DNA of 64,000 nt, taken from a virus (Duplodnaviria > Caudoviricetes). Positions 1 to 64,000 of the stretch are shown here, in pieces (positions within the stretch are counted from its first letter, which is position 1; each line of letters begins with the position of its first letter). Under the pieces are notes generated by a model that worked only from the letters and a program-made list of their open reading frames with translations, did not search any database and had not been told where the DNA came from. The stretch lies in IMG/VR virus record IMGVR_UViG_3300021478_000028, positions 116-64,115 of that record; one strand, written 5' to 3'. The translations under genes and the position numbers were made by a program.

Positions 1-691
1 CCGTTGCTCCTGTTGCTCCCCCTGGCCCCGTGGCGCCAACACCGCCAACGCCCCCAGCTGTGCCCTGTGCTCCTGTTGCTCCTGTTGCTCCTATTGCTCC
101 CGTTGGTCCCCCTGGCCCCGTGGTTCCAGCAGCCCCTTGTGCCCCGGTGGGACCTGCGCTTCCAGGAGATCCCGGGCTTCCGGCCGTGCCTTGAGACCCC
201 GTGGGGCCTGTAGCGCCAACGCCGCCAGCCGCCCCCTGACCTCCAGTTGCACCCTGCCCCGTGGGGCCAGTAGGACCCGTAGCCCCAACCGCGCTTTGAC
301 CCGTCGGCCCCGTTGGCCCTCCTGCTGGTCCGGCCGCACCCGTCGGCCCAGTACCCCCGCTTCCGGTAGGCCCGGTCGCACCCGTAGGCCCGCTCCCGAT
401 AACGGTCGATGTCCCCGTCATCGGCACAGTGTAAAACTGAATGGTGTCCGTTTTGATCTGCGTATCAGAACTCGTTATCTGAATAACAACATCAAAAATA
501 TCACCATCCACACCGTCCTGCACAAAGAAAAATACCCGCGTCGTGCTGAATGAAACATTGCTGATGACAGCATTCGAGGACGACGCGGTAACGGTCGCGG
601 CAACAAGCCGCTGCCCCGTCTCCAGCCAGTCGGTGTAATCCACAATCCGCTGGCGAATGTCGTTGACGGTCAGCGGTTGGCGTCCGAGCAT
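1..691 (-). CDS. Collagen-like virion fibre protein, 5' part (runs off the window edge; not in the ORF track)
   Basis: GAGAGGA SD then ATG at 691: [26 protein letters not shown]..., followed by G-X-T repeats to position 1. N-terminal domain resembles that of 60149..61096. Confidence 0.85.
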
Positions 692-710
692 GGTCCTCTC
701 AGATAAAGAC

Positions 711-764
711 AGCGGGGGCGGCTAGACCCCCGCCAAGTTGGACGGGGATCGTCAGACCCCGTCT
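711..764 (-). terminator. Double hairpin after the major capsid gene (terminator or 3' stabiliser)
   Basis: Minus strand GACGGGG/CCCCGTC and GCGGGGG/CCCCCGC stems followed by TGTCTTTAT. Confidence 0.6.
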
Positions 765-779
765 AGGGAGGGCCTGGTA

Positions 780-1790
780 CTAGCTATTTGGAGTGACTAT
801 GGCTTGAACAAGTGCTTTACCATCAAGGATTTGGTAGCCATAGACCTGTAGCCCACGGAGGATTTGTCCGAAGACCATCTCACTTCTTAACGTTTCTACT
901 TTGGAGACTTGGCTGGCAAAAGTTAACCCATGAGCGTGGCCAGCGAAGATCGGCCACGAGCCGGCGTTGAAGTTGGCCGCGTCAGTGCTGTTGTTTGGCA
1001 GCAGGTTCGAGATGTAGATCGTGAAGCGATCGACCTCGCCCAGCCTTCCGTTGCGCAGCATCGAGACGGCGTCGCCGGACAGATAGGCCTGACGCAGTTC
1101 GCTTTGTTTGATCATGCGACCTGCCCAAGAGGGCATGACGACCCATCTGCCAACCTCGGGGACGTTGTATTCGTCCAGGCACTGGCCCATGCGCATAAGG
1201 ACATCGAGAATTTCGATGTCACCCGTGCCGGGGTTTTTCCCGACGACCGAGAGCGGCGTTGCCTTTACGCCGAGGTTGATGCTGCCGCTGATGATGCCGG
1301 CCGTGGCCCCTTGATTGCCGGCAGCCATGCCTCCGACGATGCCGTCGAGGACTTCGGTGTCTACGGTGATCTTTAATTGCTGGGCAGCATCATCGGACCA
1401 CATAGAGAGCAGGTTGAGGTCCGACTGCAACTCCATCACATCGTCGAGGACGAGCGAGAAATAATACCCGTTCCCAATGTACAACTCCACCGAACCGCCA
1501 ATCGGGCGGTCGAGACCGAGCAGGCCGTCAGCCTTGTACGGATGGATGCTGATCGTCGGCTTCGTGCGGATTTTCACACGATCGCCGTAGTTACGAATTT
1601 CGCCTTCGTAGTCTGTGTTGCTGATCGCGGCCAAAACGGTTGAGGCATAAAATTTCTCAACCAATTTTCCCGACCATATTTCAGGAATAAAGCCTGTGGA
1701 TTGCAGCAGGTTACCGGTGCTGCCTACCGGGTAGATAGCCGGGGTACTGCCTGACGTTGCGCCAGGAAAACCCGCACTCGGGATAGCCAT
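780..1790 (-). CDS. Major capsid protein (HK97 fold, P22-coat-like)
   Basis: 336 aa; FIPEIWSGKL, NTDYEGEI..GDRV.I and RGLQVYG motifs; lies downstream of scaffold and portal. Confidence 0.92.
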   Translation of the reverse strand: MAIPSAGFPGATSGSTPAIYPVGSTGNLLQSTGFIPEIWSGKLVEKFYASTVLAAISNTDYEGEIRNYGDRVKIRTKPTISIHPYKADGLLGLDRPIGGSVELYIGNGYYFSLVLDDVMELQSDLNLLSMWSDDAAQQLKITVDTEVLDGIVGGMAAGNQGATAGIISGSINLGVKATPLSVVGKNPGTGDIEILDVLMRMGQCLDEYNVPEVGRWVVMPSWAGRMIKQSELRQAYLSGDAVSMLRNGRLGEVDRFTIYISNLLPNNSTDAANFNAGSWPIFAGHAHGLTFASQVSKVETLRSEMVFGQILRGLQVYGYQILDGKALVQAIVTPNS

Positions 1791-1844
1791 GAGCGGCCCC
1801 TGTGTTTAGGGGCCGCCGCATTTCAGTGCGTGAGCGCCCCTGGG

Positions 1845-2834
1845 TTAACGGACGCGCCCTTCTCGACCTGCGGCAATGATGAGGGCCTCGTCGGCCATCT
1901 TTTGCTGTTCACGTCCGTTGTAGGCGCCACGGCGCACATCGGCATAGAACCGGTCTACCTGGGCACGAGTGAATACGGGTCCGTTGCCAGCGGGGGCTGG
2001 GGTACCTGCGGCTGGTCTGGCCCTGCCAGGGGTTGCTATCGATTCGAGAGTGATTGCGGCCTGCCGGTTGGGAGCGCTGGGCTGCGCCGGAGGCGGGGCA
2101 CTCTCGATCTGACCCGTGGCGGCTTCATCTTGGATGAAACCCTTGTAGAACGCGGCGACCCGCGGGGCATTTCCCGCATTGGCCGCCTCGGTCAACATCT
2201 GCTTCCGTAGCACTCCGGAATAAATGTCCGGTAAATTCAGCCACTGCATGAAACGGGGATCGGCATAAACCTGCCGCCAGGCGGGCACTTGGGAGTCGAG
2301 AAAGGAGGTCATGGTGCTGTGGCTTTGCTGTGCCACTATGTGGCGCAGGCGTTCGTTCTCCTGCTCCAAGGCGGACAATTTCGGGGTGATGGCCTGCTGT
2401 GCTGCTCGTTGGGTGAAATCGATCAGGTCGCGCCCGTAATTCTGTTCATCCTCCGGAGTAAGAAACGTGGGGGGCGCCTGTCCATTTGCCGGCACCCGCT
2501 GGCCTTGCAGCCGGATCAGCTCGTTGCCCATCTCGGTGAGCTGCCGTTGCAAGTCGCCGACGGTCTGCTGGTATCGTCCCTGCAGCCCATGGAACCTCCG
2601 TTCCCAGGTCTGCTCCTCCTCTTGCCGCGGGGCAGTCTGAGGCTGCGGTTCTGGTTGAGGTTCTTGTGGGGTTGGAGCAGCCGCGGCCTCTGGAGCTGGT
2701 TGCTCTGGCGGCGGTGTGTAGAAGGCCTCGGCACGCTCTGCGGCCTCTTGGACCTGCTTGGGAACCTTGACCGATTCATCGATCGGCAGCTTGGGGGTTG
2801 TCGGTGACTCCCTCTCCACTTCTATATTGGCCAT
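1845..2834 (-). CDS. Capsid scaffolding protein
   Basis: Pro/Glu-rich N-terminus, coiled coil, C-terminal AAGREGRVR; immediately upstream of the capsid gene; start at MANIEV. Confidence 0.8.
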   Translation of the reverse strand: MANIEVERESPTTPKLPIDESVKVPKQVQEAAERAEAFYTPPPEQPAPEAAAAPTPQEPQPEPQPQTAPRQEEEQTWERRFHGLQGRYQQTVGDLQRQLTEMGNELIRLQGQRVPANGQAPPTFLTPEDEQNYGRDLIDFTQRAAQQAITPKLSALEQENERLRHIVAQQSHSTMTSFLDSQVPAWRQVYADPRFMQWLNLPDIYSGVLRKQMLTEAANAGNAPRVAAFYKGFIQDEAATGQIESAPPPAQPSAPNRQAAITLESIATPGRARPAAGTPAPAGNGPVFTRAQVDRFYADVRRGAYNGREQQKMADEALIIAAGREGRVR

Positions 2835-3061
2835 CAGGTTCTCCTGTGTTTGTCGCACTCCTCCAGCACGCGCAGCATCACGCGCGCGGTGAGCGCCCGT
2901 CCTTGCATTCGCAGAACATCGTCGTTGCCCGCATCGGTAACATCGAGTGCAAGGTCCGCGACGTAGGCTCGAAGGGCCGCCAGGAATTCAGCAAACTGCT
3001 CAGGAGCTGCGTTTCGGAGGAACAGCGCTCTCTGGGTCAACTCGTTGGTCGATGCCGTCAT
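2834..3061 (-). CDS. Small head-module protein
   Basis: 75 aa helical protein, TGATG-coupled to the scaffold gene. Confidence 0.65.
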   Translation of the reverse strand: MTASTNELTQRALFLRNAAPEQFAEFLAALRAYVADLALDVTDAGNDDVLRMQGRALTARVMLRVLEECDKHRRT

Positions 3062-3254
3062 TGGCTGCTTGTTCACGCGCGAGCATGGCAAAAATGGCGA
3101 TCTCCGGCATGAGACTTAGCGCTGGGTTTGGCCGAGGCTGAAACCTCACACGGTCGCCAAGATTGAGCATTTTGTCTTCGTAGTCGATCTCACTGATAGC
3201 GGCGAGAACATTCAAATTGTAGAACCTGCGGCGTTTTGCTGGATTATTCTTCAT
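3000..3254 (-). CDS. Mini-protein homologous to major capsid residues 47-78
   Basis: FYNLNVLAAISEIDYEDKMLNLGDRVRFQPRP aligns ungapped to capsid FYASTVLAAISNTDYEGEIRNYGDRVKIRTKP (17/32 identical). Confidence 0.65.
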   Translation of the reverse strand: MKNNPAKRRRFYNLNVLAAISEIDYEDKMLNLGDRVRFQPRPNPALSLMPEIAIFAMLAREQAANDGIDQRVDPESAVPPKRSS

Positions 3255-3567
3255 CTGGTGGAACTCCAGGCATTGGCGCAGCACCGGGCATCCCCGCACC
3301 GGTGCCTGGACCCAGAGCGCTGGCAAGATCGCTCACGCTGGGCGCGCCCGCGGAAGGAGCGCCAATAGGGGGCGTCGCCTTGCCGTAATCGTTCATGGTC
3401 CGGTCCATGGGGTCACCCTCGGTCAGCTTGCTCAGGGCCTGCCGCGATGGCAGCGTCTCCTCGGTCGCGCCCTTGCCCTTGTGCATGGTGATCCCGTGCC
3501 CTGGCCGGCCACGGCGCTGCCCGCCGCCGCCGACCTTCAATGGGGTCATGTGCTTTTTGAAAGCCAT
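3244..3567 (-). CDS. Small disordered head-module protein
   Basis: 107 aa, in operon; has an NDYGK motif similar to NYGK in the neighbouring gene. Confidence 0.7.
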   Translation of the reverse strand: MAFKKHMTPLKVGGGGQRRGRPGHGITMHKGKGATEETLPSRQALSKLTEGDPMDRTMNDYGKATPPIGAPSAGAPSVSDLASALGPGTGAGMPGAAPMPGVPPDEE

Positions 3568-3569
3568 GG

Positions 3570-3761
3570 TCAGCCACCCAATATCTTGGGGATGAGAGGA
3601 CCGCCCTTAGGCATGGTTGGAGCTGCGGACATAGGGGTAATCCCCTTGCCGTAGTTCCGCGCCTCGATCGGCTTCATGCGCGGCGCCGCCATGATCGCCT
3701 TGTTGGGGTCCATCGGCTTTGGCGCGGGCACCGGCCTTGGCGGCTTCGGGAGTGCCATCAA
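3570..3761 (-). CDS. Small Pro/Lys-rich protein
   Basis: 63 aa, coupled to its neighbours. Confidence 0.6.
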   Translation of the reverse strand: MMALPKPPRPVPAPKPMDPNKAIMAAPRMKPIEARNYGKGITPMSAAPTMPKGGPLIPKILGG

Positions 3762-3979
3762 CGCGCGCCTGTCTGTCCAGATTTCGCGGGCTGGGAGCCA
3801 GTGAACCCGAACATTTTGCCGGAGCCCCCGGTTGCAAACTTTCCACCGCTGCCGCTGGTATCGTGCCCGGTCTCGCCCTCCTCCTGCTCGGCCGCATACT
3901 GCTGCGGGAACATCTTGGTATTTCCGCCCTTGGCGAACGTCACATCGTGCTCAGACTTTTCCTTTGTCATCTTCGCCAT
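3758..3979 (-). CDS. Small virion-associated protein with FAKGG/FATGG motifs
   Basis: 73 aa, AAGGAG SD, first gene after the CtrA-type promoter. Confidence 0.7.
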   Translation of the reverse strand: MAKMTKEKSEHDVTFAKGGNTKMFPQQYAAEQEEGETGHDTSGSGGKFATGGSGKMFGFTGSQPAKSGQTGAR

Positions 3980-4005
3980 CGCGCTTCTCCTTCATTTTCG
4001 GCCAC

Positions 4006-4037
4006 AGGATACGGCCAAGGAGTTAATAGCACATTAA
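4006..4037 (-). promoter_or_regulatory. CtrA-type late promoter (scaffold/capsid operon)
   Basis: TTAA-N7-TTAA at 4023-4037, 11 nt, then TATCCT at 4011-4006. Confidence 0.8.
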
Positions 4038-4801
4038 GGCCGCTGGCTTTCCTTCCACGCCTTGGACAAGTTCTCATAGCTGTCCACCGCACAGATCGTG
4101 CGCTGGTTTTCGGTAGCCCACGGCCACCGCGGCACCTGCGCGCCGGGGTACTGCGTCATGAAATAGATGAACGGAACCCGGCTGAACATGGCCATTGCCA
4201 CCGGGCCGTTCGACACGAAGAAGTTCATTTTGGCGCACTGGTACAGCCCCATCCTCACATCCAATTTGAGCGAGGCGTCTGGGCAAACGAGAAAATCTTC
4301 GAGTGGTTCTCTGGCCTTGGCTGTATCGCGCACGAAAATCACCCGCTCGCCCTTGCTGCACAGATCGACTGCAAACTTTTTCCATTCCCGCAGGTTGCTG
4401 TTGCGATGCGGCCAATACAGGACTTCCCGCAACGTGATAACTACCGGCGACTGTCCGACAGGTACTCCAATGTGGTCTACATGCAGTCGCGGCACCTCCT
4501 CGCCCCACCTGGCCGCTGCCGCGATCTCATTCAGGAAAAGTTCAACCGACAAGAATAGCGGCTTGAATGGCAATTCGCCATTCTCGCTCTCGTCCTCCAC
4601 GGCGTCGATCATGGGCAGCAGTGGACGAAATACGTTGTTGAGCCACGCTTCCGCCTTTGCGCTATCGACATTTATGAACCTAATCCGCAACGGTGCGGGC
4701 GCCTTATGCCGCTGCCTGGCCATTTCCGCATGGATCAGCCAAATCAAAAACTCGAAGCTCAGGGGATTCGTGGCGAGGTCGTACTCGAAAAGGTTATTCA
4801 T
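4034..4801 (-). CDS. Putative GT-B (GT9-like) glycosyltransferase
   Basis: HRNSNL..W and AKMNFFVSNGP..MA motifs; start MNNLFEY coupled by TGATG. Confidence 0.55.
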   Translation of the reverse strand: MNNLFEYDLATNPLSFEFLIWLIHAEMARQRHKAPAPLRIRFINVDSAKAEAWLNNVFRPLLPMIDAVEDESENGELPFKPLFLSVELFLNEIAAAARWGEEVPRLHVDHIGVPVGQSPVVITLREVLYWPHRNSNLREWKKFAVDLCSKGERVIFVRDTAKAREPLEDFLVCPDASLKLDVRMGLYQCAKMNFFVSNGPVAMAMFSRVPFIYFMTQYPGAQVPRWPWATENQRTICAVDSYENLSKAWKESQRP

Positions 4802-5472
4802 CAACGAATGTCGGCATATTCCAGTTTTCGGTAATTCGTGAACAGCGAAGCATCGTGATTCGCCCGATACCAGAACAGAGGCGGTCCCATCCCTCGCTGC
4901 TCCATGCGGGCGAGGGTGTTGACTTCCCAAGAGACGTTATTCGTCTCTCGCAAATGCCGTTTATAATCCTGTTTCATTGCCGTATCGAGCGCGACAACAT
5001 GCGCTCGCGGCACGACCCAGACACCTCCAGCAAAGCGCCAGCACGGCCATTCATCGCGATATTCATAATCCCGCTCCCAGGAGCCAGGGAGGGTTACTGC
5101 ACGCTCGCCGGCGGCCCGCTTCATGAAGTCCCGGATGATCCTGCCGGTCACGCCGCGAAGATGAAAAATCCCGACATCCAGCCACACCAGGACCTCGGCG
5201 AGGTGGGCAACCGTCGTGAGCCATTCCGACTTCTGAGCTTGCACGCAGTGATAGGCCACAGAGTTTTTGGCAGGGTTCTCTGCTACCGAATGCGTGAATG
5301 TCTTTCCGCGCTCCCGCAGGTACCTGTAGAGCCAGCAACCTTCCAACTCGCCCTCCAGGCAAACCAGTGGAATATCGGTTTCCAACAATCGCACAAGCAA
5401 ATCCCGGTATTGCTCGGGCGTGCGTGGATGCCCCGGGATTGGAACGTAAGCGGTTACAGCAACGATTTTCAT
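4801..5472 (-). CDS. HtrL/WlaTC-like glycosyltransferase
   Basis: N-terminal VTAY, WLDVGIFH and WRFAGG motifs. Confidence 0.6.
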   Translation of the reverse strand: MKIVAVTAYVPIPGHPRTPEQYRDLLVRLLETDIPLVCLEGELEGCWLYRYLRERGKTFTHSVAENPAKNSVAYHCVQAQKSEWLTTVAHLAEVLVWLDVGIFHLRGVTGRIIRDFMKRAAGERAVTLPGSWERDYEYRDEWPCWRFAGGVWVVPRAHVVALDTAMKQDYKRHLRETNNVSWEVNTLARMEQRGMGPPLFWYRANHDASLFTNYRKLEYADIR

Positions 5473-5630
5473 TTCTCATCGAGAGGCTTCGACGCTTCGA
5501 CAATTTTATACCCGGCAACCTCCAAATCATGCAGCACGGCATAGGCAAGACCAGTGGCGTCCACCAAATTTGGGGCGGCCCAATCTCTAAGTGCCTGCTC
5601 AACTCGCTCTCGAATTGTCATCGGTGTCAT
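5469..5630 (-). CDS. Small hypothetical protein (53 aa)
   Basis: MTPMTIRERVEQ..., ATGA overlaps at both ends. Confidence 0.5.
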   Translation of the reverse strand: MTPMTIRERVEQALRDWAAPNLVDATGLAYAVLHDLEVAGYKIVEASKPLDEK

Positions 5631-7588
5631 CCGTCTAGAAACTTCGCGACTTCGTCAGAGAAAAGCCTGGCTATCCTGGCCTCACAGTCACGCACCCCGT
5701 AGGAGACTACCAACGAGCCGTCCATTGCTCTAGCCAGACCCATCGCATACTCGATCTGGCGATCGTGGAAAACAAATGGCCTGGAGAGCGCAGTCAGTTT
5801 GCCATGCAGGTCGATAACAGCGAATCGGTGCGAATAGTATCGCTTTCCGTTCCATGGATTAGGCCGCGCCTCGTGCACCAGGCCGAGCCAGCCGGACTCG
5901 AACGGAATGAATTGCGTTCCCCCGCCGATGTGGTTGGTAGCAAGCTTGGGAACTTCCTCAAGGACCTTCTGGCCTTCGGCATCGATTATGGTGCCCAGCC
6001 GATAGACCCATTTCGCGCCCCTCCACGGCGCCCAGCTCTTCTCATGCTGTTTCTGCCAGCTCGGGATGACCTTCCACCAATCGGCGATGCGGTTACCCAC
6101 AAGCTGGCCGACAATTTGTTCACACCACCCTTCCGGGTTCATCTCGCGCACGCAGGATGAGAACCAGATGCCGCTCCCGCTGGGAAACAAGCGCATGTCC
6201 TCGAAACCGCGCACGGCACCCCATTGCGGAGCAGGCATGTTGATGGGGTCGTGGATCTCCAGTTGCGATAGCCACGCCATATCCTTGGACAACCGCACCA
6301 GAAAATTACGAGTTACGATGGGATTGTCCGGGCCTAACTCGGCGTTGCCGTGGATGGCGTAGTGCCCGCTCTCGGTGATCTCATAGTTCACCGTGCGCAC
6401 GATCGCGATGAAGCCGTCCCCGTCGCGCGCGATGGTTGGATTCATCGCCTTCCAGTCGTCATTGACATCGAACGGGAGCGGCTGCGAGGAGAAGCGCATA
6501 TACTCCGACAACGGCCGCAGATAGTGGAACAGGTTGGTGCGCGCCTGCTCGCGGGTAACCTCAGGAGCCTCACGATCGAGCGCCAGGGCATCGCATTCAC
6601 GGAAGGCCTCCGCCCGGGTTTCCGGCTGATAGAAGCCGGAGATCGAAAGCTCCTCGCGCAGCCCAAACCGGTAAACGAAGTCGGAAACGAACAGCGCATC
6701 CTTACTGTACGGAATTTTCATTCCCGCCAGCGTAAAATGCGTGGCCAGCATATGATTGCCTTGCTCACGGAAGTACTTAGCCAGATCATAGAGCGTCTCG
6801 GCGCGCGATGGCCGCAGGTTCCAGGCCAAAAGCATCTGGTGGACGAACTTGGATTCGTCTCCCAGGCTCAAGACGCAGAAGGCATAATTGTAGAGCGCAT
6901 TCCACCTCTCCTGGTCCCAGCCACCGAGTTCCACGCACCGGGCATAGGCTTTGGCTGCATTCTCCCAGTCGCCGGAATCGCGATAGGACTGACCAAGGTA
7001 AAACCAGTAGCGTGTATTGTTAGGCTCGGTCTCCAGCACTTCGCGCAGCAACTTGATATCGCGTTCGAACTTTCCTGGCCGGTTGGCCCCGTCGGCATGA
7101 TCGATGAAATACGGCCCCTCTAAAGCCTCAGATTGACTTTCGTCCAGATATTCATGCACCGGACTCAGGTATCGTGCTTTTGATTTACGATTTAACAGGC
7201 GCCGGTTCCAGTAATGGAGTCCGCCGGCTCGCTGCTGCATATCGTAAGACGCCACCCCTCTGGCAATACTTCGCTCAAAGGCATCCCGATCGGGAACCAC
7301 CAATTCCATATCGGCATCTGATAAAACCAAGTAGTCGAATCCCAGACGAGATTCACGCGCAAGATCGAGAGCAGCATTCCTGGATTGGGCAAAATCATGA
7401 AAGGCCACATGGCCCACCTCTAATGGCTTGTTGGCACCGTCGAAGCAACGCTGAATAATGCGGACGGTGTCGTCCGTTGAACCCGTATCCGCCACTATGC
7501 CACAATCGATATACGGCAGCAGGCTTTTTACGCACCGCTCTATAATCGCGCTTTCATTTTTAACTATGGCGTTCCAGGCGAGCTTCAC
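5627..7588 (-). CDS. GT2 glycosyltransferase + TPR + C-terminal beta-propeller (glycoside hydrolase-like)
   Basis: IVKNES, DTGSTD, DAD and VHE motifs; TPR helices; C-terminal GFEDMRL, EKSW and VSYGVRD motifs. Confidence 0.85.
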   Translation of the reverse strand: MKLAWNAIVKNESAIIERCVKSLLPYIDCGIVADTGSTDDTVRIIQRCFDGANKPLEVGHVAFHDFAQSRNAALDLARESRLGFDYLVLSDADMELVVPDRDAFERSIARGVASYDMQQRAGGLHYWNRRLLNRKSKARYLSPVHEYLDESQSEALEGPYFIDHADGANRPGKFERDIKLLREVLETEPNNTRYWFYLGQSYRDSGDWENAAKAYARCVELGGWDQERWNALYNYAFCVLSLGDESKFVHQMLLAWNLRPSRAETLYDLAKYFREQGNHMLATHFTLAGMKIPYSKDALFVSDFVYRFGLREELSISGFYQPETRAEAFRECDALALDREAPEVTREQARTNLFHYLRPLSEYMRFSSQPLPFDVNDDWKAMNPTIARDGDGFIAIVRTVNYEITESGHYAIHGNAELGPDNPIVTRNFLVRLSKDMAWLSQLEIHDPINMPAPQWGAVRGFEDMRLFPSGSGIWFSSCVREMNPEGWCEQIVGQLVGNRIADWWKVIPSWQKQHEKSWAPWRGAKWVYRLGTIIDAEGQKVLEEVPKLATNHIGGGTQFIPFESGWLGLVHEARPNPWNGKRYYSHRFAVIDLHGKLTALSRPFVFHDRQIEYAMGLARAMDGSLVVSYGVRDCEARIARLFSDEVAKFLDG

Positions 7589-7597
7589 TGTCCCTCC

Positions 7598-8191
7598 TTA
7601 TCGCGACCCCGCCAACAGAACTTCACCTACGTTACAGCCACCACACTCACAATGGGCGCGGCCAAGGCCAAACCCCACAGGGAGAGCCGCCCATGTGCCC
7701 CAATTGATTTTCTCGGTGATCTTCTCCGGCCTGCAATCGAAGAGGATGTCCTCTATAAAATAAATCCCCTCCGGCGCAAGATATTTTTCCAGAAAGTTGG
7801 CGGTGAAAATCTGATGGTCGGCAACATGCGAACCGTCGTCCACGATGATATCGAATTTCTGCTTCAATGGTTTCAGTGCTCGGTCGAGCATATCTCCGCT
7901 CGCCTGATCAGCAAAAAAGCATCTGATGCGCCCCTCGTTGATTAGGCATGCCGGATTGTTGTCCAGGCCGACGATATTCGCGGATGAGAAGTATTCCTCC
8001 CACATCCGCAGCGAGCAGCCATGGCCTACTCCGATTTCAAGAATATACTTGATCGCATATCGCTTGTCGCAGAATAGCTTATCGTAGACTTCCGTGTACC
8101 GATGACAGGTATCGCCCGCCTTCAGGTGATTGCCGCCTTTATCACTACCGTATTTGCGCGCGAGTCGGCAGAGTTCTGTTTCCCCGCTCAC
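7598..8191 (-). CDS. Class I SAM-dependent methyltransferase (sugar O-methyltransferase-like)
   Basis: ILEIGV..G.SL..W, DIIVDDGSH and YFIEDI motifs. Confidence 0.85.
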   Translation of the reverse strand: MSGETELCRLARKYGSDKGGNHLKAGDTCHRYTEVYDKLFCDKRYAIKYILEIGVGHGCSLRMWEEYFSSANIVGLDNNPACLINEGRIRCFFADQASGDMLDRALKPLKQKFDIIVDDGSHVADHQIFTANFLEKYLAPEGIYFIEDILFDCRPEKITEKINWGTWAALPVGFGLGRAHCECGGCNVGEVLLAGSR

Positions 8192-8478
8192 GGCTTCAGC
8201 ACGTTCAGCGCCGTGGACATCGACTTGAGTATGACGGGAACGCGCTGATCATCGATGTTCTTCAGGACAGGCACTGACGCTCCGGACACGCCGCGACCAT
8301 TGATGATGGAGGTATAGGACCTCAGTATCGGCACCACCGATTCCTTATCCACACTCTTGTACTGCTTGAACCCGGTTGCTCCGGTGACGCCGGCGATGGT
8401 CGTCATGTACGCGCCCATGGTGACGATGGCGCCTGGGGCGGCGTGCTTGGGCGTGTTGAGATAGACCTTGGTTGCCAT
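8188..8478 (-). CDS. Hypothetical late protein
   Basis: AAGGAGG SD, MATKVYLN, 96 aa. Confidence 0.6.
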   Translation of the reverse strand: MATKVYLNTPKHAAPGAIVTMGAYMTTIAGVTGATGFKQYKSVDKESVVPILRSYTSIINGRGVSGASVPVLKNIDDQRVPVILKSMSTALNVLKP

Positions 8479-8489
8479 CGATGCCTCCT

Positions 8490-8693
8490 TCATGTTGGCC
8501 CGGAGTAACCGGCGATGTGGATGGTCTTGAGGCCCGCTATGGTGCCCCCACTCGCCTGATAGGTTGGGACGGTATGGCCGGCCGAGGCCGCAGTAACTTG
8601 GGCGTGGGACTTCACGGAAGCGGTCTTCGTCGTGACGATGTTCACGGTCGGCTGATTCTTCCGGTTTGCGTTGGCGACGATGGCGCACGTCAT
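8490..8693 (-). CDS. Hypothetical late protein
   Basis: GGAG SD, 67 aa, directly after the portal gene. Confidence 0.55.
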   Translation of the reverse strand: MTCAIVANANRKNQPTVNIVTTKTASVKSHAQVTAASAGHTVPTYQASGGTIAGLKTIHIAGYSGPT

Positions 8694-8709
8694 TTGTTTT
8701 TACTCCATT

Positions 8710-11127
8710 CTACTCCGGGCCAGCGCCGACTTTAATTGCTCCAGGGCCGCTCTGGTTTCCAGTGAGGTTAGTCTGGGGACCCATGCCGGTCGCCAATGGC
8801 GAGGGTTTCATTCCCTGTGCCTGGGCAGCGCCAGGCAATCCACCCGCCTGCCCGGGAGCTGATCCGCCAGGGGGTGGAGTGCCCGGTGGAACGCCTCCAG
8901 GAGATGGGCCTCCAGGGGCGCCAGGCGGAGGCGCGCCACCCGATGGTGGCCCACCCGGAGGTGTACCCGGGCCTGACGGCTGTCCCATTGGTCCCATTGG
9001 TCCCGTTGGAAGCGTTCCAATATGAGTAGGTGCACCCTCAGGCAGTTGCTGCTGCTGCGCAAGGAGTCCCGCGGTCACTTCCGATACGATCTTCTGGATG
9101 CCTTGCTGCACGCCGCGCTGAATCCCCTGCTCCACCCGGTTGTTCAGCGCCTGCTGCTCACCCTGGTTTTGCTGGTCCTGTTGCATCTTATCGAGTTCCG
9201 CCTCGGAGGGCACGATCTCGTCGCCTGGCAATCCAATGGTATGCGAGACCGAGCGCAGAATCGCGCCGCGGCCCTTGAGCCCGACGATCTTGCTGTCCAT
9301 CGGATTGGCCGTCGCGGACAAGAACTCAATCTGCCTTTGCCGCTGGGTCTCGCGCTGCACCGCCACGTTCACGCCCTCGACCGAGATTTCCTCCTCGCCG
9401 GTGAGCAGTCCGCTGGTGTCCGTGAGCAGGATGAGGTCGAAGAGTTGGCGCAGTGCGGGCTCGAAGATATCGCGATCGACGTTGGCGCTCACGGTCTGCA
9501 GGATCTTGCTGGCATTGCCCATGAGCATGGCCAATCCAGAGGCGGTGCGGCCGGCCCCACCTCCCGCCTGTCCACCGACATATTTCGGAATCGCGGAGAC
9601 GTCGTCGGAGATATCCACGAACTTCTGAAATACTGCGAGCAGTTCCTGCGAATTGCTCTGCGGCTGGAAGAAATCGACCGGCTTGTCCTGCCTGTTGCTG
9701 GATGGATCGGAGCGCACATGAAACCGCTTCCACGGGTACAATTCCTCGCCGTTCTCCTCGGGTGCCAGGCGGTCGTCGTTGATCACCACAAACGGACCAC
9801 TGCTGATTGAGAGATTGTTCACCAGGTGGCGCAGCGTAGCGTTGGCACCCTCCTGCAGATCGGCAATGAGGTCTATGAGCGAGTTGCCCACCGGGGTGCC
9901 CGGCACCTTCTCAAAACTGGTGACGAAATAAGGGTGCCGCTGCCGCGGTGAAGGCGTCATGTGCGCCCGGATAATGTGGGACCCTATGACCCAGAGCTGC
10001 ACCGCGTAATCGCGCAATCCGTCCTGGTCCTCGGGCGGAATCTCCATGCCGTATTCTTGCAGCATGCGGCCCTGAACATTGCCGTTAAATTCCATCATTG
10101 ATATGAGCGCTGATCTGTTCCATGCGGGGTTCTCCCGGCTTTCCAGGACTGCCCGCTCCGCGTCCGTCGTATCCCAATTGTCATAGAGGCCACCCCTGCC
10201 GTACTCGTCGAGGACGGCCCGGACCTCGTCGTGATTGTAGCCTGGCAGATCGAGCATCTCGTTGATTTCCGCCCGGGTCAGGCGAAGCTTCTCGATCACA
10301 TCAGCATTGGTGATGTCGGCAACGCCCGGTGTCCACCACAAATCAAACGGCGATACCCGCTCCCAGGTCAGCCGCGGCTTGTATTGAACCGACGGCTGCC
10401 CGCCGCCCGGCATCCATGTCACCTCCGGCATGACCCTCACCACCGGGCCTTTCATGATGGCGACGGGGAACACCGGCAGGTCGAAGAGAAACTCGGCGAA
10501 GGCGTGGTAGAAGCCGCCCTCGCGCAGCATGGTCTCGATCTTCTCCTCGCTCGTGGTGGCCTGCTTGTAAGACTTTTTCTTGGCTGCATCCCGCGCGGAT
10601 TCCATCAAGGCATCGTGGCGGATCTGCACATCGGAAGGGGACTGCGACCTGCCCTGGACCTGCATGAATGTTTGCGCTTCGGCCTGCATGAGAGTGTCGA
10701 TATTCTTGAGCACGTCGTCCGGTATTCTGGGGTCCGTTGGCGGGTCGAGCGCCCATGGCTTTTCCGCACCGAGATACACATCGCGCAGCAGCGATGATGC
10801 GGCCCGGCATTTCTGCGCGCTCAGGCGGGCATAGATTTCGCTGCCCGCGAACTTGCGGATTTCCTGCAGCTTGCCCGGGGAGTATTGGCCATTGAAGGTG
10901 CGCAGCGAATCGAGCAATCGCTCCGACCAGCCGGCCACCGTATTCCTGTGATTTCTGAAAATTTCGAACTGCGAGCGCACATAGCCGACCAGTTGCGGAG
11001 ACGGCGGCGGCCCCACCGCCGCATCCTCCGCTTCGGCCTGCATCCGCGCGCTCGCAGCCATACGCTCTTCCAGTGCCGCAGGAGGTACGACACGGAGAAG
11101 CCCACTCGATCCAAAACCTTCTGCCAT
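8710..11127 (-). CDS. Portal (head-tail connector) protein
   Basis: About 805 aa; RVSPFD and PYFVTSFEKVPG..GNSL motifs, ASGLAML helix, long Pro/Gly C-terminal tail; divergent from terminase. Confidence 0.88.
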   Translation of the reverse strand: MAEGFGSSGLLRVVPPAALEERMAASARMQAEAEDAAVGPPPSPQLVGYVRSQFEIFRNHRNTVAGWSERLLDSLRTFNGQYSPGKLQEIRKFAGSEIYARLSAQKCRAASSLLRDVYLGAEKPWALDPPTDPRIPDDVLKNIDTLMQAEAQTFMQVQGRSQSPSDVQIRHDALMESARDAAKKKSYKQATTSEEKIETMLREGGFYHAFAEFLFDLPVFPVAIMKGPVVRVMPEVTWMPGGGQPSVQYKPRLTWERVSPFDLWWTPGVADITNADVIEKLRLTRAEINEMLDLPGYNHDEVRAVLDEYGRGGLYDNWDTTDAERAVLESRENPAWNRSALISMMEFNGNVQGRMLQEYGMEIPPEDQDGLRDYAVQLWVIGSHIIRAHMTPSPRQRHPYFVTSFEKVPGTPVGNSLIDLIADLQEGANATLRHLVNNLSISSGPFVVINDDRLAPEENGEELYPWKRFHVRSDPSSNRQDKPVDFFQPQSNSQELLAVFQKFVDISDDVSAIPKYVGGQAGGGAGRTASGLAMLMGNASKILQTVSANVDRDIFEPALRQLFDLILLTDTSGLLTGEEEISVEGVNVAVQRETQRQRQIEFLSATANPMDSKIVGLKGRGAILRSVSHTIGLPGDEIVPSEAELDKMQQDQQNQGEQQALNNRVEQGIQRGVQQGIQKIVSEVTAGLLAQQQQLPEGAPTHIGTLPTGPMGPMGQPSGPGTPPGGPPSGGAPPPGAPGGPSPGGVPPGTPPPGGSAPGQAGGLPGAAQAQGMKPSPLATGMGPQTNLTGNQSGPGAIKVGAGPE

Positions 11128-11132
11128 GGGGC

Positions 11133-11181
11133 AAGCTAGCAAGGCGGGCTTAATGCCTGATTAAGCAAGCCTGGCTATGCT
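11133..11181. promoter_or_regulatory. Divergent CtrA-type promoter pair (portal and terminase)
   Basis: TTAA-N7-TTAA at 11150-11164; TATGCT (+, 11176) and TAGCTT (-, 11138) each lie 11 nt from the box. Confidence 0.85.
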
Positions 11182-11202
11182 TGTCCCCTCGAAGGAGGGG
11201 GA

Positions 11203-11724
11203 TTGCCCCACATGCCGAAAACCGACGTTGCCGTCGCATCACTGCCCGATCTTACCCCCGCGCAACTGGCCAAGCTCGCGCGCGAGGTGGTGATGGAAAT
11301 CCGCGAGATCAAGGACATTCTGCCCCAGTTTGGCGTCACCCCGGCACAGTATGCCCGCCTCGCTGAGCACCCCACCTACAAGCGCATTCTCGACGCCATC
11401 AGCATCGACTGGAACTGCGCCACCAACACCGAGAGCCGCATCAAGATCAGCGCCGCCGCCATCCTTGAGGAGAACCTGCCGGTGCTAGGCGCGCGCATGG
11501 GCTCCGACAGCGAGCCGCTGCGGGAGGCGATCGAGGCTGGCAAACTGTTCTCCCGGCTGGCAGGGCTGTCCAGCGATCAGGAGGGACGCGGCGGCAGCGA
11601 CGGCAAGTTCGTCATTAACATCGACCTCGGGGCCGACGCCAAGTTGCGGTTCGAAAAGGAGACCGGCAGTAAAAAACAAATCGAGGTCCTGCCGGGAATC
11701 GACCTCAGGGATGGAGCCAAATGA
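11203..11724 (+). CDS. terS: Putative terminase small subunit
   Basis: Helical 173 aa ending in FVINIDLG; overlaps the terL start. Confidence 0.65.
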   Translation: MPHMPKTDVAVASLPDLTPAQLAKLAREVVMEIREIKDILPQFGVTPAQYARLAEHPTYKRILDAISIDWNCATNTESRIKISAAAILEENLPVLGARMGSDSEPLREAIEAGKLFSRLAGLSSDQEGRGGSDGKFVINIDLGADAKLRFEKETGSKKQIEVLPGIDLRDGAK

Positions 11725-13208
11725 ATCTTCAGGTGGAGCAGGACCTGACCTACGTGGCGCCGCCAACCTGCGCTGCGTTCATGAAGAGCGAAGCCTTTGG
11801 CCGCATCCTCATGGGGCCGATCGGCTCGGGCAAGACCACCGCATGTGTGATCGAGCTTTTGCGTCGCTCCATGGAGCAGGCACCGGCAGAGGACGGCACC
11901 CGCTACACCCGCTTTGCCGTGGTCCGGCAGACGCTGCGCCAGCTCAAGGATACCGTGCTGCGGGATTGCGACATGTGGCTGCGCATCGGCGATGAGCCCC
12001 TAGGGTACTGGAAGGTCAGCGACAACACCTACTACCTCAAGTTCCACGATGTTTATTCCGAATGGATCTTCATCCCGTTCGAGGAGGAGGCCGACCAGGC
12101 CAGACTTCTTAGTATGCAGCTCACAGGGGCATTCATCTCCGAGTGCATCGAGATGGACATCAATACGTTGGGGCCGATCTCCGGGCGCATGCCGCGCTAC
12201 CCTTCCGGAAAGCTCGGCTCGCCAACCTGGTTCGGCATTGTTGCCGACACCAATTTCCCGATCGAACTGTCTCCCTGGCACAAGTTCGTGGAGAACCCGT
12301 CACCCAACTGGCAGGTGTTCAGACAGCCATCCGGGCTTGCGCCCAATGCCGAGAACCTCAATTGGGTGGGACAGACAGAGTTCAGCAAGAAGCTCCCGGT
12401 CGATGATCCCGAACGCATCAAGATGGGGCGCAACTATTATACCAGGTTGGTTGACAGTGCGGTGTCCGGTCGTGGTGAGCAGGACCCCTGGGTTCGCCGC
12501 TACGTATTGGCCGAATACGGGGCCGACGCCAGCGGACAAGGCGTGTTTCAGAATACTTTCCAGTACAATTTCCACACCGTTCCCGACACCGAGGTCATTC
12601 CAGCCTACCCGATCATCGTTGGGCAGGACTTCGGGCGCAACCCTTGGAGCCTGATCTGCCAGGTTGATCACATGGGTCGCCTGCTGGTGCACGAAGAGGT
12701 GCCTGCCGAGAATATCGGGCTGGAGAAGCAGGTGAATCAGAACCTGAAACCGCGACTGTTCTCGGGGCGCTATCTCGGCCACCGCATTGCTGTGGTTGGC
12801 GACCCGGCCGGGGTGGCAAAGGGGACGATTGCTGAGGAGAGCTGCTTCGACGCACTCAAGCGCCTGGGGTTGCCGTGCTTTCCCGCGCCCAGCAATCTGA
12901 TCGAGCCGCGGCTGCGCGCGGTTGAGGCGTTGCTCGGGCGGCAGACCAACGGCGGCCCGACGCTGATGATCAGTCGCAAGGGCGCGCCATTCCTGTGCCG
13001 AGCGATGAACGGCGGCTACCGCTTCACCAAGAGCGAGAACGGATCTCTGCGCACCACTCCGGAAAAGGACGAGGCATCCCATATCAGCGACGCATTGCAA
13101 TATGTTTGCATGATTGTGCACGGCGGCCTGACCGACGACATCGCGCGACGGCTGGCGCCACGGACGCAGCGCCCGAAGGTGCGGATGACTGCGGCCGCGT
13201 GGGCATAG
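11721..13208 (+). CDS. terL: Terminase large subunit
   Basis: Walker A GPIGSGKT; nuclease motifs GQDFG, GDPAG and SHISDALQY. Confidence 0.95.
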   Translation: MNLQVEQDLTYVAPPTCAAFMKSEAFGRILMGPIGSGKTTACVIELLRRSMEQAPAEDGTRYTRFAVVRQTLRQLKDTVLRDCDMWLRIGDEPLGYWKVSDNTYYLKFHDVYSEWIFIPFEEEADQARLLSMQLTGAFISECIEMDINTLGPISGRMPRYPSGKLGSPTWFGIVADTNFPIELSPWHKFVENPSPNWQVFRQPSGLAPNAENLNWVGQTEFSKKLPVDDPERIKMGRNYYTRLVDSAVSGRGEQDPWVRRYVLAEYGADASGQGVFQNTFQYNFHTVPDTEVIPAYPIIVGQDFGRNPWSLICQVDHMGRLLVHEEVPAENIGLEKQVNQNLKPRLFSGRYLGHRIAVVGDPAGVAKGTIAEESCFDALKRLGLPCFPAPSNLIEPRLRAVEALLGRQTNGGPTLMISRKGAPFLCRAMNGGYRFTKSENGSLRTTPEKDEASHISDALQYVCMIVHGGLTDDIARRLAPRTQRPKVRMTAAAWA

Positions 13209-13217
13209 GAGGACAAC

Positions 13218-13379
13218 ATGACCCTTGGACTTGCCTTCTGGATCTTGATGCTGCTCTGGCTCGTGTTTGGATTGTGGGTGACGTGGCCAAATCACTACAT
13301 GGTCGGCGGCAATTTGCTGTTATTCATCTTGTTGCTGCTGCTCGGCTGGAAGGTGTTTGGTGCGCCCATCCATGGCTAA
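13218..13379 (+). CDS. Small two-TM membrane protein (holin-like)
   Basis: AGGAGG SD; MTLGLAFWILMLLWLVFG...LLLLLGWKVFG. Confidence 0.75.
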   Translation: MTLGLAFWILMLLWLVFGLWVTWPNHYMVGGNLLLFILLLLLGWKVFGAPIHG

Positions 13380-13494
13380 GACTTCCATGGCTAAGACTTG
13401 GCCAACGACGTTGGTGCTTGTTCTCCTTGCCGTGGCGTTTGCGGTGGCCGTAACGTGGGTCACTGACCGGATATGGCCGGCACTGCCGCAATAA
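13372..13494 (+). CDS. Small one-TM protein with dual start (MAKTS-MAKTW)
   Basis: 40 aa, hydrophobic core, overlaps the previous stop codon. Confidence 0.45.
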   Translation: MAKTSMAKTWPTTLVLVLLAVAFAVAVTWVTDRIWPALPQ

Positions 13495-13582
13495 AGGAAA
13501 TACGCAGGATACTCCTGCGGCTTCTACTCTATCGGTACATTCAACTGGTGATGAAGGCCCAGACCGAAAGCCCCCGGGACAA

Positions 13583-13762
13583 ATGAAAGACTGGATCAAA
13601 CCCGCGGTTATCATCTTCGTGCTGGTGACGGTTACCATCAACATGCTGGCGCTGGGCTACATCGCCATGCGTGCGCAGCGAGATGCCGACGAGCAACAGG
13701 TGGAGTGCCACCAGCTGGAAGACCTGATCAAGCTCCTCAACGAGCGGATGCCGCCGAGGTGA
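13583..13762 (+). CDS. Small membrane-anchored protein of the lysis cassette
   Basis: MKDWIKPAVIIFVLVTVT..., 59 aa. Confidence 0.55.
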   Translation: MKDWIKPAVIIFVLVTVTINMLALGYIAMRAQRDADEQQVECHQLEDLIKLLNERMPPR

Positions 13763-13764
13763 TC

Positions 13765-13986
13765 ATGGGCAACACGATCGAGGAAGGCGGGACCACGGCA
13801 CGCACGCTGATATCCTCGTTGGCTACGACGCCGATGATATTGGCGCTGGTGGTCTTCAATATCTTCTACATCGGCTTCTCGACCTGGATGCAGATCAAGC
13901 AGGGCGAGCGGTTCACCGAGAACCAGCAAATCTGGGAGCGCATGGTAGAGAAGCAGATGGCGTTCTGCCTGGAGAAGAGGTCATGA
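13765..13986 (+). CDS. One-TM lysis-cassette protein (paralogue of 14557)
   Basis: GAGGTG SD; MGNTIEEGG...PMILALVVFN. Confidence 0.65.
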   Translation: MGNTIEEGGTTARTLISSLATTPMILALVVFNIFYIGFSTWMQIKQGERFTENQQIWERMVEKQMAFCLEKRS

Positions 13987-14472
13987 CCGGCACCGACGGC
14001 GGCGTCTGTTGTTGGCCTGCTCTTTTGGTGTTGACCACTTTACGTTGCCGGGTTTGTAGTTGCCGCTGTTGTTGATACGATCGATGGAGTGTCCGGGTGG
14101 GCGCTCCCCAACATCTGCGAGGAAGTTTTCAAAGCTATGCCGCCACCGTTTACAAACTCTGATACCGCGACCGCCATATCGCTCGTAGGCGATATTGTTT
14201 GGATCGTAGCAGCGTTGGAGCATGCCTTGCCAAGTAACCCAGAGCGGTTGCCGTTTCCTTCCCTTGGTATATCCGTGCGTATGGTAGCCTCTCTTGCAGC
14301 CGCAAGAACGGTAGCTACCCCAATTGAGGTCGCCAACGGTGATGATGCAGGTGTTTCCGCAGTCGCACTTGCAGAGCCACCCTATGCTTCCAGAAGAATT
14401 TCTTTTGGCGGTTGGCCGGATCGCAACCAGCAGGCCAAAGCGCTGATTTGTGATATCAATGGCGTTGGGCAT
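13981..14472 (-). mobile_element. Free-standing HNH homing endonuclease
   Basis: RFGLL, CKCDCG, SCGC, YGGRGIRVCKRW and SIDRINN.GNY.P.N..W motifs; antisense to the lysis operon. Confidence 0.9.
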
Positions 14473-14556
14473 CGCAACCGCTCCATCGGTTCGAGGTCAA
14501 GTGGCGGGCTCGGTGTTTGGGCACCGACCCGCCGCGCATCATAGCATAGGCCAGAA

Positions 14557-15024
14557 ATGGGCGCACTCGAAGAGGGGGGGAAAGCGGTAGGCGGCGTCAT
14601 CGACGCGATGCGGTCGCAGCCTTTAGCGATTGCACTTGTGTTGATGAACCTCGGACTTCTGGTGTACCTGTATTATTACACCAGTCGGATCACGTCCCGT
14701 ACCGAGATGACGGCGCAGGCCCTGTTCGACGCCAATAATAAGCTCTTCGCGCAATTTGGCAGCATCATCAAAGACACTAACATTTTGGCCGAAAAAACAA
14801 TTCACTGTATCCTGCCTTCCGACGCGCTTCAGTTGCTTCAGGCTCCGCGCTCATACGTTCCCCCACCCCCCGCCGCTCCCGAGCGCCCCGCCGCTCCGGA
14901 GCGTCCGCAGGCGCCACGCGGCGATCTGAAGCTGGACCAGCCGAAGCCTGCGCCGACAACCGACCCACCGAAGCCGATCAATTTCGGAGAACTGCCGATC
15001 CCAATTGGACCTCCAAACGAATGA
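14557..15024 (+). CDS. One-TM lysis-cassette protein with Pro-rich tail (spanin-like?)
   Basis: MGALEEGG...PLAIALVLMN, coiled coil, Pro-rich C-terminus. Confidence 0.65.
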   Translation: MGALEEGGKAVGGVIDAMRSQPLAIALVLMNLGLLVYLYYYTSRITSRTEMTAQALFDANNKLFAQFGSIIKDTNILAEKTIHCILPSDALQLLQAPRSYVPPPPAAPERPAAPERPQAPRGDLKLDQPKPAPTTDPPKPINFGELPIPIGPPNE

Positions 15025-15206
15025 AGAAAATGCTTGCCACGATTGACGCTCCGCATTTCTACTGCGGGATAGTTTTGCAGGACGACCGCGTGGTCAAGGC
15101 TGCGGACATCGTGAAATACATGCGGGGATGGCCGCGCGCGCGGGTGCGCGACTACTGCTCCGGCAAAGGTTGGAAAGTATCAGTCGTCTGGGAAATGGAT
15201 CGTTAG
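15021..15206 (+). CDS. Small hypothetical protein
   Basis: 61 aa, ATGA-coupled. Confidence 0.6.
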   Translation: MKKMLATIDAPHFYCGIVLQDDRVVKAADIVKYMRGWPRARVRDYCSGKGWKVSVVWEMDR

Positions 15207-15215
15207 GAGGAGCCC

Positions 15216-16748
15216 ATGCGCTTTGTCATTTCGTCCGGCCACGGGAAATATATTCGCGGCGCCAGCGGCTACCTCGATGAGGTCAACGAGGCGCGCAGGG
15301 TGGTGGAGCGGGTTGCCGACGATCTGCGCTCGGCCAAGGTCGAATGCGTCGTTTTCCACGACAACGTGTCCACATCGCAGAACGAGAACCTCAACCGCAT
15401 CGTAAATTTTCACAACTCGCAGAAGCGCGACTACGACATCAGCGTGCATTTCAACGCCTACAACACCACAAGCAAGCCGATGGGCACCGAGTGCCTTTAC
15501 GTCAGCCAGCAGGAGCTGGCCAAGAAGGTATCGCGGGCCGTCGCTGACGCCGGGGATTTTATTGATCGCGGTCCTAAAAAACGCACCGACCTGGCCTTCC
15601 TCAATGGCACCCAAAAGCCGGCCATTCTGATCGAGACCTGCTTCGTGGATAGCAAGGCGGACTCGGACCTGTACAATAAGTATTTCGCTGACATCTGCCG
15701 ATCCATCGCCTCGGCCGTCTCTGGCCAGACGATCGGGGCCGCCCCGCCGGAAGGACCACCGCCGCAGCCGCCGGAGGTGGGGGCGCCACAGCCGCCGGAT
15801 TACACCGTGGAAAAGCTGCCGACGATCAAGAAGGGAGACAACGGCAGTGATGTTGTCTACCTGCAAAAGATACTGGACGTGGTAAAGGCCGACGGCGACT
15901 TCGGCTCGATCACCGACACCTGGGTGCGCGCCTTTCAGGCGGCGTGCGGATTGAAGGCTGACGGCATTGTCGGCCCGATCACCTGGGGCGAGGTCGGTGC
16001 CTTGGAAGCCCGCAAGGCTGACGGCGAGCTTCCGCTGCCGAAGGCGCTTGCCGATCAGATTGCCACGATGGCCAAGACCAGCGAGATGTTCGACTACTCC
16101 TGGCCGGAGCGCGGCGTTGCTCCCGAAGGGTACATTTCCGGCATGTGCCTAGCTTTTGCCCATGCCGTGCGGCGCGACGACGATGCCGTGGAGGTCATGA
16201 GCAGGGCAGCAGGCAATGCGGACAAGGACGCGCTGGCGTTCTATGCCGCGGAGTTCAAGAAACTCGGCATGAGCAACAAGACACCGGGTGTTGATACGCT
16301 TCGCCATCTCTTCGTATTGCAGACGGGGCTGGGGCCGCGCGAGTCAAGCGGCCGCTACTTCGAGGGCCGCGACATGAGCGCGAGCAATGTAGAGAGCGAC
16401 ACGGCTGAAGCGGGGTTAACGCAAACTAGCTGGAACATCAGGAACGCCAACTCCACGATTGGGCCATTGCTCAACGAGTTCTGGGCAAACCCGAACGGTT
16501 TCCTATCAGAGTTCAAAATCGGTCTTTCGCCGACGGCGAACAATCTGAACTCGTATGGTTCTGGCGATGGGATCAAGTATCAATGGCTCAGCAGGTTCTG
16601 CCCATTGTTTCACATCATGGTCACCGGAGTGGGGCTCAGAACTCTGAAGGACCACTGGGGGCCAATTATCAGGAAAGAGGTAACGCTGAAAAAGGAGATG
16701 GATGACTTGTTGAAGGCCGTGCAGGATCTAGTCGTTGGCATAGCATAA
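15216..16748 (+). CDS. Modular endolysin: amidase_3 + peptidoglycan-binding + C-terminal domain
   Basis: SSGHG..E, SVHFNA and ILIETCFVD; DGDFG..T..V.AFQ...L.ADGIVGP.TW. Confidence 0.92.
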   Translation: MRFVISSGHGKYIRGASGYLDEVNEARRVVERVADDLRSAKVECVVFHDNVSTSQNENLNRIVNFHNSQKRDYDISVHFNAYNTTSKPMGTECLYVSQQELAKKVSRAVADAGDFIDRGPKKRTDLAFLNGTQKPAILIETCFVDSKADSDLYNKYFADICRSIASAVSGQTIGAAPPEGPPPQPPEVGAPQPPDYTVEKLPTIKKGDNGSDVVYLQKILDVVKADGDFGSITDTWVRAFQAACGLKADGIVGPITWGEVGALEARKADGELPLPKALADQIATMAKTSEMFDYSWPERGVAPEGYISGMCLAFAHAVRRDDDAVEVMSRAAGNADKDALAFYAAEFKKLGMSNKTPGVDTLRHLFVLQTGLGPRESSGRYFEGRDMSASNVESDTAEAGLTQTSWNIRNANSTIGPLLNEFWANPNGFLSEFKIGLSPTANNLNSYGSGDGIKYQWLSRFCPLFHIMVTGVGLRTLKDHWGPIIRKEVTLKKEMDDLLKAVQDLVVGIA

Positions 16749-17309
16749 ATTGGGCCGCCGCCATGGCATCCCGAGGTGCTCGGCCAGCATGTCGTTCGCT
16801 CTCCTGCGATACTCCGGAACCATAAGGTATCCCTGCCCCGTCACCGTCACGATCACCCTGTGTCCGTCGAAGTAAGCCTTGAGCCTTTGCCGCAGCGCCC
16901 ACAGCACGACACTCACCACCTCCGCAGGAACAGGACCCTTCGCCGAAGGCGCGGGTCCCCTCGCCGCGCGCTGCGCCTCCAAGGTTGAATGCAGAAAGTC
17001 GCGGGTCACTTCCCGACGGCGAAGGAACTGCAGCAGCACCGCACTCTGCATCCGCGACACCGCAAAACAATAGCCGATGTGCAAGATCAGCGTATCATCA
17101 TGGAACTGCCCCATGAAAGCCGGAAGGCGCTCCTCACGCCCGGTCAACGGCGGCCAGTCGTCCTTCGGCACCGCAAGCAAATTGCCCGCTTGCACCGCCT
17201 CTCCCAACAATTCACGTACTTCTTCCGACGGGATTTGCAGGCCACGAGCAATCGCGCGTACCGGGATGCCCTCGTCCGCCAATCGCACCAGCACGCTGTT
17301 CAATTGCAT
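16728..17309 (-). CDS. Transcription regulator: N-terminal HTH + OmpR/CtrA-like winged helix
   Basis: LADEGIPVRAIARGL; C-terminal VVSVVLWALRQRL...IVTVTGQGYLM; no receiver domain. Confidence 0.75.
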   Translation of the reverse strand: MQLNSVLVRLADEGIPVRAIARGLQIPSEEVRELLGEAVQAGNLLAVPKDDWPPLTGREERLPAFMGQFHDDTLILHIGYCFAVSRMQSAVLLQFLRRREVTRDFLHSTLEAQRAARGPAPSAKGPVPAEVVSVVLWALRQRLKAYFDGHRVIVTVTGQGYLMVPEYRRRANDMLAEHLGMPWRRPNLCYAND

Positions 17310-17706
17310 GCGGCTCTCTTGAAAGACGCGCGCTTGGAAAGACGCGCGTGAACGCGCTTTCGTCCGGCCCCAGATGGCAGGGATGGTTCCAGGGGGGCCA
17401 GGAGTGTTTCCCTGCCATACGCGGCTGTCGGGGGGGGGCTGGGAGATGTCACCGCGCAACAGCACAAATAAACTATCGCGCCCCCCTTGACCAGCCTTCC
17501 TCATAAGGTGGAGGGTGAAGGCCCCGCCGGGGGCGCAATGATGCGGCGGCTAGCGCCACTCCGGCAGGGCCTTACGCAACGCAACAAACACAACACAACC
17601 AGGGGCGAGGGAGATACAATCCCTCGCCCTTTCCATTTACGCGCTTTTGTGGCAGAAGACTAGCTTAATATCTCATTTATTTTTTCTACTATAGAGAGCA
17701 TAAACA

Positions 17707-18204
17707 ATGAAATTCGACCCTAAGCTGGAAGAGGCCAGGGTACGGGACGGGATGATGCGCTCGAACACGGGCGATCCCTACGGCGCGTTCCGACTCCAAG
17801 GCCCCTGCGGCGCACTTCTATATATGATCGCCTGCAACGGCGACGTGCCCGATCAATCCATCGCAAGCTGGGAGCACGTCAGCGTGCGCCGCGAGGGCAA
17901 GAACGTCCCGAACTGGGAGGAGATGTGCTTCGTCAAAGACCTGTTCTGGGCACCCGAGGAGCTGGTGGTACAGTACCATCCGCCGCGATCGCAGTACGTG
18001 AACAACCACCCCACCGTCCTGCACCTGTGGAGATCGACGCAGGAGAAATTCCCAATGCCGCCCGCGATCCTGGTCGGCGACAAGGACAGAGGCGAGATCA
18101 CCACCGAGAAACAGGCGCGCGAGCTATGGATCGAGATGAACGACGCGATCGGGGTAAAGCGGCGCGACTATGGGAAAGCCGCTGACAGAGCACGAGGAAA
18201 ATAG
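17707..18204 (+). CDS. Conserved phage hypothetical protein
   Basis: WEHVSV..PNWEEMCFVKDLFW..QYHP...LHLW motif. Confidence 0.8.
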   Translation: MKFDPKLEEARVRDGMMRSNTGDPYGAFRLQGPCGALLYMIACNGDVPDQSIASWEHVSVRREGKNVPNWEEMCFVKDLFWAPEELVVQYHPPRSQYVNNHPTVLHLWRSTQEKFPMPPAILVGDKDRGEITTEKQARELWIEMNDAIGVKRRDYGKAADRARGK

Positions 18205-18214
18205 AGGCTGAGGA

Positions 18215-18457
18215 ATGAGCCGTAAGGAAGCCGAGATCCAGCGCCTCGACGCTGAGCACGCTGGCGATCAGCAACGTCTTCTCGACATGAAAGCAGTGCT
18301 GCAAGATTGTCTGACCGCCATGGAGGAGCGCTGGGGCGCGGTAGGTTCCCCGCCGCATCTACTCGACCAGATCCGAGCAGTTCTCGGCTCCCCGCCCCCC
18401 CGCCTGCGCGGAGGGCAAGCTTCAGAGGGCAAGCACCATGATCACGCAACGCCGTAA
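18215..18457 (+). CDS. Hypothetical protein
   Basis: GAGG SD, 80 aa. Confidence 0.5.
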   Translation: MSRKEAEIQRLDAEHAGDQQRLLDMKAVLQDCLTAMEERWGAVGSPPHLLDQIRAVLGSPPPRLRGGQASEGKHHDHATP

Positions 18458-18773
18458 TTTCCTGGTCAGCCTGTTCTCCGGAATTGTCGCTGCGCCCGCG
18501 ATCGTGCGCGCCTCCTCCCTCATGCCAATCCGCCCTTCGAGACGCGCCTTCGGCGCTCCTCAGGATAAACTCCTTCGTGCGGTTCCGCGCTGCGAGATTT
18601 GCTTCGGACCCTATGGGATGTGCAAGAGCACAGGCGGCCCGCTCAGCTACACCTGCGCGCCAGTATGGCCAGGTGAATGGCCGGCCGGCCTGAGCCCAGA
18701 AGACTATATTTCTGTGGGGCAAGTCCGCCCCCGCCTCCGCTGGGGGCAGGCCCTGCGCGGAGCGCAAGCGTAA
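18438..18773 (+). CDS. Protein with a twin-arginine-like N-terminus
   Basis: MITQRRNFL...AAPAIVRA. Confidence 0.55.
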   Translation: MITQRRNFLVSLFSGIVAAPAIVRASSLMPIRPSRRAFGAPQDKLLRAVPRCEICFGPYGMCKSTGGPLSYTCAPVWPGEWPAGLSPEDYISVGQVRPRLRWGQALRGAQA

Positions 18774-18989
18774 TCAGGCAGGCGGGGGAAGCGCCTGTTG
18801 ATCGGCTGGTGCCGTCCCTTCAGGAGCCGGAGGCGGCACCGGGACTTCGTCACAATTCAAAATCTCGACCGCGCCACCCTCGGCCCCCGCATCCACCGTC
18901 GCCTGTATCGCATGCTCCCGACTGTCAGCATCAACAGTCGCCTCCGTGACCGGGCTGATAGAACGGGACTTCACGACAAAAGATGCCAT
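18774..18989 (-). CDS. Small acidic protein
   Basis: GAGGAGAG SD, MASFVVKS, 71 aa. Confidence 0.6.
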   Translation of the reverse strand: MASFVVKSRSISPVTEATVDADSREHAIQATVDAGAEGGAVEILNCDEVPVPPPAPEGTAPADQQALPPPA

Positions 18990-19074
18990 CTCACTCTCCT
19001 CGGTTGGCATCCCCCGCCCCTCCGCCTGCGCGGATGGCAAGCTGCGCGGAGGACAGGCCCACACTACCATACTT

Positions 19075-19305
19075 TCAACCGATGCTGGGAGGGGTCGGCG
19101 GCAATGGCATCCAATGCGTCGCGTCTTCCGGCAGAACAACATGCGCCCTGGCAGGATCAGAACTTGTCCACCAACCCGCTACTTCGCCTCGGTAGAAAGG
19201 CGAGTAGAAATTGCCCCAAAACGCAATGAAATGATGCTTACCCTTTTCCAGAACGAGAATAGACCGCCCGTCCTTCGGTGCTGTCCCGATCGGAAACCAA
19301 GTCAT
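19075..19305 (-). CDS. DUF551-like protein
   Basis: W.PI.TAPKDG...THWMPLP. Confidence 0.8.
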   Translation of the reverse strand: MTWFPIGTAPKDGRSILVLEKGKHHFIAFWGNFYSPFYRGEVAGWWTSSDPARAHVVLPEDATHWMPLPPTPPSIG

Positions 19306-19517
19306 TCGCCAATACTAGGGAACTTGGCCTTCACCTTCGCCCTCACCTTGGCCGCGACCGGCTTTCCAGCAGAGCGCGCCAGCGCGTTCCGCGCATGAGA
19401 AGCATCCGGGATCGGATAGCTCCCGCTCCCCTTCCCCGACTTCCCCTCACCCTTTCCAGGCAACGCAAAATCACTGCTCGGCAACCGCTTCCTCGCAGCC
19501 ATCTTCAACTTCGCCAT
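19302..19517 (-). CDS. Small basic conserved phage protein
   Basis: RKRLPSSDFALP...YPIPDASHARNALAR. Confidence 0.8.
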   Translation of the reverse strand: MAKLKMAARKRLPSSDFALPGKGEGKSGKGSGSYPIPDASHARNALARSAGKPVAAKVRAKVKAKFPSIGE

Positions 19518-19640
19518 CTCTCATTCCCTTCATCCTAACCGTCACACCGTCACACCCCGAACAAATCAGGTACACAGCCGGCCATAGCCTTCTCCTAAAT
19601 CGCCCACCGCGACTGGTTTATTATTGGTTTATTTTGCTCC

Positions 19641-20012
19641 TCACCACGGCGTCCCGTCCGCCTGGTACAAATCCTCGGTACGACGCCCGGGATGGTAACA
19701 ATGCCGCTCCTGATATACCGTCCCATCCTCCCGCGTCGCCGTTCTCCACTCGGACCAATCCCCTTCCCGCACACTCTTCACAGGAATAGGCTTGTCCGCA
19801 CTCACCCCCAACCGCTCCAGCTCCGCCCGCATCTCCGCCTTGCTCCGCTCCGGAACCTCCGGTCGCTCCCGCGCCGCAAGATCGCGCGTATATGCCTCCG
19901 AAGCATACCGCTGCATCCGGTCCTTCTTCATCTGCTTGCGAACATGCTCCCTGTCCCATCTCATAACACCACGCCTCCAACTCCTAACTCGATCTCGCCA
20001 CTTGTTGCTCAT
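19641..20012 (-). CDS. Hypothetical protein
   Basis: GAGGAG upstream; purine-rich coding-like strand; start uncertain. Confidence 0.55.
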   Translation of the reverse strand: MSNKWRDRVRSWRRGVMRWDREHVRKQMKKDRMQRYASEAYTRDLAARERPEVPERSKAEMRAELERLGVSADKPIPVKSVREGDWSEWRTATREDGTVYQERHCYHPGRRTEDLYQADGTPW

Positions 20013-20211
20013 TCGAGACGCGCCCCCGGCGCTCCTCATGATGAGGATGAAAGCATCCACCCCCATGATATCATGTCAATAGCAGAATGCCCCATAATCC
20101 TTGACTTCCGTAAAAAAATCTGCGCTTAATTTTCCCGCCTGCTCCTCGCCTACGCGCGCGCGGCAGCAAACACCGCCAGCACAACAAATCAGGAACAGGC
20201 AACACTAAAGC

Positions 20212-20243
20212 AAAAAAGGGTGCACCTCACGTGCACCCTTTTT
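20212..20243. terminator. Bidirectional intrinsic terminator
   Basis: AAAAAAGGGTGCAC-CTCAC-GTGCACCCTTTTT. Confidence 0.75.
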
Positions 20244-20310
20244 CGTACCCCATCCGTCCATAATCGTTCCCCCCTCCTTCGAGGGGGCAAGCCTCTTCCC
20301 CCTCACCTGA

Positions 20311-20326
20311 TGTTCCACGTGAAACA
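20311..20326. promoter_or_regulatory. parS: Canonical chromosomal-type parS site
   Basis: TGTTCCACGTGAAACA is an exact match to TGTTNCACGTGAAACA and is intergenic. Confidence 0.8.
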
Positions 20327-20699
20327 TCCACCAACCGCATCGGTTGTACCATGCTCGCCCAGGTTGAAAGGGGAAAAAGGGGTCATACGTGCAATGAGGG
20401 TACGTATATAGCGCAGCAGGGGGTACCCCCTGGCCATGGTGGGGGGAGGGTGGCCCACCCCAGGGTGCCCTGCCCCTCCCCCGCGGCAGGGGTGGGGATG
20501 GAGCCGTGCTTGACTAGCACGTAGCGTGATGTAGAAAGATGAGTGGTAGCAATGGCTTGCGAGATTAGGAATGAACGGGGTAACGCTTGAGGGTAACAGC
20601 ACTGCCAAAGTATGAGCGTCGATGGCCAAGCGGTACCAGCCCCGCGAGCTTGGCCGGGGCACCAGTGGCCAACCACGAGCTTGACCACGAAATAGCGGG

Positions 20700-21050
20700 T
20701 TGCGACAAAACCCACCTTTCCTGCTTCCTGTGCGGGCTGCGATGGCGGCGTTACTGACCAAGATGCGAGAGTGTCGTTCGCGATCGGTTCCGCGATCGAA
20801 CAACCCGTTGGTGCTGGCGATTGCGAGGGTTTTGCCGGCGGACTTGGATGAGATCACGAGCGCGACGCTGGCTGATCTGATGGGGGTACGGGCGAGTGCT
20901 ATAGGGACGCGAGCGAAGCTTGCGAGGGCGATGTTAGAGTTGGGGTGGCTTCCATTTCGGCAGCGGCGGTCGAGCGGGCACTGGCGCGGGCAGGAGCTGC
21001 GTGGGTTTACGCGGATTGTGAGGAGCCCGAGGACGGGGGCGCGGTCCTGA
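20700..21050 (+). CDS. Putative winged-helix DNA-binding protein
   Basis: ITSATLADLMG...LARAMLELGW...RGFTR. Confidence 0.5.
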   Translation: MRQNPPFLLPVRAAMAALLTKMRECRSRSVPRSNNPLVLAIARVLPADLDEITSATLADLMGVRASAIGTRAKLARAMLELGWLPFRQRRSSGHWRGQELRGFTRIVRSPRTGARS

Positions 21051-21067
21051 AGCTATCAGGGCTAGTG

Positions 21068-21076
21068 TTATCCACA
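21068..21076 (+). promoter_or_regulatory. DnaA box
   Basis: TTATCCACA perfect match, intergenic. Confidence 0.5.
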
Positions 21077-21342
21077 GCCGTAGTGAGTGACATCACGGGA
21101 ACGTGATCTATTGTCACGCCCTTGTGAACAATAGTTGATGGTAAGCCTTGCAATGTCTGCGCTTTCCGCATACTGTGTGGCTTCGTTGTTAGCTTGCCCT
21201 CGTGAAGACGGGGGCTGTTGTTTGAAAATTCGGGCGCCCTGGACAGCCCCTCCACCCGGCCCCAGGCATTACCCGCAGCCCGATACATAGTCCCACCAAG
21301 TGGAGCGCTGGCGCGCCGAATGTGGAGGGGACGTAAAGAATA

Positions 21343-21415
21343 CGGAGAAACGAGCGAGGCGGCCGGAGCGGCCGTCTTTCCCGTCTCTTGACGGCCGACT
21401 GCATGGCGCGGTCGG
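21343..21415 (+). repeat. Structured leader copy 1
   Basis: Long stem with GAGCG/TTCCC internal loop, then CCGACTGC-ATGGC-GCGGTCGG. Confidence 0.85.
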
Positions 21416-21435
21416 AATAGAAGGAAAATGGACGA

Positions 21436-21633
21436 ATGACGAAGTTAGAGCAGCGAACGGCGCAAGGGTTGCGCGCATTTCGGAAGAACGAAGGCTTTAC
21501 CCTCACTTGGGAGCAATATGAGGCGCTGGTCGATCAGATGGCTCTCATGTGCTGCGATATGACGGGCATTGCCATTGATTATGCGGCGTTTTGCGACGCA
21601 TGTGGGCGAGGCGAGGCCTGCCCTCGGACTTGA
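21436..21633 (+). CDS. Small early protein
   Basis: 65 aa, follows leader 1. Confidence 0.6.
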   Translation: MTKLEQRTAQGLRAFRKNEGFTLTWEQYEALVDQMALMCCDMTGIAIDYAAFCDACGRGEACPRT

Positions 21634-21643
21634 TCCGCGGGAT

Positions 21644-21741
21644 TGAGGGACTAGCGCAAGGGCCGTGGCGAGCCCTTGTTCCCGTCTCTTGACGGCCTGC
21701 CCCCGTGGAGACGGGGGAGCGGCGGTCGCATGGCGCGATCG
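21644..21741 (+). repeat. Structured leader copy 2
   Basis: TAGCG/TTCCC internal-loop stem, CCCCCGT-GGAG-ACGGGGG, CGGTCGC-ATGGC-GCGATCG. Confidence 0.85.
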
Positions 21742-21764
21742 GAGCAATAGGAAAGGCAATCAAC

Positions 21765-21989
21765 ATGAGAATGAGCGGACCTCATAGTGAGGAGCGGCGA
21801 AGCCGCGTCTCGAACTACCGGATGACTACGCGAGTGTGGTCCGAGGTTATGAGCGAGCGCACCGCGGCCGCGATCGATGCGGCGCTGGCTCTAGAGTGGA
21901 ATGACCCCGTTTGGGACACGGTGCTCGAGGCGGCATGGCTTGAGCATGATCGAAGCGTCGTGCTGATGACGGGGGGCTTCGATGACTGA
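21765..21989 (+). CDS. Small early protein
   Basis: AGGAAAGG SD after leader 2. Confidence 0.5.
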   Translation: MRMSGPHSEERRSRVSNYRMTTRVWSEVMSERTAAAIDAALALEWNDPVWDTVLEAAWLEHDRSVVLMTGGFDD

Positions 21990-22167
21990 CATCGCAAGAG
22001 CCTATGCAATGGGGCGCAACGCGGCGCACCGTGGTGGGGTGATTAGTGAGCCTCGGTTCGATCGTGCGGGTAACGTCACCGAGGAAGCGCAATGGCTGGC
22101 CATCGCCTTTTGGAACGGCGTTCATGACCTCAAAGCGGAAGATCGGTTGAACCGGGAGGAATGGTGA
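21982..22167 (+). CDS. Small early protein
   Basis: 61 aa, overlaps the previous gene. Confidence 0.55.
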   Translation: MTDIARAYAMGRNAAHRGGVISEPRFDRAGNVTEEAQWLAIAFWNGVHDLKAEDRLNREEW

Positions 22168-22331
22168 TGACCGAGCAACAGCTTGATGCCTATCGGCTCA
22201 TGTACAAGGCGCTTGGGCGCGCCTTGGATGAGATCCACAATCCGGGATTTGGTCGCGTTTGTGGGCTGGACATTGTGAGCCACATTGAAGCGATCCGCAA
22301 AGAAGCGGCGCGTGTGGCACCGGAAGAATGG

Positions 22332-22417
22332 TGAGAGACAAGCGGAGCGGCCGTGGCGGGCCGTTCTTCCCGTCTCTCGACGAGTGGCAGACGGGGAGCG
22401 GCCGCATGGCGCGGTCG
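22332..22417 (+). repeat. Structured leader copy 3
   Basis: GAGAGAC/GTCTCTC stem with AAGCG/TTCCC loop, then CGGCCGC-ATGGC-GCGGTCG. Confidence 0.85.
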
Positions 22418-22686
22418 GAGCAAAGGAAAGGCAATCCAATGGAGCTTATCATCGCGGCCGGCCTCTTTGGCGCGGCCTTTGTGTTCTTCGTTGCAGCTGT
22501 GATGGACGCGTGGAAATGAGCCAGCAAACATTCCCCGGCATGGGGAAGCCCGACGTGGGCGGCATGCTGCAACGGCGCATGAACGCGCGCTTGCAACCTG
22601 GGGCAGCTCAAAAGGCGTGCGACGATGGCCTGTTCAGCGAAGCAGCGCGCGGCGTTGTGCAGGTCGATCTAAAGGAAAGGACAGAC

Positions 22687-22878
22687 ATGAAACCGCGCTA
22701 CCGTTTCAGCCTTGTTTGTCCGCAGTGCAAGCGGACAAGCGAGACGACATGCGAGTGGAGCGACTTGCACGCAAACGAAAGAGGTGAGCCGGTGCCAAGC
22801 GTGAATTGCGGCGACTGCCTGATGGAACGTGTTGAGGTTGTGGGGATGAAAGTAACCAGGGTGGAGGTGATGCCGTGA
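22687..22878 (+). CDS. Small zinc-ribbon protein
   Basis: AAGGAAAGG SD; CPQC and CGDC. Confidence 0.65.
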   Translation: MKPRYRFSLVCPQCKRTSETTCEWSDLHANERGEPVPSVNCGDCLMERVEVVGMKVTRVEVMP

Positions 22879-23156
22879 AAATGAACTTTCACAGCGATAA
22901 CGGCGCGGCTTGTTGGCGGTGCTCTGGCACAATCTACACCTACACCGTGGATGACACCGTAACCTACGTTGACGCACGCTGTGTCAGCTGCGGCGCGGAT
23001 AACATGTTTTACCCGCGATCGGCGGTTGACACACCGCAACATGTGTCATGGGCGCACCGCGACACCTACTCGACACAGCGCAGATGCGTGGGGAAGGCGT
23101 GAAAGAGTTCAACGCTGCGGCCACATCGATACAGACCCAACTCATGAAAGCGCATA

Positions 23157-23253
23157 GCTAGACCAGCCCATAGCGCTCTAAAGCGAGCGCTATGTTCGGG
23201 CCTAGCCCGCCTGCCCCCGTGGAGACGGGGGGCGGCCGCATGGCGCGGTCGTT
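23157..23253 (+). repeat. Structured leader copy 4
   Basis: GCTAG..CATAGCGCTC/GAGCGCTATG..CTAGC; GGAG hairpin; GGCGGCCGC-ATGGC-GCGGTCGTT. Confidence 0.85.
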
Positions 23254-23278
23254 CCACAATGAAGGAAAGCACAAACAC

Positions 23279-24847
23279 ATGACGACTAAATCACAAACGG
23301 TTGCAGCGGATGTTTACGCGCTGCTACGGGCGCGAGCACCGCTGACTTGGATAGTGACGCGCGAGGAAACCCGCGCGGAAATGTACATCGCGGAAGCCGC
23401 AATGGCCGCGAATTACGTCCCCATGACTTGGGACATCGCGGCCGGCGTGCGCGAGCTTGGCGGCAAGCCAGTCAACGGGTTCAGCCCTGATCCCGTAGAG
23501 ACTATGCGCGCAATCGGCGCGCGGGCAGAAGCCGGGACGGCAGGACGCGGACTGTTCTTCCTTCGCGACCTGCCATCGTGGCTTGAGGGTCAGGCGGGAG
23601 CGATGACGCTGCGGGCGCTGCGCAACCTCGCGCAGCAATTGCCGCGACCAACGGCCAGCCCGCAAGCCGTTGTCGTCATCTCGCCCAATGGCAATGTCCC
23701 CCCCGAGCTGTCATCGCTGGCAACAGTCATAGAGTGGCCGTTGCCCGATAGAGATGAAATCGCCGCACTGCTAGACGCGTCTCTTGAGGTTGCTGGCGAC
23801 AAGGTCGAAGCGTGCACCAATGGCACACGCGACCTCGCAATAGACGCGGCAATCGGGCTCACGGGCGACGAGGCACAATCGTGTTTCAATTGCAGCCTAG
23901 TCCAACATAAGAAGGTGGACGCGGTTGCAATCGCACAAGAGAAAAAGCGCACGATTGCTTCAGGTGGCTTGCTTGAGTGGTTCGATCCCCTTAAAGGCGG
24001 ATTGGACGCGGTCGGCGGGCTTGAGAACTTAAAATCGTGGCTTGTTGGCCGTGCCATTGCTTGGACACCGGGAGCACGCGCCTACGGCCTGCCAACTCCG
24101 AAAGGCGCGCTGCTAGTCGGCGTTCCCGGTTGTGGAAAGTCGCTCACGGCAAAGGCGATATCAACAGCATGGCAAGTGCCCTTGCTCCGTCTGGACTTGA
24201 ACTCGCTCAAAGGCAAGTTTGTCGGACAGAGTGAAGGCAATCTGCGCAAGGTCATAAGCATCATAAATGCACTTGGAAGGTGCGTGGTATGGCTTGACGA
24301 AATAGAGAAAGCGCTGGCCGGCGCAACGCAAGGCGCGGCCGACGGCGGTGTGAGCAGCGACGCGCTAGGAACAATCCTGTCATGGATGCAGGAGCGGAGC
24401 GGCGAAGCATTCGTCATTGCGACGGCGAATGATGTTTCAGCATTGCCGCCCGAGCTGTTGCGCAAAGGCAGATTTGACGAAGTGTGGTTTGTCGATTTGC
24501 CCACTGCAACCGAGCGCGCTGGCGTGCTCACGGCAGCACTGCGATCACACGGCCGCACGGCGGATGCTAATGAAGTTGCAAAGATTGTACCCGCAACGGA
24601 AGGCTTCACGGGCGCGGAGATTGCGGCAATCGTCCCCGACGCATTATTCGCAGCGTTCGCGGATGGTGCCCGCGAGGTAATCGCGGCCGACTTGCTGGCC
24701 GCAGCAGCAACCGTCGTGCCGCTGGCCAAGACCGCAGCGGAGAAAATCGCGGCGTTGCGAACATGGGCTGCGGGGCGAGCACGGCCGGCATCCAAGCCGG
24801 AAGCGACCGCATCAAAAGCCGCGGGCTTGCGAGCGATCGATATCTAG
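23279..24847 (+). CDS. Ycf46-like AAA+ ATPase
   Basis: Degenerate N-terminal AAA domain; VGGLENLK, GVPGCGKS, WLDEIEK, PPELLRKGRFDE. Confidence 0.92.
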   Translation: MTTKSQTVAADVYALLRARAPLTWIVTREETRAEMYIAEAAMAANYVPMTWDIAAGVRELGGKPVNGFSPDPVETMRAIGARAEAGTAGRGLFFLRDLPSWLEGQAGAMTLRALRNLAQQLPRPTASPQAVVVISPNGNVPPELSSLATVIEWPLPDRDEIAALLDASLEVAGDKVEACTNGTRDLAIDAAIGLTGDEAQSCFNCSLVQHKKVDAVAIAQEKKRTIASGGLLEWFDPLKGGLDAVGGLENLKSWLVGRAIAWTPGARAYGLPTPKGALLVGVPGCGKSLTAKAISTAWQVPLLRLDLNSLKGKFVGQSEGNLRKVISIINALGRCVVWLDEIEKALAGATQGAADGGVSSDALGTILSWMQERSGEAFVIATANDVSALPPELLRKGRFDEVWFVDLPTATERAGVLTAALRSHGRTADANEVAKIVPATEGFTGAEIAAIVPDALFAAFADGAREVIAADLLAAAATVVPLAKTAAEKIAALRTWAAGRARPASKPEATASKAAGLRAIDI

Positions 24848-24936
24848 GCAAGACGCAAGCCCCGTAGCGGGGGCTTGTTGCGTGCCTAGCACGGCGACCG
24901 CATGGCGCGGTCGACCTGCCCCCGCGTAGGCGGGGG
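24844..24936 (+). repeat. Structured leader copy 5
   Basis: CTAGGCA..TGCCTAG long stem; CGACCGC-ATGGC-GCGGTCG; CCCCCGC-GTAG-GCGGGGG. Confidence 0.85.
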
Positions 24937-24961
24937 TTCACCAAGAGAAAGGACTAAAGCT

Positions 24962-25744
24962 ATGCTTAATCCCACGACACTGCGGCCAGGATTGCTGGTC
25001 AACGTCAATACCAGCATTCGCGGCAATGTCCGCTATACAAAGCAGACAATCGAAGCCGAGCACATCGTTGAAACCGGTGCAGCAAAGGCGAGCTGGAATA
25101 CCGAAAAAACGGTGACAGATCCGGGCGAGCACAAGCGCGCCACGGAAGTGCGCGGCAAATGCCGATCGCTTATCAGCGCGTGTTGCGCGAACAGCGCGTT
25201 CGGCTTGCTTTGTCCCGACAACCGGGCGGACGACCTCGACAAGGCGACACGCGAGGCAGAAGCACTCGTGACCGCGTTCAACGCGACCGCCGAAGTGACG
25301 CGAGTGCAATTCTACATCATGGCCGGACGCGTTGCGGCCGACGACGTGGAAGCCGCACGCAAGATCAGTGGCGAATTGCGCGACTTGTTGGACGACATGC
25401 AACAAGGCGTGCAGAACCTCGACGCGGAAGCAATCCGCGAGGCAGCCAACAAGGCGCGCAGCGTGGGTCAGATACTGACACCCGAGGCGCAAGCCAAGCT
25501 GGCAGACGGTATCGCGGCGGCTCGCAGCGCGGCGCGCGTTATCGTCCGGGCGGGCGAGAGTGCCGCAGGCGAGATCGACCGCATGGCGCTTGAGCGCATT
25601 GCCAAGGCGAGAACGGCGTTCGATCTTGGCGACGAGGCGGAGGTTGCCGCCCCGGTTGCGGCCGGCCGATCGATCGACTTCGAAAGCGGGGACGGGCCTA
25701 GCTTTGCAGCCATGGTGCGGCCGCAGATGACGTTTGAACTATGA
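24962..25744 (+). CDS. Helical AAA-partner protein (DUF3150-like?)
   Basis: GAAAGGA SD, 260 aa; GRSIDF near the C-terminus echoes the ATPase end LRAIDI. Confidence 0.7.
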   Translation: MLNPTTLRPGLLVNVNTSIRGNVRYTKQTIEAEHIVETGAAKASWNTEKTVTDPGEHKRATEVRGKCRSLISACCANSAFGLLCPDNRADDLDKATREAEALVTAFNATAEVTRVQFYIMAGRVAADDVEAARKISGELRDLLDDMQQGVQNLDAEAIREAANKARSVGQILTPEAQAKLADGIAAARSAARVIVRAGESAAGEIDRMALERIAKARTAFDLGDEAEVAAPVAAGRSIDFESGDGPSFAAMVRPQMTFEL

Positions 25745-25895
25745 CTGACAAAGAATGGAAAGCGGCAATTGCGGAAATTGAAAGCTTACGCTTTCAATTG
25801 GTCAACAACATCATGCCGCTAACAGAACGTGAAGACTTGCGACGCAAGCTTACAGTTAGTTTATGCAGGCTTGCAAGGCGGGACATGCCTTAACC

Positions 25896-25968
25896 TAATG
25901 CAGCGGGGGACGCACCTATAGGGTGCGTCTCACGCCGCTGCACTAGCAGCAACCGGCCATGGCGGCCG
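25896..25968 (+). repeat. Structured leader copy 6
   Basis: TGCAGCGG-GG-GACGCACC..GGTGCGTC-TCACG-CCGCTGCA; CGGCC-ATGGC-GGCCG. Confidence 0.85.
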
Positions 25969-25993
25969 ACCAACAGAGAAAGGACCAAAGCAA

Positions 25994-26347
25994 ATGCCGT
26001 GCGACACGAGATTAAAACCAAAACAGACTATCAGCGAGCGCGCTGCTGAAATACGCAAAGCCGTTCTGAATATCGACCGCTTGTTGCTGCGGCGCGCGGT
26101 GCGCCCCGTAGTAGATCGCGTCACGGGCGCAATCGCGTTCGCTGGCATCCCCGAGGACGTGCGCGACGGGCTTACGGATGCCTGCATTTTCCGCCGCATA
26201 CTTGCGACAGGTAGCGCACTCGCTCGTGCAGAGATCACCCGCGCCGAACAGATGGCAGGGCGCGGCGTGAACAAGCAAGCGGTAGCGACCGGTGTGCACT
26301 CTCACGATGGCGGAAGGAGCTGGCACCAATGGCCACTGAAACAGTGA
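25994..26347 (+). CDS. Early protein (MPC-start, AAA cluster member)
   Basis: GAAAGGA SD, 117 aa. Confidence 0.7.
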   Translation: MPCDTRLKPKQTISERAAEIRKAVLNIDRLLLRRAVRPVVDRVTGAIAFAGIPEDVRDGLTDACIFRRILATGSALARAEITRAEQMAGRGVNKQAVATGVHSHDGGRSWHQWPLKQ

Positions 26348-26565
26348 GCTTCAGACGCATTACCAGCACCTATGGCGTAACCGTGGACGGACACGATTAC
26401 CGCGTCACCTGCGATAGGTGGGGCGGTACTCCATGGAACCCGGAAAAGTGTGAGAGATGGACAGTTATTGTCTCGAATAACGACCGCTGTTGCGATCCTG
26501 ACAAACCCACATTCAAGCGTGTGGTAACTGCCGTCAAAGCAGCGCTCCAGGAAAGGAACAACTAA
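26329..26565 (+). CDS. Small early protein
   Basis: AAGGAG SD, 78 aa. Confidence 0.6.
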   Translation: MATETVSFRRITSTYGVTVDGHDYRVTCDRWGGTPWNPEKCERWTVIVSNNDRCCDPDKPTFKRVVTAVKAALQERNN

Positions 26566-26801
26566 TGCGACAACGCGAATATACCCGCCTTGTGCGGCAT
26601 CTGGTCTCCGCAAGTGCAGAGCTTTTCCAAGACCATGATTTAGGCTTCCCGCAAACCCGTGACGAGTACATGCGCGCAATGTGGCAAGAAGACACGGAAA
26701 TGAAACACTGGAAAGCTACTCGCGAAGATTACACCGACGCACTGCGCGAGGCCTATGACATCGTCAAGGTCTACAGCATCATTAAAGAGAACCGCCGTTA
26801 A
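26565..26801 (+). CDS. Small early protein
   Basis: TAATG-coupled, 78 aa. Confidence 0.6.
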   Translation: MRQREYTRLVRHLVSASAELFQDHDLGFPQTRDEYMRAMWQEDTEMKHWKATREDYTDALREAYDIVKVYSIIKENRR

Positions 26802-26873
26802 TGCAGCGGGGGACGCTCCTATAGGGAGCGTCTCACGCCGCTGTATTAGCAGCGACCCGGCCATGGCAGCCGG
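26799..26873 (+). repeat. Structured leader copy 7
   Basis: Near copy of leader 6 with a compensatory A-T to T-A change; CCGGC-CATGGCA-GCCGG. Confidence 0.85.
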
Positions 26874-26895
26874 CTAACATGAAAGGAAAATCCAT

Positions 26896-27207
26896 ATGGC
26901 CAAGCCGTTCGCTCCCCCGCGTTACATCGCTCGCCTGTGCAACAACGCAGGCGAGCTGGACTTTGTATCGGCTGACAGCATTCGCACTCTCGCGCGCCAT
27001 CTTGGCAAGCGATTGATTGCGCAAGAATGGCTGCTAGCCGACGGCGACACAATCCACATTGAACGAAGAGAGCAACAAGAGCAACCGCAAGGCGTGTGCA
27101 TTGCCGTTGCAATGGGCGGTTCCCATTGCGTGGGGCGGTGCCAAGACCCGCGCGATTGTAGCGCACGACCGCGGACGTGTACCAAGCAGGAGCCCAACCA
27201 TGGCTGA
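26896..27207 (+). CDS. Small early protein, Cys-rich C-terminus
   Basis: GAAAGGA SD after leader 7. Confidence 0.6.
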   Translation: MAKPFAPPRYIARLCNNAGELDFVSADSIRTLARHLGKRLIAQEWLLADGDTIHIERREQQEQPQGVCIAVAMGGSHCVGRCQDPRDCSARPRTCTKQEPNHG

Positions 27208-27484
27208 CCATCCAATCTTGGAGTGCGAGGAGACCGCCAAGCACATCATCGCGCGCGGCGGAACGATCTATCAAAAGTGGAGTTGCGGGGGCTGCGGCTC
27301 CCGCATTACCGCCAACAAGCCCAACGTGTTCACAATCAAGGGGCATTGCGAGGATTGTGGGCATGTCACCGACTTGATCGCGGCGGGCTGCAATTACCTC
27401 GCTGTCATCCCGGTTGGCCGAGCCCCTGGCCAGGGAACGTGTGCCAATCCCCGGATCAAGTCCGAGGAGGAGCCCAGGCAATGA
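27200..27484 (+). CDS. Zinc-ribbon protein
   Basis: AGGAG SD; CGGCG and CEDCG. Confidence 0.65.
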   Translation: MADHPILECEETAKHIIARGGTIYQKWSCGGCGSRITANKPNVFTIKGHCEDCGHVTDLIAAGCNYLAVIPVGRAPGQGTCANPRIKSEEEPRQ

Positions 27485-27623
27485 GGACCATAAAAGCCAG
27501 GAGGAGAACCCTCACCATTAAGGGCCTGCGTCACCCGTCCGGGCCGGTGACGAGGCCAAACCCGGCGGGCAACCGCCGGGAGCGCCGCGCCGCAAAGGCG
27601 TGTGCCAAGCAGGAGCCCAAGCC

Positions 27624-27866
27624 ATGAGCCCGAAAGTATACCAACACCTGCAAGTAGACCTCGGGCTGACCCAGCGTGCGATGGCGCGCATGCTGGACGT
27701 GGCCGAGCGCACCGTGTTCGAGTGGAAAAAGGACGGCGTACAGGGCGGCCCAGCAGGGCTATTGCTCGCGTTGCTCGCCCGCGGCAAGATCACGCCGCAG
27801 GATTTGTGGGACTTGCGCCTGGAATACGAGCGATCGGTAGAAGCGCAGCCCGGACATCCACCGTGA
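27624..27866 (+). CDS. XRE-type HTH protein
   Basis: LGLTQRAMARMLDVAERTVFEW. Confidence 0.8.
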   Translation: MSPKVYQHLQVDLGLTQRAMARMLDVAERTVFEWKKDGVQGGPAGLLLALLARGKITPQDLWDLRLEYERSVEAQPGHPP

Positions 27867-27955
27867 GCATCTCTGGCCTGTTCTTTATCCTTTCCTTCAG
27901 GCTCAGGTGCCCGGCGGCTAGGGGGCGGGGGGCGCCATCCCCTCGCCCCCGCATT

Positions 27956-28285
27956 TCATGTCATAAGGATTGCCAGATAGGCGAGCCCGCGCGCTGTTAT
28001 GCGGCACAGATATCCACTCTTGCCGGATGGCGTCGGCGCGCGCGCGCCAGTACGCTCGATGAAGCCCGCCGTGCGCAGATCGGAGCAACGTTGACCATCG
28101 CAAGCATGTGGCGGAAAACCTGCCCGCCGGTATGCGTCAACATCAAGCAATGCAGAGCCGTCCCGGTAGGATCGCAATATCAGCTTCGCCTGTTTTGTTA
28201 TATCGATACTTTCTGCTGCTTCATGCGACGTGGCAGGATCGCTAGCGCGTGCGTGAGCATATGAGAACAGGTCCGGGTCAGTCAT
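27956..28285 (-). CDS. Winged-helix phage protein
   Basis: ARASDPATSHEAA; RCSDLR..GFI; ITARG. Confidence 0.75.
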   Translation of the reverse strand: MTDPDLFSYAHARASDPATSHEAAESIDITKQAKLILRSYRDGSALLDVDAYRRAGFPPHACDGQRCSDLRTAGFIERTGARAPTPSGKSGYLCRITARGLAYLAILMT

Positions 28286-28514
28286 TGTTGCTCAGCTCTC
28301 GTGATCTACGATCGTAATCTACGATGTCGTGATCCACGATGCGAACGCGCGTGTATTTGGCGATTGTTGAATGGCGCCCATCCGACATTGTTATTCGCAG
28401 CTTCTTGTTTTCCAGCCCCTCCTTGATCATCTCGGGATTGGCGTTGACTTGGCACACCTCAATCCAGCGCTCAGATCCGTATTGAACCGCCTCGATCGAA
28501 TAGCGCGCCATCAC
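28278..28514 (-). CDS. Hypothetical protein
   Basis: 78 aa, coupled. Confidence 0.55.
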   Translation of the reverse strand: MMARYSIEAVQYGSERWIEVCQVNANPEMIKEGLENKKLRITMSDGRHSTIAKYTRVRIVDHDIVDYDRRSRELSNND

Positions 28515-29029
28515 TAATGCTCCATCTTCGAACTGGGCATTTGCTCCTGTTCAACCAACGGCACCGGGAATGCTGCCTTCACTTCTTCCGGGTTGAAGGT
28601 CACCACCAATGAAGGAGGCGCACCTCTTTGTTTTAAAAATTTCCACAGAAATTTGGCAGTGCGACGAGATAAACGCGGACTCGGACTGACCACCTGAACG
28701 ATATACTCCGCATTGTCCCGAGAAAAAAATTCCGGCGGCACCGCCCACCACCGCGTCTGATCCCCCTCTACCTCCACGCGACAGTGAATGGTACCAGCAG
28801 CAAGAGCGCAGTAAGCCTCAAACATCGCGAATGGTAAAAGTCGCGCCAGGTCGTCCATCATCCTACCCGCATCTCGCATTTCCAACTGAGCTTGCCGTAG
28901 GCCCGCTGGAACACCGCGACCTGAATGCGCGCAGCCTCCCGGCACTGCTCCTGCGATTGGTACTGACCACTTTCGAAAGGCGGGATTGACCAACCCCAGA
29001 GGATCAGAAACCAGATGGCCATGGTTCAT
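28514..29029 (-). CDS. Hypothetical protein
   Basis: 171 aa, coupled at both ends. Confidence 0.55.
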   Translation of the reverse strand: MNHGHLVSDPLGLVNPAFRKWSVPIAGAVPGGCAHSGRGVPAGLRQAQLEMRDAGRMMDDLARLLPFAMFEAYCALAAGTIHCRVEVEGDQTRWWAVPPEFFSRDNAEYIVQVVSPSPRLSRRTAKFLWKFLKQRGAPPSLVVTFNPEEVKAAFPVPLVEQEQMPSSKMEH

Positions 29030-29253
29030 GCCTTATTAAACCGTGCTTCAACTTCGGCTCGCCCAATTGCGCGATAAAGTAATTCCTCTACGGCCCGCAT
29101 TTCTTCATCTGTCAGGTATTGTAAGGCGTGGCCGAAACTATTAGCCAATAGCTGCCGATGCTCACGGCGCTCTTGATCTTCACGCTTCTGTAACTTGGCA
29201 ATAAGGGCATCTGCTGCCTTGTCCTCGCTGCGTATTCGCTTGCTCATCACCAC
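29026..29253 (-). CDS. Hypothetical helical protein
   Basis: 75 aa, GAGGTG SD. Confidence 0.55.
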   Translation of the reverse strand: MVMSKRIRSEDKAADALIAKLQKREDQERREHRQLLANSFGHALQYLTDEEMRAVEELLYRAIGRAEVEARFNKA

Positions 29254-29254
29254 C

Positions 29255-29452
29255 TCACTGCTTTTTCCCGTACACGATCTCGCGCCCCTGCTCGAACGGC
29301 CCGATTGGCCGGCCGTATTTGGCCGTCATCTCCGCATACGACTGCCCCTCGGGCGGGTGCAACTCCCGCTTGAACCCCGGCCGCGCTCGCTTGAGCCACG
29401 GGTACTCGTCGGTGAATGTAGTCCTGCGTTGCCAGTATTCGCCGTCGCTCAT
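29255..29452 (-). CDS. Hypothetical protein
   Basis: 65 aa, GGAGG SD. Confidence 0.6.
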   Translation of the reverse strand: MSDGEYWQRRTTFTDEYPWLKRARPGFKRELHPPEGQSYAEMTAKYGRPIGPFEQGREIVYGKKQ

Positions 29453-29670
29453 TTCTTCCTCCGCATTTTCTCAGCAATGATCTCCGCCTCCGAGGGGCCG
29501 TTCATCTTGCGGTGCTCGCGCATGGCGCGATTGTAGAACGCATTGATGCTTTCACGCGGCCTGTGAATATCCCGGGCAACGCGCGAGGGCTCGACAATCA
29601 GCGTCTCCCCTCTGCGCTCCGCATAATACCACCACGCCGCCTCTTGCCAGTTGGGATCGTTCCAGCTCAT
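29449..29670 (-). CDS. Hypothetical protein
   Basis: 73 aa, AAGGAAG SD. Confidence 0.6.
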   Translation of the reverse strand: MSWNDPNWQEAAWWYYAERRGETLIVEPSRVARDIHRPRESINAFYNRAMREHRKMNGPSEAEIIAEKMRRKK

Positions 29671-29689
29671 TGGCTTCCTTCTTCGTCGC

Positions 29690-30330
29690 GTCCCCGGCTG
29701 ACCTAACGGTCAGCCTCTGAGCTTCACGGATAGAACCTTTCGTTTAATCGCTTAAGCCGCCGCCCACGGGCTGTTTAATTGCCCGGGGCGGCGGAGTCCT
29801 GGTGCTGCCTAGAGTATCCAACTGACTGCTGGAGCTTTCTGTTACTTACCTTTCTTCTATTGGCTATAGTGCTTGCTTAGGACACGACCCCCCAACCCCC
29901 CGCGGAAATGATCGGATTTAGCTGCCCGCCCTTTCCCGATTTTGTCGAGGGATTGGCGGATCATCCGGTTTCCACAAGGGACCGCGCAATGTGTGGTCGA
30001 GCCATTGGCCCAGTCAGCCCACGCGGTTTCGTTGGGGGATCGTCCGAGCCGGCACCTGGCAATCCAGGTGTCCTCATCCGAGGAGGCCCGCACGTGACCG
30101 GTCTATAACCGCATCCGGTCGGGGAAACCCCTACCCTACGGAGGCAATTACGCGCCCATTGACACTGCTGTAGGAAACCGCTTTGGATGCTGATGACCAG
30201 CGCGCCTACAGCTCGCGTTGGTCTCAGGGCTCACGTTCCGGCAAAAGATCGTGGGCCTTCTGGTGTCCCTGGTCCAGATCCCAGGTTGACGCCTCGCCCG
30301 GCGGGCTCCTCCAAGGCCCGACCGGGCTTC
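29690..30330. ncRNA. Candidate large structured RNA or replication origin
   Basis: No convincing ORF; about ten hairpins; C6-AA-C6 at 29888-29901; minus-strand TTGACT at 30359-30354. Confidence 0.5.
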
Positions 30331-30464
30331 TTTTTCTGCCTCCAGGCGAAGCCAGTCAAGGACTTTCCGCAACGCTCCACATCCCTGAGGAAATTCGGGA
30401 GGGGACCGATCCAGGTACCCCCTCCCCAGGCTGAAATGATACACTGGATCGACATACCAGCCTG

Positions 30465-30884
30465 CTAGGCCGCAACGCTCCACACCCTCACGAGCACGCC
30501 TTCCGGCGCCTCGCCCCTGGTAACCGTCAATTTACGCAGGAATTGGCGGCTGTCCCCCTGCACCAACTCGATGTTCACCAAGTAGTCCAAGAGGCTCTTT
30601 AGGACGTTGTCGATGTCGTGCCGAACCTTCTCCGAAAGGACGACGTGCACTGCATAGGGGCCGGCGATCTTCGGGCAGTTTTTGCGCTGCAACATGACAT
30701 GCTGATCGGCTCTCCGCGCCCAGGCTTCGTGCTTGGTCTTCTTGGCCAAATCGATCTTGCGGGTCTCGTTCACCGAGGGCGGGCACGGCAGGTGCAGCTC
30801 GATCCGGGGCTGGGGTTGGTCCTCGGATGCCTTCTCGGCCCCCCTATCGTCCACGTACACGCCACCGCTCATGAGTACCCCCAT
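30465..30884 (-). CDS. rusA: RusA-like Holliday junction resolvase
   Basis: LPCPPSVN, DIDNVLKSLLDYL..GDS. Confidence 0.85.
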   Translation of the reverse strand: MGVLMSGGVYVDDRGAEKASEDQPQPRIELHLPCPPSVNETRKIDLAKKTKHEAWARRADQHVMLQRKNCPKIAGPYAVHVVLSEKVRHDIDNVLKSLLDYLVNIELVQGDSRQFLRKLTVTRGEAPEGVLVRVWSVAA

Positions 30885-30893
30885 GGAAAGACC

Positions 30894-31196
30894 CTAGTCA
30901 GGCGCCGAGGCCCCCGCTGAAAACCCTATCCTTCGCCGCCGTTTGCGCGGCTTTGTCGGGGTTTGCGCCGCCAGCAGGTCGCGCAAGTGGATGGAAATAT
31001 CCAGCTTGGCGCCCTCTTCGATGATGCGTGCCCAGTGCCGCGAGGTGATTCGGCCCTTGCGCTTCATCTCGCTGGCCGCCTGTTGCTGCACGCCGATCGC
31101 GCGGGCGAACGCGCTCACGCCGCCAAAGGCGCGCATGATCGACGACACCGTCCAGGGCAAATCCTTGGGATGGCTGTTTCCCGAGCGCTTCACCAA
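30894..31196 (-). CDS. Cro-like HTH repressor
   Basis: IMRAFGGVSAFARAIGV....SEMKRKG.I...W. Confidence 0.8.
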   Translation of the reverse strand: MVKRSGNSHPKDLPWTVSSIMRAFGGVSAFARAIGVQQQAASEMKRKGRITSRHWARIIEEGAKLDISIHLRDLLAAQTPTKPRKRRRRIGFSAGASAPD

Positions 31197-31293
31197 TTTG
31201 GCACCATGAGTTATTGTATACGCTTAGATTAGCACAGCGCTCGATGCAGGCAAGCGGCTTTTCCACAACTTCCCACCGGCACAATTTTTTGTG

Positions 31294-31321
31294 TTGACGC
31301 CAACGGGGTGGGGTGTAGATT
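31294..31321 (+). promoter_or_regulatory. Sigma70-like promoter
   Basis: TTGACG-16nt-TAGATT upstream of 31365. Confidence 0.6.
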
Positions 31322-31364
31322 GCCCCGGCTTGATTTGCGAGCAACCGAGAAGGAGATATCGGAA

Positions 31365-31835
31365 ATGGCTGCCGTTGAAGTGACTATCAGTGGGGTACTT
31401 TACGACAAGTTCAACAGGACGACACAGCAGGTTGTCCTCATTGGTGAGGCAACCCTCACTGGCATCGGCGTTGGCGGCGGTCCGATTATCCCGCCGGCTC
31501 AACCGCCGGGTGAGCCGGGAATACCGACATTCCCAATTGCGGGTTACCCGGATTTCCCGTATCCAAGCCAGCCGATCTATCGTCCTGGCTATCCAGGCGG
31601 ATCGCCCCCGCCGTCCTTCCCCCGTCCGCCTGTTACATTGCCACCGGAAGTCACGCCGCCGAACCCGGGTGATCCGCCCACAGCTTTGCCGCCGCCAGCA
31701 GGGAGTGCGGGTTGGCCAGTGCAAGGGATCGTGCCGCCGCCCTTTATCATCGTGAACTACCCCGGCGTCGGGCCAATCGTGGTGGCGCCGCCAGCAACGG
31801 CCGCAACCACACCGCCGGCTCAGCCACAGCAGTGA
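31365..31835 (+). CDS. Proline-rich protein
   Basis: AAGGAG SD; GVGGGPIIPP, PTFPI and PSQPI repeats. Confidence 0.8.
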   Translation: MAAVEVTISGVLYDKFNRTTQQVVLIGEATLTGIGVGGGPIIPPAQPPGEPGIPTFPIAGYPDFPYPSQPIYRPGYPGGSPPPSFPRPPVTLPPEVTPPNPGDPPTALPPPAGSAGWPVQGIVPPPFIIVNYPGVGPIVVAPPATAATTPPAQPQQ

Positions 31836-31924
31836 CGTGGGACGCGGCTGGATGAGCACATCCGGGGAACTGGCGGGGAGGACTGACAGCCTCCCCCGCG
31901 CCCCGCAGTGACGAGACCCTGGAA

Positions 31925-32167
31925 ATGATCGATCTCAATCTACCACAGCACAGGCCGGAAGTTATCCCGCACGCGGCCCAGAGCCTGCGTGACATCGAGA
32001 TCAAGGCGCAGACCCTGGACGGAAAGGATCGCCTGGAATTTTTGCAAGCGACGCACGACGGCTGGTGCGAGCTGTACAACAGTTACGTTGCCAAGTTTCC
32101 GCTGGAAGACCCGTCTGATTTTATCTTGATGGTGGTTGGCATTCGCCGCTTGATGGAACGCATCTGA
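31925..32167 (+). CDS. Hypothetical protein
   Basis: 80 aa in operon. Confidence 0.55.
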   Translation: MIDLNLPQHRPEVIPHAAQSLRDIEIKAQTLDGKDRLEFLQATHDGWCELYNSYVAKFPLEDPSDFILMVVGIRRLMERI

Positions 32168-32177
32168 GGAGTCTGCT

Positions 32178-32399
32178 GTGGAGCCGCAAGAAAGATTGCA
32201 ACTGATTGCAATGCTGGCCACCGACGATGCATGGGAAGCGGTGATCAAAGTCGGAGAGACCCTGCTTGATCATTACTACCCCAAGCATGTCTTCACGGGC
32301 GAGAGCGGGGACTCCGGTCCTCTATACATCGTGGCCCTGCGCGAAGCTTTCGAGGCCCTGCGCGAAGCTTTGGGCGCTGTCGAACGGAGTGGCGCATGA
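32178..32399 (+). CDS. Hypothetical protein
   Basis: GAGGAG SD, 73 aa. Confidence 0.55.
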   Translation: MEPQERLQLIAMLATDDAWEAVIKVGETLLDHYYPKHVFTGESGDSGPLYIVALREAFEALREALGAVERSGA

Positions 32400-32540
32400 G
32401 GAACATGGGCGTGCCACGGCGCGAGCAGCAAAATCATCGGATCGATTGGGCCGCGTTGGCGGTGGTGATCGGTTGCAGCCTAGGGATCATCGCGGGGCTG
32501 TGTGTCATTGCGAAGTACATCTGGAGCTTTGGAGGGTGAG

Positions 32541-33089
32541 ATGACGGACAAGCCTACGTTTTTGCAGCGCAAGCTGTCAGCAGTGCCGGCGCCAGGGAAC
32601 AAATTTGATCCGCGGGTGAGCGAGTTCTTGGCCGACTTTGCCGCTACCGGCGAGGCCGTGCAGAACCAGCGGCGCGAAATCGAGCGGCAGGAGGTCGAGA
32701 TCGAGAAACTGCACGCGCGCGCCGGCTATGCCGACACCGAGCTGAAGCGTGTGGCGCGCGCGAGAGATCAATTCCAGGCTCAGTATTGCGAGTTGAAAAT
32801 TGCTCTGGAGGTCGTGATCACGAGTGCCGTTAACGCATGCGAACAGAGCAAGGCGGCAATTCACGCGGCCAAGTCAGCCTGCATCATGGCCGCGGAGAAT
32901 GCATGCAAGATCTCTGAGGACAGCTGCCAGAGCGTTATCGACCAAGCCAGGGCAACGCTCGCTAGCGTAAAGGCGGAGTTGGTGCGGGCCGGCGTCGAGG
33001 CGCCGGGTGAAATCCAGACGCTCACTCCAGAGGAGGAGGAGAGCGCGCGCCAGTTCGGAATGCGGTACGCACCGCGTCCGACGGATTGA
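32541..33089 (+). CDS. Coiled-coil protein
   Basis: GGAGG SD, long heptad pattern. Confidence 0.65.
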   Translation: MTDKPTFLQRKLSAVPAPGNKFDPRVSEFLADFAATGEAVQNQRREIERQEVEIEKLHARAGYADTELKRVARARDQFQAQYCELKIALEVVITSAVNACEQSKAAIHAAKSACIMAAENACKISEDSCQSVIDQARATLASVKAELVRAGVEAPGEIQTLTPEEEESARQFGMRYAPRPTD

Positions 33090-33150
33090 CTTTCAGGTTA
33101 TCGGCCCTTGCCCCAAACGACAATCTGGCGAGCAGAATAAAAGGCCCGTC

Positions 33151-33948
33151 ATGCTCTCCCCTGAACAGAAGGCAGTCAGAGCTGGTCGGCTGACTGCGAG
33201 CAGGATCGCAGCGTTGATGAATGGCAATGCGGAAGAGATCATGCGGCTGTACTTGGAGATGATTGGCGAGGCGGTCGAGGAAGACTTGAGCAGGGTCTGG
33301 CCGGTGCGACTGGGAGAGGCGACCGAGCAGCTGCAACTCGATTGGTTTCAGGAAAAGTACGGCCTTCCCGTCACGCGCCGCGGCGAGGTCGTGGTGCACC
33401 CGGTGGTTCAATGGGCCGCTTGTACGCTGGACGCATGGGTAGAGGACGGCGGCGCGGACTATCCCATAGAGTGCAAGCATGTCGGTGGCAGAGAGCCAGT
33501 CGAGATTGTGATCGATCGCTACCAGCCTCAGATGCAATGGCAGATGTTCGTCACGCGCGCAAAGGAGCTGGCGCTAAGTATCATCATTGGGGCCTCTGAG
33601 CCCGTCGTGGAATACGTCGATCGCAACGACCCTTACATCGCCGAGATGCTTACGCGCGGGACACAATTCATGGAGTTCGTCGCCAGGCGCGAGCCGCCGG
33701 TAGTGCTTGATCCGGTGCCGCCGCCGATCGACATGAGCAAGATCTATGACATGGGAGGCTCAAACGAATGGGGGAGTGCGGCAGCAGAATGGATCGCAAC
33801 CGAGCCGTTTGCGCGCAAAGCATTGGATGCAGCAAAAACCCTCAAGAACCTCGTGCCCAAGGATGCGAAGAAAGTATTTGGACACGGGGTTCGTATAACC
33901 AGAGACAGAGCGGGACGCTTGTCCTTGCGTATGGATGATTTGAAATGA
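33151..33948 (+). CDS. YqaJ/lambda-type exonuclease
   Basis: LTASRI, G...E, ACTLDA, IECKH, Y.PQMQWQM. Confidence 0.9.
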   Translation: MLSPEQKAVRAGRLTASRIAALMNGNAEEIMRLYLEMIGEAVEEDLSRVWPVRLGEATEQLQLDWFQEKYGLPVTRRGEVVVHPVVQWAACTLDAWVEDGGADYPIECKHVGGREPVEIVIDRYQPQMQWQMFVTRAKELALSIIIGASEPVVEYVDRNDPYIAEMLTRGTQFMEFVARREPPVVLDPVPPPIDMSKIYDMGGSNEWGSAAAEWIATEPFARKALDAAKTLKNLVPKDAKKVFGHGVRITRDRAGRLSLRMDDLK

Positions 33949-34087
33949 AAACTAAGCCAATTTGCTCAACATCAGTCCAACCTTTCCTTCGCTACAGGCC
34001 AGAGATAGAGCCGTTTTTGCAATGTTACACTGCGCCGCAAAGGTTGGACCAGTCCAACCTTGATGTCCGTCAGACTGGAGCAACATC

Positions 34088-34837
34088 ATGTGGTCTGAGC
34101 GATCTGAAGAAATCAATGAGATAGCGGCCGCGCTTGCCAAGGCGCAGGGTCAGATGGAAAATGCGCCGTTCGATCGCACCAACCCGCATTTCAGGTCAAA
34201 GTACGCCTCCCTTGCCAGCGTCGTAAACGCAGGGCGCAAGGCGCTCTCCGAGAACGGCATCGCCGTCAGCCAGTTGATAAACAATGGAAACCTGACCACG
34301 CTGATGATGCATGCGTCAGGACAGTGGTTGAGCAGCACGATGTCGCTCCCGGTCACGCCAAGGCCGCAGGAGCTGGGGTCCGCGCTGACCTATTTCAGGC
34401 GCTATCACCTGTCCTCGATCATGGGGATAAGCGCCGATGACGATGATGATGCAAACGCGGCCGAGGAGGCGGCGAAGCGGGGCAATGGCCGACGGGCGCC
34501 CCCTCCACCAGGCGAGAACGTGATGCACAAGCACCAGCTATCTACCGGCGGTCCATACGATCCAGAAACCGGTGAGGTGAGACAGGAGGAGGTTGACAGC
34601 TCCCCCGCACGGCCCTCGCCGGCCCCGCCCGCTCCTGCTCTCGAACAGACAGGAGCGGGCGGTTCCACTCTGAGCGACCCAGCCATAGCGAATATCAGGT
34701 TCCTGGCTACGGAAGCCGCCAAGCGCGGCCGGGAGCAACTGAACGTGTACTTCAAGGGATTGCCGCCCGAGGGAAAAAGGATCGTTACCCTGATGCAAGC
34801 CGAGCTGGAGAAAATTCTCCCACCAAAGACACCGTGA
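34088..34837 (+). CDS. erf: ERF-family single-strand annealing protein
   Basis: ALAKAQ, NPHFRSKYASL, H.SGQW, GSALTY.RRY, DDDAN. Confidence 0.92.
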   Translation: MWSERSEEINEIAAALAKAQGQMENAPFDRTNPHFRSKYASLASVVNAGRKALSENGIAVSQLINNGNLTTLMMHASGQWLSSTMSLPVTPRPQELGSALTYFRRYHLSSIMGISADDDDDANAAEEAAKRGNGRRAPPPPGENVMHKHQLSTGGPYDPETGEVRQEEVDSSPARPSPAPPAPALEQTGAGGSTLSDPAIANIRFLATEAAKRGREQLNVYFKGLPPEGKRIVTLMQAELEKILPPKTP

Positions 34838-34841
34838 TCAA

Positions 34842-35351
34842 GTGTCAAGAAAGCCGTTGACTGAGGAGCAGCGCGAGCGGAACCGCAATCGGAACCGCCG
34901 GTATTATGCCGCCCACAAGGAGAAAGAGCACGAACGGACCCGCCGGTATTATGCCGCGCACAAGGAGCAAGCGAAGGAGCGGGATCGTCGGTATTATTCC
35001 GCGTTGACTGAAGAGCAGATGGAAAGGAGGCGCGAGCTAGCCCGCCGATATTATGCCGCCCACAAGGAGAAAGAGCGCGAACTGAACCGTCGATGGTATG
35101 CCGCGCACAAGGAGCAAGTGAAGGAGAGGGCTCGTCGGTATCATGCCGCGCACAGGGATGAATTGCGGGAGACGCGCCGCCAGTGGGGCCTCGCCCATCC
35201 GAATTATAATCGCCTGCGCTACACGTTCTTAGCCGAGATCAAAAAATCCGGTCTCTATGACGGGATCGACTCACCCCCGACAATTACCATCCTACGAAAA
35301 CTTGGCCTGCTCGAAGGCGCGTGGCCGCATTGTTCAACAGAGGAGAAATAA
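34842..35351 (+). CDS. Charged helical repeat protein
   Basis: Tandem RRYYAAHKE(K/Q) repeats. Confidence 0.7.
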   Translation: MSRKPLTEEQRERNRNRNRRYYAAHKEKEHERTRRYYAAHKEQAKERDRRYYSALTEEQMERRRELARRYYAAHKEKERELNRRWYAAHKEQVKERARRYHAAHRDELRETRRQWGLAHPNYNRLRYTFLAEIKKSGLYDGIDSPPTITILRKLGLLEGAWPHCSTEEK

Positions 35352-35353
35352 AA

Positions 35354-35836
35354 ATGTCTACCCAGGAGAGCTTTACTACGGGGAAACGTCGGCAGCGCGC
35401 CTACCAGCCGAGAACTCCGAGCGAGCTGCTGATAAGCTTGAATAGGCAACATCCAAAGAAGTCGCGCGAGGAGATTGTCGACCTCTTTGCTAATATCCTG
35501 CCGTCCTACGAGGAGCCCCAAAGGATCGTCAACAAGGATTGGGCTTCGCTGAACCTCAACCGGCTCACGCATGCAGATCCAACACGGGAAGAAAGACGAG
35601 CAAAGGCAAAAACAGAAGCAAAAGCCGACAGTGAAGAGGTGATGACGAAGGTTAAAAAGAACATGACGAGGCTCGTGCTCCTCGAAACGAAAATGCCGAA
35701 CGGGAAGGCCTATCGCGACTGCACCCGCGAGGATCTTGAGCAGATGGGGGGAGAGATGTCCGCGATGATTGTCACCCTGAAGCCAGGGCAGCGCGTTGGC
35801 GACGTGTACAAATCCAACGAAGAACTGCCGCGTTAG
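35354..35836 (+). CDS. Hypothetical protein
   Basis: GAGGAG SD, 160 aa. Confidence 0.65.
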   Translation: MSTQESFTTGKRRQRAYQPRTPSELLISLNRQHPKKSREEIVDLFANILPSYEEPQRIVNKDWASLNLNRLTHADPTREERRAKAKTEAKADSEEVMTKVKKNMTRLVLLETKMPNGKAYRDCTREDLEQMGGEMSAMIVTLKPGQRVGDVYKSNEELPR

Positions 35837-35845
35837 GGCCTCGCC

Positions 35846-36049
35846 ATGATCGAGTATCTCCTCATGATAATGGTGTGCTCCAACATTGATGGGGATTGCA
35901 CCTGGTCCAGGGGGGGCAGTTTCCCAACTGAAGAGCGCTGCATCGCAAACGGGCTGCAAGCACTCCCAGCGCAGTTCAAGTGCGTCGTGATCGAGCATCG
36001 CGCCGGGCCGGACCAGCGCATCCCCTTGCCACGACCCCGCCCATTGTGA
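35846..36049 (+). CDS. Small secreted Cys-containing protein
   Basis: Hydrophobic N-terminus, four Cys, PLPRPRP end. Confidence 0.55.
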   Translation: MIEYLLMIMVCSNIDGDCTWSRGGSFPTEERCIANGLQALPAQFKCVVIEHRAGPDQRIPLPRPRPL

Positions 36050-36061
36050 TCTAACAGTATT

Positions 36062-37225
36062 ATGCGCGTGAGAATCACTCAGATTGATGGAAAATTGCCG
36101 AACCTGGCTTTAATGAAGCTCGCGCACTATCATCGCGAGCGCGGAGATGAGATCATTTTCACAAAGAGGGTTGACTATGACTCGCGACTGATGGAGCCGT
36201 TGCAACGCTATGACCGCGTTTATGGCTCAGCGATCTTTGCGTTCTCAACCAAACGAGTTGCCGAGTTCAAGCATAATTTCCCCGATGCCATTGTAGGCGG
36301 GACGTGGAACATAGCCGATAACAGCACAGTCGAGGAACTGATCGGAGAGCATAAAGGCTACGATTACACGATCTATGATAAAGAAGAGTTCACCATCGAG
36401 CGCGCGAATTGGGGTAAGCACGAGAAGCGATCTGGTTTTAGAGACTCGATTGGCTTTACGCAGCGAGGCTGTCGGCTCAAATGCGGGTTCTGTGTCGTTC
36501 CGAAGAAGGAGGGCAAGAATCGCTCTGTCAACACAATCAATGACATCTGGCGCGGTGAGCCATGGCCGAAGCATCTGCATCTGCTCGACAATGACTTCTT
36601 TGGCCAACCACGCGAGCAGTGGCTAACACGCAAAAAAGAGATCGTGGACGGCAGGTTCAAAGTCTGCCTCAACCAGGGCATCAATACCCGGATGATCGAC
36701 AAGGAGTCGGCCGAAGCAATCAAGGAAATGGGTTATTGGGACGACCGCTTCGCGTATCCGCGTCTCTACACGGCCTGGGACAATATCGGTGATGAGAAAC
36801 GATTCTTTGACGGCGTAGAGACACTAGAGCGCGCAGGTATCCCTTCGCGCCATCTGCTTGTCTACATGCTGATCGGCTACGATAAGCGGGAAACGTGGGA
36901 GCGATTATTCTTCCGGTTCAAGCGAATGGCCGATCGCCACATCATGGTCTACCCAATGGTGTACGGCGACCGCAAACGGACACTCCAGAATGGTGCATTG
37001 CAGCGAACAACGATCGAGCGCGGCGAAAAATGCCTTCTTGTCATTGGCGACCCGAGCGACAAGCGCCTGGAGAAGCGGACCCTGGAGCAGTTCCAGCGCT
37101 ATGTGATCAAGCGGTATTATACGGTCGGCTTCCCGTTCGAAGAGTTCCAATTCGCACAGTGGAAAAAGAGCCAAGACGTGCTCATACGCACTCAGACGCC
37201 AACGGATGCTCAATTTTTAATTTGA
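36062..37225 (+). CDS. Radical SAM protein
   Basis: RGCRLKCGFC (CxxxCxxC), LPNLALMKL, LLDNDFF. Confidence 0.92.
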   Translation: MRVRITQIDGKLPNLALMKLAHYHRERGDEIIFTKRVDYDSRLMEPLQRYDRVYGSAIFAFSTKRVAEFKHNFPDAIVGGTWNIADNSTVEELIGEHKGYDYTIYDKEEFTIERANWGKHEKRSGFRDSIGFTQRGCRLKCGFCVVPKKEGKNRSVNTINDIWRGEPWPKHLHLLDNDFFGQPREQWLTRKKEIVDGRFKVCLNQGINTRMIDKESAEAIKEMGYWDDRFAYPRLYTAWDNIGDEKRFFDGVETLERAGIPSRHLLVYMLIGYDKRETWERLFFRFKRMADRHIMVYPMVYGDRKRTLQNGALQRTTIERGEKCLLVIGDPSDKRLEKRTLEQFQRYVIKRYYTVGFPFEEFQFAQWKKSQDVLIRTQTPTDAQFLI

Positions 37226-37345
37226 CGACCTCGCACGCATATGATTGTATGCTGATGCCGGCTCACTGTCAGAGACAGAAAAGCCCGGACGGCGTTGCAG
37301 CGCTGCCCGGGTCAGAGGTCGGCTTTATCCAAGGAGTAAATCTAG

Positions 37346-38419
37346 ATGACTATGAACCAAGGCGGAAACAAGCAGCAAATCTTTGAAGAGATCATGCTGC
37401 ACAAGCCGCCACCGCTGAAAATCCAGCACACCAAGGTTCCGACAAACAAGGTCCGCTTCGACACGGAGAACCCCCGACTTAAATACCAAAAGCAACTCTT
37501 CCCCGACAAGTCGGACAAGGAGTTGCTGTTCAAGGAACCGGATACAAATTGGCTCTTGAAGGACATCGCAGAGAAGGGTGTTCTTGAAGCAATCTACGTC
37601 AAGGCCCTGCCGGATAGTCAGGGATGGGTTGTGGTCGAGGGCAACCGCCGCACAGCCGTGATGCAGGACTTACAAGAAAAGCATCCCGACAATCCCAACT
37701 ACTCCTATATCCCGGCCAAGGTGTTGCCGGAGCAAACCACGGCCGAGCAGCAAGCGGTTCTCATGGCGTCGTATCATGTCGCCGGAAAGATCAAATGGGA
37801 TGCCCACGAAAAGGCGGGCCATATCTGGTATATGATCAACGTACTGCGCATCCCAGAAAGCGAACTGGTCAATACTCTGCACATGGGAGCACCATCAATC
37901 AAAAAGTCGGCAGAATCGTATGGCCTTCTGGAGCACTTCAAAAGGTGTGACGGCGGCAAGTATGCCAAGGATGCCGAGGGCAAGTGGTCGTTCTTCGCTG
38001 AGATGCTCAAGGTCAAGGACTTCTATGAGCGTCACAAGAAGGGTGGTTCGGACTGGGATGACGACTTCTGTCGTTGGGTCGGTGAAAAGCGTATCCCGAA
38101 GGCGGAGGATGTGCGGGTTCTGCCGTTGATTTTGGCAAAGAAAAAAGCTCGTGATCTATTCAGTGACGAGGCCGCCGAGGAAGCCTTCGAGAAGGCTCGA
38201 AAAGAGGTGGACAAATCCACTCCAAGCCGCAACTCCAAGTTCTACAAGGATTTGGAAAACTTGGTTGTCTCCGGCAAAGCTGCGTCACTTAATGATCTCG
38301 ACGCCGCTAGCAGCAACGAGGCGGCCCGCGATACCGTCCTTGAGGCGTACTCGGTGCTACTCACCTTCATGGAGAAGTCGGGTGTGCGCGTGCCTGCCAC
38401 TCCCAGGCGCGTAGCCTAA
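37346..38419 (+). CDS. ParB/Srx N-terminal domain protein
   Basis: FDTENPR, I...G..EAIYV, VVVEGNRRTA, H......W...EKA, following HTH-like region. Confidence 0.85.
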   Translation: MTMNQGGNKQQIFEEIMLHKPPPLKIQHTKVPTNKVRFDTENPRLKYQKQLFPDKSDKELLFKEPDTNWLLKDIAEKGVLEAIYVKALPDSQGWVVVEGNRRTAVMQDLQEKHPDNPNYSYIPAKVLPEQTTAEQQAVLMASYHVAGKIKWDAHEKAGHIWYMINVLRIPESELVNTLHMGAPSIKKSAESYGLLEHFKRCDGGKYAKDAEGKWSFFAEMLKVKDFYERHKKGGSDWDDDFCRWVGEKRIPKAEDVRVLPLILAKKKARDLFSDEAAEEAFEKARKEVDKSTPSRNSKFYKDLENLVVSGKAASLNDLDAASSNEAARDTVLEAYSVLLTFMEKSGVRVPATPRRVA

Positions 38420-38420
38420 C

Positions 38421-38468
38421 GCGATCGCGAAGGCCCCGGGGCTCACCCCCGGGGCTTATTCGATCGCG
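38421..38468 (+). terminator. Hairpin terminator after the ParB-like gene
   Basis: GCCCCGGGG/CCCCGGGGC stem followed by TTATT. Confidence 0.65.
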
Positions 38469-38489
38469 ACCTCGACCGGTATATGCACA

Positions 38490-38783
38490 ATGAAAAAACC
38501 AGTCCTATGGACCACGGAGGAGATCGCCGCCGTAACCCAGGAGGATGTCATGCGTGCGGGGCTGGAGCTTGCCCGTGAACTCTACAACGTGCTCTATGCC
38601 AATCATCCCTTTGTGCAAGGCATCGCCCTTGCGGATGCGCTCTCCATGTGGGTTGCGAGCCACGTTGAAGCGAATGTGACGTCCAGAAAAAAGTTGTTAG
38701 ATGATCACCGGGAGCTTGTGGAAAAGCTGCTGCCGGACAACATCAAAACCGTGAAGAAACTGAGGCGCAGTTTGCGCCTCTAG
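38490..38783 (+). CDS. Hypothetical protein
   Basis: 97 aa, converges on the late operon. Confidence 0.55.
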   Translation: MKKPVLWTTEEIAAVTQEDVMRAGLELARELYNVLYANHPFVQGIALADALSMWVASHVEANVTSRKKLLDDHRELVEKLLPDNIKTVKKLRRSLRL

Positions 38784-39190
38784 CTTCGAGGCTTGTTCTG
38801 CTTGACCTCTGATTTGGGCTTGGCCTGCGCTTTCTCACCGCCCTTGTCGCTGTAATCCTGCTTCTGCTTGTCCGTTCGGAACGTATCTGGCGTTTTGAAG
38901 AAGTCGCCGGAGTGCGCCAGCACGGCGCCGCCGGCAGCATAGCTTGCGGTCTTTGCGCCCTTGCCCTTGGCGTCCTCACGCGATTCGTATTCGCGAATCA
39001 TCTTGCCGAAGAGCTTGCGGTCTTCGGCCTCATCGCTATGCACTTGGCCGCCTGCTGCGTATTTCATCTTGTCTCCTTTCTGGCCTGGAAATTTTCCCCC
39101 GCCTGCGTAGTAAAGTCGGACCTGCGCTAGATTGAAGTGCTTGCCGCTCGGGCCGACGTAGTCGCCTTGGCCTTTTTTCTGAAATGGCAT
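38780..39190 (-). CDS. Small basic protein with three YA(A/G)GG motifs
   Basis: YYAGGG, KYAAGG, SYAAGG; last gene of the late operon. Confidence 0.75.
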   Translation of the reverse strand: MPFQKKGQGDYVGPSGKHFNLAQVRLYYAGGGKFPGQKGDKMKYAAGGQVHSDEAEDRKLFGKMIREYESREDAKGKGAKTASYAAGGAVLAHSGDFFKTPDTFRTDKQKQDYSDKGGEKAQAKPKSEVKQNKPRS

Positions 39191-39195
39191 GGCTC

Positions 39196-40836
39196 TCATC
39201 TAACTCGTCTGGCGGAAATGTACCCGGTCGCACTTAATGTTCCGCCCGAGAATGCCGACTGCCCCGCCAGAAAGACGTTAGTGGCCGCGCTGACATTAAC
39301 GCGACAAATGCCGGCTTGCATGATTTGCACGGTGCCCTTGGCAAACCCCAGGCTGTATTGTGTCATATTGCCCGTTCCTCCCGCAATCTGCGCAGCGGTA
39401 GGTAAAGTTGCGGAGGTGATGGAAACAGCAGCGGCAAGCATTGTCGGGACGGTGTTAGCTGCGCTCGTGAAAACGACAACGCCCGAGACAGACCAGTCGC
39501 CCGCAGTAAGAGCCAGTGTCGCGACGTTCGCCGTAACGGCCGTTGTGAGCGCAACGCCGGCCGTGTTGTTGGCGGAGAGCTGCTCGCCCACCACACCCGC
39601 AGCCGCGTTGTCTGCCGCAACCGTGCCCTTGAGATTGAGCACGCCGGACATGCTGCCGCCAGCGAGCGGTACAAGCGAAGCGTCGTGCGGAACGAAGACC
39701 AGCTTGTCGGTGCCGAGGACTGCCGTGTTGTTCGCATTGGCGGAAACCGCGTTGGGTCCAGTTGGTCCGGTAGCCCCTGCTGGTCCTTGAATGCCGACCG
39801 TCCCTGGAGTGCCGGCTGTACCGGTCGGGCCAATAGATCCTGCTGGGCCAGTGGCCCCCGCTGGACCTTGAACGCCTTGAGCGCCTGCGGGGCCGATGGC
39901 GCCTTGCGCCCCGGGAGTTCCCTGATCACCCTTACCCCCTTGAGGGCCAGCCGCGCCCTGTAGCCCGGTCGCGCCAGGAGGTCCCGCAGCACCTGGGGCA
40001 CCTACGTCCCCAGCAACTCCCGCCGGTCCCTGCGGACCTGCGGCACCCGCCAGCCCTTGCGCTCCCGTAGCGCCGTCCGCGCCGGCCGGACCTTGCAAGC
40101 CTTGCGGCCCCATAACTCCAGCCGGCCCTTGCGGGCCAACTGGACCTTGCACGTCGCCCAGAAGCACCCAGCCCGATGGGGTGAGCGTGGCGCCAACCCA
40201 CAAACAAACTTCCTGAGTGACCGTGTAGAGCAGACCCTGGCCGTTCGCCATTTGATTGCCGGCCGGCGGGTTACCCGGTGAATCCCAGTCGGCCGGGACG
40301 TACCCAGACGGCGGCAGATCGGCCGGCGTCTTGTTTGTAAAGCTCCCAATAATCGTGACAGTCTGGCCAGCTGGACCAGTGGCACCTGCAGGGCCGGCAC
40401 CTCCGGCTGGGCCTTGCGCCCCAGGTAACCCTTGCGGCCCCTGGCCTCCAACCGCGCCTTGCGCTCCATCCTGGCCAGCCGGCCCTACCGGTCCAGTAAC
40501 GCCAACACCGGGAGAGCCTGCGTCGCCCTGTGGGCCTGCGGGGCCGTTGGCACCAGCCACGCCTTGCGGCCCGGTTGCACCCGCTGGGCCGGGAACGCCT
40601 TGAGGACCTTCAGGTCCGGCGGGGCCAGCAATGCCTTGGGGTCCTTGGGGGCCTTGAACGCCCTCGCCGCCGGTTGGAGTGCTGGGAAAGGCAGGCCCGG
40701 CAGGCCCTTGAGGACGGGAGATAGCAAACCAGTCCAAAATTTGTTGGGCCGGCCCCCCCGGATAGAATTGATCGAACTTGTACGGGTACGTCGCCGGGGC
40801 CGTCGTTTTTAGTTCAGGCTTGGGTTTGTCAGCCAT
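39196..40836 (-). CDS. Collagen-like fibre protein
   Basis: Two long G-X-Y tracts; C-terminal NAAAG.VGE...LTAGDW...ISARRVR domain. Confidence 0.88.
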   Translation of the reverse strand: MADKPKPELKTTAPATYPYKFDQFYPGGPAQQILDWFAISRPQGPAGPAFPSTPTGGEGVQGPQGPQGIAGPAGPEGPQGVPGPAGATGPQGVAGANGPAGPQGDAGSPGVGVTGPVGPAGQDGAQGAVGGQGPQGLPGAQGPAGGAGPAGATGPAGQTVTIIGSFTNKTPADLPPSGYVPADWDSPGNPPAGNQMANGQGLLYTVTQEVCLWVGATLTPSGWVLLGDVQGPVGPQGPAGVMGPQGLQGPAGADGATGAQGLAGAAGPQGPAGVAGDVGAPGAAGPPGATGLQGAAGPQGGKGDQGTPGAQGAIGPAGAQGVQGPAGATGPAGSIGPTGTAGTPGTVGIQGPAGATGPTGPNAVSANANNTAVLGTDKLVFVPHDASLVPLAGGSMSGVLNLKGTVAADNAAAGVVGEQLSANNTAGVALTTAVTANVATLALTAGDWSVSGVVVFTSAANTVPTMLAAAVSITSATLPTAAQIAGGTGNMTQYSLGFAKGTVQIMQAGICRVNVSAATNVFLAGQSAFSGGTLSATGYISARRVR

Positions 40837-40854
40837 CGGCGTCGTTCCTAAATT

Positions 40855-43800
40855 TCACGGATTAGCTCGCCTAGTCCGATCGAAGATCGCATTGCCACGC
40901 TTGGCGATCTCCATTGCCTGCAAATATATCAGATCGATGTTTTGTCGTTTGTCGTCCGCAGACATCTTCGGGTCTTCGTAAATGTTGCGGATCGCCTTGA
41001 ACTGGGCGCCGAGGGCCTTGTGGATCGGCTCCGCCACTGTCACTGAATTGGCTTCCCGTAATGCCTGAGCTACTGTGGGTTGGCCGTGTTTCTGCATGTA
41101 GTCGGCCGTAGTCTTGGTTTTCTTGCGCTCGTCGTAGGTGTCGTAGAAGTCCTGGACGCTCTGCACCGAGGCGCTGGGAAAGCGTGCGACGAACGCCTTG
41201 ATGCCGGGCATGTCGGCAAGTGTTGGCGTCGGCTCGACCTTCGGCAGCGTGACGCCACTGGCCTGAAGGCTTTTGTCGAGCAAGCTGGTAACGTGCTGTC
41301 CCAGACCACCGCTCCACTGCCGGATGTAGTTATCGATGATGGCCGGCGATGCAAACGATCCAGCCCCCGGAATGTTGGAGATAAGATTGCCGATAACCTT
41401 GGCCGTTTCACTTGTGTAGGGCGTTGCTTGATACTTCGGTTGCAGACCTTCGAGATATTTCGGTACCAGTGGCCGATCGAGAAACATTGAGCGGTTAGCG
41501 AATTGCTCAATCAATGGGGCGGCGGCCTGTGGCAGAAAACCTGGGAACAGCGCCTGACCCACCGATTTATGCAGATCCTTGAAGGCGTGCGGATTGTCGG
41601 TAAAGAACGCGTCGAGAACACGCTCGGGGACGGAACCAAATAGCACGCCCAACTCAAATGGCTTCGGGATGCGCCAAATCGTACCGTCGTTGCGTTGCCA
41701 CTGACCGTTCGGGAGCTGCCGCTTGTAGGCGGTGCCCACCTTGCCGGCATCAGTAGCATTCATGGGAACCCACTTGTCCGTAGGAATTATCCAGAACAAG
41801 TCTTTCTGCCACTCCGGCAACTCCTTCCAGCGTGGGTCGTCTTTATTAGCCATCCACAGCAGAACGGAAGGCATCGTGATCGACATACCGACCGTGGCCA
41901 GAAACTTGGTTCGATTGTCGCGAAAAGCGCGCGCGGCGCGATCGACGCCTTCTACCTGCGCATTGAAGAATGGAATAATTGAGTTAATTGCCTGGGTCTT
42001 CGCACCGAGACGCGCAAAGTCGAGCGTTCCTTCGCGTGATTGGAACGCCGCCTCCGTTGGAGATGCGCCAGCTTCGATGGCGCGCTTAAAAATACCCAGC
42101 CGTGTCGAGTTCTCCATCAACTCGGATATCATCCGCAACGACTCTAGCGGGTTGGTGACGACGTTCTTCAGCTTGCCAACAAAGTCTTTGGGATTTTGGC
42201 TGATGTAGCTGCGGTCGAGCGAAACCAGATTGGCATTGGCCCCACCGTGTGTCATCCAATTCTGGTAATCGGCGTCCTTCTTCAACAGGCCGCCTAGTCC
42301 TTTGACCATGTCGTAAACTGGGACATATCCGTATTTGGAGAAGGCGAGTGCAGAGAACTGATCACGTATCGGATTGCGCAATATGAACTCGGGCGACAAC
42401 ACCGCTCCAGCTCGCAGCATCCTCGCTGGCGTTGCAAGAATCCTGGTAAGCATATTGAGTGAGTCGCGATTCATGCCGTTTATTGCGCGAGCAACTGCTG
42501 GAGGAGCGTCGTAGATTTTTGCTTTGCCGTCGTTGAAAACCCTGATCTTATCATCCTTTGGATTAAACAGGTCAGGCCGGAAAATCTGCATGGTATCCGC
42601 GACCGACGCCGGAATGCCCTGCTGCTTCATGAACCGATTTATTTCCTCCGGCGTCACCGTGATCGGATGGACATCCTTGGAACGCGTCAGGAATCGATCT
42701 CCCTCAGGACGGCTGAGGTCCCATTTCTCCAATGCCTGCAGGACGCGATTGCGCTCGGCGAGACCTGTAAAAAGGTAAGTGTTCTTGACGATGGAATCGA
42801 TCGGATCGAATACCGGACGGTCAGATCCTTTGATCTCGTATATCGGATCTCTGACTTTCAGATCCCTGCCTACCCCGAGCTGTTGACCCAATTCGCTTTT
42901 TGGATCGAGCATCCGATAAAACGGCACATATGACTTGTTCAGTGCCCGCATTGCCTGGATGCCCTTGGCACCAACGATGTCCGTCATGTTGTCGAGGACG
43001 CGGTCCTGAAAGCCTACAAGCTCGCGGAGAACCGGCTCGAACTCCCCTGCCCTGGCCATCATGGCATTTGCTTCAGGCATTGGTATCCCGCTGTTGATAC
43101 CGCGCTGTTCCAGTTCGATCGCGTGCTTGGCCAGCGCATAAGCGGTGAAGCCCTCCGGGTCCTTCTCGACCGGTGCGAGAACCTTATCGAGCGAGATGCC
43201 ATTCCCCTGCCCGGTTTTGATATCGTAGGTGCCCAATTCCAATTGCTGGCGAACGCGCCCAGCGAGGCCTCTAGTCAGGCGTGCGAGCGTATAAAAGCTT
43301 TCTTGCGGTGTAAGAGGCGGCCCTTGCTTTTCAAGTTGTTCGAGCGGATCGAGATCATTCTTCGCGTCTTCATAGAATCGCCTCCACCCAGCTTTGGCCT
43401 CATCCCAGGTCTTGGGTATGCGGCTTAGCCATGATGGTTTCTGCGCGACGCGTCCAAGAATAGCCGCTTGTGCAGCGGCTACTGTTGTGGGTGTTCCCGG
43501 CGCTGCTCCACCACCCCCGGGTGGCGGCGCGGGCTCGGAGTCGGGCGGCATGGGACGGCGCGGTCCACGCGCCATGCCCAAGGTCTCGACGCGGCCCATG
43601 CGCTCGGGCGGCAACTCGCGCTCCGGTATGGTGCCCCGCTCTATCTGGGTTACCCGCTCGCCAATCCGGCGGGTGATAGCTTCAGCGGCCTTTTCTGATC
43701 CCCCGTAGCGCGCGGCTTCGGCCTCTATCTGCCCTCGCTCGCCGGCTTGACGTTCGCTTAAATCAGTTTGCTGGGCGCGTTCGCCAAACAAGCCCTCATC

Positions 43801-45483
43801 GGCCGGGCGCTGGTCTGCTGTGGGCCTCAGCCGTTCGTCGGCACGGCGTTGGACTAGCTCGGCGTCCGAGATGCGTTCCGCGCCGGGGAGGACGAATTGC
43901 TCTCCCTGTGGAGTTTGCTCGGTCGTCGGAGCGCGAGCTTCGATAGGTGGACGTGCTTGCTCGCCGCCTCCAGGTAAAGCTTCTTGCGCTCCGGGTCCGG
44001 CTCTTTCTTCGCCCGCTCCCGGTGCAGGCTCGCCAGGCGGATATGCTGGCCTGCGTTCAGCAGCATCATCAAATCCCTCGAAGTCGCGATAGTATTCGTC
44101 GTCTTCTGGCCTGGCTAGACCTTTCTCCCGATTGTCTGCCATGACAGCGCGTTCCCAGGCACTCTCCGGGTCGAGCTCCTCGCTCACAACAAGCTTAGCT
44201 GCGCGCTCCACATCTTGAGGATTAGGCTTTCCTTGATATTCCGTGTCCCGCAATAGTTTCAGAACCGCTTCCGTCGCCTGGGGCAGTTCCTGCTGCTCCT
44301 GGATATCGCGGCCAGTGGGGCCAGCAGGCTCCCTGATCCCTGCATTTGGGAAAACATCGCGCCCACCCGGGAGCGCCTCAAGCAGCGCATTTTCGCCAGC
44401 TCTGGCTGGCCCTTGGGTTAAACCAAGAGCGGCAGGGTCGTTGATATGGCGGCTCTCAATAGCGGCACGAACCAGCTTATCGAGGGTCAGGCCACCCTCG
44501 CCTTTCTTCCGAATGAGCGCGCCAAACCCGGGGACAAATCCTCCTCCAATAGCTTGCCGCACATCAGAAAGCCTTGGCTCATCTGCGCTGATGCCGCCCT
44601 TGGAGGCAATGAACTGCCACAGGTTCAATCGTTTGTAGACGGCAGGCGCTCTTGGTGCTCGCGGCGCTTTCCCCTCGGGGGCAGCATCTGGATTGGTCTT
44701 CCACTTATCTGCCTGCCCAAGCGCTGATTTTTCGTTGGGAAACGTCTTCCCTCTGTTGTTGCCCTCATCATCGACAATCTGCCATTGCTTTTTGCCCAGC
44801 ACCTTGTTGACGAAAAATTCCGGACCTTTGATTGTCTCGTCTGGAGCGCGAGCAGCGGCTGCTTCCGGTGCCCGCGCGGCTTCTTCACGCGCTCTCGCGC
44901 GAGCAATCACTGTATCTATCGGGCTTGGAACGGCCGGTGGTGGCTCAGGGCGCCGTGGGAAGGTTGCCGGTTCTCCCAGCGGCCTCGCCTGGGCTGCGGC
45001 ATTCGGGATGACGGGAAATTCTGCGTTTAGCCGGCTCGTTGCAGGGCCGGGCGGCTCCGGTGGAGGCTCCGGCGGCGGAGGAGTTGGGCGAGCTTCAGGT
45101 TGGGCCGCATCCATTGCCGCGCGCACATCGGGAGCAACATCGCCTGCTGTCGTTACCTCCTCTGTCCTGGCCTGCGTTCGGTCCTTGCTATAGTCCTGAT
45201 CTGTCCTTCCAGCATTCTTGTCGGCGTTCACCGCTGACTCAGACGCGCCACGGGTCGCTATATTGGGCGATGGCTGGCCTTCTTGTGGTGGCGTTTGTGG
45301 TGCGCCTCCACCAGGGAGGGCTGGTTCCGCAGCATCGCGCGTTCCCGCCGCCTGTGCAGCTTTACCGCCCGGTAGCGGCTCTTCCGGTGGACGAAACCGT
45401 GCCCCTATCCGCTCCCCTGCCGCCGCCGCAGGCTCCATCAAGGCGCGCCCCAGCCTCGTAGGCGCACCGCTGAAAACACCCAT
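40855..45483 (-). CDS. Large ejection/internal virion protein, C-terminal part (LPD38-like)
   Basis: 1542 aa; DFAR.G..PFFNAQ..G, LP.WQKD.FW, RIPKPFE.G motifs. Confidence 0.8.
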   Translation of the reverse strand: MGVFSGAPTRLGRALMEPAAAAGERIGARFRPPEEPLPGGKAAQAAGTRDAAEPALPGGGAPQTPPQEGQPSPNIATRGASESAVNADKNAGRTDQDYSKDRTQARTEEVTTAGDVAPDVRAAMDAAQPEARPTPPPPEPPPEPPGPATSRLNAEFPVIPNAAAQARPLGEPATFPRRPEPPPAVPSPIDTVIARARAREEAARAPEAAAARAPDETIKGPEFFVNKVLGKKQWQIVDDEGNNRGKTFPNEKSALGQADKWKTNPDAAPEGKAPRAPRAPAVYKRLNLWQFIASKGGISADEPRLSDVRQAIGGGFVPGFGALIRKKGEGGLTLDKLVRAAIESRHINDPAALGLTQGPARAGENALLEALPGGRDVFPNAGIREPAGPTGRDIQEQQELPQATEAVLKLLRDTEYQGKPNPQDVERAAKLVVSEELDPESAWERAVMADNREKGLARPEDDEYYRDFEGFDDAAERRPAYPPGEPAPGAGEERAGPGAQEALPGGGEQARPPIEARAPTTEQTPQGEQFVLPGAERISDAELVQRRADERLRPTADQRPADEGLFGERAQQTDLSERQAGERGQIEAEAARYGGSEKAAEAITRRIGERVTQIERGTIPERELPPERMGRVETLGMARGPRRPMPPDSEPAPPPGGGGAAPGTPTTVAAAQAAILGRVAQKPSWLSRIPKTWDEAKAGWRRFYEDAKNDLDPLEQLEKQGPPLTPQESFYTLARLTRGLAGRVRQQLELGTYDIKTGQGNGISLDKVLAPVEKDPEGFTAYALAKHAIELEQRGINSGIPMPEANAMMARAGEFEPVLRELVGFQDRVLDNMTDIVGAKGIQAMRALNKSYVPFYRMLDPKSELGQQLGVGRDLKVRDPIYEIKGSDRPVFDPIDSIVKNTYLFTGLAERNRVLQALEKWDLSRPEGDRFLTRSKDVHPITVTPEEINRFMKQQGIPASVADTMQIFRPDLFNPKDDKIRVFNDGKAKIYDAPPAVARAINGMNRDSLNMLTRILATPARMLRAGAVLSPEFILRNPIRDQFSALAFSKYGYVPVYDMVKGLGGLLKKDADYQNWMTHGGANANLVSLDRSYISQNPKDFVGKLKNVVTNPLESLRMISELMENSTRLGIFKRAIEAGASPTEAAFQSREGTLDFARLGAKTQAINSIIPFFNAQVEGVDRAARAFRDNRTKFLATVGMSITMPSVLLWMANKDDPRWKELPEWQKDLFWIIPTDKWVPMNATDAGKVGTAYKRQLPNGQWQRNDGTIWRIPKPFELGVLFGSVPERVLDAFFTDNPHAFKDLHKSVGQALFPGFLPQAAAPLIEQFANRSMFLDRPLVPKYLEGLQPKYQATPYTSETAKVIGNLISNIPGAGSFASPAIIDNYIRQWSGGLGQHVTSLLDKSLQASGVTLPKVEPTPTLADMPGIKAFVARFPSASVQSVQDFYDTYDERKKTKTTADYMQKHGQPTVAQALREANSVTVAEPIHKALGAQFKAIRNIYEDPKMSADDKRQNIDLIYLQAMEIAKRGNAIFDRTRRANP

Positions 45484-46817
45484 CGAGGCTGCCTGAGCGG
45501 CAATCTGCTTCGGATCGAAGTCCTGACCTTCAGGTACTCTTGGCCCGCTTCCAAGCCACCGCCCAGCAGCGCTCCTGCGGCTGCCTGTACGCGCGGGCTC
45601 TCCATCAATCGTGTTCCTGCTGCCCCCGCTTTCCAGAAAGCAGACGGTCGGCCGAACAGAGCGGGCAACGCAGCCTCGCCCGCCAGTGCGGCATACGGAT
45701 GTGCCTCACGGTTGACGGCGCGCTGCTCCTCATCGTTAAGACCGAGCTTCTTGAGCGCCCACTCCTGCAGGCCGGAGGCTGCAATGCCGCCTGCAATGCC
45801 ACCACCAATGGCGCCAACAAATCCTCCGATTGGACCCGCGCCAAGCATGCCCAATCCCGCGCCAGTAAGCGCGGCAGTTCCTACACCGGCCGCCAACGGC
45901 ACGGCCTCGTGCGCAGTCTCGCGCAGCACAGTACCGGCGGCACCCTCGTCTTTCGGCCGCTTCTCTTCAGCGATCTCATAGCCGGGTGGAATCCGAAAGC
46001 CGCCTGCGCCTTTCTCCGGGGAAGCAATCTCGTATCCGGGCGGAATCTGAAATCGAGGTTGCCTCGCCGTTTCGCGTTCTGGAGGGGAAATTTCATAGCC
46101 GGGCGGGACTTGAAATCCGCCGCCCCCTGTCGCAGCTCCAGTGCCTGAGGTTCCTATCAGCGTCGGAGCTGCAACCATGCGCTCCGGCTGCTCTTCCTCT
46201 TCGACCTCTCCACCCGCCTGGTAAGCAACGGCGCCGCCATTCTGATAGCGCGGGGTAGGTGCAACCCCGATCCGGCGCTCGGCACGCGCAAAGACCGGCT
46301 CGGTCTCCCGCGTCCTTGGAGCATCATGCACGTTGCGGTGCGGATAGGGATACAAGTCCAGATTGGGCGGCGGGTTGGGCGGGTTCTCGTGCTCGATCGG
46401 GGCAAGCCATTGCGCCCAGTGCTGCTGATATGGCCCCCAGGCGGTTGGTCCGAGATGCTTCTCCACCCACATGCGCTCGGCCCGCTCTGCGGCGTGATGC
46501 GCCATTTCGTAAATCTGGTTTCCAGCGTGGGCGTGCCCCTCTTGCAACTGATCGGCAATATGCTGTTCTACAATTTCGTGAATGGCCGTCGGCCTGGCCG
46601 GGTCGTATCTTCGGCCATTGATCACATCTACCTGAGGAACGTGGCGGTCGATATTGACAACGCCATCCTTCGTTTTGTTTGGACCGGCCCCGTATGGCAC
46701 GTCGAAATTGTGCGTAAACTTTGGATTAGCGATCGTTGCTCGGACGTAGGGATCCTGCAGGACGCGATTGATTACGATGTCTCCGGGTACACGTTGAGCG
46801 AAGACAGAGCGCGGCAT
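45438..46817 (-). CDS. Large ejection protein, N-terminal part (probably frameshifted from 40855..45483)
   Basis: HEIVE..H domain, IPPGYEI repeats, Gly-rich hydrophobic helices. Confidence 0.7.
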   Translation of the reverse strand: MPRSVFAQRVPGDIVINRVLQDPYVRATIANPKFTHNFDVPYGAGPNKTKDGVVNIDRHVPQVDVINGRRYDPARPTAIHEIVEQHIADQLQEGHAHAGNQIYEMAHHAAERAERMWVEKHLGPTAWGPYQQHWAQWLAPIEHENPPNPPPNLDLYPYPHRNVHDAPRTRETEPVFARAERRIGVAPTPRYQNGGAVAYQAGGEVEEEEQPERMVAAPTLIGTSGTGAATGGGGFQVPPGYEISPPERETARQPRFQIPPGYEIASPEKGAGGFRIPPGYEIAEEKRPKDEGAAGTVLRETAHEAVPLAAGVGTAALTGAGLGMLGAGPIGGFVGAIGGGIAGGIAASGLQEWALKKLGLNDEEQRAVNREAHPYAALAGEAALPALFGRPSAFWKAGAAGTRLMESPRVQAAAGALLGGGLEAGQEYLKVRTSIRSRLPLRQPRWVFSAVRLRGWGAP

Positions 46818-46820
46818 CGA

Positions 46821-48716
46821 TCATGGAGCTTTCTTCAGTGGCACCCATTTTGAACCGTCCCATATGTCCTCAACCGCATCTCCGCCACCCTGATGCGGAC
46901 GCCTTTGATTTACGAGCGGCGTGAGTCCAGCGCCGGCAGGTGCCGCGGCTGCTGGTGCTGCAGCTGCTGGTGCTGCAGCTGGGCGTGCAGCAGCCCCACC
47001 GGGCGCGTGGCGTGCATAAATGGCGTTAACCGCAGCAGTCAATTCGTCGCTTGGGGGAGGGCCGCCCTCTGCGGATGCGGCCTGTTTCCTAATCCTGTCG
47101 TAGTGCTGCAGGAGTGCCGTCTCATGATCCGGCTCTATCGCTGCTCTTTGTTTTTGGGGGAATATAGCTCCAGATATTTCCTTCTCCCGCTGCATGCTAG
47201 CCGGACTGTACGGGTTTAAGGTGGGAAGACCCCTAAACTGCTCGCGCACAGCCGCTCCGCGTAATTGTTCCGGTGTAAATTCCTCCGGTTTACCGATCAC
47301 GTAGCGTCCGCGTGAAATCTCATACGGCCGCGCCCCCGCAGCACCGTATGGCTGTCCCGGCATGTTTGGCACATCCATTGCCGCCAGCTTTCTTAGATTA
47401 TCGTTTATCTGGTCGCGATTCAGGGTTTGATGATCTATCTCCGAGAGCCTTCCATGCATGAATGCGTACATCTGGTGCTTGTTCAGAATATGCGTTGTTG
47501 TAGGATACTGGCCCGTCTGGGGGTCAGGGCCATTGAGCCTGTCCTCTCTGGTTATTTGGAAGCGATTGTCTGGAAGAACCTTAGCTGTCGTCTTGAAACT
47601 ATCCGGCACCATGTTCTGCGCTTTGTTAAAAAGCTCAGCAGCGTTATCGAGGTGATCCTGCTGCAACGCTGCTTGGGCAGATTTCCTCGTCTTCATCTCC
47701 AGGTCTTTGAGGGCCTGATAGCCACTTACGCCCCTGGCCAATCCCTCCGGCGTATTAGCTGCGTCACCTAGAACACGTTGCCCGCCAGGTCCGGTGTCTT
47801 GTCTTGTGATATGGGCAATAAGGTCTGCAGCGTCGGCGTTTGGATTATTCATCTTGAGAGATTCATCGCGTGTTTTGAGCAACTCCTTGTCACCACCCGC
47901 GCCGCCTGCCCACCCTAATAAATTGAAAAATCCTCCCCCGCTTGGACGTTCTTGAGTGGGTTGTCCTGCGGACACAGCTCCCTCGGACGGCCTACCCTCG
48001 TACTCGCCAGGTACCACCTTCGACAAAGGTTCATCGGCGATCGACTCAAGCGACCCTGTAGCCCTTGTGCGGGGGTTCACATTTCGCGCTCGTTCCTTCA
48101 ATTGTTCCAGTGTCGGCGCTGGCGCATCAGGTTGCCCAGCATAACCCGTCTCCAACCACGGGTTGCTCTCAGCGGGGGGCGTCGGTACCTGAGCAGGTGG
48201 TGGGACGACGGCTGGGGGTGGAGGCGGAGGCTGTGGCCCTGCCACTGGGTCTTGAACGTCTTCAGGAATGTCACCGCCATATTGATAAGCTAACGCTTTT
48301 CGGCGGTGCAACGGCGAGCGCGAAGGATGACGTGTCCCCGGACCGGTCAGGCCAAACAAATAATGGCCATGGTGTATAACGTCATGGACCGTTGCGAGCG
48401 CCCTTCTGCGATCTGTGCTCGGTGGACGAGCGCTCGGATCTACACCCAAGCCACCCACGGAGCCGCCTATCTGAAAACTCTGGTCCCAAGAAGGTCTTCG
48501 CGGCATCTCCCCAGTCGGAGGAATAGCTCGCGACGTCTCGCCAAGATCTGAAGGTGCTATTTGCAGCTCCCCCTTGGACGGGTCTGATGGGTCCATAACC
48601 GCCGTAGGTCCCAAGTCAGACGGAATGCGTTGCAAGTCTTGCCGCCAAGGCGGCGCTTTACGTGCAACAGCCCCGCCCGCTTGATACATGCCGGTCTTTT
48701 TTACTTTTGCCATCAC
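46821..48716 (-). CDS. Internal virion/ejection protein
   Basis: 631 aa, low complexity, xQxGG motifs, WDGSKWV end. Confidence 0.7.
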   Translation of the reverse strand: MMAKVKKTGMYQAGGAVARKAPPWRQDLQRIPSDLGPTAVMDPSDPSKGELQIAPSDLGETSRAIPPTGEMPRRPSWDQSFQIGGSVGGLGVDPSARPPSTDRRRALATVHDVIHHGHYLFGLTGPGTRHPSRSPLHRRKALAYQYGGDIPEDVQDPVAGPQPPPPPPAVVPPPAQVPTPPAESNPWLETGYAGQPDAPAPTLEQLKERARNVNPRTRATGSLESIADEPLSKVVPGEYEGRPSEGAVSAGQPTQERPSGGGFFNLLGWAGGAGGDKELLKTRDESLKMNNPNADAADLIAHITRQDTGPGGQRVLGDAANTPEGLARGVSGYQALKDLEMKTRKSAQAALQQDHLDNAAELFNKAQNMVPDSFKTTAKVLPDNRFQITREDRLNGPDPQTGQYPTTTHILNKHQMYAFMHGRLSEIDHQTLNRDQINDNLRKLAAMDVPNMPGQPYGAAGARPYEISRGRYVIGKPEEFTPEQLRGAAVREQFRGLPTLNPYSPASMQREKEISGAIFPQKQRAAIEPDHETALLQHYDRIRKQAASAEGGPPPSDELTAAVNAIYARHAPGGAAARPAAAPAAAAPAAAAPAGAGLTPLVNQRRPHQGGGDAVEDIWDGSKWVPLKKAP

Positions 48717-51700
48717 ACCCTCGCTTGGGCCATTTGCGGCCTGGCCGGAGCGCCAGCTTTTGTTTGACGCGACTTTTTGATCAGATTTTGGAAAAATTCC
48801 TGTCCTTTCCAGAGGGCCACATCTCTCGGGATCACAAACTCATTCGCGTTTAACCGTGCCATCCCGCCGGTCTGATTGATGACGGCTGGTACATCGTCCG
48901 TTCGCATGCCACCAGAGGGGCTCAATCCCGGCGGGACGATGCCGCCGCCTTGCTGATAGTAGCCGCCTGGTATGGGTCCGCCGCGAGCAGCGTAGCTCGC
49001 CGTGTTGTAGGAGGGAGCAAGCTCACCGCGGAACAGATTAGGATCGGGGTTCTGTAGTTCTGGCGGAATTTGCTCTAGCGGGTTTTGTTGTCGCCATTCT
49101 TCCATCGTTGGAGAACGGGGCGCAGGCCCGCGCGGTGCATCAAATGGCCTCCGTTGTGGCATAGGAACAACGTCAGATGGGGGCGGTGTTGAATCGGGAG
49201 ATGAGGACGGTGCTGAATCGGGCGGCAACGCATCAGCGCCAGGGGCGTCACTGGGTCGAGGCCGTGGGAGGGGAGTTTCCCAGGAAGCTGCTGGCTTATC
49301 AGCTGGCGGATGCGCTTTAAGCCAGTCTTGCCCAGCAGGGGTTTGCCCCATCTTCCTTCGGATTTCGCTCGGACTGGAAGTATCCACCGGCGCATTGCTG
49401 ATCATCTTGGGCTTAGTAGCCGCGACTTGGTCGGGCGTGGGTACGCGGCGGATGATGGGGCTGCCAGATCCAACGTCTTCGACACTTCCTGGTACAGGGC
49501 GTATGCGGGGATCGTTGGGGTTGGGCCTGAGTATGCGGGGATCGTTGGGGTCGTAAACCCTCTGAAAAGGCCCCGGAGTGGGGGCAGCAGCGCCATAGCT
49601 AGGGGCACCATAGGTAGGAGCGGCTGCAGCCGCAGCTGTAGGAGCGGCACCCCTAGCAACAGATTGATCGTCAGACGCACGTTGCGCCGTCACAGCCTGT
49701 TGCCCCGCCTGCTGCACGAATGCCTGCCCCGCCTGCTGCTGCTGCGCCAATTGCTGCTGCGTGAATGCCTGCGCCAGCTGCTGCGCAAATTGAAACGCCT
49801 GCGTCGGATCAGTGATACCGCGCTCCTGGGCCGCCTTCAGGCCCTCGCGGATAAGGGAGGGATCGACGTGCGTCGGTAGCATCGGTACCTGCACCGGGAC
49901 GAAACCACCGCTTTGCATGTGCGGTCCCATTCCCGCCGCCGCCATTGGGCTTCCACCGATGCCCTGCGCAGCCCACGCTGATCTTGGATCGGTCGGACCT
50001 GGCCAATTTGGCCACGGGAACGGACCCGCTGATTGCAGATGAGCTGGGTTGCGAGCATCCACTACTGCTCCCGAGGGAGGACGTGGTCCACCGCCACCAC
50101 CGCCACCACCGCCACCGCCAATCTTTGAGCCAGGAGTACCAGAGCCGATTTGCTGGTCTAGCTTGTTGAGCCTGTCCTCAAGGCTGCCAGGAGGCGGCCC
50201 ATAATTTGGTCCGCTGTCTGTGTAGTAGCCGTCCGCCGCACCACCATCCTGGAAGAAGCGAGTAGGCGTGAGCGGGACAGGGCGAAGCGGGACATAACGG
50301 AAGGGGGCCGGACCGCCACCGCCTCCTCGGCCGCCACCACCGCCTCCTCGGCCGCCGCCCCCGCCTCCGTGACCACCACCTATCGTCGCTCCTGGAGTAC
50401 CGGAGCCGATTTGCTGGCCGAGCTTGTAGAGTTTGTCCTCAAGACTGCCAGGGCGGGGTCCCCAACTGGGTGCCGCAGCTTCGGCTTGAGCTTGAAGTCC
50501 GGCTGTTCCATACGGATCGGGCTCACCGTATGCATCAACCCCGCCGCCCGACTGAAAACCTTGGCCCGCCGCCATGCCTGCGGCGAGCATATTCGGATCG
50601 ATCCCGGCGCTGCCAGCCGAGGCCCCCATACCTTGGGAGAGAAGGCTTTGATTGATGCCGGCTTGGGAGGCCGTGTTGCTGGCCAACCCCAGCCCATAGG
50701 CGATCGGGTCTGTCCCGTAGGTCGACTGCAACGACGGCTGTAGTTGTTGGGAGGAGTTGTCCTGCCCAAATCCGTAGTTGTTCTCGTAACCAGGGGCGCT
50801 GCCGTCCCCATAGCCACCACCGCTATAGTCGGTATAGCCGCTCCCATAACCGCCGCCGCCACCGCCGCCGCCTGCACTGCCGTAGTACGCGCTGTAGTCG
50901 CCGCCACCACCATAAACGTCACCACCTTCTTGGTAGGCCGGGTTGACCTCGATCGGGCCGCCGCGGGCTGACATGTTCACCAATGTGTTTTGCTTGAAGC
51001 CTGGAGTCACATTAGCAATGGGGCCGCTGGTGCCTGCGCCGGAACTGCCGGAACTGCCAGAGCCAGAACTGCCGAAGCTCGGCGGGTTATATGACGTCGA
51101 GGTACCCTGCGAACTCCCGCCCCCAGATGACAGGTTGCTCCCAGTTGATTGCGATGTACCCGTTGACTGCGATATGCCACTCGAATCTGACGTGCCTTGA
51201 GACGTGCTCGTGCTTGTCGAGGCTGTTCCCAATGGCGAATACGGCAGCTTGATTGCCGTGCCCAGATATTGATTGGGCATCGCCATCGCCTGCGTTCCAG
51301 CGTTGTATGCCCCGGTCTGCGCACTGACGGCTTGGCCAAGAGCAGCCTGATACTGCTGCTGATCAGCAACGCGCTGCTGATTGCCTGCACCCGCTGCCGC
51401 AGCCGCTCCCTGCACATTCATGGCCTGCGTCAGCTCCTGGTTGCGACCAGACGATGGATCGATGCCGTATGATTGGAGGCTCTGCTGGGCGGCCAATAAT
51501 GCCGCTTGGGTTGCTTGCGTGACCCCCGCCTCGGCCTGCCCCATGTCAGAGGCGATGTGGTAGGGCGAATTGAGCTGGTTCGCCAAACTATAGAGCTGAT
51601 TTACGTTGCCCTGGAGAGCGTTGTAATTCTGAGTCGCCCAATCCATCATCGGCTGGGCGTAGCCCTGCGCCTGATTGGCGACCGACTCCAGGATTGGGGT

Positions 51701-52051
51701 CTGGCTGTAATCGGGAATGAACGAAGTGGAGTTGGCGAGCGCATCCGCCGTCTGCTGCGATGTCGCCTGCTGCTGCGACATCGCCTGCTGCAGTGATGAA
51801 GCCTGCTGCACCGCAGCTGCTTGCTGATCCTGCGCCGCTGACTGTTGGTTCGTAGAGAGGCCGGGGACGGCTATTAGCGGCGCCGATGCCTTTGGCGCCG
51901 ACGGAATGGTTGCACCTGGCAGTGTTGGGGTGGCCGCCGCCGGCAGCGGGGCCGTCGATACGCCAGTGGAAGTCGTAGGCGTCAACGGCGTAGGCGGCAC
52001 GTACGGCGCTGGACTCCCAATGGTATCGATAGATCCAAAATTAAAAGCCAT
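48713..52051 (-). CDS. Internal virion/ejection (pilot-like) protein
   Basis: 1112 aa Q/S/G-rich; YGIDPSSGR; C-terminal TDDVPA...L...EFVIP..V...G. Confidence 0.8.
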   Translation of the reverse strand: MAFNFGSIDTIGSPAPYVPPTPLTPTTSTGVSTAPLPAAATPTLPGATIPSAPKASAPLIAVPGLSTNQQSAAQDQQAAAVQQASSLQQAMSQQQATSQQTADALANSTSFIPDYSQTPILESVANQAQGYAQPMMDWATQNYNALQGNVNQLYSLANQLNSPYHIASDMGQAEAGVTQATQAALLAAQQSLQSYGIDPSSGRNQELTQAMNVQGAAAAAGAGNQQRVADQQQYQAALGQAVSAQTGAYNAGTQAMAMPNQYLGTAIKLPYSPLGTASTSTSTSQGTSDSSGISQSTGTSQSTGSNLSSGGGSSQGTSTSYNPPSFGSSGSGSSGSSGAGTSGPIANVTPGFKQNTLVNMSARGGPIEVNPAYQEGGDVYGGGGDYSAYYGSAGGGGGGGGYGSGYTDYSGGGYGDGSAPGYENNYGFGQDNSSQQLQPSLQSTYGTDPIAYGLGLASNTASQAGINQSLLSQGMGASAGSAGIDPNMLAAGMAAGQGFQSGGGVDAYGEPDPYGTAGLQAQAEAAAPSWGPRPGSLEDKLYKLGQQIGSGTPGATIGGGHGGGGGGRGGGGGGRGGGGGPAPFRYVPLRPVPLTPTRFFQDGGAADGYYTDSGPNYGPPPGSLEDRLNKLDQQIGSGTPGSKIGGGGGGGGGGGPRPPSGAVVDARNPAHLQSAGPFPWPNWPGPTDPRSAWAAQGIGGSPMAAAGMGPHMQSGGFVPVQVPMLPTHVDPSLIREGLKAAQERGITDPTQAFQFAQQLAQAFTQQQLAQQQQAGQAFVQQAGQQAVTAQRASDDQSVARGAAPTAAAAAAPTYGAPSYGAAAPTPGPFQRVYDPNDPRILRPNPNDPRIRPVPGSVEDVGSGSPIIRRVPTPDQVAATKPKMISNAPVDTSSPSEIRRKMGQTPAGQDWLKAHPPADKPAASWETPLPRPRPSDAPGADALPPDSAPSSSPDSTPPPSDVVPMPQRRPFDAPRGPAPRSPTMEEWRQQNPLEQIPPELQNPDPNLFRGELAPSYNTASYAARGGPIPGGYYQQGGGIVPPGLSPSGGMRTDDVPAVINQTGGMARLNANEFVIPRDVALWKGQEFFQNLIKKSRQTKAGAPARPQMAQARV

Positions 52052-52090
52052 CTGCGTACCTGCTGCTGCGACCGTGCCTGCTGCGTGGAG

Positions 52091-52122
52091 AGCCTATCCC
52101 GGCTAGGTTTAAGCCGTATTAA
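52091..52122 (-). promoter_or_regulatory. CtrA-type late promoter (ejection proteins)
   Basis: TTAA-N7-TAAA, 11 nt, TAGGCT. Confidence 0.7.
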
Positions 52123-52144
52123 TCACGGATTTTCAGCACTGAAA

Positions 52145-54121
52145 TCATCCAGGCACTATTGTTCCAACAGCTATGCCCGTAACCGTGTCGGTAGTGGTCA
52201 CCGATGTAACCTTGTAGGCGACATTCCATGTAAAGCCGCCGTCCTCCGACCAGGCAATCGAAGGAAAGTTGACATTGGTTCCACTTCCCCCCCCTCCCAA
52301 TCCTCCCACCACGAAAAATTTTCTTCCATCAGAGGCACAGCATCTAACATCTCTTATTAGTGAGGGACAAACATCTGTGCCGACAAGTACTCCGTTTCGG
52401 AATATCTTATCGCCATTTACGTAATCAATCGATATAACTATCGGAGTATTATCATCAATGTTGAAACCATAAGCTCTGTCCCGGGATGCTTGGAGAATGT
52501 TAATGTTTGCCGTGTCCTGTTCTGGATCGCCGCCGCTGCTGATGTTAAAGTTTATCGGAGACGTTGAACCCGGTAAAATTACTCCTTTCACACCAGTTGC
52601 TCCCGTTGCACGCCAGGTAATTCCATCAGTTGACGCATATTGCAGCCCTCCCGGCAGCGACGCGTATGCTTGCTTGGATTGCATATCAAAAGACATGCCA
52701 TCTACAGAGCCAATAAAATTGATAATAGACGAAGGCGGCGGGATCAGTGTGGCAAGAAAGCCGCCGTCTTGACCACCATTCAGTGAATAAACAATAGCTG
52801 CCCCAGGTGACGTTGGGGATTTGAATCCTCCGAGCACCCACACGGGCCTGCCCTCAGGCACAAACCCCTCCCTAAACCATCCGCCACACGTAACAGTACC
52901 CCCCGTACCGAGGATGGTGGCCTCTAAAGGCGTCCATGCCTTTCCGTCGAGGGAGTATCCCAGGAAACAACTAACATCTCCCACAAAAAAGTTAGCTGGT
53001 CCTGACAGAAACCCGGGCGGCCGGGACGGTTGTGGCTCTTGGGGTTGGAGGCCTGCGATTCCTCCAGCCGCTATGGCCCGAAGTGTGAAGGCAATACTGA
53101 CAGATGTAACGTCAGTTACCAACGTCCATGAAATTCCACCGTCATCGGACCATGCTACGGCATTTTTATAAATGGTAGAGGTTTCATCTCTGCCGCCTAA
53201 AACGAAAAACTGTTGCCCATCTGATACACAACAATTGACGCTATTGAGCACAGCTCCGACACCATTAGAATCACCAAAAAACGGAATAGGCACGCCATTT
53301 CTAAGCACCCTACCCTGGCTTATTTGTTCTACCGTGAGGGCACACTCGATAACTATTTGGCTGCCAGAATTATCAATGCCATATGCTTGATACCTGGATG
53401 CCTGAAAAATGTTGATGAAATCAGTGTTTCGCGCCGGATCGTCGCCAAAGGCAACATTAGCTCTCGATGTTCCCGGGGACCTGGAACCTGGCAAAATCTT
53501 CCTCAAGTCGTTATCCGACACAATGGTTCCTGTCCAATTGACTCCATCCTGTGAAACATATTGCAATATATCCCCAAAGAAAGTTGCGGAATGAGCATAT
53601 ACGGAGCCCGTGGCCGGGTCGAAAGACATGCCATCCACCGATCCATAAGGAACTGGGTCCAGGGTGGCAAAAAAGCCACCATCCGCGCCACCATTAAATG
53701 AATATACGATAACCCCTAGAGTACCATACTGGCTATATCCACCTAACAACCACACAGGTCTTCCAGTATCGACAAAGCCCTGCCTGAACCATCCCCCGCA
53801 AAAAATATTCCCCGCGTTAATAAGAGTGTTCTCTAAAGGCGTCCAATTTTCCCCATCCGGTGAATATCCCAGATAGCTACCATCATCCCCGGCAAAATAG
53901 GCGGAAGGACCGGATACGACTACACCACCTCCACCTGCACCCGCACCTGCGCCGCCAGTTATCCAGCTCACGCCTGTAATGATTTGGAGGAAGTCCTCGT
54001 TATAGGGTGCCCCGCTGGTGTCGAATGGAGTATTTCCGGAGGCGGGATAGGGCTCTCCTGGCCCTACAACAATCTTGCTGGGAACATTATCATCAGCCAC
54101 GCCTAGCGTTCCCAGACCCAA
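52145..54121 (-). CDS. Tail spike or receptor-binding protein with a duplicated Asp-box domain
   Basis: YSPDG.NW/YSLDG.AW and AWSDDGGISW/AWSEDGGFTW; two homologous halves. Confidence 0.75.
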   Translation of the reverse strand: MGLGTLGVADDNVPSKIVVGPGEPYPASGNTPFDTSGAPYNEDFLQIITGVSWITGGAGAGAGGGGVVVSGPSAYFAGDDGSYLGYSPDGENWTPLENTLINAGNIFCGGWFRQGFVDTGRPVWLLGGYSQYGTLGVIVYSFNGGADGGFFATLDPVPYGSVDGMSFDPATGSVYAHSATFFGDILQYVSQDGVNWTGTIVSDNDLRKILPGSRSPGTSRANVAFGDDPARNTDFINIFQASRYQAYGIDNSGSQIVIECALTVEQISQGRVLRNGVPIPFFGDSNGVGAVLNSVNCCVSDGQQFFVLGGRDETSTIYKNAVAWSDDGGISWTLVTDVTSVSIAFTLRAIAAGGIAGLQPQEPQPSRPPGFLSGPANFFVGDVSCFLGYSLDGKAWTPLEATILGTGGTVTCGGWFREGFVPEGRPVWVLGGFKSPTSPGAAIVYSLNGGQDGGFLATLIPPPSSIINFIGSVDGMSFDMQSKQAYASLPGGLQYASTDGITWRATGATGVKGVILPGSTSPINFNISSGGDPEQDTANINILQASRDRAYGFNIDDNTPIVISIDYVNGDKIFRNGVLVGTDVCPSLIRDVRCCASDGRKFFVVGGLGGGGSGTNVNFPSIAWSEDGGFTWNVAYKVTSVTTTDTVTGIAVGTIVPG

Positions 54122-54537
54122 AGCTCGCCGGTGTTCTCGTTGCGCATGACCAGCTTATTGATACGCACCACGTCAACCCACTGAGTATCATCATTCGGGT
54201 TGGTCAACCGAACCTGCTCTGTTACTCGCTCGATCTGGTACAGGGCGCTCTTGCGCTGGCCGAGCGCCTGATTGTTGGGATTTGGGCCAGCAGCGTTGAC
54301 CGCACGAGCATTGTTGGCCTTTGCCATCGTGGCACCGCCAACTTGGCTTACACCCCCTTTGCCATTGTTTCCGCCGTTCGCCACAGTGGTGGATAAATTA
54401 TTGAGCGGCATTTTCTGCCCTGATATCTGCAGAAGCGTGTTTTGAATTTGGTTGATGGCATTCACGATATCCACAGTTGATGCGTTCGTGCTCAACTTCG
54501 GTATTACTGGGACGTTAACTTGAACGGGCTCGGCCAT
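54103..54537 (-). CDS. Tail-associated protein
   Basis: 144 aa between nozzle and spike genes. Confidence 0.7.
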   Translation of the reverse strand: MAEPVQVNVPVIPKLSTNASTVDIVNAINQIQNTLLQISGQKMPLNNLSTTVANGGNNGKGGVSQVGGATMAKANNARAVNAAGPNPNNQALGQRKSALYQIERVTEQVRLTNPNDDTQWVDVVRINKLVMRNENTGELWVWER

Positions 54538-54547
54538 TGCAATAACC

Positions 54548-56884
54548 TTAGATCCCCCCAAGCTCCTTGACGCTCTCGGCGCACTGAATGTTGCTGATTG
54601 TCACACGTGATTCAATCTCGAACGCCCAGTCCTCGAACTTTCCACCCGAGTTGATGCGCAGTAGTTCTCCACTACTCCATATCTCTCTCGTTGTGAGCAA
54701 ATTGCCGTCAGCGTAGACCCGTACAATCCCATATTGTCCGGCGTCGAGCGTCGGCTGTTGCGCGGCAACATTGCGTGTCAGATTGTGCGGCGTGCCAGGA
54801 GGTACGCTGAAGAAAACCTTCATGGCCGCCATATTACGCTTTGCCAGCATCTGATAGGTTTTTGATCGCCACTTGTAGGGGACCATGGTTGGCATCGGTT
54901 CCGCGTAATCGTAAAAATAAATACTGCCAGCTTGCACGAGCATACCAATTCCCGTCCATGGATCGTGCAGCACGTTGTCAACGGACAATCCGGGATTGGG
55001 CGGCGATAATTCCACAAACCCATTCATATTTTGCGTGATTTGGGTTCCCGTCGAAATAGTAAAACCATCTGCGGTGGACGGTGAAAAACTGAAATAAAAC
55101 ACGGTCAGTTGGATCGCGCGATTATCCTTCCCGGTTACGAGCTGCTGCCAATCCTGACGCGGAACCCACTGCTCGGTGATGTTCTGCCCCTGGCCACTCT
55201 GTAGAACCTCGATAATCCCATTCGGAGACTGGTACATTGCGGCCATGTCGTTGCCGATAATGGAACCGCGCGAGACGCAAGGCTCCGGTATCAGAACCTT
55301 GCTCATCGACATCGACCCTGGCGCTACGCCATTGACCACGTAGGGAGTACCCTCCGTGCAAACGACAATGGATTGACCGCACACGCCAAGACCGACGATC
55401 GGAAACTCCGTGGTGAGGACATAGCCAGGCGGCCATGCGTGGGGGCGGTAAACCTCGGAGAACCACAACTCGTTATCGCGCCAGCCGGCGGTTACGCCAT
55501 TCGGGACCGATACTATTCCTTGCAAGTCGTCCGGTGGTGGAAACCAGAAATAACTTGCGAGCTGCGGCTGCACCGCAATGACATCGTCGAGAACCACATC
55601 GGTGTAGTCCGTCTGTGTAGCTGGGATCTCTGCTACCAGATAGTACGTGGTCTGCCCGGTCGTGGAACTGACTGTCCGGTATATCCGCGTGGTCTCGATG
55701 GTCCTGTTGGTACCCTGATCCAGCGGATCGGGCGGCGTAACGCTGACGCTCCAGATGCCTCCCGAGGTTCCGTTGACCAACGTCGGCGGACTCGGCGGTC
55801 CTTCCTCGCCGTAAGTGGTAACCCAAGTGTAGACATAAGCTCGTGCGGAAATGACATCTGCAAAGTTGCCAGCACTGAGATCCATATCGACGCATGCAGA
55901 CGTGTAACCCCCGGCGGCGAAGAAATTAAAAATAGGAGGTGCGCCATTGCTGTAGCTCGCAGAATTAAACCACGTCAAATTAACACCAGGAAAATTAACG
56001 CTGTCCGGCGGGGGAAGCTCCATGACTATATCCACGTTGGTCATTAGACCAGCCCAGTATTTCGTGCCTGGCTTCATGGTCGGTGGATTGTCAAAATTGA
56101 TAGTGAAGTCAGCACCAGCCATGTCCAACAGACCATCATCTGTGACAGTAAAGGCTGCACCGTCAGGAAACCTGGCAGGGGCCATGCTAGGACCCTGTGT
56201 AAGCAGGGTTCCTGGCACTCCATTATCGTCGCTGTAAAAGACAGCTCTCATTTGCAGGCTTTGGTCGGGATTGGAACCGGGAAATGGCGTTCCGTCAGAC
56301 TGGGCCGGAAATCCGGTGACGATATTGACAGCAAAAACAGTTCCAGCATTATACTCGTACTGAGTCAGAACAATCGTATTGGCTGGAAATCCTACCGGCG
56401 TAAATTCTGGTCCTGCTCCTTGAATAGGGCCGATCAGGCCCGGCGGGCTGCCAGAGCCAGTAACTTGGACATCTGGCGCCACGGTTGGTGCTGGAACACC
56501 TAGCAGCCAAGGCGGACTTCCTGCGACGATGCCGTCGTAGGTATTGTATTTCGGCAGATCGCTCGCGCTGGCGATGTAATACCGCTTGAATTGATCATCC
56601 ACTACGGGAGTGGGAATGACGTTGGTATCGATGTCTGGAAACTCCAGCCAAATGGAGTCCGGTGCATCGATGGTGGTGTCGTTGGTATCGCGATTAGGAA
56701 TGCGATAGGCGTATTTTGCTGTGGGATCGGTAAGCGCCCGCAGCAGTTTTGGTTGCCGCCATCCCGTGAGCGCGCCCGACAAGAGGTAACAGTCGCGGGC
56801 TATGGTGGCCTGGCCGTCTGGAAGAAGGTGATCCTCATAGGCGGGCAAGCTCCCGCCAAAATTAAAAATCTTTATGGCCGCCAT
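54548..56884 (-). CDS. Tail nozzle/stabilisation protein
   Basis: RAYVYTWVT.YGEEGPPSPP, LWFSE.Y.PHAWP, PCVSRGS, WRSK. Confidence 0.85.
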   Translation of the reverse strand: MAAIKIFNFGGSLPAYEDHLLPDGQATIARDCYLLSGALTGWRQPKLLRALTDPTAKYAYRIPNRDTNDTTIDAPDSIWLEFPDIDTNVIPTPVVDDQFKRYYIASASDLPKYNTYDGIVAGSPPWLLGVPAPTVAPDVQVTGSGSPPGLIGPIQGAGPEFTPVGFPANTIVLTQYEYNAGTVFAVNIVTGFPAQSDGTPFPGSNPDQSLQMRAVFYSDDNGVPGTLLTQGPSMAPARFPDGAAFTVTDDGLLDMAGADFTINFDNPPTMKPGTKYWAGLMTNVDIVMELPPPDSVNFPGVNLTWFNSASYSNGAPPIFNFFAAGGYTSACVDMDLSAGNFADVISARAYVYTWVTTYGEEGPPSPPTLVNGTSGGIWSVSVTPPDPLDQGTNRTIETTRIYRTVSSTTGQTTYYLVAEIPATQTDYTDVVLDDVIAVQPQLASYFWFPPPDDLQGIVSVPNGVTAGWRDNELWFSEVYRPHAWPPGYVLTTEFPIVGLGVCGQSIVVCTEGTPYVVNGVAPGSMSMSKVLIPEPCVSRGSIIGNDMAAMYQSPNGIIEVLQSGQGQNITEQWVPRQDWQQLVTGKDNRAIQLTVFYFSFSPSTADGFTISTGTQITQNMNGFVELSPPNPGLSVDNVLHDPWTGIGMLVQAGSIYFYDYAEPMPTMVPYKWRSKTYQMLAKRNMAAMKVFFSVPPGTPHNLTRNVAAQQPTLDAGQYGIVRVYADGNLLTTREIWSSGELLRINSGGKFEDWAFEIESRVTISNIQCAESVKELGGI

Positions 56885-56885
56885 C

Positions 56886-57611
56886 TCAGACCTCGATGGC
56901 CACGAACTGCACATCTTTGATAGAGCAACCGCCCGCCGTCACCGCTTGCAGCGTCAAGTCAAAATAATAGGTCACTCCCACCGTCAAGCTGGTTCTAACG
57001 CCGGTTATCGTAAATCCCTGCTGGCCAGCCGTTGTGGACGCAATAAAGTGCTGCGGCGTGGCAACAGCGGTTCCAAACCCTGTAGTAGCGCCTGCAGCTG
57101 GTCCTGACCCAATACCGCTGTAAGCCTTGATGGTAGTGCCGTCGCCAACCGCTGTAGAATTGAGGACCATCCCAGCAAAGATAAAAAAGACGGTTCCAGT
57201 CACGACTGGCTGGATCTGAAGATTAAAGCCCATTGCAGTTTCGGTAGTGCTGACGTTGGTAATGGTCGGGTTGGCAGCATTGAAGGAAACTTGGGCTGCC
57301 GTCGCCATGCCAAGTCCCTGCGATCCTTGCGGCCCTGTGCTCCCTGCCTTTCCCGTCGCTCCTGTCGAGCCCACTCCGGGAGGTCCGGTGTTTCCCCGCG
57401 GGCCGGCGGGGCCGGTCGCGCCAGCTCCCGTGGGACCAGTGGCTCCCGTTGGCCCGGTGACCGCGCTTCCCGCTGGCCCGGTCGCTCCAATATGTCCGGT
57501 CGGGCCTGCTGGCCCCCCACCCGGGCCGGTCGGCCCGGTGGCTCCAGGTAGAGTGCTGGAAATCGCCGTTATCCCGCCCGTCGGCCCCTGAATAACATTG
57601 ATGACCGCCAT
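56886..57611 (-). CDS. Collagen-like fibre protein (GPT repeats, globular C-terminus)
   Basis: [12 protein letters not shown]..., G-P/A-T repeats. Confidence 0.85.
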
Positions 57612-57612
57612 C

Positions 57613-57993
57613 TTAGGTAATCCCGCTCTGGACGCAGACGGTGCCACGAAACATCGGCACCAGGACCGGCGGACTGCCGGGGCTGCTCATGATCAGGTCA
57701 TACACGTAATCGCCGGGCACCAGTGCGTTTGAAAGATCGGTTGGATTGACGTTGAAAAAAATCACTCTCGCGACTGCATCCGTGATGACAATACGACCGT
57801 TGGCAGTCGTCATCGAAAGGAGGGGTGTCGTGTCATTCTCACTCCCTTTGACCGACATTCCAAATGTCTTCCCGGTCAGATTCCAACTGGTGTCTGCCGG
57901 GTCGCCGAATTGGAATCCATCAGCCCAAGTGCAGTTGAGGGCGATGGCAAAATCAACGCGATCACCAACCTCCGGGCAGTCGCAATTGGACAC
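57613..57993 (-). CDS. Fibre adaptor-like beta protein
   Basis: GTG start MSNCDC; G.YVYDL..FRG.V.V..GIT. Confidence 0.7.
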
Positions 57994-57994
57994 G

Positions 57995-58300
57995 TCACTT
58001 CCCCTTCGCCTTGGTTTCGTGGACGTAGTTGCGAGGTCGGAACACCGGGACCATCGTGCCCTCGCTCGGGTCAGGGGGCGGCTGCGGTCGTCCCGCCGCT
58101 TGCTCCTCGAAAAACCTGGTGCGTCTGCGGCCGGCCTCCTGCTCCGCTTCGATCTGCTCCAGTTGCCGCTGTGTAGGCTTCCCGGGTTGCGGCGGCACCC
58201 CCGCGGGCTTCGGGGCGCGGGCTTCGTAGAGCTGCTCCAAAAAGACTTGCTGCTCCTTCTCGTGCTCGATGAGGCGATTTTCGGCAACTTGTGACGGCAT
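57995..58300 (-). CDS. Small hydrophilic protein
   Basis: First gene after the CtrA-type promoter at 58308-58339. Confidence 0.65.
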   Translation of the reverse strand: MPSQVAENRLIEHEKEQQVFLEQLYEARAPKPAGVPPQPGKPTQRQLEQIEAEQEAGRRRTRFFEEQAAGRPQPPPDPSEGTMVPVFRPRNYVHETKAKGK

Positions 58301-58307
58301 GGTTTTC

Positions 58308-58339
58308 TCCATAAACGAGCGCAGTTAATGCTGCATTAA
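58308..58339 (-). promoter_or_regulatory. CtrA-type late promoter (tail operon)
   Basis: TTAA-N7-TTAA at 58325-58339, 11 nt, TATGGA. Confidence 0.75.
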
Positions 58340-58344
58340 ATAGC

Positions 58345-60138
58345 TCAGGACAGGACCGGTTGAGGGTCTATATACCACGTAGTGGAGGGTTTGGCGCACA
58401 AGACACGGAGGTGGATCGGGCCGGTTTGAGCAGGTTGCGGAGAAGAAAGCGTCACGCTCATCTTGAACGGTGTTGTCGATCCGCCCCAGGTCGAGCTGTC
58501 CGACGAAAGCGCTGATCCAGCCGCCAGATTATTCGCTTTGGTTGAATTGATAAAGGACCCTTGAGGAAAACTAGCAGATCCCAGATATTCTGCTTCAATC
58601 CAGATGTCGTCGTTGTTTGGAACAGCGCCGCCACCCCATATTCCAAAAACTGTCACGGTAACATTCGTAGCGGTGGATTTATTCTCCACCAGCATGAACG
58701 GGCTCTTATATGGCCATAGCCATTTAGAATTGGCAGTCGTGACAATCTTCCAGCTTAAGGGCGTACCCTCTATAGCGGCGCCACCTGTCCTGACAATTGT
58801 AGTCTCGACAGTCTGGGTCGCCTCATAGGCGTACCTCTCGTGCCGATAATTGGTGCCGCTGCTGTCGGATCGAATGACAGTCGTTATATATCCTCCTATC
58901 ACGCTTGGATTGCCTGACACCGTAACTGACGCATTAAGCCTACAGTCAATAAAATTGAAGGTTCCTGGCATGCCCACCCCACTGCGCACCAAGGTTTTAC
59001 CACTGCCTGCGGCGCTGAGATCAACGCCCCTTATCGTGTGTATCCCAAGAACTGTTGATGTACTGAACAAGTTTGTAGGCACCGCAGAACCAACAAGAGC
59101 AGATGGCGTATTCTCCCACACAAATTCATTGATGTTCGAGATAATAACTTGACTGACATTGTTAAAGCCGACAGTCGTGTTGACAAACCAGAGTCGAGTG
59201 GCATTAAAACCATTGCCAAAATTCATTGTCGAGGCGGCAGAGGTTCCACCCAACACCACGCTACAATTCTCCATTTTCTGGGCAAATGCAGTATTAGCAG
59301 CACCAAAAGTAATGTTACCTTGGCTTGAACCAGAGCCGGCCGTAAAAGTGAGCCCATAATAATAGGCATATCCGCCGTTGAACCCGAGGTTGGACGCGCC
59401 GGTAACCGACCATGTCCCCGTTGTTTTCAGATTTGAGGAAGTTGGAGGGGCTACCGTGTGGTCAACACAAATGACCGAAATGGGAGCGGTGGTAGTTCCT
59501 TGATTGCTTAGATTGACGCTCGCGGCATTGGTCTCAGCCGAGTTATCACCGAAAAATACGGAATTTCCGGCCTGCGCCCATGTTGAAGCCGTCGCATTAT
59601 TCAGTCTCGCGTGCGGAGCTGCCCATGCAGAGAAGCTCGCTCCTAGGGTCGTCCAAGTGACAGTGTTGTCGGCAGTAGTTGCCCCAGCATTCGTGAAAGC
59701 GGCCCAAGAAGGTTCTGCCCCGTTGCCTGCCGTGCCCGCAGTCGTGCAGATGAGAATGAGCGTCCCAGCTACATTTTGGATGACCTGCCCGAGCGTAACA
59801 GCAGTATTCTTAACAGTGGCCCATGTTGGCGTGTTTGTTAGATCACCATTAAGAGCAGCTACGCCCGTAGCCTCCTGCCACGTTACGGTGTTGTCAGTAA
59901 ATTTCTGCCCTCTGCTTGTGGTGCTCCATGTTGGTTCCGTTCCGCCCGTGGTGCCAGTGCCACCCGTGGATGCTATACAAACAAAACAGCGCTCCGTAAG
60001 TGCGGGTGATACCGTCGCTTGGCGGATTATATTTCCACAGACTTTCGATGCACCGGTAGCCCAGGCGGTTACACCAAACCATCCAGTGGATGACCCGTTC
60101 CCAAAGTTCGTGTAGAAAGCATTGTCCACTAATGCAAT
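58345..60138 (-). CDS. Thr/Ser-rich beta-structured virion protein; probable AUU start
   Basis: Repeated GT.G..EP.W...T.DNTVTW modules; YIDPQP end; AGGAGG-6nt-ATT. Confidence 0.8.
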   Translation of the reverse strand: MALVDNAFYTNFGNGSSTGWFGVTAWATGASKVCGNIIRQATVSPALTERCFVCIASTGGTGTTGGTEPTWSTTSRGQKFTDNTVTWQEATGVAALNGDLTNTPTWATVKNTAVTLGQVIQNVAGTLILICTTAGTAGNGAEPSWAAFTNAGATTADNTVTWTTLGASFSAWAAPHARLNNATASTWAQAGNSVFFGDNSAETNAASVNLSNQGTTTAPISVICVDHTVAPPTSSNLKTTGTWSVTGASNLGFNGGYAYYYGLTFTAGSGSSQGNITFGAANTAFAQKMENCSVVLGGTSAASTMNFGNGFNATRLWFVNTTVGFNNVSQVIISNINEFVWENTPSALVGSAVPTNLFSTSTVLGIHTIRGVDLSAAGSGKTLVRSGVGMPGTFNFIDCRLNASVTVSGNPSVIGGYITTVIRSDSSGTNYRHERYAYEATQTVETTIVRTGGAAIEGTPLSWKIVTTANSKWLWPYKSPFMLVENKSTATNVTVTVFGIWGGGAVPNNDDIWIEAEYLGSASFPQGSFINSTKANNLAAGSALSSDSSTWGGSTTPFKMSVTLSSPQPAQTGPIHLRVLCAKPSTTWYIDPQPVLS

Positions 60139-60148
60139 GACACGCCTC

Positions 60149-61096
60149 CTACATGAAGAAGAAGGCTACTGACCCGGCAGGACCCGTTGGCCCGATTCCT
60201 CCCGTCGCGCCTGTGAGGGATGCAGTCCCTGCAGGACCCGTGGTGCCAGTGCTTCCAGTAGGGCCTGTGGCGCCTATTCCTCCTATGCTGCCAGTTGGCC
60301 CCGTGTTTCCAGGCCCCGTGCTTCCCGTAGGTCCGCCCGGGCCGATGCTGCCAACTAGTCCCGTAGGTCCAATAACACCTGTTGGTCCGGTGGGGCCGAT
60401 AGGCCCGCCGGCTCCCGTGGGTCCTGCCCCCGTGGGACCTGACGGCCCGATCTGACCCTGCAGCCCCGTGCTTCCCGTCGGGCCGGTCGGACCGCCGGGA
60501 TTGCCTGTGGCACCAACCGGACCGGTAGTGCCCAACGGCCCAGTGGGGCCGGTGGGGCCACCCGCTGGACCAGTGTTTCCGATAGATCCCGTGGCGCCCG
60601 TGGGACCAGTAACAAAAGCCCCCGTCGCCCCCGTCGTTCCCGGGGTCCCCGGCGTTCCCGCAGGTCCCGTTGCTCCAATGCCCGTCGGGCCAGTTGGACC
60701 GCCAGCAGGACCGGTCGGACCGGGACCGCCCAAGCCTGTCGGGCCGGTGGGTCCACCTGGACCCACCAACGAAAGCATCAGATCGCTGTTACCGGAGGTG
60801 ATCGTCGGGCCGCCATTGGTCTCTATGAACACTTCCAGCCGGTCGAGACGACGCTGCCCCAGCGTCGTCGTGGCTTGGATAATGACGTTGAACTGATCTC
60901 CTAACGTGCCGCCGCCAACGATGAAGCTCGCGGATTGCTTGTCTGCACCGATCTTGATCGTATCAACGGCAGCAGTGCCCTGATCAACCGTGCATACAAC
61001 ATTGGTGATGGCCTCTCCGGTAAGCAGCCAGCGAGCATAATCGACGCGGATGAGATCGCGTGCGCCAACCAGTTGAACGAAGCGACCAAGCAGCAT
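60149..61096 (-). CDS. Collagen-like fibre with adaptor N-terminal domain
   Basis: VDY..WL domain followed by GPT repeats. Confidence 0.88.
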
Positions 61097-61261
61097 CCAG
61101 TCACCTCACTGCGTCGTCTGCTGCAGGGGTACTGGCAACAACCAGTATTGGATCATCACATTCCACCAAGAACGTACAATTCTCCTCCAGCAGACCGTAC
61201 TCGCACTCGGATTGCACCTGAAAGATTGGCACCTCTGGCACGCTGAAAAACCGCTCTCGCA

Positions 61262-61894
61262 TCAGGTAAACCTTTCCTGATTTCCGACGCTGATGCCACC
61301 GCGCTGGCTGCGCATTTTAATGTCTTGCGGGAAAGCCCATGCCTGCACGCCGAAAGCATTGCGGCGCAGCGCGGCCACGCGCGCGGCTGCGATCGCGTTG
61401 CGAAAGCGGGATAGGTGATAATTGGCAATGCCCAAATTCGCGTAGGGCTTGCCCATCTGCTCCATCATATGACCGACCAAACCGCCCAGGATGCCAACCC
61501 CCCAGACCGCCAGGAAACCATCCGGCAGAACCGGCACAAATTCCTTGCCCGTGGGCAGCACCACATTCTTAACCACCGTCGCAGTGAAGGTAGCCGCACT
61601 GGCGTAGGGCGAACGAAAGAGAATGGTGCCGATCGTCGGCATGATCGCCGGCTGCAGGATCATGTTCTGATCCACCACGCCCGCCAGCCGGATGATCTGC
61701 CCGTCCGAGGGAACCAAGTCATAGGCGACAGTGTCCGGGATGACGTTGACGGCAATGTCCTCCATCCACCACGACGAGTCGTTAAAGAACTCCTGCAGCA
61801 CATCGAATAGCTTATGCTGGATTGCCGCGTCCGAGGCGGCGGGCAGCTCCACCCGCGCTTGATCGAAAAGGTGCTCAACGTCAGGGGACATCAC
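61262..61894 (-). CDS. Head-tail adaptor protein
   Basis: ELP......I......EFF..S..W; M....KPY. Confidence 0.7.
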   Translation of the reverse strand: MMSPDVEHLFDQARVELPAASDAAIQHKLFDVLQEFFNDSSWWMEDIAVNVIPDTVAYDLVPSDGQIIRLAGVVDQNMILQPAIMPTIGTILFRSPYASAATFTATVVKNVVLPTGKEFVPVLPDGFLAVWGVGILGGLVGHMMEQMGKPYANLGIANYHLSRFRNAIAAARVAALRRNAFGVQAWAFPQDIKMRSQRGGISVGNQERFT

Positions 61895-62292
61895 CTACCT
61901 CCGCCAGTAACCTGCGGCGGTGTCGTGGGCGATCCCACCAGCGCCGACTGGAACATCTGCAGGAACGTAGTTGCTCGCGCATCCTGGTAATCGTCCTGAT
62001 CCCGCGCGAGCGCATGCCCAACGAGCCCGTACACCACGGGCAACCGGAACGAGGTCTCCATATGCACCCTTTCCGTATCCACACCTGCATAGTTTGGCAT
62101 GTCCATGTGGTGCCCCTGCCTGTCGTGTCGGTAAACGAATAGATCCGCGCGCAGCCGGCGAGCCTCCAGCAAGGTGACGTTGAGCGCGGTCACCAGTGAG
62201 GGATCGTCGTACCGATAGGGCGGGATCAGATCCTGCAGCAGAGTTCGCGCATCAGCGACGTAATCGGCGACGGTATCGAGCGGGCTGACCAT
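61891..62292 (-). CDS. Head-tail adaptor/closure protein
   Basis: ARTLLQD...YRY.D..L...LN......R.R.DLF. Confidence 0.75.
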   Translation of the reverse strand: MVSPLDTVADYVADARTLLQDLIPPYRYDDPSLVTALNVTLLEARRLRADLFVYRHDRQGHHMDMPNYAGVDTERVHMETSFRLPVVYGLVGHALARDQDDYQDARATTFLQMFQSALVGSPTTPPQVTGGGR

Positions 62293-62301
62293 AGTGCCCT
62301 C

Positions 62302-62871
62302 CTAGACAAATGGGTGAATGTTAAAAACACTTGCAGCAGCAGCAACGATGGGACCACCGCTCCAATCGTCCAGTTTTTCACCGCCCTGGAATGCTCCAAG
62401 CCCGGGCTGACCACTGCTGTAAGTTGCGTCCGTCTGGGTAGTGCGGGTAGTTCCGTTGCGCTTCATGGTGAATGTCGTACCCGCAACTTCGAGCCTGACC
62501 ACGTCACCGGCGACAGCAGAGCCTCCCGAGGTGCCGTGTATTTGGGTAAAACTTCCACTGTCAAAACGATATAGATTGTCGTTCGGACCATTTTCATAGT
62601 ACAAATAGAAATTGGAGTGACCAGTAACATCATGGCGGACGAGAACTCCACCGAAGTTTCCCGAATTGGCGGTGACGTATGTAACTTGCGCGTGCTGATC
62701 AGCGCTGAAGGTGTTTACGGCCGGGTTCCAATAAGCCACGACATTCGCACCCTGCGCCGTTACAGCGTTGCTGGCGATTGCCAGCGGCGTTCCGCTAACA
62801 TCCAGCGTGTTCAGCCAATTGCTCCCAAGACTGCCGTCGGCTCGGTTGAAATTGTCGGTGACATCTGTCAT
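62302..62871 (-). CDS. Lectin/concanavalin-like beta-sandwich virion protein
   Basis: DNFNRADG.LG.NW; GD.VRLEV.G; D.TYSSGQPG. Confidence 0.7.
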   Translation of the reverse strand: MTDVTDNFNRADGSLGSNWLNTLDVSGTPLAIASNAVTAQGANVVAYWNPAVNTFSADQHAQVTYVTANSGNFGGVLVRHDVTGHSNFYLYYENGPNDNLYRFDSGSFTQIHGTSGGSAVAGDVVRLEVAGTTFTMKRNGTTRTTQTDATYSSGQPGLGAFQGGEKLDDWSGGPIVAAAASVFNIHPFV

Positions 62872-62874
62872 CTA

Positions 62875-63420
62875 TCAGAACTTCACCGGACCGAAATGCA
62901 GGTCCGCATGACCTCCTACTGCAACTAGCGTCTTCAGGTGCTCCCTATGCAATCTGCCCTCATACACCACGTCATCCAGCGGCTTCTTTAAATATTCAAG
63001 ATCAGGATGCCGCTTTCCAAAGAGCCGTTGTGTGATCGAATGCCGCGCTGCGATGAACCGCCATAATTCACGATGTGTGGTTTCGGGTTTTACCCAATCG
63101 CATGGAATGCCGTTTTCCTCCAACGCGATAGTCTCAGGATGTGCTCCGCCTATCGCCGAGTTTAAATAAGTCTGCACCGCATTGTCGTCTGCGAGCTCTC
63201 GCGACAGCGGTGTAATATCGGAATCAGTTGACATTTTCGCGTGCAGCTCTGTAGGACACAGAGCCAAGCAGAACATCATCTTGTGCGTATCGTTCGCCCA
63301 AGACCAATACTGAGTGTCCCCAATCGGAAGATAGTCGCTCACCTTGGGACGGAAGGCGGTTTCTGGCGTCTTGCCGTCGCCTATCGTCTTGGCAACATAG
63401 AGTCGGTATGTGCTGGCCAT
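62875..63420 (-). CDS. Hypothetical tail-module protein
   Basis: 181 aa in operon. Confidence 0.65.
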   Translation of the reverse strand: MASTYRLYVAKTIGDGKTPETAFRPKVSDYLPIGDTQYWSWANDTHKMMFCLALCPTELHAKMSTDSDITPLSRELADDNAVQTYLNSAIGGAHPETIALEENGIPCDWVKPETTHRELWRFIAARHSITQRLFGKRHPDLEYLKKPLDDVVYEGRLHREHLKTLVAVGGHADLHFGPVKF

Positions 63421-63421
63421 T

Positions 63422-64000
63422 CTACTGAAGCGCCTTGACGTTATAAGAGTAGATTCCGGTGACTCCCCACATCATCAGCGAGAATTTATGACCGCTGGTC
63501 GTGTCAAGCGCGTCACCCGTAGCGGCACCAACGGTCCATCCCGAGAACGTCACCGCGCCCGCGCTCGCGAGGTTCACGATCGTGAGAATACAACTCCCGC
63601 TGTTTGACGGCGCAGTGATGGTGAACGCGGCGTTGTTATAGACGTACTGGATCGGATTGAGCGAAAAATCGATCGTGATATTGCCGGTGGCGTAGCGGAA
63701 GGGCGTGGAGAAAACCCCGCCACTGAGATTTTGCCCGGTGGCACCGAGCAGCATAACGCCTGCTGGCGTCGCTCCCGTCGGGCCTGTTACTCCGGTTGGG
63801 CCACCAGACCCCGTCCCTCCAAGTGCCCCGGTTGGGCCTGTGATTGCCGCACCCGTGGCCCCGGTTGTTCCTACCGCACCCGAAGCCCCTGTTGGCCCCG
63901 TGGCGCCAACGCCGCCAACACCACCCGCTGTGCCTTGTGCTCCTGTTGCTCCTGTTGCTCCTGTTGGTCCCCCTGGTCCCGTGGCGCCAACACCGCCAAC
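63422..64000 (-). CDS. Collagen-like fibre protein, 3' part (enters from the window edge)
   Basis: Frame is open from 64000 with VGGVGATG repeats like those at 1-120; C-terminal FTITAP..SG...GAVTFSG domain. Confidence 0.85.

What the first reader, a model, noticed from the sequence alone, without database searches (positions are those of the whole stretch)
21343..26895. Seven covarying structured leaders with an invariant AUGGC hairpin loop in front of early genes
Seen: seven intergenic gaps share one layout: a long interrupted stem (starting at or near the upstream stop codon in copies 2-7), an optional C-rich/G-rich hairpin with a GGAG or GUAG loop, a short hairpin with loop ATGGC (21403, 21730, 22406, 23240, 24902, 25959, 26863), a purine-rich SD, then ATG. 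The short stems change sequence but keep pairing (CCGACTGC/GCGGTCGG, CGGTCGC/GCGATCG, CGACCGC/GCGGTCG, CGGCC/GGCCG), using G-T pairs that work on the + strand only, as expected for mRNA structure. Inference: a dispersed RNA element bound by a loop-reading protein (C-AUGGC-G is one base from the CsrA/RsmA ANGGA loop; boxB-like antitermination is another option) that coordinates early genes. I cannot assign it to a named RNA family.
Basis: partly seen in the sequence, partly recalled or inferred. Interest (0 to 1): 0.85.

Follow-up and report, generated by a model that had tools for sequence, protein, structure and literature searches.

The report
Repeated hairpin leaders between phage genes
A soil phage puts the same small RNA hairpin, always with the loop AUGGC, just ahead of the ribosome site of seven gene units, at the same gene junctions where related phages carry self-cutting hammerhead RNAs, so it is probably a new version of the known habit of dividing a long phage message into separate gene units.

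Summary
Exactly seven hairpins with an invariant C-ATGGC core and covarying stems lie on the + strand at 21395-26873. Each is intergenic and lies 20-27 nt (one 48 nt) before a start codon with a shared purine-rich ribosome site. A covariance model separates them cleanly from everything else in this 64-kb phage genome. There is no Rfam match, and no second genome with the element turned up in IMG/VR, metagenome or genome collections.

New here: the AAA-ATPase/g11/g13 gene trio is syntenic in all 9 related IMG/VR loci compared. Five of 75 loci scanned carry type II hammerhead motifs, four of them in arrays that include these junctions. Other loci carry their own lineage-specific hairpin or promoter cassettes there.

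I read the element as a sense-strand mRNA punctuation cassette for processing, end protection and standardised translation start. Its loop would be read by an unidentified factor. No RNA data exist, so the mechanism is inferred. The CsrA, boxB, sigma-54, sigma-70/PeSL and N4-hairpin-promoter readings each fail a defining feature.

Verdict: a new variant of a known kind, of moderate interest.

The parts
21343..21435 (+). Cassette 1, the leader before the first gene of the block (ATG 21436). Upstream hairpin A at 21356-21378. ATGGC hairpin at 21395-21415 (8 bp). 20 nt from the stem to the ATG.
   Evidence: (28.2 bits)
21634..21764 (+). Cassette 2. Hairpin A at 21656-21679. C5/G5 hairpin with GGAG loop at 21700-21717. 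ATGGC hairpin at 21723-21741 (7 bp). 23 nt to the ATG at 21765.
   Evidence: (27.8 bits)
22335..22438 (+). Cassette 3. Hairpin A at 22344-22367. ATGGC hairpin at 22399-22417 (7 bp). 21 nt to the ATG at 22439, which starts a 26-aa hydrophobic ORF.
   Evidence: (29.0 bits); the minimum-energy fold of this copy uses another pairing
23162..23278 (+). Cassette 4, before the AAA ATPase. Long stem at 23157-23206, which includes the upstream stop. C5/G5 hairpin at 23214-23231. ATGGC hairpin at 23233-23251 (7 bp, extendable to 11). 27 nt to the ATG at 23279.
   Evidence: (30.6 bits)
24848..24961 (+). Cassette 5, before g11. Long stem at 24844-24889. ATGGC hairpin at 24895-24913 (7 bp). Here the C5/G5 hairpin with GUAG loop (24919-24936) comes after it. 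48 nt to the ATG at 24962.
   Evidence: (28.3 bits)
25894..25993 (+). Cassette 6, before g13. Long interrupted stem at 25899-25942 (19 pairs with a 3-nt bulge). ATGGC hairpin at 25954-25968 (5 bp). 25 nt to the ATG at 25994.
   Evidence: (25.1 bits)
26802..26895 (+). Cassette 7. Long stem at 26802-26845; against cassette 6 it has one compensatory A-U to U-A change and one G-C to G-U change. Hairpin at 26857-26873 (5 bp, 7-nt loop CATGGCA). 22 nt to the ATG at 26896.
   Evidence: (24.0 bits)
27671..27696 (+). Possible extra member: a 10-bp hairpin with hexaloop ATGGCG, inside the coding sequence of the last gene of the block (27624-27866, an Xre-like HTH protein).
   Evidence: not among the matches of model R1 at E up to 10
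27921..27950 (.). An 11-12 bp G/C hairpin between convergent genes at the end of the block. Its + sense loop (G)CGCCAT(C) is the complement of AUGGCG(C); its - sense loop reads ATGGCG.
   Evidence: the - strand scores 12.0 bits with R1; it may be chance
27176..27620 (+). A second repeated leader type: 22-nt direct repeats (27176-27197 and 27599-27620, core CCAAGCAGGAGCCCAA) just before two start codons. One soil-metagenome contig joins 27197 to about 27621, which is a deletion of the gene unit between the repeats.
   Evidence: X1 loose end at 27197; D12

Best explanation
The seven elements are modular intercistronic leader cassettes that act in the sense-strand mRNA of one long + strand gene block (about 21.1-27.9 kb) of an uncultured 64-kb soil podovirus-like phage.

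Each cassette has three or four parts:
- a variable, very stable upstream stem, which often swallows the stop codon of the gene before it;
- in some copies, a C5/G5 hairpin;
- the short hairpin with the invariant loop AUGGC;
- a shared extended ribosome site (CAAnAGrAAAGGA, then 7-10 nt, then AUG).

I propose that the long message is cut or functionally insulated at each cassette. The upstream stem would become a protective 3' end. The AUGGC hairpin would become the 5'-proximal structure of the next gene unit, about 20-27 nt before its start codon. The invariant loop would be read by one trans-acting factor, most likely a host or phage endoribonuclease or RNA-binding protein, so that seven units are handled alike. 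This is the same job that arrays of type II hammerhead ribozymes do, by self-cleavage, at the same gene junctions in related phages.

Shown: the family, its covariation, its orientation and spacing, its absence from Rfam, and the hammerheads at equivalent junctions in relatives.

Inferred: that it acts as RNA, that cutting occurs, where it occurs, and that a protein reads the loop.
For: 1. Seven and only seven copies exist. All are on the sense strand and all are intergenic. They fill the leader of the block and 6 of its 7 internal gaps longer than 90 nt (gene map).
2. The loop and closing C are invariant while the stems vary with 6 of 8 pairs changed on both sides. The upstream stems also keep pairing through double changes: 3 pairs in copies 1-3 and 1 pair plus a G-C to G-U change in copies 6/7.
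3. The distance from stem to ATG is 20-27 nt in 6 of 7 copies, and the purine-rich ribosome-site block is shared (D4/D18).
4. Whole cassettes fold better as + sense RNA in 6 of 7 cases. Fold z-scores run from -1.0 to -5.1.
5. None of the 7 cassettes has a sigma-70-like promoter hit. Only one + strand terminator-like site lies in the region, at 21196, outside the cassettes.
6. The trio ATPase-g11-g13 is syntenic in all 9 related IMG/VR loci tested; the tenth target, Rhizobium phage L120, gave no hit. In L132, L142 and L150 the junctions before these genes hold type II hammerhead motifs. L127 has one before its ATPase. L158 has eight motifs in the same stretch, with further small genes between. 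Support: regex (L132 6, L158 8, L150 3, L142 3, L127 1); RF02276 (best 40.1 bits, above the 37-bit cut-off; E down to 3.6e-8). Our genome has none (best E 1.9).
7. Perreault et al. 2011 (PMC3088659, passages read) state that clustered hammerheads flank single genes or short gene blocks in prophages. They say this implies processing of long phage transcripts.
8. Other relatives carry their own repeated cassettes at these junctions: L152 and L124 have a GAUGC-loop-GCAUC hairpin about 15 nt before the ribosome site, and L151 has sigma-70-like promoters. The junction is therefore a conserved slot for an expression-punctuation module.
Against: There are no RNA data at all. The only runs that hold the stretch are soil DNA metagenomes, so no ends, cuts or transcripts are shown.

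No second genome carries the element, so all covariation is among paralogues in one genome, and most double changes separate two subfamilies (copies 1-5 against 6-7).

The short hairpin pairs almost as well on the - strand (83.9% against 85.7%). A DNA-level hairpin is therefore not excluded by the hairpin itself.

No nuclease or RNA-binding protein was recognised among the 20 small proteins of the block and its neighbours scanned against Pfam.

One relative (L151) fills the same slot with promoters, so the analogy with relatives does not by itself favour RNA processing over transcription.

The C5/G5 hairpin changes sides of the ATGGC hairpin in copy 5, so the parts look like independent hairpins rather than one folded unit.
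Confidence: 0.5

Rival explanations
1. Translational operator regulon. The hairpin is the binding site of a repressor or activator, like a coat-protein operator or RegA-type control. The factor sits at the 5' edge of the ribosome footprint and tunes translation of seven gene units together, with no cutting of the RNA.
For: The position is fixed 20-27 nt before the ATG in 6 of 7 copies, next to a shared ribosome site. The loop is invariant and the stems covary.
Against: No candidate binding protein was recognised. This reading does not explain the large stable stems at the upstream stop codons. It also does not explain why relatives place ribozymes in the same slots. In copy 5 a 20-nt hairpin is tolerated between the site and the ribosome site.
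Confidence: 0.15
2. Transcription-level element. Each cassette would be a terminator-plus-promoter unit like the PeSLs of T4-type phages, or a nut-like antitermination site, or a hairpin promoter for an unusual polymerase.
For: The layout (stem-loop, conserved block, ribosome site, start codon) is that of PeSLs (PMC4122927, passages read). One relative, L151, has sigma-70-like -35/-10 boxes in the same slots. Copies 1-3 share CGTCTCTTGAC, which faintly recalls boxA (recalled, not tested). The hairpin pairs on either strand.
Against: None of the 7 cassettes has a sigma-70-like hit. By my reading, the sigma-54 -12 GC is in register in copies 2-3 only. No T7-like polymerase gene was found (the controls did not ring), and no ORF is longer than 1542 aa, so there is no N4-type virion polymerase. 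On the template strand, 4 of 7 hairpins carry an internal A.C mismatch. The upstream stems lack U-tracts. Covarying stems are not a feature of duplex-DNA promoters.
Confidence: 0.12
3. Recombination scaffold or young duplicates. The cassettes would be copies of one leader spread by recombination. They would serve mainly as homology for shuffling gene units, and the loop would be conserved by gene conversion or recency, not by a reader.
For: The cassettes are mosaics. Copy 5 has the hairpin of copies 1-4 but the ribosome-site block of copy 6 (D1, D18). The C5/G5 module moves between positions (D3). A second repeated leader flanks a gene unit that is deleted in one soil-metagenome contig (D12). 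PeSLs are argued to work this way (PMC4122927).
Against: Neutral copies would not keep six adjacent columns invariant while 15 of the other 21 columns vary with pairing preserved. Recombination use and an expression function are not exclusive.
Confidence: 0.08
4. A new small self-cleaving RNA, or the substrate half of one, that replaces the hammerhead.
For: It occupies the slots where relatives have hammerheads. It has a two-hairpin layout with a short single-stranded linker (YTAGC...) between them in copies 4-7. Searching near genes known to be associated with ribozymes is, as I recall, how pistol, hatchet and twister-sister were found.
Against: No ribozyme family matches at E up to 5. Very few nucleotides are conserved outside the loop and the ribosome site. 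The modules change order in copy 5. The upstream stems belong to at least three unrelated sequence families.
Confidence: 0.06

Closest known systems
Clustered type II hammerhead ribozymes flanking genes in phage and prophage operons (Perreault et al. 2011, PMC3088659; passages read)
   Same: One structured RNA module sits per gene junction in a co-directional phage gene array, directly before the ribosome site. It occupies the same junctions of the same syntenic ATPase-g11-g13 trio in related loci. The layout has two adjacent hairpins.
   Different: There is no CUGANGA/GAAA/UH core and no RF02276 match. Any cutting would need a trans-acting enzyme, or the element may not cut at all.
PeSL/PmSL composite promoter-terminator cassettes of T4-type phages (Comeau et al. 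2014, PMC4122927, passages read; Arbiol et al. 2010, PMC2839356, search listing only)
   Same: Both are repeated intergenic cassettes made of a stem-loop, a conserved block, a Shine-Dalgarno sequence and a start codon in regions of small accessory genes. Both have mosaic modules. A deletion between repeated leaders was seen in a metagenome contig.
   Different: PeSLs are defined by sigma-70-like -35/-10 boxes, and none is found here. In PeSLs the stem sequence pattern is conserved; here the loop is invariant and the stems covary.
RNase III processing sites between the early genes of phage T7 (recalled from general knowledge, no paper read)
   Same: Long interrupted stems of about 19-25 pairs lie directly after stop codons in a polycistronic podovirus message.
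   Different: T7 sites have no second small hairpin with a fixed loop. Cleavage here is untested.
17-bp inverted repeats of Cluster O mycobacteriophages and start-associated sequences of Cluster K (Cresawn et al. 2015, PMC4351075, passages read)
   Same: Both are many-copy short dyad repeats of unknown function in phages. Cluster O phages also carry homologues of this ATPase and g11.
   Different: In Cluster O the arms are invariant and the centre varies. About a third of copies lie in coding regions, and orientation does not follow transcription. Here the pattern is the opposite on all three counts.
Hairpin-specific readers: lambda N-boxB, CsrA/RsmA sites, Csy4-type hairpin endoribonucleases (all recalled)
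   Same: A short stem presents a fixed pentaloop to a protein.
   Different: The loop sequence fits neither boxB nor CsrA. No such protein gene was recognised in the phage.

Membership tests
Hammerhead ribozyme type II (RF02276) | Catalytic core CUGANGA ... GAAA ... UH between three stems | tested here: not met
   The regex for the core finds 0 in the window on either strand. RF02276 on the whole genome gives best E 1.9 at 10 bits. The same tests are positive in related loci.
Any Rfam 15 family | Covariance-model match at the gathering score, or a near miss | tested here: not met
   0 matches at the gathering score in the window. At E up to 5 on 20800-28000 there are only four hits, at 15-21 bits, to unrelated families.
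CsrA/RsmA binding site | GGA in the hairpin loop (A(N)GGA) | tested here: not met
   The loop is AUGGC in all 7 copies. The motif definition is recalled.
CsrA/RsmA binding site | A CsrA protein available | tested here: inconclusive
   There is no CsrA in the phage in six frames. The host is unknown.
Lambda-type nut site (boxA + boxB with N) | boxB is a purine-rich GNRA-like pentaloop; one or two sites per operon near the promoter | tested here: not met
   The loop AUGGC is not purine-rich. There are seven sites, each locked 20-48 nt before a start codon. The boxB definition is recalled. No N-like protein was recognised.
PeSL (promoter-early stem-loop) cassette | Sigma-70-like -35 and -10 boxes between the stem-loop and the Shine-Dalgarno sequence | tested here: not met
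   0 of 7 cassettes have a promoter-like hit. The + strand hits in the stretch scanned (19500-30000) are at 20047, 21087 and 26755.
PeSL (promoter-early stem-loop) cassette | Repeated stem-loop + SD + start cassettes linked to gene gain and loss | tested here: inconclusive
   The modules are mosaic. One deletion lies between a different pair of repeated leaders. There is no closely related genome to compare.
Sigma-54 promoter | GG at -24 and GC at -12, ten bases apart (TGGCAC-N5-TTGC) | tested here: not met
   Reading, TGGC is present in all copies, but a GC in the -12 register occurs only in copies 2 and 3. The consensus is recalled.
N4-type hairpin promoter | Template-strand hairpin with a 3-nt loop, and a giant virion RNA polymerase | tested here: not met
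   The loop is 5 nt. On the template strand 4 of 7 copies have an internal A.C mismatch. The longest ORF is 1542 aa and carries only an LPD38 domain. The definition is recalled.
RNase III processing site | About two turns of double-stranded RNA, often with an internal loop | tested here: met
   In copies 4-7 the stems are 19 or more pairs with bulges. In copies 1-3 they are only about 10 pairs.
RNase III processing site | Cleavage by RNase III | not testable with these tools
   No RNA run holds the stretch.
Intrinsic terminator | G+C-rich hairpin followed by a U-tract | tested here: not met
   None of the cassette stems is called. The only + strand call nearby is 21196-21215, upstream of cassette 1.

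The most novel reading that the evidence does not exclude
The cassette belongs to an undescribed RNA-processing or control system that stands in for hammerheads. One version is a new small self-cleaving motif. The other is a one-to-many loop-loop system, in which the G/C hairpin at 27921-27950 pairs with the AUGGC loops of all seven leaders and so links their fate to one RNA. In + sense that hairpin's loop is the 5- to 7-nt complement of the leader loops.
Probability: 0.12. Interest if true: 0.85.

Novelty: new variant of a known kind. Interest (0 to 1): 0.55.

Why it matters
Phage early operons are often split into gene-sized units. The known means are host RNase III (T7), repeated promoters (the PeSLs of T4-type phages) and self-cleaving hammerheads. 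This element fills the same slot, at junctions shared with hammerhead-bearing relatives, but it has neither a catalytic core nor a promoter.

If it works as proposed, it points to an unidentified factor that reads a hairpin loop. It would also show that unrelated RNA devices are swapped in and out of one conserved genomic slot.

It gives a small, well-defined target of 21 nt in seven natural variants for a cleavage or binding assay. It is also a candidate of the kind that has led to new ribozyme classes before.

Tried and rejected
Searches for the same element elsewhere all failed.
- A 14-nt core in IMG/VR gave 119 stretches with single matches, which I take as chance in G+C-rich DNA.
- Core plus ribosome site gave 0 in IMG/VR.
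- The same pattern in metagenome contigs gave 118 single-match loci. None has an array, 10 have a hairpin with 6 or more pairs, and the best look-alike (L203/L282/L302) lies inside a 581-aa ORF.
- The whole 19-nt hairpin in one genome per species gave 120 single-match loci scattered over many phyla. There is no multi-copy genome, so it is not a host REP-like repeat. One hit (L511) lies before a transposase gene.

Relatives found through proteins also lack it.
- g11 gave no IMG/VR locus.
- g14 gave one weak locus.
- The ATPase gave 74 loci, none with an ATGGC array.
- The portal gave 80 loci. Model R1 was run on 24 of their records, and 10 gave isolated weak hits. The 8 I read are in coding-like sequence, except one AUGGU hairpin before a gene. 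Only 1 of these 24 records has a hammerhead hit.

RNA evidence: no RNA holder is listed for the stretch. The four soil DNA runs that I laid show the same letters, so they give no natural variants with which to test covariation.

Other rejected readings:
- The loop ATG as a start codon. It is in frame and open to the gene in only 3 of 7 copies, has no ribosome site before it, and lies in a G+C stem.
- tRNA-like: ARAGORN finds nothing.
- An RNase P-type hairpin with an ACCA tail fits copy 6 only.
- HDV-like: the resemblance of CCGGCAUGG is superficial, and the topology is a plain hairpin.
- A pseudoknot between the loop and a nearby GCCAU: no consistent partner lies within the cassettes (reading).

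The first MAFFT alignment misaligned copies 6 and 7. I replaced it with fixed 21-nt windows.

Supplementary files of the papers were not opened. Figures S1-S3 of PMC3088659 on rhizobial prophage hammerhead clusters may bear on the comparison.

Literature: a search for 'AUGGC' + 'loop' + 'phage' found 0 papers. A search on Rhizobium phages and intergenic repeats found nothing relevant in the listing.

Full report
WHAT THE WINDOW IS. The window is almost all of a single 64,115-base viral record. IMG/VR classes it as linear and CheckV rates it 100% complete. It has a T7-type portal/adaptor, an internal virion protein, tail fibres, Erf- and RecE-like recombination genes and an AAA ATPase. The nearest named relatives are Rhizobium phages RHph_TM27A/B, TM29 and TM3_14A, with 55% portal identity at the same map position. 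Near-identical DNA is held by soil metagenome runs only. The host is unknown. The finding lies in a + strand block of small genes from about 21.4 to 27.9 kb. The block follows a 480-nt non-coding region and ends against convergent - strand genes. That these genes are 'early' is an inference from layout.

- Of 110 ATGGC words on the + strand, six are closed by 5 or more pairs. The seventh has a C.A closing mismatch and a 7-nt loop.
- A 21-position covariance model built from the seven copies scores them at 24.0-30.6 bits. Nothing else in the genome, on either strand, exceeds 16.3 bits.
- The repeat finder recovers the same families on its own.
- In 4.04 Mb of other fetched DNA the density of such hairpins is 0.27 per 10 kb per strand. 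Six or seven in 5.5 kb is therefore about forty times the background.
- Only the six columns C-ATGGC are invariant.
- The stems keep 85.7% of cells paired against 58.6% in shuffles, and 6 of 8 pairs change on both sides.

The elements stand in the leader of the block and in six of its seven internal gaps longer than 90 nt. The stem ends 20, 23, 21, 27, 48, 25 and 22 nt before the start codon. The 48 is copy 5, where a C5/G5 hairpin is inserted. A shared purine-rich ribosome site follows each hairpin. The start codons of the ATPase, g11 and g13 agree with their homologues.

First, the G-T argument for strand is weak for the short hairpin. The reverse complement is 83.9% paired. Four copies gain an internal A.C mismatch on the - strand, but copy 7 loses one. 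Better evidence for the sense strand is the constant orientation, the constant spacing, and the folding of whole cassettes. Those fold more stably in + sense in 6 of 7 cases, summing to -352.8 against -318.2 kcal/mol. Second, the upstream stems are not one family but at least three: copies 1-3, copies 4 and 5, and copies 6-7. They do keep pairing through double changes, in 3 pairs for copies 1-3 and 1 pair for copies 6-7. They are not called as terminators, because they lack U-tracts.

THE CASSETTES ARE MOSAICS. Copy 5 has the hairpin of copies 1-4 and the ribosome-site block of copy 6. The C5/G5 hairpin occurs in copies 2, 4 and 5, and as a terminator-like hairpin at 21196. In copy 5 it lies on the other side of the ATGGC hairpin. 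This speaks for independent hairpin modules rather than one compact fold.

WHAT RELATIVES DO AT THE SAME PLACES. The ATPase has 74 related loci in IMG/VR. None has an array of ATGGC hairpins, but several have repeated leader cassettes of their own. In all nine of those loci that I compared, ATPase, g11 and g13 homologues lie in the same order as here.

Five of the 75 loci scanned (L120-L194) carry type II hammerhead motifs, all in the sense of the genes. The counts are L132 six, L158 eight, L150 three, L142 three and L127 one (core pattern). One L142 hit, at 7972, lies inside the g11 homologue and is probably false. The Rfam model confirms hammerheads in four of the five contigs, with 4, 5, 2 and 2 hits at E up to 1. 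The best scores 40.1 bits against a cut-off of 37; L127's contig has none.

In L132 these hammerheads lie directly before the ATPase, before g11, before g13 and after g13. These are the places of our copies 4, 5 and 6. L142 has them before the ATPase and g13, and L150 before g11 and g13. L127 has one before its ATPase, and L158 has eight in the same stretch.

Our genome has no hammerhead. Two further loci, L152 and L124, fill the slots with a different short hairpin about 15 nt before the ribosome site. That hairpin has conserved arms GAUGC/GCAUC and no Rfam match. L151 fills the slots with sigma-70-like promoters.

Perreault et al. 2011 described clustered hammerheads flanking single genes in prophages, including rhizobial ones. 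They concluded that long phage transcripts may be processed into gene-length mRNAs (PMC3088659, passages). After I had found these hammerheads, earlier notes of this scan showed many such arrays in other phages. In one case uncatalogued small structures share the gaps with hammerheads (unchecked by me).

READING. The junctions of this gene module are a conserved slot for a device that punctuates expression, and lineages differ in the device. Here the device has no catalytic core and no promoter. I therefore read it as an mRNA element with four roles. The stable upstream stem closes the preceding unit. The AUGGC hairpin opens the next one at a fixed distance from a standard ribosome site. The invariant loop is the handle for one trans-acting factor, either a nuclease or a binding protein. 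The short single-stranded linker between the two hairpins (YTAGC... in copies 4-7) is the likeliest cut site. Only the anatomy and the comparison are shown. Cutting, its place and the factor are inferred. No candidate protein was recognised among the 20 small proteins scanned, and the phage has no CsrA.

RIVALS. I weigh four:
- A pure translational operator fits the spacing, but not the stop-codon stems or the ribozyme analogy.
- A transcription-level element fits the PeSL layout (PMC4122927) and the L151 case. It lacks any -35/-10, -24/-12 or polymerase gene here.
- A mere recombination scaffold fits the mosaicism and a deletion between a second pair of repeated leaders seen in one soil contig. 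It does not explain an invariant loop amid covarying stems.
- A new self-cleaving RNA is suggested by the slot, but is made unlikely by the few conserved bases and the movable modules.

LOOSE ENDS. Two more long hairpins at the far end of the block carry the motif or its complement.
- A 10-bp hairpin with loop ATGGCG lies inside the last gene (27671-27696).
- An 11-12 bp G/C hairpin between the convergent genes (27921-27950) has a + sense loop that is the complement of AUGGCG(C).

Of 30 + strand hairpins with 10 or more pairs in the window, three carry the word or its complement in the loop, and one of those is copy 4. This could be chance; my rough estimate is a few percent. It could instead be a loop-loop partner for all seven leaders.

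NOVELTY AND SCORE. Repeated structured cassettes between phage accessory genes are a known kind. This one, with a plain hairpin, a fixed pentaloop and covarying stems, is in no Rfam family. It was found in no paper by my two searches and in no other genome by six sequence searches. The two paper searches cover only the open-access library. I rate it a new variant of a known kind. Interest is 0.55, because the family is small, confined to one uncultured genome, and has no RNA data.

Noticed in passing
L132 5105-8880; L158 1079-8130; L150 1349-3310; L142 5900-8520; L127 286-340: Type II hammerhead ribozyme motifs lie between the genes around the homologous AAA-ATPase module in five uncultured phage contigs: 6, 8, 3, 3 and 1 core-pattern hits. 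The Rfam model confirms four of the five contigs. In L132 the stem I loop UGGC can pair with GCCA just after the core, which is the pseudoknot described for type II hammerheads.
   Followed up: partly
L152 5964, 8487, 9217; L124 4310, 6824, 7435: A different uncatalogued leader cassette. It runs CAGCGACC, a variable hairpin, GUGC, a short hairpin with conserved arms GAUGC/GCAUC, then AACGAAGGGA and the ATG. It sits at the same junctions of the ATPase-g11-g13 module and has no Rfam match.
   Followed up: partly
L120 (Rhizobium phage RHph_TM27A) 17918-31215: More than ten copies of the palindrome GTTACC-N4-6-GGTAAC, with conserved arms and a variable centre, lie in the + strand gene block of the nearest named relative. 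Some are between genes and some inside them. This resembles the Cluster O mycobacteriophage 17-bp repeats.
   Followed up: no
window 27176-27620: 22-nt direct repeats sit just before two start codons. One contig of soil run X1 joins 27197 to about 27621, so a variant lacking the gene unit between the repeats coexists with the full form.
   Followed up: partly
window 23243: One contig of soil run X3 follows the window up to 23243, inside the loop of copy 4, and then continues with unrelated sequence. This may be a recombination joint at a cassette or an assembly artefact.
   Followed up: no
window 27671-27696 and 27921-27950: Two strong hairpins stand at the end of the block. One, inside a gene, has loop ATGGCG. 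The other, between convergent genes, has a loop complementary to the leader loops.
   Followed up: partly
window 21080-21225: Nested palindromes (GTGACA..TGTCAC around ATCACG..CGTGAT) and a sigma-70-like hit at 21087-21114 are followed by a terminator-like hairpin with a T-run at 21196-21225. This is a likely promoter/operator region, with a short leader transcript, for the whole block.
   Followed up: no
window 23279-26347: The AAA ATPase, g11 (260 aa) and g13 (117 aa) form a trio that is syntenic in all nine related IMG/VR loci checked. The ATPase and g11 are also present in Cluster O mycobacteriophages such as Corndog, so the module crosses very distant phage groups. Its function is unknown.
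   Followed up: partly

What the first reader, a model, noticed from the sequence alone, without database searches (positions are those of the whole stretch)
29690..30360. A hairpin-dense non-coding block with a G6-TT-G6 tract sits where replication genes should be
Seen: downstream of the cro-like gene and rusA, about 650 nt have no credible ORF but many stems (GCCCGG..CCGGGC, GACCAGCGCG/CGCGTTGGTC, GACCGG/CCGGTC, GGGGAAACCCC, CACCTGG/CCAGGTG, GACCGCGC/GTGTGGTC, CCGCCGCCC/GGGCGGCGG, GGCTGACC/GGTCAGCC). The minus strand has TTGACT at 30359, then GGGGGGTTGGGGGG at 29901-29888 followed by an A-rich stretch. I recognise no initiator, primase, helicase or polymerase in the window. Established: ColE1 RNA II and mitochondrial CSB II use G-tracts in a folded transcript to form a priming R-loop. 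Inference: an initiator-independent, RNA-primed phage origin or a new large ncRNA. Caveat: two stems have G-T pairs favouring the + strand, so the strand is unresolved and sense/antisense RNAs are possible.
Basis: partly seen in the sequence, partly recalled or inferred. Interest (0 to 1): 0.82.

Follow-up and report, generated by a model that had tools for sequence, protein, structure and literature searches.

The report
Orphan non-coding spacer after phage rusA
An 800-base stretch without a gene in a soil phage folds rather well and carries a strong transcription stop signal on the opposite strand, so it may encode a small regulatory RNA, but nothing shows that it is a replication origin and no relative carries it.

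Summary
The block 29671-30464 is real and non-coding. It is less special than it looked. It holds 4 perfect hairpins, against a genome mean of 3.06 per window. Its folding energy is the best of 80 tiles, but 4 of 12 other tiles also score z of -3.8 or lower against shuffles.

The window is a whole 64-kb soil phage. No polymerase, primase, helicase or initiator was recognised. In relatives, replication-type genes follow rusA at this position.

No evidence supports an RNA-primed origin:
- there is no minus-strand promoter;
- the G6TTG6 tract pairs within a helix;
- there are no iterons and no DnaA boxes.

The most concrete feature is on the + strand. The strongest intrinsic terminator of the genome (30296-30337) lies about 460 nt downstream of an AT-rich TATAGT site. 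The stretch between them has no ORF and folds well.

An 18-nt ghost of the rusA 3' end and a 65-aa gene fragment mark a mosaic junction. No homologue of the element was found in any reachable collection, so covariation could not be tested.

Verdict: a possible orphan ncRNA unit or a recombination scar. Interest is modest.

The parts
30465..30884 (-). rusA (Holliday-junction resolvase), the gene upstream of the block
   Evidence: Pfam RusA, E 6.9e-05. Five homologues in the 5.8-billion-protein search, three of them 67-71% identical.
30470..30487 (.). copy 1 of an 18-nt direct repeat; this is the true 3' end of rusA
   Evidence: family D3 (17 of 18 identical to 30367-30384)
30367..30384 (.). copy 2 of the repeat: a 'ghost' rusA 3' end that reads ..GMWSVAESP*.
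   Evidence: 39-aa ORF 30356-30475; my reading
30397..30464 (-). two hairpins between the repeat copies. The second (30397-30426, -19 to -20 kcal/mol) is followed by GAAUUUCCUC and may be a weak end of the cro-rusA transcript.
   Evidence: terminator role inferred
30296..30340 (+). intrinsic terminator on the + strand (branched GC-rich hairpin, then TCTTTTTCT)
   Evidence: strongest of only 4 sites on both strands of the genome under strict criteria (-26.9 kcal/mol). Also listed. It accounts for the 16-bit Atu_C7 match.
29877..30337 (+). candidate ORF-less structured RNA of about 460 nt (inferred, not shown)
   Evidence: + strand: MFE -208.6, z -4.21, centroid -202.8. Reverse complement: z -3.65, centroid -184. 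Among 464-nt tiles it ranks only 18 of 236 for MFE and 40 of 236 for ensemble diversity.
29841..29870 (+). the only sigma-70-like site on the + strand of the block: GTTACT, 18 nt, TATAGT (8 of 12)
   Evidence: weak, and the tool scan did not list it
29805..29880 (.). AT-rich stretch (GC 0.434)
   Evidence: lowest 2% of 76-nt windows
29888..29901 (.). C6AAC6 / G6TTG6 tract; 29889-29896 pairs with 30031-30038 and closes a domain of about 150 nt
   Evidence: (I4)
29757..29794 (.). perfect 9+5-bp palindrome (-32 kcal/mol on either strand)
29696..29715 (.). perfect 8-bp palindrome just upstream of the ribosome-binding site of the 73-aa ORF
29449..29670 (-). 73-aa ORFan, the gene downstream of the block
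   Evidence: codon score +0.15; only itself among 5.8 billion proteins, on 4 contigs
29255..29452 (-). 65-aa ORF matching only a short conserved segment of 180-260-aa proteins that follow the replication-type gene in relatives
   Evidence: phmmer E 3.6e-08 (L061) and 1e-06 (L107); tblastx

Best explanation
The block is a true non-coding spacer. It lies at a recombination junction in the early cro-rusA operon of an orphan soil phage whose structural genes resemble those of Rhizobium phages. In relatives, replication-type genes occupy this position.

Its best-supported functional content is a small transcription unit on the + strand, opposite to the flanking genes. This unit has three parts:
- an AT-rich segment with a TATAGT -10-like box;
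- about 460 nt of ORF-less, well-folding sequence that starts with the C6AAC6 tract;
- the strongest intrinsic terminator in the genome.

I infer that it makes a regulatory or insulating RNA. Such an RNA could act by transcriptional interference, or by antisense pairing with the untranslated minus-strand spacer between rusA and the downstream small genes. This would resemble phage antisense RNAs such as lambda OOP or anti-Q (recalled). It is not an origin.

Shown: the block is non-coding, the terminator is present, the fold is good and the junction marks are there. Inferred: the promoter, the transcript and its function.
For: - The block is non-coding.
- The + strand terminator at 30296-30337 is the strongest of 4 strict sites in 128 kb of both strands.
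- The only + strand promoter-like site lies 460 nt upstream, inside the lowest-2% GC stretch.
- The + strand RNA has the better z (-4.21 against -3.65), and its centroid almost equals its MFE (-202.8 against -208.6). On the reverse strand the values are -184 against -215.7.
- Two stems need G-U pairs on the + strand.
- Junction marks: the 18-nt ghost of the rusA end, the 65-aa fragment and the ORFan neighbour.
- Relatives carry coding genes at this position.
Against: - No transcript data exist. No RNA run holds the stretch.
- The promoter match is weak (8 of 12), and the standard scan did not list it.
- Structure is nearly strand-symmetric. 135 pairs are shared out of 242 (+) and 250 (-), with 19 and 27 G-U pairs.
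- Against other tiles of the genome the candidate RNA ranks only 18 of 236 for energy and 40 of 236 for ensemble definition.
- 4 of 12 ordinary tiles reach z of -3.8 or lower.
- No homologue was found, so there is no covariation evidence.
Confidence: 0.35

Rival explanations
1. The block is a recombination scar with no function of its own. A replication module found in relatives was lost or replaced, leaving non-coding filler. The hairpins are incidental or act only as ordinary terminators and mRNA-end stabilisers.
For: - Ghost rusA end, 65-aa gene fragment and ORFan neighbours.
- Relatives have genes at this position.
- The perfect-hairpin count is ordinary: 4 against a mean of 3.06.
- The fold lies within the tail of the genome's own distribution.
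- No conservation was found anywhere.
Against: - No remnant of the relatives' genes is detectable in any frame. HMMs of two families gave only E of 0.3 or higher inside the block.
- The block is the best-folding of 80 tiles.
- A very strong terminator on the 'wrong' strand needs a reason.
Confidence: 0.3
2. The block is a structured minus-strand leader within the cro-rusA operon mRNA. It would be a processing, stability, attenuation or antitermination element that controls the 73-aa ORF and the genes after it.
For: - It has the same orientation as both neighbours.
- The minus strand has the lower energy: -360.6 against -343.4. It ranks 1 of 80 tiles and 4 of 236.
- A 7-bp long-range helix pairs 30348-30354 with 29671-29677, right before the AUG.
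Against: - No Rfam match.
- No U-tract terminators on the minus strand.
- Two stems become A-C mismatches on this strand.
- No conservation.
Confidence: 0.12
3. The block is an origin of replication. It could be the reader's transcript-primed, initiator-independent origin, or an origin served by an unrecognised initiator.
For: - No replication gene was recognised in a record that CheckV rates 100% complete.
- Relatives place replication genes here.
- An AT-rich stretch lies beside a G-run.
Against: - No minus-strand promoter.
- The G-tract is paired and there is no G4 motif.
- No iterons or enriched words, and no DnaA box within one mismatch.
- No skew signal at the block. The local skew minimum, hairpin peak and a consensus DnaA box lie near 20-21 kb instead.
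- No RNAI or other match.
Confidence: 0.1
4. The block holds an unrecognised protein-coding gene.
For: ORFs of 60-111 aa exist on both strands.
Against: - Their codon scores run from -0.009 to -0.199.
- 0 of 7 ORFs hit PHROGs or Pfam.
- The 111-aa ORF has no homologue.
- Each of the six frames holds all three stop codons.
Confidence: 0.03

Closest known systems
Phage antisense and small RNAs in early operons (lambda OOP and anti-Q/paQ, P22 sar); recalled, not tested
   Same: A short transcription unit on the strand opposite to an early operon, ended by an intrinsic terminator. It is thought to act by antisense pairing or transcriptional interference.
   Different: Those RNAs are about 70-220 nt and overlap coding sequence. 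This candidate is about 460 nt, lies wholly in untranslated spacer, and has no demonstrated transcript.
   Same: A non-coding block of several hundred nt with many stems, and a G-run beside an AT-rich stretch.
   Different: There is no promoter for the would-be primer and no RNAI match. The G-run is paired in the predicted folds of both strands. To my knowledge (recalled) no such replicons are known outside enterobacteria and their relatives. PolA and RNase H dependence cannot be tested here.
T4 oriF/oriG R-loop origins; recalled
   Same: A transcript-primed phage origin made of a promoter plus a downstream unwinding element.
   Different: T4 brings its own replisome. Here there is no promoter on the required strand and no evidence of initiation.
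Large phage-associated ncRNAs GOLLD and ROOL (Rfam; PMC12286853 seen only as a search listing and abstract start)
   Same: A non-coding structured block of several hundred nt in a phage genome.
   Different: No Rfam family matched at gathering score on the whole window. Only chance-level matches appeared at E up to 10. No tRNA lies nearby. No family of relatives exists in reach.
Terminator-rich nin region of lambdoid phages, where rusA/rap-type genes sit; recalled
   Same: It lies next to rusA in an early rightward-type operon and is rich in GC hairpins.
   Different: The only canonical terminator points against the operon. No Q-like antiterminator was recognised.
REP/BIME/RIME-type palindromic intergenic repeats; recalled
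   Same: Clusters of perfect GC-rich palindromes that are equally good on both strands.
   Different: No second copy of any unit exists in the phage. No match was found in the plasmid collection. Host genomes could not be searched because the host is unknown.

Membership tests
ColE1-type RNA-primed origin | sigma-70 promoter for the primer RNA several hundred nt upstream of the initiation site | tested here: not met
   At 8 or more of 12 matches, the minus strand between 29600 and 30700 has sites only at 29650 and 30556. TTGACT at 30359 is followed 17 nt later by GAAAAA.
ColE1-type RNA-primed origin | antisense RNA I (Rfam RNAI) overlapping the 5' end of the primer | tested here: not met
   No RNAI match at E up to 10.
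ColE1-type RNA-primed origin | G-rich RNA segment that stays hybridised to the template | tested here: inconclusive
   G6TTG6 is present, but it is paired with 30031-30038 in the predicted folds.
ColE1-type RNA-primed origin | dependence on host Pol I and RNase H | not testable with these tools
   A bench test in the unknown host is needed.
Iteron or DnaA-box origin | clustered repeated binding sites beside an AT-rich unwinding element | tested here: not met
   No enriched 5-8-mer after multiple testing. 0 of the 11 DnaA-box matches in the genome lie in the block. The AT-rich stretch is present.
Known RNA families (Rfam 15, including GOLLD, ROOL, group I/II introns, riboswitches) | covariance-model score at or above the gathering threshold | tested here: not met
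   0 matches on the whole window. The best match in the block is 23.5 bits against a threshold of 42.
Conserved structured ncRNA (any new family) | homologues with compensatory base changes | not testable with these tools
   No homologue in the following searches, so no alignment could be made.
- blastn and nhmmer on the fetched loci: 54 metagenome, 18 viral and 32 exonuclease-neighbour loci.
- DNA search of the 50 full IMG/VR records behind the viral and exonuclease loci.
- blastn against the phage and plasmid collections.
- Covariance model R1 on 58 other loci and on the same 50 records.
Intrinsic (Rho-independent) terminator | GC-rich hairpin directly followed by a U-run | tested here: met
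   + strand 30296-30337: hairpin -24 kcal/mol, tail TCTTTTTCT. It is the strongest of 4 strict sites.
Phage antisense or small regulatory RNA | own promoter and a detectable transcript | tested here: inconclusive
   One weak promoter-like site. No RNA sequencing run holds the stretch.
Protein-coding gene | open frame with the codon bias of the genome, or with homologues | tested here: not met

The most novel reading that the evidence does not exclude
A phage with no recognisable replication gene has swapped the usual initiator module downstream of rusA for an RNA-only element. A large structured transcript, or a sense/antisense pair of them, would either prime replication on host enzymes or form a new class of phage regulatory RNA.
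Probability: 0.07. Interest if true: 0.85.

Novelty: new member of a known kind. Interest (0 to 1): 0.3.

Why it matters
If the + strand RNA is real, it adds an unusually long, structured example to the few known phage early-operon regulatory RNAs, from a poorly studied group of soil phages. A separate question stays open and is the more interesting one: how does a 64-kb phage without any recognisable replication gene copy its DNA? If the block is only a recombination scar, it is ordinary.

Tried and rejected
**Homologue searches that found nothing useful**
- blastn against phages and plasmids gave no match.
- blastn and nhmmer of the block found nothing in three sets of loci: 54 metagenome rusA loci, 18 viral rusA loci and 32 loci around RecE-like exonuclease genes.
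- A DNA search of 50 whole related IMG/VR records gave only 15-39-nt chance matches, best E 0.015.
- The single-sequence covariance model R1, built on the 5' domain, had a best foreign hit of 12.9 bits at E 0.8.
- A 22-nt exact pattern of the C-tract had 0 matches in viral contigs.
- Single-protein searches with rusA and the 73-aa ORF gave 1 non-syntenic locus in viral contigs for rusA and none for the 73-aa ORF. rusA found none in genome contigs.
- The rusA alignment found only 2 MAG contigs in genome contigs. The exonuclease found 1.

**Sequencing runs**
- No RNA holder was listed.
- Four soil DNA runs hold the identical sequence with no variant, so they gave no microdiversity.

**Gene-remnant test**
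- tblastn of 2834 ORFs from the loci fetched by then, and HMMs of two gene families, gave only noise inside the block.

**Other checks**
- The 45-nt tandem repeat at 34890-35158 looked like iterons, but it lies inside a coding repeat protein.
- GC skew tracks gene orientation.
- Palindromes do not recur as operators.
- Five unknown proteins were searched against PDB sequences and gave nothing at E below 0.04.

**Tools and data not available**
- Structure prediction of candidate initiators was not run, for lack of alignments.

Full report
**Context.** The window is all but the first 115 bases of an IMG/VR virus record of 64,115 bp. CheckV rates it 100% complete.
- Family searches name a major head protein, portal/adaptor, large terminase, endolysin, AAA ATPase, RecE-like exonuclease, Erf, a radical-SAM protein, a ParB-like protein and virion proteins.
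- The nearest cultured phages are Rhizobium phages RHph_TM27A and its kin, with portal 55% identical at the same map position.
- A tblastx of the window against 14-40 kb of RHph_TM27A, which holds its DNA polymerase I and SNF2 helicase, found nothing at E below 1e-6. Only the structural half is shared.
- The block lies on the minus-strand operon: cro-like gene (30894-31196), rusA (30465-30884), the block, then small ORFs of 73, 65, 75 and 171 aa.

**The observation.** The block is non-coding.
- No ORF exceeds 111 aa.
- A codon log-odds score trained on 20 confident genes is not positive in any frame over 29700-30420, while the neighbours score +0.15 to +0.22.
- None of 7 ORFs hits PHROGs or Pfam at E up to 0.1.
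- The longest ORF has no homologue in 5.8 billion proteins.
- Each of the six frames holds all three stop codons.
- Rfam gives nothing at gathering score on the whole window and only chance-level hits at E up to 10.
- There is no tRNA.

**Is the structure more than chance?**
- Against its own dinucleotide shuffles the 794-nt block scores z -5.56 (minus) and -5.43 (plus). Three coding controls scored -0.96, -0.94 and +0.69.
- A wider control changes the picture. 12 other minus-strand tiles of the same length ranged from -4.6 to +0.7, and 4 of the 12 were -3.8 or lower.
- After regression on GC the block is first of 80 tiles, but only at z -2.45 against -2.14 for the runner-up.
- With 300-nt windows it ranks 37 of 633 (minus) and 87 of 633 (plus).
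- It has 4 perfect hairpins of at least 6 bp, against a mean of 3.06. 485 of 1265 windows have as many or more.
- The two strands share 135 pairs, out of 242 (+) and 250 (-). They have 19 and 27 G-U pairs. The stems are therefore mostly Watson-Crick palindromes that do not tell the strands apart.
- The block folds well, at the top of this genome, but it is not a clear outlier.

**The origin idea.**
- The minus-strand TTGACT has no -10 box 16-18 nt downstream.
- It overlaps the stop codon of a ghost rusA end. An 18-nt repeat (17 of 18 identical) lies at 30470-30487 and at 30367-30384, and the second copy reads ..WSVAESP*. I estimate such a repeat arises by chance in 1.3 kb with p below 0.001. 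This estimate is my own inference.
- The G-tract is unique as a doublet among 25 runs of six or more G or C. It forms no G4 motif, and it pairs with 30031-30038 in both folds.
- No word of 5-8 nt is enriched beyond what several hundred tests allow.
- None of the 11 near-consensus DnaA boxes lies in the block.
- Cumulative GC skew follows gene orientation.
- Nothing speaks for initiation here, although nothing excludes it.

**What the surroundings say.**
- 59 window ORFs (52 gene candidates plus 7 ORFs of the block) scanned against PHROGs and 26 against Pfam include no polymerase, primase, helicase or initiator.
- Five unknown proteins found nothing in PDB sequences.
- In relatives, genes follow rusA directly. 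L036 has a DUF1376 protein and a P-loop ATPase. L084 has a 253-aa ORF whose region does not fold better than shuffles, z 0.07. L107 has 278-aa and 256-aa ORFs.
- The window's 65-aa ORF matches only a short segment of that 180-260-aa family.
- The 73-aa ORF is an ORFan, seen only as itself on 4 contigs.
- Searches for remnants of these genes inside the block gave noise.
- This is a mosaic junction where a module was replaced. It is not a recognisably decayed gene.

**The + strand.**
- I ran a strict scan of both strands of the genome. It required a hairpin of -14 kcal/mol or lower, abutting a tail with at least 7 T in 9. It finds 4 sites.
- The strongest by far (-26.9) is on the + strand at 30296-30337, pointing against the operon.
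- The only + strand promoter-like site in the block is GTTACT, 18 nt, TATAGT at 29841-29870. It is a weak match (8 of 12) inside a stretch whose GC (0.434) is in the lowest 2%.
- The 464 nt between them fold to -208.6 kcal/mol with z -4.21 and a centroid of -202.8. The reverse complement gives z -3.65 and a centroid of -184.
- Against 236 tiles of the genome this RNA ranks 18th for energy and 40th for ensemble definition. 118 of the 137 possible tile positions were reached before the time limit.
- I therefore propose a + strand ncRNA unit as the most likely functional content. This rests on inference.

**Conservation.** None was found.
- Nucleotide, profile and covariance-model searches all came back empty. 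They covered 54 metagenome, 18 viral and 32 exonuclease-neighbour loci, 50 whole related IMG/VR records, and the phage and plasmid collections.
- Four soil metagenome runs carry the identical sequence without variants, and no RNA run was listed.
- The three rusA relatives at 67-71% identity were not among the loci returned.

**Literature.**
- Two full-text searches gave no paper on a structured element downstream of rusA.
- PMC10690425, of which I read passages, reports six candidate structured RNAs upstream of RusA genes in viral contigs. Its supplementary tables are closed, so I cannot say whether this block is among its candidates.
- The comparisons with lambda OOP and anti-Q, P22 sar, ColE1, T4 R-loop origins, the nin region and REP elements are recalled, not tested.

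**Verdict.** This is a real non-coding, well-folding orphan spacer at a recombination junction. It may hold a + strand regulatory RNA (0.35) or may be a mere scar (0.30). A minus-strand leader (0.12) and an origin (0.10) are less likely. Interest is modest unless transcription or conservation is shown.

Noticed in passing
window 19900-21450: This intergenic zone has the densest cluster of perfect hairpins in the genome (14 per 794 nt). It holds a 13-bp perfect bidirectional terminator at 20213-20243, TTGACT sites at 20101 and 20510, a local minimum of cumulative GC skew near 20 kb, and a consensus DnaA box at 21068-21076. It is a better candidate than the reported block for a regulatory hub or origin.
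   Followed up: partly
window 34842-35351 (+): A 169-aa ORF is built of about six 15-residue RRYYAAHKE-type repeats (45-nt tandem repeat, 5.7 copies). The minus-strand 247-aa ORF that I first called here is spurious.
   Followed up: yes
window 51900-54100: About 2 kb between structural genes has low codon score and only short ORFs. A TTGACT site lies at 53538.
   Followed up: no
window 23192-24847 (+): A 551-aa classic AAA ATPase is 47% identical to gp96 of Mycobacterium phage Corndog. This is an odd kinship for a phage whose structural genes resemble Rhizobium phages.
   Followed up: partly
window 56886-61096 (-): Two collagen-like (GPTG repeat) proteins flank a 594-aa Thr/Ser/Gly-rich protein. 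I read them as fibre-like from composition alone. The 594-aa protein has a 39% identical relative in L094.
   Followed up: partly
whole window: The phage is a chimera. Its structural module is like Rhizobium phages RHph_TM27A and kin, while its early region (Cro, RusA, RecE-like exonuclease, Erf, ParB-like protein) is unrelated to theirs. No integrase was recognised among the proteins scanned.
   Followed up: partly
L061 5580-6119 and L107 6405-7040: In L061 a GcrA-family cell-cycle regulator gene follows rusA directly (Pfam GcrA, E 4.3e-24). An L107 ORF in the same minus-strand gene row as its replication-type ORFs looked GcrA-like to me by eye. GcrA is, as I recall, confined to alphaproteobacteria, which would hint at such hosts for this early-region type.
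   Followed up: no
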